Assembly (NCBI GenBank): GCA_039794845.1
Contig: JAUQVK010000016.1
Span: 1-44,322, forward strand
Origin: Thermostichus sp. DRC_bins_24
Lineage (GTDB): Bacteria > Cyanobacteriota > Cyanobacteriia > Thermostichales > Thermostichaceae
Length of the DNA stretch: 44,322 nucleotides
Reading direction: 5' to 3'
Shown here in pieces: positions 1 through 44,322 of this stretch; the stretch's first letter is position 1, and each line of letters opens with the position of its first letter. Position numbers and translations under genes: made by a program. The notes under the pieces were generated by a model. The model made no database searches. It was given only the letters and a program-made list of their open reading frames with translations, and was not told the DNA's origin.

Positions 1-140
1 GCCGGGGAACGGAAACCGCCTACCAAGTCGGTCTGTCGGGGGTTGCCGACCTGGATCGGTGGCGTGGGGCAGGAATGCTCAAGAGCAATCTTGGGAAGCC
101 CGCGCTCTACCCGCTAGGCATTGCGTCGGGAGGATGTCAC
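1..140 (+). mobile_element. Right end of an IS200/IS605-family (TnpB) element; frame +1 encodes a probable TnpB C-terminal tail ending at TAG 115-117
   Basis: Frame 1 reads AGERKPPTKSVCRGLPTWIGGVGQECSRAILGSPRSTR*. It is followed by an imperfect hairpin and GGATGTCAC, paralleling the end of the intact tnpB element at 21786-21830 (..TR* tacccgTtagg..GGATGTCAA). The gene body is outside the window. Confidence 0.7.
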
Positions 141-141
141 T

Positions 142-319
142 TACAGCCCTTTATGCCCAGGGCACACCGGCGTGTCCGCTAGTCACATGTAACAACTGTG
201 GAAGTTTGTAACAACTGTGGAAGTTGAGATCCACTCTCTAGAAGGATGGCCCTCCGGGCTCCGCGAAACGGCAGTAGGAATCACAATCCCTGCTGTAGAG
301 AACCCGCGCAAGGCCTGTA
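142..319 (+). mobile_element. MITE-like element, family A, copy 1
   Basis: Terminal inverted repeats TACAGCCCTT...AAGGCCTGTA with TA at both ends. Homologous to 33226-33382 and 36200-36409. Internal 19-bp tandem duplication TGTAACAACTGTGGAAGTT at 188-206 and 207-225. Confidence 0.8.
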
Positions 320-351
320 ACAGGTAGAGCGTACAGTTGTTGCGAATTCAG

Positions 352-1095
352 CTAAAGCCTACCCGCTGCAATGATCCGCTGTAAAAATTGGCGGGTGCGG
401 GGATGTTCCGGTTGGGAAAAGAGCTTTTGAGGAGTATTGGTTTCTAGGATGCGACCTGCTTCCAAAAAGCAAACCCGATCCGCGACATCCCGAGCAAAGC
501 CCATTTCATGAGTGACAATCAGCATCGTCATGCCCTTGGTTTTCAGATCCCGAATAATCTCCAGCACATCCCCCATCAATTCTGGATCTAGAGCGGCGGT
601 AACTTCATCCAAAAGCAACACATCCGGCTGGGTGGCCAAGGCCCGCACGATCGCCACCCGTTGTTGTTGCCCGCCGGAAAGCTGTTCTGGATAGCTGTGG
701 GCAAAGGGCTTCATGCCAAACAAATCCAGTAGGGTCATGGCATTTTCCCAACTTTCTGCTCTGGAGACTCCATGGACCTTGCAGGGGGCCAGCGTAATGT
801 TCTCCAGCACCGTCATGTGGGGAAACAGGTTATAGGACTGAAACACAATGCCAACCCGTTTCTGGAGTTGATTCTTGCCAAAACGTGGATCATCGATGGG
901 GATCCCGTCCAAATAAATCTTGCCGTAGTCAAACTCCACCAAGCGGTTGACACAGCGCAGTAATGTGGATTTTCCTGAGCCAGATGGGCCAATCAGACAG
1001 ACCACTTCGTGCTTTTGTACCTGCAGGTTCACCGAGCGTAAAACCAGGGTTTGCCCGTAGTATTTCGTCAGGTTTTCAATGCGGATCCGCTCCAT
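352..1095 (-). CDS. Polar amino acid ABC transporter ATP-binding protein (GlnQ-like)
   Basis: Walker A GPSGSGKS, signature LSGGQQQR, Walker B LLLDE, VTHEMGFA. Start set at ATG 1095 (MERIRIENL). Confidence 0.92.
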   Translation of the reverse strand: MERIRIENLTKYYGQTLVLRSVNLQVQKHEVVCLIGPSGSGKSTLLRCVNRLVEFDYGKIYLDGIPIDDPRFGKNQLQKRVGIVFQSYNLFPHMTVLENITLAPCKVHGVSRAESWENAMTLLDLFGMKPFAHSYPEQLSGGQQQRVAIVRALATQPDVLLLDEVTAALDPELMGDVLEIIRDLKTKGMTMLIVTHEMGFARDVADRVCFLEAGRILETNTPQKLFSQPEHPRTRQFLQRIIAAGRL

Positions 1096-1106
1096 TTCGG
1101 CTCCAT

Positions 1107-1997
1107 TTAGGGTGTCCTTTGTAGTCGCCGTTCTCGATCCCGTCTGGCGATGGAGTCGGTAAAGCGGGCCAGGGGAATGGTGGTGACCAGAAACAACAGG
1201 GCTGCCGTCACCAAAGAGGAATAATTGAAGGTGCGAGCCGTATAGATTTGGGCCTCCCGTACGGCATCCCGCACCCCCACGACACTCAACAGGGCCACAT
1301 CCTTTTGTAAGGCCACTGCCAGATTCAGCAACGCAGGCAACACATTGCGCACCGCTTGGGGCACGATGGCGTAGCGCAGGGTTTGCCACTGGGATAAGCC
1401 CAGGGCTTTGGCCGCCGCCCGCTGCCCGTCATGAACCGCCTCCATGCCGGAACGATACACCTCTGCCGCATAGGCCGCATAGCTGAGCACCATTGCCATT
1501 CCCCCCCAAAACAGGCTGGAGCGCGGCAGCCCAGGGATCTGCAAAGCAGGGATCCCGAAACCAAACAGCAACACCAACAAAAGGGCGGGCAACCCTCGGA
1601 ACAGATCGATGTAAATGACCGTGAAAAGCCGCAAGGGGGCAAACCAGGGGCCATTCAGGGAGCGAAACACTGCCAGTACCAGAGCCCAAAGGGCAATGCA
1701 GCAGAGGGCAACCCCCCACACTGCCAAGTTGGTCCAAAAGCCCCGCAACACGGTTGGGAAAGCTTCCAGCATGGCCCGCCCGTTGAAAAACTGGAGCTGT
1801 ACCCGTGGCCACTGCTCAGAACGGGTGATCAGCAGGGCTAAGCCGCCAAACACCACCACCACACTGGTCAGGCTGATGGCAAAAGGGATCAGCCGTTCCG
1901 ATACGGTGAGAACTTTCTTCGCCGGCGGGGGGGGATCCCCCATCCCACTACTCCAATCGGTAGGGGAGCGCGGGTCTAGATCACCCTCCACCCTCAT
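1107..1997 (-). CDS. Polar amino acid ABC transporter permease (HisM/GlnP-like)
   Basis: YIDLFRGLP and AAYAAEVYRSG..GQRAAAKALGLS (EAA loop) motifs; several TM helices; ATGA overlap with the upstream gene. Confidence 0.9.
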   Translation of the reverse strand: MRVEGDLDPRSPTDWSSGMGDPPPPAKKVLTVSERLIPFAISLTSVVVVFGGLALLITRSEQWPRVQLQFFNGRAMLEAFPTVLRGFWTNLAVWGVALCCIALWALVLAVFRSLNGPWFAPLRLFTVIYIDLFRGLPALLLVLLFGFGIPALQIPGLPRSSLFWGGMAMVLSYAAYAAEVYRSGMEAVHDGQRAAAKALGLSQWQTLRYAIVPQAVRNVLPALLNLAVALQKDVALLSVVGVRDAVREAQIYTARTFNYSSLVTAALLFLVTTIPLARFTDSIARRDRERRLQRTP

Positions 1998-2818
1998 TCT
2001 GTGATCTCCGGAATGTCCAGATCCCCTCTCAGATAGGTGTTGGCGAGCTCCTCCACAACACCGCGTTCGATCACCGCCGCCAGCGCCTCATTCACCCACT
2101 CCACAAGGGGGTTGTCTTTTTCAAAGAGCAAACCGTGGCCACGGTCATTTTCATCGGGGGGCAAAAGGGCGGTGATTTTGGCCTCCGGCACCTGTACTGC
2201 CGTCACGAACAACGCGGTGGGCAAGGCAACAACGGTGGCATCGATCAACCCCCCCTGCAGGGCTTGGAAGGTTCCGGCTTGGTCATCGTAAACCGCCACA
2301 TTGGTAATGCCGAGGATGTTTTCCAGGTAATCCAGATCGGTGGTGCCGACGGTGGCCCCCCAGCGGGCTTGACGCAACTCGGCAAAACTAGAGGCCCCAA
2401 CCACAGGGCTATCGGGTAGGGCAACCACGGCCTTATCTGGCTGATAATACACACTGGAGAAGGTGACGACTTCTGAGCGGGCCTCCGTGACGGAAATTTG
2501 TTGAATGGCAAAGTCGTAGGGTTTGGGGCCAGGGGCAATCGTCTCCTCAAAGCTCTGGCGAACCCAAACTACGTCTTCCCGATCAAACCCCATCTCTTCT
2601 GCTAAGGCATAGACCAAGCCGTTCTCAAACCCCTCCCCACCGGCGGGATCATCGTTGAGCATCCAAGGGGGAAAGACGGGATCCCCGGTGCCCACCGTCA
2701 ACTTGCCGGGGGTAAATAGCCGGGGATCGTTGGGGGTGCGTTCTTGAGCAGGGGTAGCGCTGACCCAGCCAAACAGCAGGCCAAATGCAGCCAGAAAGGG
2801 AACCACTTGACGAACCAT
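1994..2818 (-). CDS. Amino acid ABC transporter substrate-binding protein (SBP family 3)
   Basis: Signal peptide; GKLTVGTGDPVFPPW and QISVTEAR..VVTFSSVYY motifs; GGAGG RBS upstream of ATG 2818. Confidence 0.88.
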   Translation of the reverse strand: MVRQVVPFLAAFGLLFGWVSATPAQERTPNDPRLFTPGKLTVGTGDPVFPPWMLNDDPAGGEGFENGLVYALAEEMGFDREDVVWVRQSFEETIAPGPKPYDFAIQQISVTEARSEVVTFSSVYYQPDKAVVALPDSPVVGASSFAELRQARWGATVGTTDLDYLENILGITNVAVYDDQAGTFQALQGGLIDATVVALPTALFVTAVQVPEAKITALLPPDENDRGHGLLFEKDNPLVEWVNEALAAVIERGVVEELANTYLRGDLDIPEITE

Positions 2819-2927
2819 ACCAGCCTCCGGTGGAGTGAACAGCATCGGGATCCGCACCGTTACAGTCCTTTCGCCAGTCCCATCCAATAACTACGGAGGT
2901 TAAGACCTACCTCTTGGAGGGCTGAGA

Positions 2928-2968
2928 AAGCACAAGCCTTGCCGTGGAAAACCCGCACAAGGGCTATA
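2928..2968 (+). repeat. Right-end fragment of MITE-like family A
   Basis: AAGCACAAGCCTTGCCGTGGAAAACCCGCACAAGGGCTATA differs at 4 of 41 positions from 33342-33382. Confidence 0.75.
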
Positions 2969-3099
2969 AGGGCAGCTCTGAATTGGATGTACAATAGCAC
3001 GCGCAAACTCGGAATCCAGAGCAAGATCTGGATTTTGGTTGGCGCTCTCCCACCCCGAGAGGGATCCTCCATAATGGGTTCATTGTCTGCCCTGCCGAC

Positions 3100-4212
3100 A
3101 TGATTGCCGAACCTACCCTTACTCCTGACACCAGCCTCAGTGACGCTCAAGTGGAGCAAGCCCAGGGATCCCCTGCTGCCATTCGTTTGCGGAAGGTTAG
3201 CCGCAATTTTTCCGGGATCCAGGCGGTGGATGCGGTAGATCTGGAGATTCGGCAGGGGGAGTTTTTTACTCTCCTAGGGCCCTCTGGCTCCGGAAAGACC
3301 ACCTGTTTGCGGATGATTGCCGGTTTTGAGCGTCCGGATCAGGGACAGATTGAGCTGAATGGCCAAGATGTATCGGGATTGCCGCCCCACCAACGGCCTG
3401 TGAACACCGTCTTTCAAGACTACGCCCTTTTTCCTCACATGACGGTGGCGGAGAATGTTGGCTATAGCCTGATGATCCGTGGCATCCCGCTGAAGGAGCG
3501 GCAAAAGCGGGTGCAGGAGGCACTGGACCTGGTGCAACTGCCTGAGATGGGATCCCGTAAACCCGGCCAGCTTTCGGGGGGGCAACGGCAGCGCGTGGCC
3601 TTGGCACGGGCTTTGGTCGGCCAACCGCAGGTGCTTTTGCTGGATGAACCTTTGGGAGCATTGGATTTGAAGCTGCGCCAGCAAATGCAGTTTGAACTCA
3701 AAGCTCTGCAACATCGCCTGGGCCTAACTTTTCTCTACGTCACCCATGACCAAGAAGAAGCCCTGACCATGAGCGATCGCATTGCTGTTTTCAACCGGGG
3801 GCGCATCGAACAACTGGGATCCCCGGCAGAACTTTACGAACGACCGCGGACTCGCTTTGTGGCCAGTTTTATCGGCCAAACCAACCTGATTGAGGGATCC
3901 CTGGCGGAACGATGTACTGGAGAGGCAGCCCTCTTCGCCTTGCGCCCCGAACATATTCACCTCGCGTTGCCCGGGGAACCCATCTCAGATGGGTACTGCA
4001 GCGTGTCGGGGCAGATTTGCGATACGGCCTATTTGGGCATTTCCATTCGGTATCAGGTTTGTGTCACGGATCAGGTGAAGCTGTTGGCCTTACAACCCAA
4101 CTCCGGACTGCACTCCCGTCGGCTACCGGAAGGGACGGAGGTGATCCTAAGTTGGCCGCCCGAGCGCATGCACCGCATTGAAGAGCCGGCGAAGGGATCC
4201 CTTCAAGACTGA
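3100..4212 (+). CDS. PotA-like polyamine ABC transporter ATP-binding protein with C-terminal TOBE region (no cognate permease adjacent)
   Basis: GPSGSGKT, RPVNTVFQDYALFPHM, LSGGQRQR, LLLDEPLGALDLKLRQQMQ. Confidence 0.88.
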   Translation: MIAEPTLTPDTSLSDAQVEQAQGSPAAIRLRKVSRNFSGIQAVDAVDLEIRQGEFFTLLGPSGSGKTTCLRMIAGFERPDQGQIELNGQDVSGLPPHQRPVNTVFQDYALFPHMTVAENVGYSLMIRGIPLKERQKRVQEALDLVQLPEMGSRKPGQLSGGQRQRVALARALVGQPQVLLLDEPLGALDLKLRQQMQFELKALQHRLGLTFLYVTHDQEEALTMSDRIAVFNRGRIEQLGSPAELYERPRTRFVASFIGQTNLIEGSLAERCTGEAALFALRPEHIHLALPGEPISDGYCSVSGQICDTAYLGISIRYQVCVTDQVKLLALQPNSGLHSRRLPEGTEVILSWPPERMHRIEEPAKGSLQD

Positions 4213-4237
4213 ATCAGGCTCCGCAAAGCCATCTCCG

Positions 4238-4328
4238 CGCACAGCGTGGTACTAACCGTAGCCTCTCTCCCAGAGCGGGAGAGGGGAATCAGAAAGTGTA
4301 TGTCCTTGTTTGGGTTTGGAGTGACTAT
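4238..4328. repeat. Intergenic repeat family B, copy 1, with CCTCTCTCCC/GGGAGAGGGG hairpin; lies between convergent genes
   Basis: Shares CGTAGCC(T/C)CTCTCC, AGAGGGGA, CAGAAAGTGTAT and TGGAGTGACT(A/G)T in the same order with 33449-33535. Confidence 0.7.
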
Positions 4329-4377
4329 GGTTATCCTGCCAGTGGGTACTGACAACCTCAATGGCCAAAACAACTGC

Positions 4378-5250
4378 TCAGGGCGCTTGCACAGGGGGTG
4401 GGGGCGGATCATTGCGCAAAAAGGGCTGTACCGCAACAAACCCCAATCCGAAGGAGCCGATCACCAAAATGACGGCAGCGGCAATCCAAAGCACGGTGGA
4501 TCCCTGGGATCCATGGTGTTGTTCCCGTACCCGCTGATACACGCCCGTGGGATAAGCCTCGGCATAGGGATCCGGGCCGCCTATATCCTGCATCAACTCA
4601 TCCATGGAAGGCACCTGATACCCCGCACGAGGGTAAGACTCGGCAGAAGTGTCGTTGCGGGAACGACCAAAGCTGGACGGGGGAGTGGCGGGCGTTTGCG
4701 GCGGTCGGTGGGGCGGATCGAAGGAGGGTGAGGGGAAGCTGGAGTTGGGGGAGTAAGCTTCAGAATAGCCGTTGGTGGGGAAGGAGGGGGCCTCGTTGCG
4801 GGTTTGTCGGCGCTTGAGGCGATTCAAAAAGTCATAGGCAGGCGGGGCTTCTATCGGGCTGGGCTCTGAAACCAGGGTGTCCCGTTGAAAAGATGAAGCG
4901 GGGGATCCCCCTTCGGAGGCAGCAGCGGCTTGGGCCGCCTGACCCATCTGCTGGAGGCGCTTCAGGGTGTGGCCCAACTGCCCTTGAAATTCTTGGCTGA
5001 TGCCGGCAATTTCCCCAGACAACTGCTGATGCAAAGAGCGTAGGCGCTGGTTTTCGGAGGAAAGCTGGCTCACCTGCTGACGGGCAGACTCCAACTCTTC
5101 GACCACCTGTTGATACACCTGAACGGGCACCACTCCGGGCCCGGTCTCCATCGCAGAAGGGGAGCGATACCCGTTGCGGGGCACGCTACCGAGGTTGCCA
5201 TTGCCGTTGCGCGCTCCAGAGGGGCTGGATCCCCGAAAATTGTATTGCAT
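4378..5250 (-). CDS. Hypothetical membrane-anchored protein (coiled coil, Pro/Ser-rich linker, C-terminal TM helix)
   Basis: Heptad-like region VYQQVVEELESARQQVSQLSSENQRL; hydrophobic VLWIAAAVILVIGSFGLGFVAV near the C-terminus. Start ATG 5250 is uncertain. Confidence 0.75.
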   Translation of the reverse strand: MQYNFRGSSPSGARNGNGNLGSVPRNGYRSPSAMETGPGVVPVQVYQQVVEELESARQQVSQLSSENQRLRSLHQQLSGEIAGISQEFQGQLGHTLKRLQQMGQAAQAAAASEGGSPASSFQRDTLVSEPSPIEAPPAYDFLNRLKRRQTRNEAPSFPTNGYSEAYSPNSSFPSPSFDPPHRPPQTPATPPSSFGRSRNDTSAESYPRAGYQVPSMDELMQDIGGPDPYAEAYPTGVYQRVREQHHGSQGSTVLWIAAAVILVIGSFGLGFVAVQPFLRNDPPPPPVQAP

Positions 5251-5540
5251 AGGTTGGATGTCGACTCCGAAAGAGAGGGGTCTAAGGAAGGCTAACCCAA
5301 GGCTTGCCAGGGTCCGGCGAGCAGGGATCTGGGGCGGCCAGGGTGACGAGGGTTCGCCAGGAATAGTGCTGAACACCACTTATCGAAGATACTCAGCACC
5401 AGGGTTAGTGTAGGCAGCAATCGCTACCCCAAGCATACCGCCAAGCCCTGCGGATGGGTGGCATCTTGCGGCAATTTTTTCCGCCCATGAGCGCCAGAGT
5501 GCCGAGATGCCCAGGGGATCCCTGAGGGCTTGCGGTCGCT

Positions 5541-6077
5541 TCAGGAATACCCCCCCACCAAGTCTGGGGATCCTTTTGATTCTGAGTCAGAGGGCTCTCG
5601 CAACAGACGCTCCAGATTCTCCCGTAGGGGTGGTTCCAGTTGCTCCAGCTCGTTCACAAAGTCCCTCACCCCTTGGAACTGGCGGTAGACGGAAGCAAAG
5701 CGTACATAGGCCACTTCGCTTAACTTCTGCAGCCGATCCAGCACCATCTCCCCAATGCGCAAGGTGGTGACTTCCTGGACATCCTCCAGCTGCAGCTTCT
5801 CTTCGATCTCGTTCACCAGCTCTTCCATTTGTTTGACGCTGACCTGGGTTTTTTGACAGGCGCGCATTACCCCCTGCAAAATTTTGCTGCGATTGAAGCT
5901 TTCACGGGATCCATCCCGCTTGATCACCATGATCGGCACAAATTCAATGCGCTCGTAGGTGGTGAAGCGGTAGCCACAGGCCATGCATTCTCGCCGCCGC
6001 CGCACGCTTTGGCCAGCTTCTGCCGAACGAGATTCCAAAACGCGGATCTCTTGTTTGCTACAGCGGGGACATTTCAT
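5541..6077 (-). CDS. nrdR: Transcriptional repressor NrdR
   Basis: [26 protein letters not shown] zinc ribbon, ATP-cone, and [13 protein letters not shown]. Confidence 0.97.
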
Positions 6078-6139
6078 GGCTGGCGATCCTTAACAGAGTG
6101 ACAGGTCAAGAGGGGGAAGGTGTTCTGATCTTACCGGTC

Positions 6140-7720
6140 TTACCGGACGGACTGTGCGGGGAGAGGACCCCATTCGCTAGAAGTCGATTGTAAGCGCTCC
6201 CACCAAGCGGCGGCTTGAGCCTGGATTTGGGCCATCAGTTCCGGATCCATCCGATCCAGATGGGCCAGTACCAATCCCATCCTGCCCAAGGATGCAAGGA
6301 CGGAACGGTGACGCAACAGAAAGTCCCAATAAAAAGTATTGAAGGGACAAGCGTGTTCGCCCACCTTTTCGCTGTGATTGTAGCGGCAATTGTGGCAATA
6401 GTCGCTCATCTTGTGAATGTACCTAGCGGAAGCGGCATAGGGCTTACTGGCTAGCAGGCCGCCATCGGCAAACAGGCCCATGCCGATCACGTTCGTCTGC
6501 ATCACCCAGTCGTAACTGTCGATAAAAACATCGTGAAACCATGCCTCGATTGCTTGGGGTTGGATACCACTAATGAGGGCGAAATTACTGAGGATCATCA
6601 ACCGTTGAATGTGATGGGCATAGCCATGGCGCTGAATTTGTTTGAGGGTATGCCGCAAACAGGCCATGTCGGTGTCGGCCGTCCAAAAGAAGGCGGGCAA
6701 AGGCCGCTCATGGGCAAAAAAGTTGTGTTGGTCGTAGCCGTTGGGCATTTGGTACTCGTAGAGGCCACGCATGTACTCTCGCCAACCCAGCACCTGACGG
6801 ATAAACCCTTCGGCTGAGGCCAAAGGGATCCCGCCGGCTCTGTAGGCGGTTGTGGCGGCGGCGATCACTTCTGAGGGGGTGAGCAAGCCCAGGTTTAGGT
6901 AGGGGGAGAGAAGAGCGTGGTAGAGAAAGTCTTCGCCGGTTTGCATGGCATCTTGCCAGGGGCCGAAGTGGGGCAGACGCTCGTTGATGAAGTGTTCGAG
7001 AGCTTGCAGCGCCTGGGAGCGAGTCACCGCCCAGCCAAACCCGGCCAGGGATCCGAAATGCTGCTCGTAGAACTGCTCAACCTTCTGGATCACCGCTTGG
7101 GTGATGGCATCGGGGGGAAAGGTAAGGCGCTGGGGGTAGCGCATGCCGGCTTTAGGGGGCTGGCGATTGTCGCTGTCGTAGTTCCAACGTCCGCCCAGGG
7201 GTTTGTTGCCTTCCATCAGGATTTGAAAGCGTTTGCGCCCTTCTCGGTAAAAATCTTCCATGAGCAGGCGTTTGCGCCCCTTGGCCCAGCCGATGAATTG
7301 GCGGCTTGTCCAGAGGAAGTGGTTATTCTCGATCTGTGAGATGGGGCAGGGGAGTTGGGATCCCAGCTTTTCCACTTCGGCACGGAAGGGAAGATCGGCG
7401 GGCTGCATGAGGCGAATGTGGCGCAGCTGCTCCTGCTTGGCCCAGGCTTGCAGAGGTTCGGCAAAGCCCTCTGCTTCCACATAGGTGACGGGGTAGCCCC
7501 GATCGCGTAGTTCTTGGGCGAAGTGGCGCATGGCCGACCACACCAGCACCAGTTTCTGCTGATGATAGTTGCGGCGGTTGGCCCAGGCTGAAGACTCGAT
7601 CAAGATCACCGGGATCCGCTCCGGGGGTACTGCCGCTAAAGAAGCCAGGGCAGCCTGTTGGGGGTGCAGTTGGTCCCCGAGGATCCAAACCCCTTCTGGG
7701 CCCGTTGGTGTGGTGGTCAT
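6140..7720 (-). CDS. Cryptochrome/photolyase family protein, FeS-BCP class (PhrB-like bacterial (6-4) photolyase)
   Basis: WILGDQL N-terminus, HQQKL..SAMRHFA, GGRWNYD..NR, GYAHHIQRLM, KPYAAS; Fe-S cysteines in DMACL and DYCHNC..ACPFN. Confidence 0.9.
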   Translation of the reverse strand: MTTTPTGPEGVWILGDQLHPQQAALASLAAVPPERIPVILIESSAWANRRNYHQQKLVLVWSAMRHFAQELRDRGYPVTYVEAEGFAEPLQAWAKQEQLRHIRLMQPADLPFRAEVEKLGSQLPCPISQIENNHFLWTSRQFIGWAKGRKRLLMEDFYREGRKRFQILMEGNKPLGGRWNYDSDNRQPPKAGMRYPQRLTFPPDAITQAVIQKVEQFYEQHFGSLAGFGWAVTRSQALQALEHFINERLPHFGPWQDAMQTGEDFLYHALLSPYLNLGLLTPSEVIAAATTAYRAGGIPLASAEGFIRQVLGWREYMRGLYEYQMPNGYDQHNFFAHERPLPAFFWTADTDMACLRHTLKQIQRHGYAHHIQRLMILSNFALISGIQPQAIEAWFHDVFIDSYDWVMQTNVIGMGLFADGGLLASKPYAASARYIHKMSDYCHNCRYNHSEKVGEHACPFNTFYWDFLLRHRSVLASLGRMGLVLAHLDRMDPELMAQIQAQAAAWWERLQSTSSEWGPLPAQSVR

Positions 7721-7837
7721 GGGATCCCTGGTAATGGAACAGGTCGAGTTTAACTGCATTGACTGCGGGGTAAAGGCTGGTATTTTTCGTCAAGCGGGTC
7801 TTGGGTGGGAAGATGGTCCTGGAGCCGGGAGCGGTCT

Positions 7838-10471
7838 ATGAACGAGGAAGCCGGGGAAAAACAGGTGCTCTACAGCATCCCGCCTTGTCCGTTGGCGACT
7901 TCCCGTCAGGGTGCCGTAGGCATAGCGGCGCCTTGGTGTAAGGGGTTGTGGGGGGTGCTGGCTGGGTTGCCGCTGCTTTTGCTGGTGATTTGGAATCTGA
8001 CGGATCCCTTGCCGCCTGCCTGGGATGAGGCCCAACACCTGTTGCAAGCGCAAGCCTTTGCCGCCCATTTGAGTCGCTTCCGTTGGGATCCGCTTTGGTG
8101 GGATCAGTTTTTGCATTTGAACCAGCGTTACCCGCCGCTTGCCTATTGGTTGGGGATCCCGTTGGCGCTGTGGCACCCCTTTAGTCGGGCGGATGGGCAA
8201 CTGCTCAACCTGTTGGGGGTGGGGATCCTGGCATGGCTGACCCAGCGAATGGCTCGGCGGGTGTACGGCTCTGGGTGGGTGGGTGGTTTGGCGGCGGTGC
8301 TGCTGTTGCTCTATCCGGGGATCACCTCCCTCGCCCACGTTTACATGTTGGAGCTGGTGCTGGTGTTGACCGTGACGCTGGCTTTTTGGGCGATGCTCGT
8401 TTATTGGCAGGATCCCTCTTGGAAAGCAGCGGTAGGGGTGGGGGCGGCGGGGGCGGCGGTGCTGCTAACGAAGTGGACGGGGGTGTTGTTTTTGCTGCTG
8501 CCCTTGGCGGTGCTGATGGGGCGGGCTGTGGGGCAAGGGGTGTGGGGCAAGGGTTGGCCTGGAAAACCCTGCCAGCGGCAGGGCAGACGGCGCACAGGGA
8601 TCCCCTTGGCGCAGATGGGACTGGGACTGGGGGTGACGCTGCTGCTCTGCTGGCCTTGGTATGGGGCCAATTGGCTGTTTGTGCTCAGCAATGGGTTGGG
8701 CTACACCAGCACCGCCCACTACTACATCACCTGTGCCGCCGGATCCCTGTGTTGGTGGACAACCTACCTACGCTGGTTACCGCAACAGATGAGCCCGGTT
8801 TTGTGTGGGTTGCCGCTGTTGGCGCTGTGGCCTTGGGGATGGGATCCCTCTTCGGGGGTGAGAGGATTGGGAAGGTTCGTAAAAGATTTTTTTAGAGTTG
8901 CGGCCTCGGGATCCAAACGCCATCAGGGGGTGGCGGCGCTTTGGGTCACCTACGGGTCGGGGTATGGGCTCTACACACTGGTGGATATTAAAGATATTCG
9001 TTTTACCTTGCCCCTGTTGCCCCTGTTGGCGGTGCTCTCGGCGGGAGGGATCCAGCAGGCTGTACAGGGGTTGCAGCAGGTTCGGGATCGGGATCATTCC
9101 AGATTGGGCCAGCTGTTAAGGGGCAAATGGCTGGGGCGTGTCCTGCCTTGGGTGGGTCTGGGCGTGGGATCCCTGGCATTGTGGAGCTTTGGGCAACCCT
9201 TGACGCCGGGCGTGGCTGCCTTTGGGCAGGGGATCCAGATGCGCTGGCAGGGGCAGCACCCTGAGCAAGAGCTGACGGATTGGATCGGATCTTGGGTGCA
9301 GCCGGGGCTCACCACGACCCTGGGGGTTCTTCCCAATACGGAGCTGATCTCCTCCGAAACCCTCACCTATTTGGCTGCCTTAAATCGCTGGCCCCTCACC
9401 TTTCGTGCTGCCGGCCAAACCCCCTGGCCAGAGCTGGAGCTGTCGTTGCTGGATGGGTTTGTGGATGCCACAGGAGACATGGGCATCATCGGCCCCTATG
9501 GCCCCACCAAGGCGCAAATTCGCCACCACCTTCAACTTAGCCCGGAGTGGCGTGCCGAGCTGCCGGTGCATCTGCCCGCTGTGGGTGATGTGCAGACTTA
9601 CTTTCCCAGTCAGGAGCGGGTCAGCATTCAAGAGATCCCCGACGCGGCAACAGAGGTGGAACTGGAGCACATCTCTCCCCGACTGGATTTGGGGATCCCG
9701 GCTTGGCAATTGCGCTGGCACGGTTCGGCAAGGGCCTTGGCGCAAACCCTGGTATGGGCAGAACTGGCGGATGAAGCAGGGCAAATCCTGGCCAAGGGCG
9801 CTTGGGTACTGGGGCAAACTCGTCTGCAACCGGGGCAAGCGGGCACCTGGGCTGTGGATGAGAGTTTCACCTTGCCTGTGGAAGTCTCAGGAAAGGGGAC
9901 TTTGTACCTCACCTGGCAAGCGCCGCAAGGAATCCGGCAACAGTTGAGCCAGCCCTGGCCGGGAGGAACTCGGGGAACACTGACGGAGGGATCCCCGTGG
10001 TTACGGGATCCCCTCATACCACTGCGATCGGCTGCGGGTGCTGCTGCCCGTGGGGATTTGGAGGCGCTATCCCTTTATTTGAATGCCTGGACAACCCTGC
10101 AATACCCAACTTTTCTCACGGATCCCGATCGCACCCTCACTCGCCAATTGCTGGAGGGAGAATGGCAGCGGGCCGCAGAACGAGGCCAGCGAGATCAACA
10201 GATTCGCAGCCATTACGAATTGGGGTTGCTCTTCTCAGCGCTTTTGCAGCCCGAAGCCGCCCAGGCTCATTTTCAGCAGATTGTGGAACGGGATCCCGAA
10301 GATCGTTGGGCACGGGCCTACTTGGCCTTTTTGAGGGTGCTGTTTACCCATGATTTTGTGGGCCTTCCGGGGTTGCGGCAAGAGCTCTCCGCTTTGGCTC
10401 AACCTTTTTGTCAAGAAGAGGATGGGGATCCGGCTTGGGTGTGGATTTGTTCTCTCTTGCCATCGGGTTGA
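7838..10471 (+). CDS. GT-C (PMT/family 39-like) integral-membrane glycosyltransferase with C-terminal TPR-like region
   Basis: PAWDEAQH, YPPL, LLTKWT and KDIRFTLP motifs; many TM helices; C-terminal YELGLLF..AQAHFQQIVERDP TPR-like segment. Start uncertain. Confidence 0.75.
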   Translation: MNEEAGEKQVLYSIPPCPLATSRQGAVGIAAPWCKGLWGVLAGLPLLLLVIWNLTDPLPPAWDEAQHLLQAQAFAAHLSRFRWDPLWWDQFLHLNQRYPPLAYWLGIPLALWHPFSRADGQLLNLLGVGILAWLTQRMARRVYGSGWVGGLAAVLLLLYPGITSLAHVYMLELVLVLTVTLAFWAMLVYWQDPSWKAAVGVGAAGAAVLLTKWTGVLFLLLPLAVLMGRAVGQGVWGKGWPGKPCQRQGRRRTGIPLAQMGLGLGVTLLLCWPWYGANWLFVLSNGLGYTSTAHYYITCAAGSLCWWTTYLRWLPQQMSPVLCGLPLLALWPWGWDPSSGVRGLGRFVKDFFRVAASGSKRHQGVAALWVTYGSGYGLYTLVDIKDIRFTLPLLPLLAVLSAGGIQQAVQGLQQVRDRDHSRLGQLLRGKWLGRVLPWVGLGVGSLALWSFGQPLTPGVAAFGQGIQMRWQGQHPEQELTDWIGSWVQPGLTTTLGVLPNTELISSETLTYLAALNRWPLTFRAAGQTPWPELELSLLDGFVDATGDMGIIGPYGPTKAQIRHHLQLSPEWRAELPVHLPAVGDVQTYFPSQERVSIQEIPDAATEVELEHISPRLDLGIPAWQLRWHGSARALAQTLVWAELADEAGQILAKGAWVLGQTRLQPGQAGTWAVDESFTLPVEVSGKGTLYLTWQAPQGIRQQLSQPWPGGTRGTLTEGSPWLRDPLIPLRSAAGAAARGDLEALSLYLNAWTTLQYPTFLTDPDRTLTRQLLEGEWQRAAERGQRDQQIRSHYELGLLFSALLQPEAAQAHFQQIVERDPEDRWARAYLAFLRVLFTHDFVGLPGLRQELSALAQPFCQEEDGDPAWVWICSLLPSG

Positions 10472-11373
10472 TCCAACTCCATCTGAGACACTTCGGAAAG
10501 AAGAAAGTCGGCAAAAGCTTTGGCAACCACCGAAAGACGTTTCGAGCGCAGGTACACCAGATACCAGGAACCGTAGATGGGAAACTCTTCCACATCCAAA
10601 ATCGCCAGATGGTGCTGCCAGCCTCCCAGGGCCAACACATGCTGAGACAAAACAGAAATACCCAATCCGCCGACAATGCCTTGGCGAATCGCTTCGCTGC
10701 TGCCCAATTCCATGCGGATATTCAGGGTGAGGTTGTGCTTGTCGAACAACCGCTGTACCGCCATACGGGTGCCGGAACCGGGCTCGCGGGCCAAAAAAGG
10801 CTCTTGGGCAATGCGTTCTAGCGGGATCCTTTTTTCTCCCACCAGCGGATGATGAATGGGGGCCATCACCACCAAAGGATTTTCCAGAAAAGGTTGGGCC
10901 ACCACATCCAAATCTTCCGGTGGCAAACCCATTACGTAAATATCATCCATATTGTGGGTGAGCCGCTCTAAAACCTGCTGGCGGTTGATCACCTTGAGGG
11001 CCACATCGATGCCGGGATACTGCTGGCAAAAGGGCCCCAGTAAACGGGGAATAAAGTATTTGGCGGTGGTAACCACTCCGATGCTCAGCCGCCCTTGTTT
11101 TAATCCTTTCAGATCGGCAAGAGTCATCTCGAACTGGTTCAATTGCTCGAAGATCTTGTCACAGGTTTGGTGCAACGCCTGCCCTGCGTCCGTAAGATAC
11201 AGTCGCTTGCCCACTTGCTCGAACAGAGGCAACCCCACGGCTTTGCTCAATTGTTTGATTTGCATGGAAATCGTGGGCTGAGTTAGGTAAAGCTCCTCCG
11301 CAGCACGGGTAAAGCTTAAGTGACGGGCGGCAACCTCGAAGATTTGTAGCTGGTGCAGGGTGATGGCCTTCAT
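10411..11373 (-). CDS. LysR-family regulator, CbbR/CmpR/NdhR(CcmR) subgroup
   Basis: ITLHQLQIFE..SFTRAAEELYLTQPTISMQIKQL HTH; TTAKYFIPRLLGPFC; REPGSGTR. Divergent from the RND-sqr cluster. Confidence 0.93.
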   Translation of the reverse strand: MKAITLHQLQIFEVAARHLSFTRAAEELYLTQPTISMQIKQLSKAVGLPLFEQVGKRLYLTDAGQALHQTCDKIFEQLNQFEMTLADLKGLKQGRLSIGVVTTAKYFIPRLLGPFCQQYPGIDVALKVINRQQVLERLTHNMDDIYVMGLPPEDLDVVAQPFLENPLVVMAPIHHPLVGEKRIPLERIAQEPFLAREPGSGTRMAVQRLFDKHNLTLNIRMELGSSEAIRQGIVGGLGISVLSQHVLALGGWQHHLAILDVEEFPIYGSWYLVYLRSKRLSVVAKAFADFLLSEVSQMELDQPDGKREQIHTQAGSPSSS

Positions 11374-11410
11374 GGAGAATCAAGAGACACCAAAACTTTT
11401 CTCTTAAATC

Positions 11411-11426
11411 ATAGACTGAGGTTTAT
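11411..11426. promoter_or_regulatory. Candidate LysR operator ATAG-N8-TTAT in the divergent promoter
   Basis: One mismatch from the ATAG-N8-CTAT motif described for CcmR/NdhR; about 38 bp upstream of the LysR start. Confidence 0.45.
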
Positions 11427-11527
11427 GTTTCGTGAAGTAGGCTCACCCAAATAGTGGCAGCTCAGTGGCAATTCATTTTATGAAAGTATAGTTATACAAT
11501 AGAGATTAGTTTTCTCTGGATCCCTTC

Positions 11528-14500
11528 ATGTCTCAGTCTCCGGATCCCCAGGGTGGGATAAGCCGTGTCACCGCCTATTTCATCAACTCTCAGCTGACTT
11601 TGCTCGTCATTGTGGCAGTGGCCGTGTTTGGCCTAATGGCGGCGGTTCTCACCCCCAAAGAAGAGAACCCGCAGATCGTTGTCCCCGTGGCGGATGTGGC
11701 TTTGTCGTATCCGGGGGCCAGCGCCGAGGTGGTGGAAAACACTCTGGTTACCCCTGTGGAGGCCAAGCTGCGGGAACTGACGGGGATTGAGCATATCTAC
11801 TCGGTGGCGCAGGCTTCGGGTGGTCTGATCACGGTGCAGTATCACGTGGGGGAAAACTGGGAAGACAGCCTGTTCAAGCTGCAAAATCATCTGTTCAACC
11901 ATCCAGAACTGTTTCCCCCTGGGTCGGGATATCAGGTGAAGCCGGTGATCGTGGATGATGTGCCGATTGTTACTCTAACGATTACGGGATCCGACTACAG
12001 CGACGATCAGTTACGCCGGGTGGGAGAGCAGCTGCTAGAGGATTTGCGACGGATCCCCAACACGGCCCATTTGACGATCACAGGGGGCCATCCCCGCACC
12101 CTTCAGGTGGAGTTGGATCCGGATCGCTTGGCCAGCTACCGCCTGTCACCGGCCCAAATTGGCCAACGGATCGAAGCCGAAAACCTGAAACTGCCGGCTG
12201 GAGAGTTGACGCTGGGATCCCAACGCCTGCAGTTAGAGGGGGGGCACCGACTGAGTTCGGCGGCGGACGTAGCGGCTATTCAGATCACCCCCGAGGTGTA
12301 CCTAGAGGATGTAGCGGAGGTTCGGGATGCCTTTGCTGAGCGCACCAGCTTCACCCGCATTCACTTTCGCGCCGATGAGCCGATTGCGGATCCCGATCCG
12401 GATCCCCGCCGACGGGCCACAGGGTCCTGGATCCGCCAACCCGCCGTTACCATCGGCATTGCCAAAAAACCCGGTACCAACGCCGTGACCGTGGCGCGGC
12501 AGATTTTCCGGCGGGTAGAGGAATTGCGCACCCAGTTACCCCCCGGGATCCAGATCGCCGTCACCCGCAATGATGGCCGCACGGCAGCCAAGGCGGTTGG
12601 AGATCTCTACACCAGCTTGTTTCAGGCCATTGGCATTGTGGTGGTGCTGTTGCTGCTGTTTTTGGGTTGGCGGGAAGCCAGCATTGTCGCTTTTGTCATT
12701 CCCCTCACCCTGGCTGGAACCTTGGGGATCGGCTGGATGGCGGGACAAACCATCAACCGCATCACCCTTTTTGCCCTCATCCTGGCTTTGGGAACTTTGG
12801 TGGATGATGCCATCGCCGTGACGGAAAACATTCATCGTCGTTTTGAGCTGCGGCCAGGGATGGATTTTCGCCAAAAAACGGCGGAGGCGATTGCGGCAGT
12901 GGCGGAACTGGGCACCCCCATCCTCCTCTCCACCATTACTGTTATTCTGGCTTTTCTGCCCATGCGCTTTGTCACGGGCATGATGGGCCCCTATATGGGG
13001 CCAATTCCTTTTAATGTGCCGATCGCCATGCTGATCAGCACCACCCTGGCCCTGACCGTCACTCCCTATCTGGCGTTGCGCTGGATCAAGCTCAACCCTC
13101 ATGCCGATGCTCCTCGGCCCACTCTGGAAGAGACACGGTTGTATCGACTGTATCGATGGGTGCTGCAACCGCTTTTGGTATCGGGATCCCGGCGACGCTG
13201 GCTTTCCTGGCTGGTGACGGGGTTGCTGCTGGCCAGTTTTCTCCTGCCTCTGACCCAGGTGGTGAAGTTTCGCATGTTGCCCAAGGCGGATAAAGATACG
13301 GTTTTGGTGCAATTGGATATGCCCCGCGGTACCGACCTAAGGGCCACCGACCAGGCGGTGCAGGATTTGGAACGGGTACTGCAGAGGGATCCCGACATTG
13401 TTAGTTTTGAAACCTACGTGGGGCTGGGATCCCCCATCGATTTCAACGGTCTGCTGCGGGGAGGATCCGGGCGAGGCGGGGAAGATGTGGCGGATATTCG
13501 CCTGCACCTGAGCCAACCGGAAGCTCGCTCCATAGACTCAGAACAGATTGTGTTGCGGCTACGGCCAGAACTCCAGGCAGTGGCAGAAGCCCACAATGCC
13601 ATTGTCAAGCTGGTGGAGGATCCGCCGGGGCCGCCGGTGCGAGCGACGATGCTGGCGGAAGTGTATGGCCCCGACTATACCCAAGTGCGGCGGTTGGCCA
13701 AGCAGGTACGGCAGCTGTTTGGGGAAACGGCGGGGGTGGTGGACATTGATGATTCGGTGAAAAATCCCTTGCCCCAACTGACCCTCACGGTGGATCGAGA
13801 ACGGGTCAATCGGGCTGGCTTAACGACGGCAGATGTGGCGCAAACCCTGAACTTGGCCTTGGGGGGAGCGACCGTCAGCATTTTGCAACTGCCGGGAGAA
13901 CTCACCCCCGTCGGCATTCACCTGCGTTTTGCCGAGGCCGCCCGCCAGAGCATTGAAGATCTGAGCCGCATCCAACTGCCTACCCCAGCGGGATCCCTGG
14001 TGCCCCTGACGGAAGTGGTGCAATTCAGATCTACGGTGGCGGATGAACCCATTTTTCACAAAGACCAGCGCCCGGTGGCCTACGTGATGGGGGAAATGGC
14101 CGATCGCTCTTCGGTGTACGCGGTGATCGAACAAAAGTTGCATTTTGGGCGGGATCCTCTACCGGCAGGCTATTGGATCCAGTGGGATGGGGAATGGAAA
14201 CTGACCCTGGATGTGTTTCGGGATTTGGGCTTAGCGATGGTGGTGGCGGTGGTGTTAATCTACTTAATTTTGGTGGGCCAATTTCGCAGCTTTAAGATTC
14301 CGTTGCTCATCTTGGGCAGCATTCCCTTGGCCTTGATTGGCATCCTGGTGGGGTTTAGTTTGAATGGGGTTTATTTCAGTGCCACCGCCATGATCGGAGT
14401 GATCGCTCTGGCGGGAATTGTGGTTCGCAATGCTATTGTTTTGCTGGAGTTTATAGGGGAACAACGGGAGGCTGGCGTAAGCCTAGAGTCAGCGATTTTA

Positions 14501-14740
14501 ACAGCAGGGGCCGTCCGATTCCGTCCGATTTTGCTCACCAGCATCACCACGATGTTGGGTACTGTGCCGATTTTGTCGGATCCTGTTTGGTCGGGTCTGG
14601 CCTGGACGTTGCTGAGTGGGATGTTAACCTCTTCGGCGCTGACGTTGGTGGTGATCCCCCTCTGGTACTACGGGGATCAGACCCAACCTTCCGGGGTACC
14701 GAAACCGGGGCTGACCTCAGTCGGTTTGCCCGCTTCCTAA
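11528..14740 (+). CDS. RND-family efflux transporter permease (AcrB/HAE1-like)
   Basis: 1070 aa; PKEENPQI, LVDDAIAVTENI (TM4 acidic pair), GIVVRNAIVLLEF, RFRPILLTSITT. Confidence 0.95.
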   Translation: MSQSPDPQGGISRVTAYFINSQLTLLVIVAVAVFGLMAAVLTPKEENPQIVVPVADVALSYPGASAEVVENTLVTPVEAKLRELTGIEHIYSVAQASGGLITVQYHVGENWEDSLFKLQNHLFNHPELFPPGSGYQVKPVIVDDVPIVTLTITGSDYSDDQLRRVGEQLLEDLRRIPNTAHLTITGGHPRTLQVELDPDRLASYRLSPAQIGQRIEAENLKLPAGELTLGSQRLQLEGGHRLSSAADVAAIQITPEVYLEDVAEVRDAFAERTSFTRIHFRADEPIADPDPDPRRRATGSWIRQPAVTIGIAKKPGTNAVTVARQIFRRVEELRTQLPPGIQIAVTRNDGRTAAKAVGDLYTSLFQAIGIVVVLLLLFLGWREASIVAFVIPLTLAGTLGIGWMAGQTINRITLFALILALGTLVDDAIAVTENIHRRFELRPGMDFRQKTAEAIAAVAELGTPILLSTITVILAFLPMRFVTGMMGPYMGPIPFNVPIAMLISTTLALTVTPYLALRWIKLNPHADAPRPTLEETRLYRLYRWVLQPLLVSGSRRRWLSWLVTGLLLASFLLPLTQVVKFRMLPKADKDTVLVQLDMPRGTDLRATDQAVQDLERVLQRDPDIVSFETYVGLGSPIDFNGLLRGGSGRGGEDVADIRLHLSQPEARSIDSEQIVLRLRPELQAVAEAHNAIVKLVEDPPGPPVRATMLAEVYGPDYTQVRRLAKQVRQLFGETAGVVDIDDSVKNPLPQLTLTVDRERVNRAGLTTADVAQTLNLALGGATVSILQLPGELTPVGIHLRFAEAARQSIEDLSRIQLPTPAGSLVPLTEVVQFRSTVADEPIFHKDQRPVAYVMGEMADRSSVYAVIEQKLHFGRDPLPAGYWIQWDGEWKLTLDVFRDLGLAMVVAVVLIYLILVGQFRSFKIPLLILGSIPLALIGILVGFSLNGVYFSATAMIGVIALAGIVVRNAIVLLEFIGEQREAGVSLESAILTAGAVRFRPILLTSITTMLGTVPILSDPVWSGLAWTLLSGMLTSSALTLVVIPLWYYGDQTQPSGVPKPGLTSVGLPAS

Positions 14741-14796
14741 GCGATACGTCGATGATCTCACCTCCTTTCCCCCGTTTGTCAACAGAAGGAAGAACC

Positions 14797-15417
14797 ATGA
14801 AAGCTCCAACAATCCGCTCCCTGTTGATTCTGTTGCTGGCTTTTTGGATGCTGGCCCTCTCGCCTGCCTTTGCTCAAGTGGATCCCACTCAACTGGCCAA
14901 AGCTGTGGAATCGGTGGAATATCTGGATCAGTTGCGTCAGGGCTTGGCCTCTAGCCTAGAGGGATCCATCGAACCGATTACCGGAGAAACCTTTAAGCAG
15001 GTGTGTCGCCCCGTGGGCCTGCAGGCACAAAGTTTGGCTCAAGAAAATGGCTGGCAGGTGAAGCAAATTGCCCAGAAATATCGCAATCCCGATCATGCTC
15101 CCGACAATCTCCACGCCAAGATCGCCCTTGCTCGCTTTCAACAGGATCCGGATCTGATCGGGTTCTGGGATCAGGAACTGCTCAATGGACAAAAAGGGAC
15201 GCGCTACTATCGCCGCATCAATGTCGAAGCCTCCTGTCTCGCCTGTCACGGAGCCAAGGGATCCCGCCCAGACTTTATCCTCAACAGGTATCCGCAGGAT
15301 TTGGCCTACGACTTCAAGGTGGGGGATCTGCGGGGCATGTACGCGGTGTTCATTCCCGAAGCCATGGCTGCCACCCCCCTACCCCAGACCCAGACCAGCA
15401 GCCAAGACCTTGATTGA
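14797..15417 (+). CDS. Tll0287-like (DUF3365) exported c-type heme protein
   Basis: Signal peptide; TFKQVCRPVG, KYRNPDHAP, heme motif CLACH, YPQDLAYDFKVGDLRGMY; AGGA RBS before ATG 14797. Confidence 0.85.
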   Translation: MKAPTIRSLLILLLAFWMLALSPAFAQVDPTQLAKAVESVEYLDQLRQGLASSLEGSIEPITGETFKQVCRPVGLQAQSLAQENGWQVKQIAQKYRNPDHAPDNLHAKIALARFQQDPDLIGFWDQELLNGQKGTRYYRRINVEASCLACHGAKGSRPDFILNRYPQDLAYDFKVGDLRGMYAVFIPEAMAATPLPQTQTSSQDLD

Positions 15418-15471
15418 GTCAACTCCCCCTCTGCCATAGGCTCGCCTTGACCGGCAGGAATCTTAAGTCCG

Positions 15472-15513
15472 TTATATTGCTATATAGTTATTTAATTGAT
15501 AAACTGTTTATAG
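15472..15513 (+). promoter_or_regulatory. AT-rich internal promoter/operator region upstream of petC-sqr
   Basis: Sharp AT-rich patch in GC-rich DNA; palindrome ATAAAC-T-GTTTAT at 15499-15511; TATAGTTAT at 15483-15491 also occurs at 11487-11495. Confidence 0.45.
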
Positions 15514-15563
15514 CAAGGTTTTTGCTGGATCTTCTCTTCCCTCTTGCCTCTGGGAGGCTGGCT

Positions 15564-16100
15564 ATGGAATCGACTTTTGTCTCCTTTGAGGGGCCGCCGT
15601 TGTCCCGTCGGCGGTTGCTGAACTTTTTGAGCGGATCCACCCTGGCGGTGGTGGCGGGATCCGCTTTATATCCGCTGGCTCAGTATTTCACCCCACCTCA
15701 AGAGGGAGCCGCAGATGGAGCGGTGGTGGCCAAAGATAAGCTTGGTCATGCGATTCCGGCGGCCCAACTGTTGGCAGAACCCCCAGGCACGCGTGCCCTA
15801 GTGGTGGGAGTACGGGGGGAACCCACCTACTTGACGGTTACCGAAGCAGGATCCCTGGATCCGATGGGCATTGTGGATAACTGCACCCACCTGGGGTGTA
15901 CCTTTCCCTGGAACCCCATTGACCAAGAATTTCAATGTCCTTGCCATGGCTCTCGCTACGCTGCCGATGGATCCGTGATTCGCGGCCCTGCCCCCTTGCC
16001 CCTGCAATTGGTTCGAGTGGAAGTGCGGGAGGGCTTCATTTGGCTGTCTCCCTGGTTGGATTTGGATCCGCGCACGGGCAAACAACCGTGGTGGGTCTGA
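15564..16100 (+). CDS. petC: Cytochrome b6f Rieske iron-sulfur protein paralog
   Basis: Tat-like SRRRLLNFL plus TM helix; GEPTYL; Rieske boxes CTHLGC and CPCHGSRY; GPAPLPL; GGAGG RBS. Not linked to petA. Confidence 0.92.
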   Translation: MESTFVSFEGPPLSRRRLLNFLSGSTLAVVAGSALYPLAQYFTPPQEGAADGAVVAKDKLGHAIPAAQLLAEPPGTRALVVGVRGEPTYLTVTEAGSLDPMGIVDNCTHLGCTFPWNPIDQEFQCPCHGSRYAADGSVIRGPAPLPLQLVRVEVREGFIWLSPWLDLDPRTGKQPWWV

Positions 16101-16125
16101 GAGCAGGGAAAGCGGGAGGTTCTGT

Positions 16126-17427
16126 ATGGCTCATGTGATTGTCATCGGGGCGGGGTTGGGAGGGTTGCCCACCGCCTACGAGTTGCGACATCGGTTGCCC
16201 AAGGGATCCCATCAGGTGACGTTGATTTCCAATACGCCCACCTTTACCTTCATGCCTTCGCTGCCCTGGGTGGCTTTGGGGCTAACGCCACTTGCCGATA
16301 TTCAAGTGTCTTTGCCGGAACGGGTGGAGAAAAAAGGGATCCGATTTATCCAAGGATCCGTGACCGATCTGCAACCCCAGGCGCGCACCCTCAGGGTGAA
16401 GGGGGAATCCTTGACCTACGACTATCTGGTGGTGGCAACCGGGGCAGACTTGGCGATGGATGCGGTACCTGGATTGGGGCCAGATCAAGGCTTTACCCAG
16501 TCGGTTTGTACTCCTCATCATGCCCACAGGGCTTATCAGGCCTGGAGTGATTTTCTGCGACAGCCGGGGCCTTTGGTGGTGGGGGCTGTGGCGGGAGCCA
16601 GTTGTTTCGGCCCTGCCTACGAATTTGCGCTGCTGGCGGATCGGCAACTGCGGCAGAAAGGGCTGCGGGAACAGGTGCCGATCACCTTCATCACCCCAGA
16701 ACCCTACGCGGGGCATTTGGGCATTGGGGGCATGGCCCATTCGGCAGAATTGGTCAGCCAACTGATGGCCCAAAGACAGATCCGGGTTTTGGACAATACT
16801 GCGATTGTCCGCATCGAAAAGACTCAAATGGTTTTGGAGCAGGGGGAGAGGATCCCGTTTGCCTATGCCATGCTGCTGCCCCCTTTTCGTGGGGCAACCT
16901 TTCTGCGCGAAACCCCAGGCTTGACGGATTCCAAGGGCTTTTTGCCGGTGACCCCCACCTACCAACATCGCGATTTTGACCGCATTTACAGTGCCGGCGT
17001 GGTGACTCAATTGGCTCCTCCGGAAGCGACCCCCCTGCCGGTAGGGGTGCCAAAAACGGGCCAAATGACCGAAGCAATGGGGATTGCTGCTGCCCACAAC
17101 ATTGCCCTGAACTTGGGGGTGCTGGACGGGGATCCGGTTGCACCCACGTTAGAGGCGATCTGTTTTGCTGATTTTGGCGATACGGGCATTCTCTTTTTGG
17201 CGGATCCGGTGTTGCCGGTGCCGGAACTGGGGCGACGACGGCGGGCCATTGCCCTGCAGGGGCCATGGGTCAGTTGGATGAAAACAGCCTTTGAGCAGTA
17301 TTTTCTGGCCAAAATGCGTTGGGGTTGGGCGGTGCCCTGGTTTGAACGCCTGAGCCTGCGGGGGGTGGGGCTATCGCTGGTGGAACCTGTGCCCAAGCCG
17401 AAGGGGAGTTTGGCCTCTTCCAATTAA
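16126..17427 (+). CDS. sqr: Sulfide:quinone oxidoreductase, type I (SqrA)
   Basis: GAGLGG FAD motif; three conserved Cys in QSVC, GASCFGPAYEF and AICFADFGDTG; TPEPYAGHLGIGG; VPKTGQMTEAM. From recall, closely resembles the Oscillatoria limnetica-type cyanobacterial SQR. Confidence 0.92.
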   Translation: MAHVIVIGAGLGGLPTAYELRHRLPKGSHQVTLISNTPTFTFMPSLPWVALGLTPLADIQVSLPERVEKKGIRFIQGSVTDLQPQARTLRVKGESLTYDYLVVATGADLAMDAVPGLGPDQGFTQSVCTPHHAHRAYQAWSDFLRQPGPLVVGAVAGASCFGPAYEFALLADRQLRQKGLREQVPITFITPEPYAGHLGIGGMAHSAELVSQLMAQRQIRVLDNTAIVRIEKTQMVLEQGERIPFAYAMLLPPFRGATFLRETPGLTDSKGFLPVTPTYQHRDFDRIYSAGVVTQLAPPEATPLPVGVPKTGQMTEAMGIAAAHNIALNLGVLDGDPVAPTLEAICFADFGDTGILFLADPVLPVPELGRRRRAIALQGPWVSWMKTAFEQYFLAKMRWGWAVPWFERLSLRGVGLSLVEPVPKPKGSLASSN

Positions 17428-17488
17428 CGGCATCGCCCCTCTAACCCTGGGTTCACGATTGGGACGGTTTACTCCATACCTTACCTTC

Positions 17489-18829
17489 ATGAAAACGAAA
17501 AGGCTCATGCGTGAAACTTGGCCGCGGCCCTCTCGACAGTGGGGCTGGGCGGGACTTTCGGTTCTGTTGCTTGCTGTGGGCGGGGTCGGCGGATGGATGG
17601 TGGGATCCCGTAGGGTGCCGACCCTCTCCAGTCCTCCGGTCCAAGACGCGCCCCTGGCCCTCCAGACCGTGGTGGTTAGCCCGCAACTCCTCAGCAGCGA
17701 ACGGACTCTGGTGGGCAGCTTGGAGGCCATAGAACGTGTCAGCCTCAGCAGCCGTATTGTCGGTCGAATCCTGGAGTTTCCGGTTCAGGAGGGCCAGCAG
17801 GTTGCTGCCGGATCCCTGATTGCCCGTTTGGATGTAAGCGATGTTCAGGCGGTGCTGCAACAAGCCCAAGCGCAACGACAACAGGCGGAGGCGCAACTGC
17901 AACAGGCCCAAGCCAACCGAATCGCCGCTCAAGCGGGATTGAGGGGTGCTGAGGCTGGACTCCACCAGGCGCAAGCGCAAAAACAGGAAGCTGAGGCGGA
18001 GCTCAATGAGGCGCGGCTGCACCAGCAACGCATGCAAACTTTGCAGACCGAAGGTGCGGTCACGCAGGCCCAGTTGGATCAGGCCAATACCCGTGTGGCG
18101 GTGATCCTGGCCCGCATTGCCCAAACGGAGGCCGGGATCCAGCAGGCAGAACGGGGGATCGCGCAGGCCCAAGCCCAAATGGCTCAAGCCAACAGTGGGA
18201 TCCCGCAGGCTCAGGCCGCCATTGCCCAGGCCGAAGCGGTGATCGCCCAAAGCCAAGCCAACCTGGACTATGGGCGCGTTGTGGCTCCTTTTGCCGGGGT
18301 GATTACCCGCAAGTACGGAGAAGTGGGATCCCTGGCGGGGCCGGGGCAACCTTTGGTGCAGCTGGAGAGTACGGAGCGGCTGCGGTTCTCCCTGTCGGTG
18401 CCCGAGTCTCAGGTGGCCCAGATCCAAGTGGGGCAGTCGCTGCCGATTGTCATGGATAGCCTCAACCAAACGATCAGGGGCACGATTCGGCAAATCATCC
18501 CCAGTGCGGATCCGGTGGCCAGAACCGTGGTGGTGAAAGTGGAAGTCCCTCCCTTAGCAGGAGGGATCCCGGGATTGCTGGGGCGGGTGACCTGGGTTGG
18601 CCCAACCCGACAAGCCCTGCTGGTTCCTCAGGAGAGCGTGGTGGAGCAGTTTGGGATCACCGGAGTGTATCGGTTGGTGGACGGGCAGGCGGTTTTTACC
18701 CCCATCGTCCTCGGAGCTCGCTATGGCCAACAGGTGGAAATTCACGCAGGGGTCAAGCCCGGAGAACGGGTGATTCGAGAGGCGGCGGCCGTCAAGGCGG
18801 GATCCCTGGTGAGAGACCTGGGATCTTGA
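17489..18829 (+). CDS. RND periplasmic adaptor (membrane fusion protein) with long Gln/Ala-rich coiled coil
   Basis: N-terminal TM; lipoyl half-motifs LSSRIVGRI..VQEGQQV..G and VVAPFAGVIT; IIPSADPVART. Start may be 17489 or 17507. Confidence 0.9.
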   Translation: MKTKRLMRETWPRPSRQWGWAGLSVLLLAVGGVGGWMVGSRRVPTLSSPPVQDAPLALQTVVVSPQLLSSERTLVGSLEAIERVSLSSRIVGRILEFPVQEGQQVAAGSLIARLDVSDVQAVLQQAQAQRQQAEAQLQQAQANRIAAQAGLRGAEAGLHQAQAQKQEAEAELNEARLHQQRMQTLQTEGAVTQAQLDQANTRVAVILARIAQTEAGIQQAERGIAQAQAQMAQANSGIPQAQAAIAQAEAVIAQSQANLDYGRVVAPFAGVITRKYGEVGSLAGPGQPLVQLESTERLRFSLSVPESQVAQIQVGQSLPIVMDSLNQTIRGTIRQIIPSADPVARTVVVKVEVPPLAGGIPGLLGRVTWVGPTRQALLVPQESVVEQFGITGVYRLVDGQAVFTPIVLGARYGQQVEIHAGVKPGERVIREAAAVKAGSLVRDLGS

Positions 18830-18857
18830 TGGGCGGTTCTTGACAAGCCCTTCTTCC

Positions 18858-19994
18858 TCAGGGATCCCGAGGGTCGAGGGCATCTCGCAAGCCATCCCCC
18901 AGCAGGTTAAAGGATAAGGAACTGAGCACCACCATCAGGGTCGGGGCCAGCACCAGCCAGGGTTGCAGAATGATCACCGAAGCATTGGTGGCCAGCGAGA
19001 GCATATTGCCCCAGGAGGCATCCGGCTGTTGGATCCCCAATCCGATCAGGCTCAGCACCGACTCCGCCACGATATAACCAGGCACCGCCAGGGTTGCTGA
19101 GATCACCACGTAAGTGGCTGTTTGGGGCAAAATATGGCGCACCATCAAATAAAGGGATCCCGCCCCCGCCACCCGTGCCGCCTGCACAAAGTCTCGCTCC
19201 CGCAACGACAGCACCTGCCCGCGAATGACCCGGGCCAAGCCGGCCCAACCCACAAACGAGACGATTACCACAATCACCAAGAAGCGCTCGGCATTGCTAA
19301 AGGGCAACCCCGTCAGCGGATTCAGCTGCAGCACCGCCGCCAGCGATACCAACAAATACAGCGTCGGAATCGACATCAACACTTCCGCCAAGCGCATCAG
19401 GAGCGTATCCACCCAGCCCCCGAAATAGCCCGAAATAGCCCCCACCAAAAGGCCTATCGGAAACGAAACACCGATGCCCACCAAGCCGATGAACAGGCTA
19501 ATGCGCCCGCCATAGATCAGCCGACTGAAATAGTCCCGGCCTTGATCATCGGTGCCCAGCAGGTTCAACCGCCCAATCCGAAGATCCTCTGCCAGCGGGG
19601 ATTCCTCTGCTTCTGAGGTGGGTTCAGGCCGCAGGGGTACGGTGCCGAACAGATGGCGGTTGGAGGGGATCAGCCCCAACCAGCGGTAAGGGGTGCCTGC
19701 CACAAACAAGCGGATCCCGGCCGGGCGGCTGGTATCGACCAGGAGCGCCCGTTCTCCCGTTTCCAAATCTACCGGCCCTTGGCGGGTGGGATAGACATGA
19801 GGCCCAATCCAAGTGCCGGACTCATCCCGAAAGTGAATGGCGGTGGGGGGTAGAAGGGATCCCTGGGTTTGGGATTGCAGTGGGTTGTAGGGAGCGATGA
19901 ACTCAGCCAAAAGGGCGCAGGTGTAGAAAATCAGGAGGATCAAGGCTCCCACTTGAGCCCATCGATTTCGGCGAAGCCGTTTCCACCATTGCAT
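18858..19994 (-). CDS. Oligopeptide/dipeptide ABC permease (DppC/OppC-like), orphan
   Basis: LLGTDDQGRDYFSRLIYGGRISL; ARVIRGQVLSLRERDFVQAA; FNLLGDGLRDALDP. Confidence 0.92.
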   Translation of the reverse strand: MQWWKRLRRNRWAQVGALILLIFYTCALLAEFIAPYNPLQSQTQGSLLPPTAIHFRDESGTWIGPHVYPTRQGPVDLETGERALLVDTSRPAGIRLFVAGTPYRWLGLIPSNRHLFGTVPLRPEPTSEAEESPLAEDLRIGRLNLLGTDDQGRDYFSRLIYGGRISLFIGLVGIGVSFPIGLLVGAISGYFGGWVDTLLMRLAEVLMSIPTLYLLVSLAAVLQLNPLTGLPFSNAERFLVIVVIVSFVGWAGLARVIRGQVLSLRERDFVQAARVAGAGSLYLMVRHILPQTATYVVISATLAVPGYIVAESVLSLIGLGIQQPDASWGNMLSLATNASVIILQPWLVLAPTLMVVLSSLSFNLLGDGLRDALDPRDP

Positions 19995-20067
19995 AAGGCA
20001 AGGATCCCAGTCGGGCGAGTTGCTGGTACAAAAGCTGGTCTTTACTGTAGCCGAAGTCTGGGGCAGA

Positions 20068-20565
20068 TCAGCCCGCCAGAGAATAACTGGGGCTGTAGAG
20101 GGCCATCATTTCCATCCGGGCTGCCGTGATCGTCTGGGGCAACACCCCCACCAACCGCGCCAGGATCTCATCCGGCAGCTGACTGACCAAATCGGTGGAG
20201 AAAAACTCCTCCAAGCTAAAGAGCAGAACTCGCGCCCGCTGAGCCGGCAGAGGATTATCGGTGATCTGCTGCAGCCAACGCATCCAGTGCAGCCGTTTGG
20301 CATAGGCATTTTGCCGCTCTTGATGGTCTTGGGGGTGCAACAGAACCACATCCCCAATCGGGACAACATTCCCTGACTCCACATCCAGCGGCCCCCCGAC
20401 TGCAGCACCCGGCCCGGCAAATTCGGCATGAAAGGTTTTGCAGATAATCAGAGCGTTGTGCCGCTGTGGATCCACCATCAGCAATTGCCCACTGCTGAGG
20501 CTACGAATCAGCTGACCTGGCTCAGCCCGCTTGACCAAGCTGTGGTTGGGGGAGGTTTCGCTCAT
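20068..20565 (-). CDS. Cyanobacterial-type hypothetical protein with a possible degenerate Crp/Fnr-like architecture
   Basis: HAEFAGPGAAVG motif; C-terminal LPDEILARLVGVLPQTI resembling a Crp-type HTH. Confidence 0.65.
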   Translation of the reverse strand: MSETSPNHSLVKRAEPGQLIRSLSSGQLLMVDPQRHNALIICKTFHAEFAGPGAAVGGPLDVESGNVVPIGDVVLLHPQDHQERQNAYAKRLHWMRWLQQITDNPLPAQRARVLLFSLEEFFSTDLVSQLPDEILARLVGVLPQTITAARMEMMALYSPSYSLAG

Positions 20566-20693
20566 AGTGTTTAGGATATCTCAGTCCTCCCTCTCCTTAC
20601 ATGAGATCTTTAACTTTTGCAGAGCTGCTTGACTCAATCTTTATGTTGGCAGAAGAAGGTCTGGATTAGGCCTTCCTTCCTGCCATGGACAGG

Positions 20694-21755
20694 CTATGGG
20701 TTTGCCCTCAGGATCTCTCCATTTGTATAGATTCTTACCTCTCCAGCTTGGCACTGGCCGATGCGACGGGCATGGGGGTATCCGGCTTTGTGCAGTTCTT
20801 GCAGCAGGTCCGGGGTGTAGCTGGGATCCACCGCCAACAGCAAGCCCCCGCTGGTTTGCGGATCCGCCAACAGCAACTGCTGCCACTCAGCTAGGGAGTC
20901 TGCCTGTACCCCCTCATAGCCCTGCCAATTGCGGCGAGCCGCTCCCGGAAAGATCCCCGCCTCCGCCAGGGAAATGGCCTCCGCCAAGATAGGAATGGAG
21001 GGCAGATCCAGACGGGCCCCTACCCCTGAGCCGTGGCAAACTTCCAGCAAATGCCCCAGCAGCCCAAACCCTGTCACATCCGTCATGGCGTGGAGCTGCG
21101 GTCGCTCGGCCAGTTGGGATCCGATGCAATTGAGCTGGGTCATCACCTGCAACACTTCCCCATAGCCTGCCGCACTCAGCTGGCCTTTTTTTAGAGCCGT
21201 GGTCATCACCCCGATCCCCAGTGGCTTGGTCAGGATCAGGTCATCCCCGGGCTGAGCGGTGGCGTTGCGCCGGATGTGTGCCGGATGGGCCAAGCCTGCC
21301 GCCACCAGGCCAAAAATGGGTTCGGGAGAATCGATGGAGTGCCCCCCCGCCAAAGGGATCCCGGCTGCTTGGCAGACCTTCATCCCTCCGGCCATGATCC
21401 CCTGAATGGCTGGCATCGGCAGGGTGTTGATCGGCATGCCCAGAACCGCCAGCGCCAAAATCGGCGTTCCCCCCATCGCGTAAACATCGGAAAGGGCATT
21501 GGTCGCCGCGATGCGACCAAAATCCACCGGATCATCCACGATCGGCATGAAAAAGTCGGTGGTTAAGATCAGGGCCTGGCTGTCATTGAGCCGATAGACG
21601 GCGGCATCATCACGGGTTTCTGCCCCCACCAACAGCGCCGGATTGGCCGCCAGCAGAGGCATATCCCTGAGAATTTGCTGCAATTGAGCCGGGGCAATTT
21701 TGCAGCCGCAGCCGCCACCGTGGGAGTACTGGGTGAGGCGAATTGAGGCATCCAT
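20694..21755 (-). CDS. selD: Selenide, water dikinase (Cys-type)
   Basis: RLTQYSHGGGCGCKI, DDAAVY, TTDFFMPIVDDP..FGRIAATNALSDVYAMGG, GGHSIDSPEPIFGL, DPQTSGGLL. Confidence 0.96.
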   Translation of the reverse strand: MDASIRLTQYSHGGGCGCKIAPAQLQQILRDMPLLAANPALLVGAETRDDAAVYRLNDSQALILTTDFFMPIVDDPVDFGRIAATNALSDVYAMGGTPILALAVLGMPINTLPMPAIQGIMAGGMKVCQAAGIPLAGGHSIDSPEPIFGLVAAGLAHPAHIRRNATAQPGDDLILTKPLGIGVMTTALKKGQLSAAGYGEVLQVMTQLNCIGSQLAERPQLHAMTDVTGFGLLGHLLEVCHGSGVGARLDLPSIPILAEAISLAEAGIFPGAARRNWQGYEGVQADSLAEWQQLLLADPQTSGGLLLAVDPSYTPDLLQELHKAGYPHARRIGQCQAGEVRIYTNGEILRANP

Positions 21756-21785
21756 GGGGGTGGGAAAACATCGCTTGGTTTTACT

Positions 21786-21830
21786 TTGACATCCACTCCC
21801 AGCAACCCTAACGGGTATGCAGGGAGATTC
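21786..21830 (-). mobile_element. Right end of IS200/IS605 element / 3' part of the TnpB omegaRNA scaffold
   Basis: Minus-strand hairpin CTCCCTGCATACCC-GTTA-GGGTTGCTGGGAG (21796-21826) followed by GGATGTCAA, ending in the TCAA typical of IS200/IS605 right ends. Confidence 0.75.
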
Positions 21831-23061
21831 CCTGGGTCGCCCCAAGGATTTCCTGCTTCAACGCCAGCCAGCTAGACTGGGTGACCCCAGCCCCCGCCGC
21901 CCCGACTCCACAGGCATTTTCAGTTCCCCGTTGCCCACGGGTACAAATCACTTGAGCCGCTGCCACATCCCGGGCCTTGATTGACCCGCACTCAGGACAG
22001 TGGTGGATCCGAGTTGAGAGGTCTTTTCTGACCTCCGCCCCGCAATCCGGGCACTCCTGAGACGTACCTCTCGCATCCACCTTGGCGTAATACACATCCC
22101 GCTTCCAGCACACCCACGGCAAAATCCGGTTCACAAATTGCCCCAGCCCCGCATCGAGGATGTGCTTGCCCAGCATCCCCTTGGCCATGAGGCGAAAGTC
22201 CAAATCTTCCACAAACAGCATCCCTGCATTGTCGCAGAGACGATGGGCCAGCTTGAAATGCCAGTCCTTGCGGATATCCGTGAGGCGCTGGTGTACCCTG
22301 CCAATCTTCTTCTGGAGCTTGTGCCAGTTGTTTGACCCCTGGCGCTTAGTCTTGAGCCTGCGTTGCAGCAATTCCAGCTTGCGGTGCAGCTCATTGAAAA
22401 AGCGGGGTCGCTTGACTTGCAGCCCGTCAGAAGTCGACAAGAAATACTCCAGCCCGACATCAATACCGACTGGGTGTCCGTGAGGGTGCGGGTCGGGGAT
22501 ATTGATATCCGCCTCAAGGCTCAACAGGACAAAATACCCAGATGCCTTACGGACAATCTGGGCCTGCTTCACCCGAAACCAATCAGGAATCTGCCGTGAC
22601 CAGCGCACCTTGACCAACCCAAGCTGGGGTAACTTAATCCCCTCGCTCGTGATGCAGTTCTTCAGCATCTGCGGGAAAACGAAGCTGCGCATCCGATTTG
22701 GCTTTTTGAACCGTGGCAACCCAGATCGCTTAAGCCGCCACGACTCCCACGCTGCCTCCAGGCTACGAATAACCTGTTGAAGCACCTGGGCGTTCGCGGT
22801 CTTGAGTCTAGGGAAATCGGCCTTTGCCGCTGTCAGTGACTTGCACTGCCGAGCATAAGAGGGAAACGGCGTATCCAATGGCAAGATGAACTCCTGCCGA
22901 ATGGAACAGGCATTGATGGCGCACTTGCGGGAATCCAGCCAGTCCTTGCGTTCCCGCAGGGCAAAGTTCCAGACCTTGCGACACACATCAAGAATGTGCT
23001 CAATCTCTGAAACCTGCGCCTCAGTTGGCTCTAGCTTAAATTCCCACGTCAGGTTTAGCAT
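21808..23061 (-). CDS. tnpB: RNA-guided endonuclease TnpB (IS200/IS605 family); no tnpA adjacent
   Basis: N-terminal HTH; RuvC residues in GIDVGL, FVEDL and ARDVAAA all present; Zn finger CPDC..CPEC; no GGGATCCC seen inside. Confidence 0.93.
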   Translation of the reverse strand: MLNLTWEFKLEPTEAQVSEIEHILDVCRKVWNFALRERKDWLDSRKCAINACSIRQEFILPLDTPFPSYARQCKSLTAAKADFPRLKTANAQVLQQVIRSLEAAWESWRLKRSGLPRFKKPNRMRSFVFPQMLKNCITSEGIKLPQLGLVKVRWSRQIPDWFRVKQAQIVRKASGYFVLLSLEADINIPDPHPHGHPVGIDVGLEYFLSTSDGLQVKRPRFFNELHRKLELLQRRLKTKRQGSNNWHKLQKKIGRVHQRLTDIRKDWHFKLAHRLCDNAGMLFVEDLDFRLMAKGMLGKHILDAGLGQFVNRILPWVCWKRDVYYAKVDARGTSQECPDCGAEVRKDLSTRIHHCPECGSIKARDVAAAQVICTRGQRGTENACGVGAAGAGVTQSSWLALKQEILGATQGISLHTR

Positions 23062-23067
23062 AAACCG

Positions 23068-23073
23068 ATTATA
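23068..23073 (-). promoter_or_regulatory. Consensus -10 box TATAAT 6 nt upstream of the tnpB ATG
   Basis: Minus strand reads ...GGT-TATAAT-CGGTTT-ATG; no SD sequence in between. Confidence 0.55.
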
Positions 23074-23338
23074 ACCTAAGAAATGCTTGCCTTTTTCCTA
23101 AACTGTCTCTATTGCTCCCTCCGGTCGCTCGCTGCTGCTGCGCTCGTCCTCCGGCCTACACCCCCAACCAAGCCTATGCCTGCGGCAGGCTCTGCGCCAA
23201 CGGCTATCTTGCTACGCAAGGTGCGGAGCACCATGGTTGGAGCACTGCGACGGATCTTGGTAGCGGCATCTTCAGGCGGATGGGAAAGGGGCGAGCTGGG
23301 TTAAGGTTGAGGGGGATCCCACCATCTGTAGCGTTGCC

Positions 23339-26300
23339 ATGTCTTTCGTTCCCTTGCACCTCCACAGCGAGTACAGCCTCTTGGATGGGGCGAGCCAATT
23401 GCCGCGCCTGATCGATCAGGTGGCTGCCATGGGGTTGCCGGGGCTGGCCCTTACCGACCACGGCGTTATGTACGGAGCGTTGGAGCTGCTGAAACTGTGC
23501 AAAGACAAAGGGATCACCCCGATCATCGGCAATGAGATGTACGTGATCAACGGTGACATCACGGACAAAAACCGCAAATATCCCCGCTATCACCAAATTG
23601 TCTTGGCCAAGAACACCCAGGGCTACAAGAACCTGGTTAAACTGACTACGATTTCCCACCTACAAGGTCTCCAGGGCAAGGGCATTTTTTCACGCCCCTG
23701 CATCAACAAAGCGTATCTGCAGCAGTACAAAGAGGGGTTGATCGTCACCAGCGGCTGCCTGGCGGGGGAAGTGCCCCAAGCGATTTTGCAACGACGACCG
23801 GAAATCGCCCGTGACGTTGCTGCTTGGTACCAGGAACAATTTGGAGAAGACTATTACATCGAGCTTCAGGATCACGGCTCCCAAGAAGATCGCTTTGTCA
23901 ATGTGCAATTGGTGCGCATCGCCCGCGAATTGGGGATCCCACTCATTCTCACCAACGACAGCCATTTCATTTCTTGTTGGGATGTGGAAGCCCACGATGC
24001 CCTGCTCTGCATTCAAACGGGCAAATCACTCACCGAAAGCAATCGTCTTCGCTACAGTGGCACGGAATATTTGAAAAGCCCCGAGGAGATGCGCCGGCTC
24101 TGCCGCGATCATCTGGAACAGGCGGTGATTGATGAGGCCATTGCCAATACCCTGCGGGTCATGGAGAAGATTCAAGGGTATGACTTGTTCGGGGAAATGC
24201 GCATCCCCGACTATCCAACTCCGGCCGGGCACTCCGCCGATAGCTACCTCACGGAATTGGCTTGGCAGGGCCTCCAAAAGCGGGTCGCCGTCGCCCATCC
24301 GGATCAAATTCCCCCCGAGTACCAAGAGCGGCTGCGGTTTGAGCTGAACATCATCCAGCAAAAGGGATTTTCTACGTATTTCTTGGTGGTTTGGGACTAC
24401 ATTCGCTATGCCCGCGAACAAGGGATCCCTGTCGGGCCAGGGCGAGGGTCGGCGGCGGGATCCCTGGTGGCCTATGCGTTGCAAATCACCAATATTGACC
24501 CGGTAAAATATGGCCTGCTGTTCGAGCGATTTTTGAACCCGGAACGGAAATCAATGCCGGATATTGACACGGATTTTTGCATCGAGCGGCGAGGAGAACT
24601 GATTGATTATGTTACCCGTAAGTATGGCCAGGAGCGGGTAGCCCAGATCATCACCTTCAACCGCATGACCTCCAAAGCCATTCTCAAAGATGTTGGTCGA
24701 GTTTTGGATATTCCCTACGCAGAAGCCGACAAAATGGCGAAGTTGATCCCGGTGTCGCGGGGCAAACCTGCCAAGCTGAAAGAGATGATCAGCGAGAACA
24801 CGCCCGCCCCAGAGTTTAAGGAAAAATACGAGAAAGACGCCACCACCCACCGCTGGATTGAGCTAGCCTGTCTGCTGGAGGGCACCAACAAAACCTTTGG
24901 GGTTCATGCTGCCGGGGTTGTCATTGCCAAGGATCCCTTGGATGAGATCGTACCCCTGCAATACAACAACGACGGCCAAATCATTACCCAGTATTCGATG
25001 GATGACATCGAGTCCTTAGGCTTGTTGAAAATGGACTTTTTGGGGTTGCGCAACCTGACGATGATTCAGCGAACGGTAGAACTCATTCGAGAACATGATG
25101 GCGTCGATCTGGATTTGGATAACCTGCCCCTAGATGATGAGAAAACCTACCAGATTTTGGAAAAAGGCGAGTTGGAGGGAATCTTTCAATTAGAATCTTC
25201 CGGCATGAAACAGGTAGTGCGGGAGCTCAAGCCTTCCAATTTGGAGGATATTTCCTCGGTGTTGGCCCTGTACCGGCCAGGCCCCTTGGATACGGGTATG
25301 ATCCCCGATTTCATCGATCGCAAACACGGGCGCAAACCCGTCACCTACGCCCACGAGCTCCTCAAACCCATCCTCCAAGACACCTACGGGGCGATTCTCT
25401 ACCAGGAACAGATCATGCGCATCGCCCAGGATATGGCGGGATATACCCTAGGGCAAGCGGATCTGCTGCGGCGGGCGATGGGGAAAAAGAAAGTTTCTGA
25501 GATGGAGAAACACCGCGAGCAATTTGTGCAAGGGGCAGCAGAGCGGGGGGTGAGCAAGGCAGTTGCCACAGAATTGTTTGATCAAATGGTTGCTTTTGCC
25601 GAGTATTGCTTCAATAAATCCCATTCCACCGCCTATGGTTTTGTAACCTTTCAAACGGCTTACCTCAAGGCCAATTACCCCACAGAATATATGGCAGCCT
25701 TGCTCTCATCGGTGGGGGGGGATCAGGATAAAGTACAGCGATACATTACCTACTGTCTATCCATCGGGATCCAAATTCAGCCGCCGGATATCAACCGTTC
25801 TGGCTTGGACTTCACTCCCCAGGGATCCAGTATTTTGTTTGGTTTAGGGGCTGTCAAAAACGTAGGAGAGGGAGCCATCCAAAACATTTTGACCGCACGT
25901 CAGACGGAAGGACCTTTCGCCTCTCTGGCCAATTTCTGTGAGCGAGTGGATCTGCGCACCGTGAACCGACGTGCCATAGAAGCCCTGATTCATGCGGGTG
26001 CTTTTGACCGAATTTCCGGTAACCGCAAACAGTTGATCGCCGATTTGGATCCGATTCTCACTTGGGCGGCGGATCGGGCCAAATCCAAAGCCATCGGCCA
26101 GGTGAGTTTGTTCGATCTGTTGGGGGGTGGCAGCAGCACTGGTAATGGCTTTGTGGAGGCTCCTCGGGGGCCGGTTACAGAAGATTTTCCGCCCCAAGAA
26201 AAGCTGAAACTAGAACGAGAACTGTTGGGCTTCTATGTTTCGGATCATCCACTGCGACGCATTCAAGAACAAGCACGACTCCTAGCCCCGGTAAACCTCT

Positions 26301-26836
26301 CTGATCTGGGCAACTGTGCAGCCGATACCACCGTCAGCGTCCTGGCTCTAATCACCGCCATTAAAACCGTGACGACCAAGAAAGGGGATCGCATGGCCAT
26401 TTTGCAACTGGAAGATCTGACGGGCAGCTGTGAAGGGGTAATCTTCCCTAAAACCTACGAACGTCTACAAAATCGCCTCGAGGTGGATCAACGGCTGTTG
26501 ATCTGGGCCAAGGTGGATCAACGGGATGAGCAAGTCCAATTGATCATCGAGGAATTACAACCGATTGAGTCTGTAGATTGGATAGCTGTAGAGATCCCTA
26601 TTGAGGCTGCTGGATCACTAGAAGATCGCTACCGTTTACAAACTTTAATCGCTCAACAACGCTCCGAAACCAAAGAAGAAAACCGTGTCCCAATCGTAGC
26701 TGCTATTACCGCTCACCCCTGCAAAGTTTGGGTGAGAATGGGATCCCAGTTTTGTGTCAAGAATGCTCAAGCTGCTGTTGAAGCCCTACGTCAGGCCGGA
26801 TACACTGCCCGCAGAGAATCGCTGTTGTCTGGTTGA
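23339..26836 (+). CDS. dnaE: DNA polymerase III alpha subunit, contiguous and intein-free
   Basis: PHP motifs [12 protein letters not shown] and [33 protein letters not shown] is contiguous. Confidence 0.98.
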
Positions 26837-26850
26837 GTTGGGGATTGGAG

Positions 26851-27252
26851 ATGTTGAAAACTGTAGGCTATGGGCTGTTGGGATCCCTGATTTTGTTGAC
26901 AGCTTGTTCTTCTTCCACAGGGACGGTCAGCCCCAGCCCCGATATCCGCGGGTTGGCGACGGTTGAGGAGGTGGATATTTTGATCCTCACTACTTCAGAA
27001 CCGCCCCAAATTGGGGTGGACGTGCGCGGATTTGTCGGGGATCCCTGTACCCGATTGCAAGAGCCGATCATCACCTCTTTGCCGGAGACTCGCTCCTTCA
27101 CGGTTACTCTAGAAACCCTGCGTCCTGCGGACGTGGTTTGTATTCAGATGTTAGCCCCTTTTGAGATCTCTTTTCGACTGCCGATGACGGGCCTACCGCG
27201 CGGAGCATACACGGTGTCGGTGAATGGGGTTTCTGAGCCTTTCTTTTATTGA
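26851..27252 (+). CDS. Putative lipoprotein
   Basis: Lipobox LLTAC after a hydrophobic signal; GGAG RBS; DPC..VCIQML..GAYTVSVNG beta-rich domain. Confidence 0.75.
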   Translation: MLKTVGYGLLGSLILLTACSSSTGTVSPSPDIRGLATVEEVDILILTTSEPPQIGVDVRGFVGDPCTRLQEPIITSLPETRSFTVTLETLRPADVVCIQMLAPFEISFRLPMTGLPRGAYTVSVNGVSEPFFY

Positions 27253-27257
27253 GCCTG

Positions 27258-27905
27258 TTAAATAAGGGTGCGAATACACCGGCGAATTTCGAGGTTAGAC
27301 TGCTCCAAGTCGGCAAATCCACTTACGGGTGTTCCTTGTCCATCCAAAAGCAGTAGGGCCGCTTGTTGGCGCAGGTCAATTCCTGGCAAAGCCTCTGAGA
27401 TGACCTCTTGGATCCCTTCAACTATTTCCCCTTCAAAATCTACCGATACGTACACATATTCAGAAACCAAACGGGGATCCGTCGGTACGCTGTCGCGGAT
27501 AAATTGCAAAACCAAATCTCGCAACAGGATCAAGCCTCGGCCATCCACGAGCACAATTTGTCGCAGGCGAGGGTTTTGGCCAAACTCCAGCGCCAAACTT
27601 CTGGAAAGAGCCTCCGATTCGGAGCGGGTACGACCATTGGTTAAAATCAACGCCTGAATGCCATCGTACTGACCCAAATCAAGCTGTCCTCCGAAGACAC
27701 TCTCCACCCGGAAGGTGAGGGATCCTCCATTGCCATTGTTTGGGCAACTGCTGGCCTGGACAGGTTCAAGGATTGCCAATGGAAGCAGCGTCACTCCAGT
27801 TAAAGTTAAAAAGGAAACTGCCAAGCCTGGATGAAACCGTCTGCGAGGAAGCAAGAGCCGACATGGATCCGTAACAAAGCGGCAACAGTGCAATAGGAAG
27901 TTCAT
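27258..27905 (-). CDS. Hypothetical exported protein, possibly thioredoxin-like fold
   Basis: Hydrophobic signal ending VQA-S; fills the gap between flanking genes. Start and fold are uncertain. Confidence 0.55.
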   Translation of the reverse strand: MNFLLHCCRFVTDPCRLLLPRRRFHPGLAVSFLTLTGVTLLPLAILEPVQASSCPNNGNGGSLTFRVESVFGGQLDLGQYDGIQALILTNGRTRSESEALSRSLALEFGQNPRLRQIVLVDGRGLILLRDLVLQFIRDSVPTDPRLVSEYVYVSVDFEGEIVEGIQEVISEALPGIDLRQQAALLLLDGQGTPVSGFADLEQSNLEIRRCIRTLI

Positions 27906-28053
27906 GGCAATCTCGCAGGGATCCCTGGGGGTGGGCCGACCAAATCTTAACCGATCCCCTTTTTGATGCCCCGGAACACCCTTCTACACGCCGGTTGGTG
28001 GCCTTGCGGGCCTGTGCCCATAATGGAAGGCAGTTTCCGATTTGTCGAACATC

Positions 28054-30411
28054 ATGACTCATGCCTCTTTGTTGGATGCCCTCAACCCTTCTCAACGTCA
28101 GGCGGTGCAACATTTTTGTGGCCCGTTACTGGTAGTCGCTGGGGCAGGATCCGGCAAAACACGCGCCCTTACCCACCGCATTGCCCATTTGGTTCGCCAA
28201 CATCGGGTAGATCCGACAGAAATTTTGGCGGTCACCTTCACCAACAAAGCCGCCCGCGAAATGAAAGAGCGCATCGAGCAGCTGTTTGCCGAACAGGAGG
28301 CGCAAGAACAGTTCGGGATCCCTTGGCAACAGTTGGAGCCAGCCCAGGTAACCCATCTCAAATCCAGCGTTTTTCGGCGGATCATCAAACCCCTCTGGAT
28401 CGGCACCTTTCACAGTTTGTTTTCGCAGATCTTGCGCCTAGACATTGAAAAGTATCAGGATCCCAAAGGGCGCAGATGGACACGAAATTTCTCCATCTTT
28501 GATGAATCCGATGCTCAATCTCTGGTCAAAGAGATCGTCACCAAGCAACTGAATCTGGACGAGCGTCGGTTTGAGCCGAAATCAGTACGCTATGCCATCA
28601 GCAATGCCAAAAATCAAGGGTGGACCCCTGCGGATCTGGAACGTCACCAGCCCAATTTTCGGGGTCGCACCATCGCTCAGGTCTACGATCTCTACCAGGA
28701 TCAGCTGGCAGCCAATAACGGCCTTGACTTCGACGATTTGATTTGGATCCCGGTGCAACTGTTCCGCCAAAATGAGCAGGTATTGGCCTACTGGCACCAG
28801 CGTTTTCGCCACATTCTGGTGGATGAATACCAAGATACCAACCGCACCCAGTATGAACTGATTCAGTTGCTGACTACCAATGGAGAGACGCGCAAGTCTC
28901 AATTAAATTGGCAGAACCGCTCTATTTTTGTGGTTGGAGATGCGGATCAAAGTATCTACAAGTTTCGCGGCGCCGACTTTACGATCTTGATGGAGTTTCA
29001 GGAAGCCTTTGGGGATGGCTTGCCGGATGACGATACCCGCACCATGGTAAAGCTGGAAGAAAACTACCGCTCTACGGCCACCATTTTGCAGGCTGCCAAC
29101 GACCTCATTAAAAACAACACACAGCGCATTGATAAAGTTCTGAAGCCAACCCGGAAAGAAGGGGATCCCATTTTCTGTCATCAAGCTGACGACGAGATGG
29201 CGGAGGCAGAATTTGTGGTGAATGCCATTAAGCGCTTGGAAAGCAGGGATCCCGATACTTCTTGGGGAGATTTCGCCATTCTTTACCGCACCAATGCCCA
29301 GTCTCGCCCGTTTGAGGAGGTGCTGATGCGTTGGGGGATCCCTTACACTGTGGTGGGTGGGCAACGGTTTTACGACCGCAAAGAAATTAAGGATGTTATC
29401 GCGTATCTACGCGTGGTGGCTAACCCGGCCGATTCCCTTAGCTTGTTGCGTATCATTAACGTGCCGCGGCGGGGTATCGGCAAATCCACGATCGACAAAT
29501 TAACCCAAGCATCTGCCACCTTAAATGTGCCCCTATGGGAAATCCTCAGCGATGAAACTTCCGTGAATACGCTGGCGGGTCGTTCGGCCAAACCGGTGGT
29601 TCAATTCGCCCAGTTGCTGGAATACTGGCATCAACAGCTTCCCCAAGCTTCGGCCACAACGATTCTGGAAGGATTATTGCGGGACTCTGGATATTTGGAA
29701 GACCTCAAAGCCCAGGGCACAGAAGAAGCCGAGGAACGGGCGCGAAATGTTATGGAACTCTATAATGCTGCCCGCCAATTTGAGGAGGAACAAGGGGATC
29801 CCAGCCTTGAGGGGTTCTTGCGCAATGTGTCGCTGGCGTCGGATTTGGATAATTTGCAGGAGGGAGCCGCAAAGGTTTCTTTAATGACGTTACATTCGTC
29901 CAAAGGATTGGAGTTCCCCGTTGTGTTTCTGGTGGGGATGGAGCAGGGGTTATTTCCCAACTTCCGCGCTTTGGAGGATCCCGCCTCTTTGGAAGAAGAA
30001 CGCCGCCTCTGCTACGTGGGCATTACCCGCGCTCGAGAGCAACTGTTCATCAGCTATGCGAGCGAAAGACGGTTGTACGGCAACCGAGAAGTTGCCATTC
30101 CCTCCTTGTTTTTAAGTGAACTCCCCAAGGAGCTGATCGAGCTCGACAAACCCGGTGCCATTCCCCGGCAGCTCTCCCGCAGCAATACCCTGCCCATCTC
30201 AGCTACCCCCAAAGCCAAACCTGCATCTCGTCCTGGCCGTTCTGAGCAGTGGTCAGTGGGGGATCGGTTGGAGCATCCGCAGTTTGGGCAGGGGCACATT
30301 ACCCATGTGTTTGGTAGCGGCGAACGGGTCACGATTGCGGTGAAATTCTCCGGCATCGGCCAGCAGAAAATCTTGGATCCCCGCATTGCCCCGATTCAGA
30401 AACTTGGCTAG
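28054..30411 (+). CDS. pcrA: ATP-dependent DNA helicase PcrA/UvrD
   Basis: AGAGSGKT, TFTNKAA, LVDEYQDTN, VGDADQSIY, ENYRST, TLHSSKGLEF, EERRLCYVGITRA; C-terminal Tudor-like domain. Confidence 0.96.
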   Translation: MTHASLLDALNPSQRQAVQHFCGPLLVVAGAGSGKTRALTHRIAHLVRQHRVDPTEILAVTFTNKAAREMKERIEQLFAEQEAQEQFGIPWQQLEPAQVTHLKSSVFRRIIKPLWIGTFHSLFSQILRLDIEKYQDPKGRRWTRNFSIFDESDAQSLVKEIVTKQLNLDERRFEPKSVRYAISNAKNQGWTPADLERHQPNFRGRTIAQVYDLYQDQLAANNGLDFDDLIWIPVQLFRQNEQVLAYWHQRFRHILVDEYQDTNRTQYELIQLLTTNGETRKSQLNWQNRSIFVVGDADQSIYKFRGADFTILMEFQEAFGDGLPDDDTRTMVKLEENYRSTATILQAANDLIKNNTQRIDKVLKPTRKEGDPIFCHQADDEMAEAEFVVNAIKRLESRDPDTSWGDFAILYRTNAQSRPFEEVLMRWGIPYTVVGGQRFYDRKEIKDVIAYLRVVANPADSLSLLRIINVPRRGIGKSTIDKLTQASATLNVPLWEILSDETSVNTLAGRSAKPVVQFAQLLEYWHQQLPQASATTILEGLLRDSGYLEDLKAQGTEEAEERARNVMELYNAARQFEEEQGDPSLEGFLRNVSLASDLDNLQEGAAKVSLMTLHSSKGLEFPVVFLVGMEQGLFPNFRALEDPASLEEERRLCYVGITRAREQLFISYASERRLYGNREVAIPSLFLSELPKELIELDKPGAIPRQLSRSNTLPISATPKAKPASRPGRSEQWSVGDRLEHPQFGQGHITHVFGSGERVTIAVKFSGIGQQKILDPRIAPIQKLG

Positions 30412-30548
30412 GTGCTTTTGACCCATAAATCGGCCCGTCAATTGGGAAGGGTGAGGGCTACGATGCAGACCCCCACCTTTGGAACTGTAGGGGATCCTGT
30501 TGTTGCCGCTAAGATGGAAAGCCCCGTCCCGGATCTAGGCAAGTTGAT

Positions 30549-31565
30549 ATGCAAGTCGAATTTCAAGTCTTCCGTCAGTTGCCCCCTAACCCCCCGACGC
30601 TGCAATCCTTTTGGCTGGAGACTTCCCCCGGTACCACGATCCTCGATTGCCTCAACCAGATCAAATGGGAGCAGGATGGCAGCCTCGCCTTTCGCAAAAA
30701 CTGCCGCAACACCATCTGTGGCAGCTGCGCCATGCGCATCAACGGTAGAGCCGCTCTCGCCTGTCAGCAACACGTGGAAGATGAACTGGATATCCACAGT
30801 CCACAACCACAAGTGATTCGCATTGGCCCCTTGGGTAACTTGCCCGTTCTGCGGGATTTGATCGTCGATATGCAGCCCTTCTGGAATGACCTCAGCCGGG
30901 TGGATCCTTTTGTCAGCACCGCAGGTCGCCGGCTCCCGGAGCGAGAGTTTTTGCAATCGCCGGCCGAGCGGGATCATCTCAACGCCGCCAGTGGCTGCAT
31001 TCTCTGTGGGGCTTGTTACTCCGACTGCAATGCCAAGGAAGTGAATCCCGATTTTGTCGGCCCCCATGCTCTGGCCAAGGCCAACCGCCTCGTGCAAGAT
31101 AGCCGTGACAGCCAACAGAAGGAGCGTTTGCAAGCTCAAGACAGTCTATCCGGAGTGTGGGGCTGTACCCGCTGCTGGAACTGCAACACGGTTTGCCCCA
31201 TGGGGGTGGCGCCCTTGGATCAAATTACCGAACTTAAACAGGGGATCCTGGCTGGATATCCCAACGAGGGATCTGTTTCTGGGGCTGGCCGTTCGCACCG
31301 GCGGGCTGAAGGCGTAGCCATTCGTCATCGCAAAACCCTAGTGCAGCTGGTGCGAGCTGGGGGATGGGTGGATGAACGCCGCTTTGGCTTGCAGGTGGTG
31401 GCCAATCAAGGCCGGGATCCACGGGGGTTGCTGAGCTTGGCCCCTCTGGGGCTGCGCATGTTGGGCAAGGGTAAGTTTCCCTTTCGGTTTAAGGCTTCTT
31501 CCGGGACGCCCACGGTGCGCCGATTGATCGATGTGGTGCGTCAAGAGACCCCTGCTCCGCAGTAA
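30549..31565 (+). CDS. sdhB: Succinate dehydrogenase iron-sulfur subunit
   Basis: CRNTICGSC (2Fe-2S), CILCGACYSDC, CTRCWNCNTVCP. Confidence 0.94.
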   Translation: MQVEFQVFRQLPPNPPTLQSFWLETSPGTTILDCLNQIKWEQDGSLAFRKNCRNTICGSCAMRINGRAALACQQHVEDELDIHSPQPQVIRIGPLGNLPVLRDLIVDMQPFWNDLSRVDPFVSTAGRRLPEREFLQSPAERDHLNAASGCILCGACYSDCNAKEVNPDFVGPHALAKANRLVQDSRDSQQKERLQAQDSLSGVWGCTRCWNCNTVCPMGVAPLDQITELKQGILAGYPNEGSVSGAGRSHRRAEGVAIRHRKTLVQLVRAGGWVDERRFGLQVVANQGRDPRGLLSLAPLGLRMLGKGKFPFRFKASSGTPTVRRLIDVVRQETPAPQ

Positions 31566-31635
31566 GCACCCATGTGACACCCATGTGAATAGACTTAAGG
31601 ATCCCTAAGCCTGCAACTGGAACAGACAAAAAGGG

Positions 31636-32430
31636 TTATAGGCAAACTTGCCACAATCGAACCACGTCTTGAGCCGCCACCACAAAGGGCGGGTTGTGCA
31701 GGTCGGGCTTGTTGTAACGCAAGGGATCCCCATTTAAGTTGGTAACTGTTCCCCCCGCTTGCTCGACGACACACTGGGCAGCAGCGGTGTCCCATTCCAT
31801 GGTGGGGCCAAAGCGCGGGTAGAGATGGGCGGATCCCTCAGCCACCAGGCAAAACTTCAGGGAACTGCCCGCAGAACCGACCTCTAGCTGGCCGTAGTGT
31901 TGTTGCAGCCGCTCCAAAAACTGCTCGGTCTCGGGGTTGGCGTGGGAACGGCTGGCCACCACCTGCAGGCGCTCTTGCGGATAGGGGCGGGTGCGGATAG
32001 GTTCATCCCCTCTGTAGGCTCCCAGCTTTTGTGCGGCGGTGTAAGTGAGGTTCAAAACCGGGGCGTGTACCACCCCCAAAATCGGGATCCCTGCTTCGAT
32101 AAGGGCAATATTTACGGTGAACTGGCCATTGCGCTGGATAAACTCCTTGGTGCCATCCAAGGGATCCACCAGCCAAAACCGTTGCCAATCCTGCCGCTCA
32201 GAGTAGGGGATCTGCCCCGATTCTTCGGACAGCACCGGGATCCCTGGAGTGAGTTCCCTCAGCCCGCCCACAATCAGGTGGTGAGAGGTCAAATCTGCCT
32301 CGGTGAGGGGCGAATGATCCGCCTTGGCGCTCACGTGTACCTGCTCTTGTCGGTAGATCTGCAAAATGGCCTGTCCTGCTGCTTCCGATAGGCGGGCAAC
32401 GCGGGACAAGAGATCGGCTAGCTCATTCAT
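31636..32430 (-). CDS. cysQ: 3'(2'),5'-bisphosphate nucleotidase CysQ
   Basis: KADHSPLTEAD, LSEE, WLVDPLDGTKEF, SRSH, GSSLK, TMEWDTAA. Confidence 0.95.
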   Translation of the reverse strand: MNELADLLSRVARLSEAAGQAILQIYRQEQVHVSAKADHSPLTEADLTSHHLIVGGLRELTPGIPVLSEESGQIPYSERQDWQRFWLVDPLDGTKEFIQRNGQFTVNIALIEAGIPILGVVHAPVLNLTYTAAQKLGAYRGDEPIRTRPYPQERLQVVASRSHANPETEQFLERLQQHYGQLEVGSAGSSLKFCLVAEGSAHLYPRFGPTMEWDTAAAQCVVEQAGGTVTNLNGDPLRYNKPDLHNPPFVVAAQDVVRLWQVCL

Positions 32431-32441
32431 AAAGCCACTCC

Positions 32442-33203
32442 TCAGCGACGCACCAAAATCCCATGCTCAGCCAAATCCGCCTTGATCTGGGGAATCGTCA
32501 GCTGACCATAGTGCAACAGAGAAGCCAAAAGCGCCGCTTCTGCCCCCCCTTCCTGCAAAGCTTGCCGAATGTGGGCACACTCCCCTGCCCCCCCCGAAGC
32601 GATCACCGGCACCGGCACCACATCCGCCACCTGGCGGGTCAAATCCAAGTCGTAGCCCGCTTGTGTGCCATCTGCATCCATACTGGTGAGCAAAATCTCC
32701 CCAGCCCCCCGTTCAGCCATCTGCTTGGCCCATTCGATCGCATCCAACCCGGTCGGCTGTCGTCCCCCGCGCACATACACCTCCCAGCCGGATCCTTCTT
32801 GTTTGGCCCGGGCATCGATGGCCACCACAATACACTGGGATCCAAACCAACGGCTAGCCTGAGTCACCAAATCGGGATCCTTGACGGCAGCTGAATTGAG
32901 GCTGACCTTGTCGGCCCCCGCCCGCAACAGTTGTCGAATGCCCTCAAGATCGCGGATCCCGCCCCCGACCGTGAGGGGAATGAACACCTGCTCTGCCGTA
33001 CGCTGCACCACCTCTAGCAAAATCGCCCGTTCTTCGTGGGTGGCGGTGATGTCCAAAAACACCAGCTCATCTGCCCCCGCTTGGTCGTAGGCTTGGGCCA
33101 GCTCCACCGGATCCCCGGCATCCCGCAGTTGCACAAATTGGATCCCTTTCACCACCCGCCCTGCCGCCACATCCAGACAGGGGATAATCCGTTTGGCCAG
33201 CAT
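32442..33203 (-). CDS. hisF: Imidazole glycerol phosphate synthase cyclase subunit
   Basis: [48 protein letters not shown]. Confidence 0.97.
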
Positions 33204-33225
33204 TTTTTTATCCTCTTGTTATCAT

Positions 33226-33382
33226 TACAGCCCTTTATGCCCAGGGCACACTGGCGTGTCTGCTAGTCACGTGTAACAACTGTGGAAGTTGAGATCCGCC
33301 CCCCAGGGATGGTGCTCCGCACCTCGCAGAGCGAGAAAAGGAAGCACAAGCCCTGCCGTAGAAAACCCGCGCAAGGGCTGTA
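33226..33382 (+). mobile_element. MITE-like element, family A, copy 2
   Basis: Perfect TIRs TACAGCCCTT...AAGGGCTGTA; 33225-33251 is identical to 141-167; lies 22 bp upstream of hisF. Confidence 0.82.
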
Positions 33383-33392
33383 TCCTTCGAAT

Positions 33393-33427
33393 TGAGTGTG
33401 CTGATGAGTGTGCTGAATTGAGTGTGC
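33393..33427. repeat. Three near-tandem TGAGTGTGC direct repeats
   Basis: Copies at 33393, 33405 and 33419. Confidence 0.75.
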
Positions 33428-33448
33428 AACACCTGCCTTCACCCCCTT

Positions 33449-33535
33449 CGCGCAGTGTGGCACCGGGCGTAGCCCCTCTCCTGCTTTGGTAGAGGGGAGC
33501 CAGAAAGTGTATCGCTCTTGTGTGGAGTGACTGTA
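33449..33535. repeat. Intergenic repeat family B, copy 2
   Basis: Homologous to 4238-4328; ends TGGAGTGACTGTA. Confidence 0.7.
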
Positions 33536-33619
33536 GTGTCAAGTCAGGAGAGCCAAGCCGGTAATTCTCCTCACTGCAAAGGCATACTGGGCGTGCCGGC
33601 GCAAAGGGCCTTGGCTTCT

Positions 33620-34039
33620 TCAGGCGTAGCGCTCCAGCAAGGCCGCACTTTTCAGTTGCCACTGCAGTCCCATAAAAGCCCAGTCGAGAAACTCGTTCAC
33701 CTCCTCTACGCTAAACTGCATTGCTTTGCCAACCTCGAAAATTAAGGCCTCCTCTTTTTCCACCAACTCGCTATTCACCACCGCCATCGCCGCCAGATCC
33801 CGCAAAATGAGGGCCCCCGCCGGGTTACGCATGGCCGGGATCTCGGTCACATCCAAAGCTGCCCCCGTTCCATCCAAATAAGTTTGAATCAGTTGGGTCT
33901 CTACCCCTACTCCTTCTGCCAGCTGCCGAAAAAAGGTGGTCTCCTCTTCGTCCAATTCGCCATCCACCTTGGCCACCGCAATTAGGGCCTTAAGGTAAAG
34001 CTGGCGCTGCTCATCTGTGAGATCGGCGTAGTTAACCAT
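33620..34039 (-). CDS. TerB-like family protein
   Basis: Two TerB-type repeats: ALIAVAKVDGELDEEE and AMAVVNSELVEKEEALI. Confidence 0.8.
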   Translation of the reverse strand: MVNYADLTDEQRQLYLKALIAVAKVDGELDEEETTFFRQLAEGVGVETQLIQTYLDGTGAALDVTEIPAMRNPAGALILRDLAAMAVVNSELVEKEEALIFEVGKAMQFSVEEVNEFLDWAFMGLQWQLKSAALLERYA

Positions 34040-34230
34040 GATGGCTATAGCTGAGTGTACTTTCCCCTCTACTGTGCCATGAAGCTCGCCACTTAACTTA
34101 GAGTTACATCGGGCATTTTTCAGCCGAGGGAAAAATCGCTTAGAATAGAGAGCCTGTGTTTACTTGACGGCACGCCAAACCTCTTCTTTCGACACAGCTT
34201 GCGGAGCACCCCTAAGGAGCAGACACCACC

Positions 34231-34743
34231 ATGGTTAAATTGCGGCTCAAGCGCTACGGAAAAAAGCGGCAACCCAGCTATCGCATCATCGCTATTGAAA
34301 GCAAAACTCGCCGTGAAGCCCGTCCACTGGAGGAGTTGGGCTACTACAACCCTCGCACCAAAGAAACCGTCTTGGAGACGGGTGGCCTGTTGAAATGGCT
34401 GCGTTGTGGTGCCCAGCCCACCGAAACCCTACAGGCAATCCTCAAAAAGGCAGGCATTTACGAAATGATGAAGGCAGGGGAAGGCGGGGTTGTTGCCTCG
34501 ATTCGGATCCCGGCCATTGCCAAACCCGAAGCCGGGATCTCTGAAGCAACAACTGAAGAACTTGCTGTGGATGCTGCTGAAACTGCTGAAGATTCTGAAC
34601 CTGCTGTTCTCACGGAAGCGACCGACGCTACCTCTGACGAGCCTGCTGCCGCAGAAGCTGCTCTCCCTGAGCCTGAAACGGTTCAATCTGCAGCAGAAGA
34701 AACTTCAGAAGAGCCTAAAGTTGAGGAAGCGGCTGAGGCGTAA
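34231..34743 (+). CDS. rpsP: 30S ribosomal protein S16 with long acidic C-terminal extension
   Basis: MVKLRLKRYGKKRQPSYRII..LEELGYYNP..GAQPTETL; AAGGAG RBS; E/A-rich tail. Confidence 0.96.
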   Translation: MVKLRLKRYGKKRQPSYRIIAIESKTRREARPLEELGYYNPRTKETVLETGGLLKWLRCGAQPTETLQAILKKAGIYEMMKAGEGGVVASIRIPAIAKPEAGISEATTEELAVDAAETAEDSEPAVLTEATDATSDEPAAAEAALPEPETVQSAAEETSEEPKVEEAAEA

Positions 34744-34752
34744 CGTCCTATT

Positions 34753-34793
34753 CGGCTACGCTTTCGGCTAGATCTAGCCGTAACCGTTTTTTT
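34753..34793 (+). terminator. Intrinsic terminator/attenuator-like hairpin after rpsP
   Basis: Palindrome CGGCTAGATCTAGCCG (34765-34780); alternative stem CGGCTACG/CGTAACCG; T7 run at 34787-34793. Confidence 0.55.
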
Positions 34794-34798
34794 CTCCC

Positions 34799-35074
34799 AT
34801 GCCAGATTATAGAGCTCTTGCCCACCTGTTGATCGAGCCGCTGATTAGCCCCGCCGAGCTGCGGATGGATCTGGAAACCACCTGTGCTGGGCAAAAAGTA
34901 TGGCTGCGGCTGGCCTTTGACCCGAAAGATCGCGGACGGGTGTTCGGGCGAGGGGGGCGCACCATGCAGGCGATCCGGCAAGTGATGATGGCCGCGGCTC
35001 AGCTGGCAGGGCAATCTCTGCACATCGAGATCTATGGAAGTGGTGGAGAGCGGAGTCGGGAGGGGGCAGAGTGA
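34799..35074 (+). CDS. khpA: KH-domain RNA-binding protein (KhpA/YlqC)
   Basis: DRGRVFGRGGRTMQAIR KH motif; conserved position after rpsP. Confidence 0.88.
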   Translation: MPDYRALAHLLIEPLISPAELRMDLETTCAGQKVWLRLAFDPKDRGRVFGRGGRTMQAIRQVMMAAAQLAGQSLHIEIYGSGGERSREGAE

Positions 35075-36174
35075 GCCAAATTCTCACCTTTTTGGGCAAG
35101 GGGGGCACGGGTCGGAGCACAGTGGCGGTGGCGGCGGCGCGCGCTGCTGCCCAGCAGGGGCGACGAGTACTCTTGGTGGGGCACCAAGCGGGGCCTGGGC
35201 TGGAAATGCTCTTGGGTGGGATCCCACTTTCGGGTGAGCCTCTGACGATTGCAGCCAATTTGAGCGTGGTGCAGCTGCGAACCACCCAGCTTCTGGAGCA
35301 AAACTGGACGGCAGCCAAGGAACTGGAAGCCCAGTATGTGCGCACCCCCTTTTTTCGGGAGATCTACGGACAGGAGCTGGGGGTGTTGCCGGGGATGGAT
35401 CAAGCCCTTGCTCTGGAGGCTCTGCGTCGTTACGATACCAGCGGCCAGTACGACTGCATTCTCTACGATGGGCCGGGAGATCTCACCACATTGCGGGCAT
35501 TTGGGATCCCTGAGGTGGCCAGTTGGTACTGGCGACGGGCCTCCAAAGCTTTTCTGGGATCCGATCTGGCGAAAACCCTGCGACCGTTTGCCGAGCCATT
35601 GTTGCGTTCGGTGAGCAATGTGGAGTTTTCCTCCCTGGAGGATCTGCCGGATCGGATGGGGGGCATGACCAACATTTTGGAGCAGGGACGACAGGCAATT
35701 GCCGATCCACGCCGGGTTCTTGCCCATCTGGTCACCACCCTCGATCCGGTGGCGATCCAAACGGCCCGTTACCTCTGGGGGAGCGCTCAGATGGTGGGGC
35801 TGACGGTGGGTGGCCTCTGGGTGACACCCATCGGTTCGGAGCCGGTGCCTACGGCAGAGTTTGCTCCCTTGACGGTGCGCTCCTTACCTCTTCGCCAGGG
35901 ATCCGATTGGTCTGCTTTGGAAGCCGCAGTGGGAAGTGTGTTCACCGTACCGGATGTGCCCCCGCCCTTGGCCATCGACGAGGGATCCCGTACCGTCAAG
36001 CTGTTTATTCCCGGCTTTAGCAAGGCGCAAATCGAGCTCAGCCAGTCGGGGCCAGAGTTGACGATCACCGCCGGAGATCAACGGCGCAATTTGTTCCTGC
36101 CCCCCAGTTTGGCAGGCCGACAGGTGGCTGGGGCTAAGTTTCAAGAACCGTTTTTGATCATCAGTTTTGGGTGA
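35071..36174 (+). CDS. ArsA/Get3-family ATPase with C-terminal alpha-crystallin-like domain (Get3d type)
   Basis: TFLGKGGTGRS, ELGVLPGMDQAL, YLWGSAQMVGL; C-terminal LFIPGFSKAQIELSQSGPELTITAGDQRRNL. Confidence 0.88.
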   Translation: MSQILTFLGKGGTGRSTVAVAAARAAAQQGRRVLLVGHQAGPGLEMLLGGIPLSGEPLTIAANLSVVQLRTTQLLEQNWTAAKELEAQYVRTPFFREIYGQELGVLPGMDQALALEALRRYDTSGQYDCILYDGPGDLTTLRAFGIPEVASWYWRRASKAFLGSDLAKTLRPFAEPLLRSVSNVEFSSLEDLPDRMGGMTNILEQGRQAIADPRRVLAHLVTTLDPVAIQTARYLWGSAQMVGLTVGGLWVTPIGSEPVPTAEFAPLTVRSLPLRQGSDWSALEAAVGSVFTVPDVPPPLAIDEGSRTVKLFIPGFSKAQIELSQSGPELTITAGDQRRNLFLPPSLAGRQVAGAKFQEPFLIISFG

Positions 36175-36199
36175 CGTACTCTAGACAGCAAAGCAAGCT

Positions 36200-36409
36200 T
36201 ACAGCCCTTGCGCGGGTTTTCTACAGCAGTGCTTGTGCCTCCTGCTCCCGCTTTCGCAGGGCCCGGAGGGCTATCCTTAGAGTGGATCTCATTTCTCATT
36301 AGCGTGGATCTCAACAGAGTGGATCTCAACTTCCACAGTTGTTACACGTGACTGGCGGCGCCTTATGGTGGGCAAATACCCCAGCGTGCCCCGGGCGTAA
36401 AGGGCTGTA
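36200..36409 (-). mobile_element. MITE-like element, family A, copy 3 (inverted)
   Basis: TIRs TACAGCCCTT...AAGGGCTGTA; internal triplication of GTGGATCTCA and an extra ~17 nt in the left hairpin region. Confidence 0.8.
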
Positions 36410-36765
36410 GCAGTAAGAGTCCACCAGCTCCTTCGCTGGGTTCGTAACCTCTCGGCCTTCTTCTTGCCCTCTGGTTGCGTTGACTTGCGCAGTTGTGTAG
36501 GTTGTAGCCCCTGCCAGAAAGATGAGGAAGGCTTGAGCCATTGCTGACTCCACTTCCCCCACAGTCATAAATGAGCAGGGGCAAAGCCAGGCGTATCAAC
36601 ACCAGCAGCAGAGCTATTCCCCGTTTCCAGCCGATGCCCCATTTCATGAGGGATCCCTAAGGGTTGCGAGGGGTTCAAGCGGCCCGAGTCAGAAGCACTC
36701 AGGAAATTTAACCGCTCCCTCCACCGCCTCAGGGAGCCGGCCCTCTTGCGGTTGAACGACAAAAA

Positions 36766-37336
36766 TCAGAACATCTCCAGTCCCTTGGCCAGCGAGCCAT
36801 CCTGACCATTCATCACCCTGCAAGACCAGAGGTGGGCCAGCACCAACAGGGCCATCGGCTCACCACTCTCCTCCAAATCCCTTCCTTCATAATCCAGCAA
36901 CTTCACACTGGGAAAGCGCAACAGCAATCGGGATCCCGCCAGTTCATACGCAAAGACCTCAGGCCGCCAATGACGATTTTCATCCCCCAAAATCGCCAGA
37001 CTGATGACCGGCTGTCGATACCGGTCGGAGATGCGGTAGTGATAGACAAACATACGCTCGGCAAAGCTGGCATCTTCTTGGCTCTGGACTTCGATGTGAA
37101 TGAGCACTAAGGTGGGGTTCCCGGACAAAAGCGACACCTGCGCCAATTTATCGACAGTGCGTTGGCCGAGCTGGGCAGCAGGGATAAGCTGTTGAAACTC
37201 TTTGTCCAGAAATTGAATGGGTTGCTGCCAGTCAATTCGAGCATGGGCGGCAGGAAAGAAGTAAGGAGAGGAGGGGACGAAAATAGAGGTCTAGGGCTTC
37301 TTTCCAGGCTTCGTCGTAATTGGCTGTGTCACTCAT
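36766..37336 (-). pseudogene. Rpn-family (PD-(D/E)XK recombination-promoting nuclease-like) pseudogene
   Basis: Reconstructs as MSDTANYDEAWKEALDLYFRPLLS / YFFPAAHARIDWQQPIQFLDK / EFQQLIPAAQLGQRTVDKLAQV..LIHIEVQSQEDASFAERMFVYHYRI. Two +1 frameshifts (~37263 and the A4 run at 37201-37204) and a truncated C-terminus. Confidence 0.8.
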
Positions 37337-37376
37337 GTGGTCAAGGGGAGAGTGGGATGTCTCACCTGACTCTGCT

Positions 37377-37409
37377 CTATAGTCTCTATAGTCTATAGAG
37401 TCTATAGAC
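37377..37409. repeat. Four CTATAG palindromes in tandem, including GTCTATAGA-G-TCTATAGAC
   Basis: CTATAG at 37377, 37386, 37393 and 37402, between the divergent rpn pseudogene and ruvB. Confidence 0.7.
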
Positions 37410-37511
37410 CCTCACTTTCTGCCGACTTACGCCATCCGTCAAGGTTCAAGTTAAAGTGTGGCAACCGCCTTAGGGAGTGGGACAGCAGCAGGTTGGGTTG
37501 GTGAAAGGACG

Positions 37512-38696
37512 ATGGCAATCATTTCTTCTCAAAGTGCTGGCCAGAATGCAGATGATTCTCCGCGGGGGAAGCAAAAAGTACCTGGCGGAAAAAAAGAGGT
37601 AAAGACCCAACCCCAGGATCTCGTGGGATCCCCCGGTTCCCCCGGTATAGGCCTGGATTTGGCAGCTACCCCCTCAAGAGAGCCCCCGGACGATCTGCTC
37701 AAACCCCAGGCCAACCCTGCTGAAGGGCAAGAAGAATCTCTGCGCCCCCGCACCCTCGGCGAATACATCGGACAAACCGAGCTGAAGGAGGTGCTGGCCA
37801 TCGTCATTGCCGCGGCCCGTTCCCGCCAAGAACCGTTGGATCACATGCTGTTTTATGGCCCCCCCGGCTTGGGCAAAACCACCGTGGCTGCTGCTTTGGC
37901 TGCTGAGATGGGATCCCGGTTTTACATGACCACCGCCCCGGCCCTGGAAAGCCCCCGCGACATTGCCGGGTACCTGGTGCGCCTGAAGCGGGGGGATGTG
38001 CTCTTTATCGACGAAATTCACCGTCTGCCCAAGGTGACCGAAGAGTTACTCTATCCGGCCATGGAGGATTTTCGCCTCGATATCACCATTGGCAAGGGCC
38101 GTTCTGCCCGCATGACCTCTTTGAGCTTGGAGCGCTTCACCTTGGTGGGGGCCACCACCCGCGTGGGTGCCCTTACCTCTCCGCTGCGGGATCGCTTTGG
38201 CCAGGTGCAACGTCTGCGCTTTTACGAGCCTCACGAGTTGGTTCAAATCGTTCTGCGCACGGCCCGCCTCCTCAACACCTCTATCGACGCAGAAGGGGCA
38301 ATGGAGATTGCCCAACGCTCCCGCGGCACACCGCGCATTGCCAATCGCCTGTTCAAACGGGTACGGGACTATGCCCAGGTGCGGGGCGATGGCCACATCA
38401 GCCGGGAGGTCGCTGCCGCCGCCCTGGAACTGTTTCATGTGGATCCGATGGGGTTGGATTGGACGGATCGTAAGTTGTTAACCATGCTGGTGGAGCAGTT
38501 TGGGGGTGGGCCTGTGGGGTTAGATACGATGGCGGCGGTCACGGGTGAGGATCCCCAGACCATTGAGGAGGTGTACGAGCCCTACCTGCTACAAATCGGC
38601 TATTTACAACGCACCGCCCGTGGCCGGGTGATCACCCCGGCAGCGTTGCGGCATCTGGGCTACGAGGCTCAATCTCCCCTACCCTTGTGGAGTTAA
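37512..38696 (+). CDS. ruvB: Holliday junction branch migration helicase RuvB
   Basis: [57 protein letters not shown]-terminal extension; AGGA RBS. Confidence 0.97.
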
Positions 38697-38719
38697 AGCC
38701 CGGGATCCCTCCACTTGAG

Positions 38720-38753
38720 AAAAGCCCCCGAATTCCAGACAGAACTCGGGGGC
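38720..38753 (-). terminator. Intrinsic terminator of apcE (possibly bidirectional)
   Basis: Minus strand GCCCCCGAGTTC-TGTCTG-GAATTCGGGGGC-TTTT, between convergent ruvB and apcE. Confidence 0.8.
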
Positions 38754-38798
38754 GTAGGTGAATGGAAATGGGAATGAACGGAATGAGGGGTTAAGGGC

Positions 38799-41549
<2,751 letters not shown>

Positions 41550-41718
41550 TCATGGAATTGCCAGCTGAGAGGAGGCTCTCCCGCGATTGGGTGAACCCCC
41601 CTCCTTGGGAAGCGTTGATGCCAGATCCCTGAAGGAAGCCAAGCCTAGAATACTAGGGTGTTGTACCCGGCGTGGGAGGGTTGTTGCAGTTTGTAACACT
41701 GTTTCTCATCCACAAGAC

Positions 41719-43899
41719 ATGGATCCTCCGCCCTTTTCCTCCCTGCTCCGTTCCTTCTTGCTTTGGAAGGATTGGCAACAGGGACACTACACCGAAGTTG
41801 CTATCCGCCTGCAAGAACGGATTCAGTCCGGTATTGAGGATGAAGATCTCTACTGGTGTCTGGGATCCGTCTATTGGATTCTCGGTCAGGAACTGGAAGC
41901 CCAGCTCACTTGGCAGGAAGGCGTGTCGCTTGGGGGGGCTGAACCCGAGGCCGCCCGGCGTTTGGCCAAGGTGCTACAGGAGATGGGAGAGGATTTGTGG
42001 GAAAGAGGCCATTGGCCGCAGGCGGCGGCTTTGTATCGGCAGCTTTGGGAGTTGGGGGAGGCTTTCCCCGTCCCGGAGCTTTCTTCTTGGCAGGTTTTGG
42101 CCGCTCACCGCATCGGTTTACTGCAGGGGCGATGTCGGCTTTGGCAGGAGGCGTCCTTTTGGTTTGAGCAGGCTTGTCACCGGGATCCGACAGCAGCGGA
42201 GGTTTTTTTGCAGTGGGGGTTGGCTCTGATCAAGCTGGGCCAACTGAAGGAGGCGATCGAGCCTTTGCAACGGGCGGCACACCTTCAGCCAGATAGGGCT
42301 GAGCCCTGGGTGCAATTGGGGGTGGTGTGGCTGGATTTGCGGGATCCCCAACAGGCGATCGCGTGTTTTCAGGCTGCGGCGGCGCGGGATCCCTTGGCCA
42401 AGGGGCTGTACAGCTATTGGGTGGAGGCACTGATCCGTCTGGAACGACCCGATGCCGCGCTGGAAATGCTGGGGCAGGCGGTGGGGGCAGAACAAGAGTG
42501 GTTAAGGGCTTGGGGGGCCGCCGCTGCGGATCGAGAGCAGGAGATGGATCCTTTGCAGGGCGCTCTGCTCTCGCTACTGAAGCTCGAGTTGACAGGGGCT
42601 GACCCCGGATCCCGCCGCCACGAGCTGTGGTCGGAGATCTACTCGGCTTGGCGACAACGCCTGATCCCTAGCTCCGAAAAAGCCCCCGCTCCTCAGGGAG
42701 ATACCTTATCTCATGGGGAGCAACCGGATCCCTGGCCTGTACCGATTCAAGGTTACCTAACCACCTGGCAGTGGCATCAGGCAACGGGGGAAGGGCTGTA
42801 TCGCCGCTTAGACGCAGCCGACAGCTTGCATTTGCAGTCCCCCCCTTCCTCCGATCCGAGCGTCGTTCAAAAACTACGCCCGCAGCGGATCCCTTTGCCC
42901 GAGACCTTTGTTGTGGAAATTCCCTGGGGATCTGTGCATGTGGGCCATTATCCCCGTGATCTGTACGCCAGCTTTGCCAGTGCCCTGATCACTCGGAAGG
43001 GGGAGTTGCTGACGGATTTGTCCTTGGGGTTACCGCCGCCGGAGTTTCTCGACTGGGACTATGGGTCGGATCACCTGCAACACCATCCCATTTTGGGGTT
43101 GCCCCATTTGCCGCCGCCGCAACCCTTGGAGGGGAAAGTCGCCCTGCTGCCTTTGGGAGCGGTCAATTATTTCCATTGGATGATCGATATTTTGCCCGCC
43201 TTGGATCTGTTGCACCGGGCCGGGGCTCTGAGGGAACACACTCCGATTTTGATCCAGGGGTATCAGGGCAAAGCCTTTCAGGTGCAAACCCTGGCCATGC
43301 TGGGGATCCTACCAGAGCGCATTCTCAGTTTTGAGCAATTGGGAAGCTCCCATGTGCAAGCTCAAACCCTGATCGTTCCTTCCGCAGCTGGGCCGGTAGG
43401 GTGTTTGACGCCTAGAGGGTTGAGGGTTTTGCGGCAGTTGGCCCAGGGCAGCCGGTCAGCCTCAGGGCTGGGATCCCGTCGCATTTACATCAGTCGCAGC
43501 AAGGCCCGATGGCGGCGGGTGGTGAATGAAGCGGAGGTGCTGGCCTGTTTGCAGCCCTTGGGGTTTGTGCCTGTACAAATGGAGACCCTCTCGTTGCCAG
43601 AGCAAATTGCCCTTATGCAGGGAGCGGAAGCGGTGATCGGCATCCATGGGGCAGGACTGACCAATATTGCGTTTTGTCAGCCCCAGACGACGGTGATCGA
43701 GATTTTCCCGAGCAATGCCGTGTTGCCCTATTTTTGGACGATTGCCCAGGTGGCGCAACTGAGATATTTCCCCTTGGTGGCCCCAGTTTGCGATCCAGCC
43801 CTAGTGTCTCTCTTGGCTAGGCCAGATTTGGATCGAGAAGATGCCTGGGTTCGGATCCCGGAGTTGCTGAGTGTGTGGGAGCAGACGGGTTTGGCGTGA
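41719..43899 (+). CDS. TPR-repeat protein fused to a glycosyltransferase family 61 (DUF563) domain
   Basis: Multiple TPRs; NYFHWMIDILP, RIYISRSKARWRRVVNEAEV, IGIHGAGLTNIAF. Confidence 0.88.
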   Translation: MDPPPFSSLLRSFLLWKDWQQGHYTEVAIRLQERIQSGIEDEDLYWCLGSVYWILGQELEAQLTWQEGVSLGGAEPEAARRLAKVLQEMGEDLWERGHWPQAAALYRQLWELGEAFPVPELSSWQVLAAHRIGLLQGRCRLWQEASFWFEQACHRDPTAAEVFLQWGLALIKLGQLKEAIEPLQRAAHLQPDRAEPWVQLGVVWLDLRDPQQAIACFQAAAARDPLAKGLYSYWVEALIRLERPDAALEMLGQAVGAEQEWLRAWGAAAADREQEMDPLQGALLSLLKLELTGADPGSRRHELWSEIYSAWRQRLIPSSEKAPAPQGDTLSHGEQPDPWPVPIQGYLTTWQWHQATGEGLYRRLDAADSLHLQSPPSSDPSVVQKLRPQRIPLPETFVVEIPWGSVHVGHYPRDLYASFASALITRKGELLTDLSLGLPPPEFLDWDYGSDHLQHHPILGLPHLPPPQPLEGKVALLPLGAVNYFHWMIDILPALDLLHRAGALREHTPILIQGYQGKAFQVQTLAMLGILPERILSFEQLGSSHVQAQTLIVPSAAGPVGCLTPRGLRVLRQLAQGSRSASGLGSRRIYISRSKARWRRVVNEAEVLACLQPLGFVPVQMETLSLPEQIALMQGAEAVIGIHGAGLTNIAFCQPQTTVIEIFPSNAVLPYFWTIAQVAQLRYFPLVAPVCDPALVSLLARPDLDREDAWVRIPELLSVWEQTGLA

Positions 43900-44003
43900 A
43901 CGACAACCCTGGCTCAAATCGGTTCCCCGCCGATTATTCTGCTAGCGAATTCTTTTGCCTCTACTGACGTGCTGTATCAAGGCTTACTTTGAAGGAGAGC
44001 CGT

Positions 44004-44322
44004 CTAGGGGACTCCCTCCAGCCAGGAGGTGAGGTCGGCCAAGGTCTCAAACTCTAGCAAAGCTAGGCCCAACTCTTCCAGACGTTCCACCGGCAACGAG
44101 CGAATTTGAGTTTCTAATTCAACAGGCAGGGATCCCACTTTTTGCCTGAGTTGCCGGAGCGTGAGATGAGCGGCTTCTTGTTGGATCCCTTGGGTGAGCC
44201 CTCGTTGCTCACTTTCGGCCACCAATGCCTGATAGGTCACCGACTCCCGCATCACATCCTCCCGCAACAGCTGCCGCATCAGCTCTTTGTTAAAGCGTAA
44301 TCCACCCAGCAGATAGGTGTAA
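44004..44322 (-). CDS. C-terminal part of an Rpn-family protein with DUF4351 domain (5' end outside the window)
   Basis: MRESVTYQ..EQRGLTQGIQQ..LRQLRQKVGSLP..IRSLPVERLEELGLALLEFETLADLTSWL. Confidence 0.8.
   Translation of the reverse strand, partial: YTYLLGGLRFNKELMRQLLREDVMRESVTYQALVAESEQRGLTQGIQQEAAHLTLRQLRQKVGSLPVELETQIRSLPVERLEELGLALLEFETLADLTSWLEGVP

Follow-up and report, generated by a model that had tools for sequence, protein, structure and literature searches.

The window, by which we mean the whole 44,322-nt stretch of Thermostichus sp. DRC_bins_24 DNA that was analyzed, is the start of contig C16 in an assembly of 3.50 Mb and 115 contigs (C-numbers refer throughout to contigs of this assembly). 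It opens with the right end (RE) of a tnpB element of the IS200/IS605 type, assigned here to a sub-lineage designated IS-A. One base beyond the RE lies a TA-flanked MITE, two further copies of which are located some 33 and 36 kb downstream. The features discussed below are as follows.

1-140, + strand: RE of the IS-A element and 3' part of the predicted omegaRNA scaffold, delimited by 8 in-genome copies, related loci and alignment with the RE of intact relatives; its 5' side is cut by the contig start
3-182, + strand: TnpB C-terminal reading frame (...KPALYPLGIASGGCH), with no stop inside the element, ending at TAG 180-182 inside the MITE
19-73, + strand: long-range scaffold stem, 19-23 with 69-73 (compensatory changes in 3 of 5 pairs)
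78-95, + strand: hairpin, 78-84 with 89-95 (compensatory changes in 6 of 7 pairs)
99-130, + strand: terminal stem, 99-102 with 127-130, and inner stem, 111-112 with 117-118 (compensatory changes in 4 of 6 pairs)
141-156 (to 160 if 20 nt long), + strand: predicted omegaRNA guide, positioned from the RE boundary
142-143, no strand: left TA of the target duplication of MITE copy 1
144-317, + strand: body of MITE copy 1, with inverted ends CAGCCCTT... and ...AAGGCCTG
318-319, no strand: right TA of the same duplication
33226-33382, + strand: MITE copy 2 (TA 33226-33227, body 33228-33380, TA 33381-33382); T33225 completes the 27-nt identity with copy 1
36200-36409, - strand: MITE copy 3 (body 36202-36407, TA on both sides)

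Right end of a tnpB element at the contig start

The sequence at nt 1 to 140 recurs at C25:1-141 (139 of 141 positions identical), C59:421-584, C17:9540-9652 and C4:1-162, as well as in C28 and C53, and C21 also matches it, at 85% identity. All in-genome copies share the terminus GCGTCGGGAGGATGTCAC, and the sequence beyond it is unrelated from one copy to another. Eight in-genome copies with divergent flanks fix the RE boundary after ...GGATGTCAC; the bases that follow are T, T, G, A, T, G, T and G, and because they differ from copy to copy, we placed the boundary after nt 140. A scan of one genome per species recovered 71 related loci in genera from Nostoc to Spirulina, many of them at 81 to 89% protein identity, and in 44 of the 71 the terminal 18-mer (with up to 4 mismatches) stood just after the gene and was followed by unrelated flanks. 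In the 8 in-genome copies and the 44 external loci alike, the RE is thus sharp, has the form ...GGATGTCA(C/A), lacks a target duplication and borders on diverse flanks, which upholds the TnpB-type right end that a first-pass annotation had proposed at the start of the window. We conclude that nt 1 to 140 is the RE of a copy of a tnpB-only element that belongs to the IS200/IS605 family and has expanded recently. The high protein identity of this TnpB family extends across distant cyanobacterial genera (loci L068 to L096) and to a bin labelled Chloroflexaceae; this distribution suggests recent horizontal spread, or mis-binning.

The element resembles tnpB-only (IS1341-type) IS200/IS605-family members as well as the OMEGA systems of ISDra2 and IS605/IS608 in that its sibling copies encode OrfB_IS605, zinc-ribbon TNB and HTH domains. 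It further shares with the tnpB-only members a lack of inverted ends and of target duplication, the sharp right end, and a conserved structured RNA that overlaps the 3' end of tnpB. It differs in that no tnpA adjoins the visible copies: a single PF01797 match to the Y1 transposase TnpA was found genome-wide (C103:11473-11631), it was weak (21 bits; 34.8 with its in-frame neighbors), and none was found beside the visible copies. Sub-lineage IS-A departs from the family in two additional respects, namely, a TnpB frame without an in-element stop and visible gene bodies that are broken. Elsewhere in the genome, we observed miniature derivatives of the element that retain the left end and the right end only (~117 to 195 nt), each located after TTAAC (C115:50332-50450, C115:45529-45645, C24:21901-22043 and C92:32570-32764). 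They resemble the miniature IS200/IS605 derivatives known as palindrome-associated transposable elements; none of them is in the window, and the repeat matched by the guide is a different one.

The tnpB body and left end of the window copy are absent from the assembly, and none of the assembly contigs ends with the opening 127-mer of C16. The first 127 nt are exactly common to C16 and C25, and the smallest contig of the assembly is 2,526 nt long; from these two facts we infer that the assembly probably broke at a 127-mer branch and that a short contig carrying the IS body was filtered out. Contigs C90 and C10, which carry left ends, were considered as partners of C16 and rejected, as synteny pairs them with C94 and C115. 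A synteny comparison to G004, which at 81% identity is the nearest relative, gave no body either, the neighbor of the ABC-transporter gene in that genome mapping to the interior of C72. In a survey of the genus, nt 1 to 140 was matched in 5 of 12 genomes (G000 included), with best identities outside G000 of 82 to 84%, and metagenome scans with a junction 26-mer and an IS-A 24-mer returned 0 matches each. Public-run contigs of X1 to X3 break at the repeats. X1 has one loose end before nt 4, which shows a variant upstream sequence resembling the deleted form in L136 and is not assignable to the window copy.

The junction between the RE and the MITE lies 13 nt past the 127 nt that C16 and C25 have exactly in common, and among the 18 listed of 134 public-run pieces, none spans positions 118 to 160; both observations could be taken to mean that the junction is an assembly artefact of the contig start. 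However, a de Bruijn edge running past the 127-mer should require reads that hold both RE and MITE sequence, the loose ends at positions 140 and 141 in the public run would be expected from RE and MITE sequences present in many copies, and the MITE continues unbroken into unique DNA from position 320 onward. We therefore regard an artefact as scarcely credible and treat the junction as genuine.

TnpB, the predicted omegaRNA and a candidate TAM

By tblastn, window positions 6 to 107 correspond, at 71% identity, to residues 391 to 424 (the last 34) of the TnpB of C21, which carries an uninterrupted 424-codon frame upstream of its RE. The C21 protein matched the Pfam families PF01385 (OrfB_IS605; E value, 1.7e-21), PF07282 (Cas12f1-like TNB; 1.9e-18) and PF12323 (HTH_OrfB_IS605; 2.2e-13), scored 296 bits against the NCBIfam model guided_TnpB (NF040570; cut-off, 100) and aligned with ISDra2 TnpB structures in the PDB with an E value of about 1e-29. 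Its motifs GIDLG (204), AEDI (289) and RDH (368) coincide in position with the D, E and D motifs of the TnpB RuvC core, presumably the catalytic triad. Whereas these motifs are present in this more distant relative, the visible IS-A copies offer no intact RuvC D-E-D protein, every visible IS-A tnpB body being frameshifted or deleted. In C43, C53 and C28 the N-terminus is spread over three different frames (two frame changes), and residues 42 to 83 are missing, which matches a 143-nt deletion relative to C21 that C17 shares. The C59 body lacks 136 nt (residues 283 to 326), including the AED glutamate E290, and in C10 the left end is joined straight to mid-gene sequence.

We made two side observations on TnpB reading frames. 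IS-A (window 3-182, C25:1-146 and C4) has lost the in-element stop of its relatives (CCGTAG to CCGCTAG), such that the TnpB frame reaches the end of the element; in C25 the stop is a flanking TAA directly after the RE, and the window frame terminates at a TAG located 40 nt inside the MITE. The window also holds a second TnpB gene on the - strand (21808-23061), an uninterrupted frame of 417 aa that is 47% identical to the C21 TnpB and shares 38 nt at its 3' end with the beginning of the adjacent open reading frame (20694-21845).

The last 230 nt of 33 copies and the window (34 sequences) were aligned and analyzed with RNAalifold. The consensus comprised 18 base pairs, 13 of which showed compensatory changes, and the window sequence can form 17 of the 18, the exception being 22-70 (A-C). 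The terminal stem at 99 to 130 is the hairpin that had been noticed in the first-pass annotation. Rfam returned nothing at gathering score on the window and matches at chance level only on three RE loci. The conserved structure fits the 3' part of a predicted omegaRNA scaffold. The loop of the terminal RE stem carries an insertion of 23 to 25 nt (GTGTTGGCGTTAGCCTGCC...) in 4 of the 8 copies, C59 (538-563), C4, C28 and C53; it is absent in C16, C25 and C17.

A review (PMC13565253) describes the target sequence in the 5' flank as the TAM and, for ISDra2, about 16 nt of the 3' flank as the guide. Adopting a guide length of ~16 nt from the same review, we predict that the guide of the window copy would span positions 141 to 156 and thus be made up of the base T141, the TA at 142-143 and 13 nt from the beginning of the MITE body.

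The left ends of the family point to TTAAC as the TAM. This pentanucleotide is found directly 5' of 9 of 10 in-genome left ends; the tenth, in C53, is preceded by CTAAC, with TTAAC four bases further upstream. Among the external loci with a left-end motif, TTAAC was present in 19 of 20 and TTTAC in the remaining one. A fixed 5-nt TTAAC 5' of the left end is likewise described for IS605 of Helicobacter pylori, the target of which is given as TTTAA or TTAAC in the same review (PMC13565253).

The adjoining MITE and the order of insertions

The 27 nt at 141 to 167, TTACAGCCCTTTATGCCCAGGGCACAC, are exactly identical to 33225-33251, as had been reported at first pass, and a search of the window that tolerated up to 3 mismatches turned up no further occurrence; 100 shuffles gave an expectation of 0. 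Similarity between the two places extends over ~180 nt (141-320 versus 33225-33382), and a third, inverted copy lies at 36200-36409. That copy (36410, - strand) carries 3 mismatches to the 20-mer form of the guide, again as had been stated. Because copies differ in the base that opens the 27-mer but all have TACAGCCC, we place T141 outside the MITE, as a spacer. The RE had been described as fused to the MITE terminus: the two elements do adjoin, but they are separated by this single nucleotide and by the TA duplication, and so the word "fused" overstates their relationship.

A deliberately loose terminus pattern, applied to elements of 95 to 230 nt, yielded 2,732 candidate pairs, and 86 of these, including window copies 1 and 3, had TA on both sides. 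In the TA-flanked set, T occupied position -1 in 48 of 86 cases and A occupied position +1 in 43 of 86; from these flanking bases we conclude that the MITE duplicates TA and prefers T/TA/A sites. BLAST with copy 1 found 142 places, the query counted, on 71 of the 115 contigs; in 92 of these places the match extends over 100 nt or more. In its length (~100 to 210 nt), terminal inverted repeats, TA on both sides, lack of an open reading frame and abundance (~140 places), the family resembles TA-duplicating MITEs of the IS630/Tc1-mariner type, the TA duplication being the one feature that would assign it to this superfamily. We found no autonomous partner with matching ends; two DDE_3 matches were located at contig ends, neither of them with a matching terminus.

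Several further observations concern repeats in the window and MITE sequence at other IS copies. Copy 1 contains a 19-nt tandem duplication (TGTAACAACTGTGGAAGTT, twice; 188-206 and 207-225) where copy 2 has a single unit. Another dispersed repeat (4238-4301 versus 33449-33512; 73% identity over 64 nt) ends in ...AGAAAGTGTAT, its second occurrence beginning ~65 nt past MITE copy 2. Within 39126-40643, three direct 58-nt repeats lie 603 and 774 nt apart and are 67 to 72% alike, and a second pair is found at 39238 and 40612; these probably mark tandem paralogous genes. In C28, the left end of the IS copy is interrupted by a MITE copy (C28:3404-3611). At C43:17480-17560, MITE-like sequence stands in place of the first ~15 nt of the left end, TAM included, the two meeting at a short stretch that they have in common.

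The closest sibling of the RE is 98.6% identical to it, whereas no full-length sibling of MITE copy 1 exceeds 83%; because of this difference, the IS probably inserted beside an older MITE. In the opposite order, the IS would already have been in place, and the MITE would have entered the TTAA of its flank, in which the RE was followed by TTAACAGG; the existing guide would thereby have been rewritten, and the omegaRNA would no longer match the original flank. Consistent with such a history, removal of the MITE and of one TA places TTAAC directly after the RE (the flank would read TTAACAGGTAG...), the MITE prefers T/TA/A, and it did insert inside another IS-A copy, that of C28. Nevertheless, the sibling identities fit an old MITE and a young IS. 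Moreover, given a MITE insertion, a surrounding TTAAC is expected in roughly 10% of cases from site preferences, so the restored TTAAC carries little weight, and relatives yielded neither an empty nor an intermediate site. Taken together, these points make a later MITE insertion unlikely, and we proceed on the reading in which the IS came second.

Matches of the guide to other MITE copies

The first-pass annotation had pointed out that the predicted guide matches another copy of a multi-copy repeat, and the genome-wide counts confirm it. Apart from its own position, the 16-nt guide (141-156) matched 150 genomic sites at up to 3 mismatches (4 perfectly; 32, 44 and 70 with one, two and three mismatches, respectively), and the 12-nt seed was perfect at 44 of the 150. 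It had been proposed on this basis that the TnpB could target the MITE family genome-wide, that is, that a working TnpB-omegaRNA of the window copy cuts or binds dispersed MITE ends in the course of self-targeting, surveillance or homing between copies. In addition to the perfect guide and seed matches, this proposal can draw on an intact TnpB gene elsewhere in the genome, that of C21, whose product carries the D, E and D motifs, and on the MITE pieces that touch other IS-A copies, inserted in the left end of C28 and fused to that of C43.

The TAM, however, speaks against it. TTAAC, TAAC or TTAA-N was found in register 5' of 0 of the 150 guide-like sites, and the genome contains no instance of TTAAC joined to nucleotides 1 to 6 of the guide. 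The 5 nt upstream of MITE copy 2 are TATCA, not TTAAC. Two MITE copies, C45:572 and C67:106642, do adjoin TTAAC, but in each the guide register is missed by one base. Together with the broken state of the visible IS-A tnpB bodies, these results tell strongly against targeting of the MITE family, and we judge it very improbable. The lack of TAM-bearing sites should not itself be read as depletion: TTAAC occurs at a frequency of 4.2e-4 per position, so only 0.06 sites would be expected among 150, and the zero observed is no evidence of selection against cleavage. The depletion test that had been suggested for such selection accordingly has no power here, and we make no claim from it.

IS insertions at MITE ends had been offered as a possible sign of homing. 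The MITE family adjoins only 1 of 40 RE-like genomic ends, the one in the window, and there is therefore no sign of homing into MITE ends, which counts further against MITE targeting. The MITE-type terminus motif TACAGSC was present within 10 nt of 3 of the 40 RE-like ends, versus 0.07 expected. We do not claim an enrichment of MITE ends at right ends from this number, since the motif in C88 lies inside a protease gene and the C59 flank (8 nt away) belongs to a different repeat. MITE ends and RE flanks may still be weakly associated beyond a common preference for TTAA.

A more elaborate version of the targeting idea starts from the overlap between the T/TA/A site of the MITE and the TAM. MITE ends might repeatedly be captured as guides, a C21-type TnpB acting in trans might cut MITEs newly arrived behind TTAAC-T, the IS would in this way keep another transposon family in check or home into it, and the risk of self-targeting would explain the decay of IS-A tnpB. 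We give this scheme as little credence as targeting by the window copy itself.

The explanation that we consider highly probable is that two ordinary mobile elements have become neighbors in a spot rich in TTAA(C) and that the guide copies the MITE terminus as a by-product, with no targeting device involved. Members of the element family insert 3' of TTAAC, and their RE encodes the structured 3' part of a predicted omegaRNA, the guide of which would be transcribed from the flank, from position 141 onward. At this locus, a probably older copy of an abundant TA-duplicating MITE sits one base past the RE, such that the guide copies the MITE terminus; both mobile elements would have used the same AT-rich TTAA(C) spot. 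The short-read assembly would then have broken inside the repeat and cut the RE copy off at the contig start. The only predicted DNA target of the window omegaRNA would be its own empty donor site (TTAAC plus TTACAGCCC...), the normal target of restorative homing, as the other MITE copies lack the TAM; the visible IS-A tnpB genes are defective. Several considerations run counter to this explanation: the window copy, whose tnpB body and left end are absent from the assembly, may have an intact gene or another TAM; the intact C21 relative, with an RE 85% identical to that of the window, might use the window omegaRNA in trans; TAM use may be relaxed; and the possible weak association of MITE ends with RE flanks goes beyond the TTAA preference. 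On the explanation that we favor, the match between guide and repeat is real, but in the absence of the TAM it is not predicted to have any consequence beyond the element's own donor joint.

Two cautions follow for the reading of similar loci, namely, that a match between a guide and a repeat means little without a TAM and that TAM depletion is untestable where 0.06 sites are expected. Were MITE targeting true after all, nature would here provide an example in which the RNA-guided nuclease of one transposon is directed against a different transposon family. For the TnpB family itself, which is 81 to 89% conserved across many cyanobacterial genera, the analysis yields a scaffold supported by covariation and, as read from the flanks of its left ends, a well-supported candidate TAM, TTAAC.
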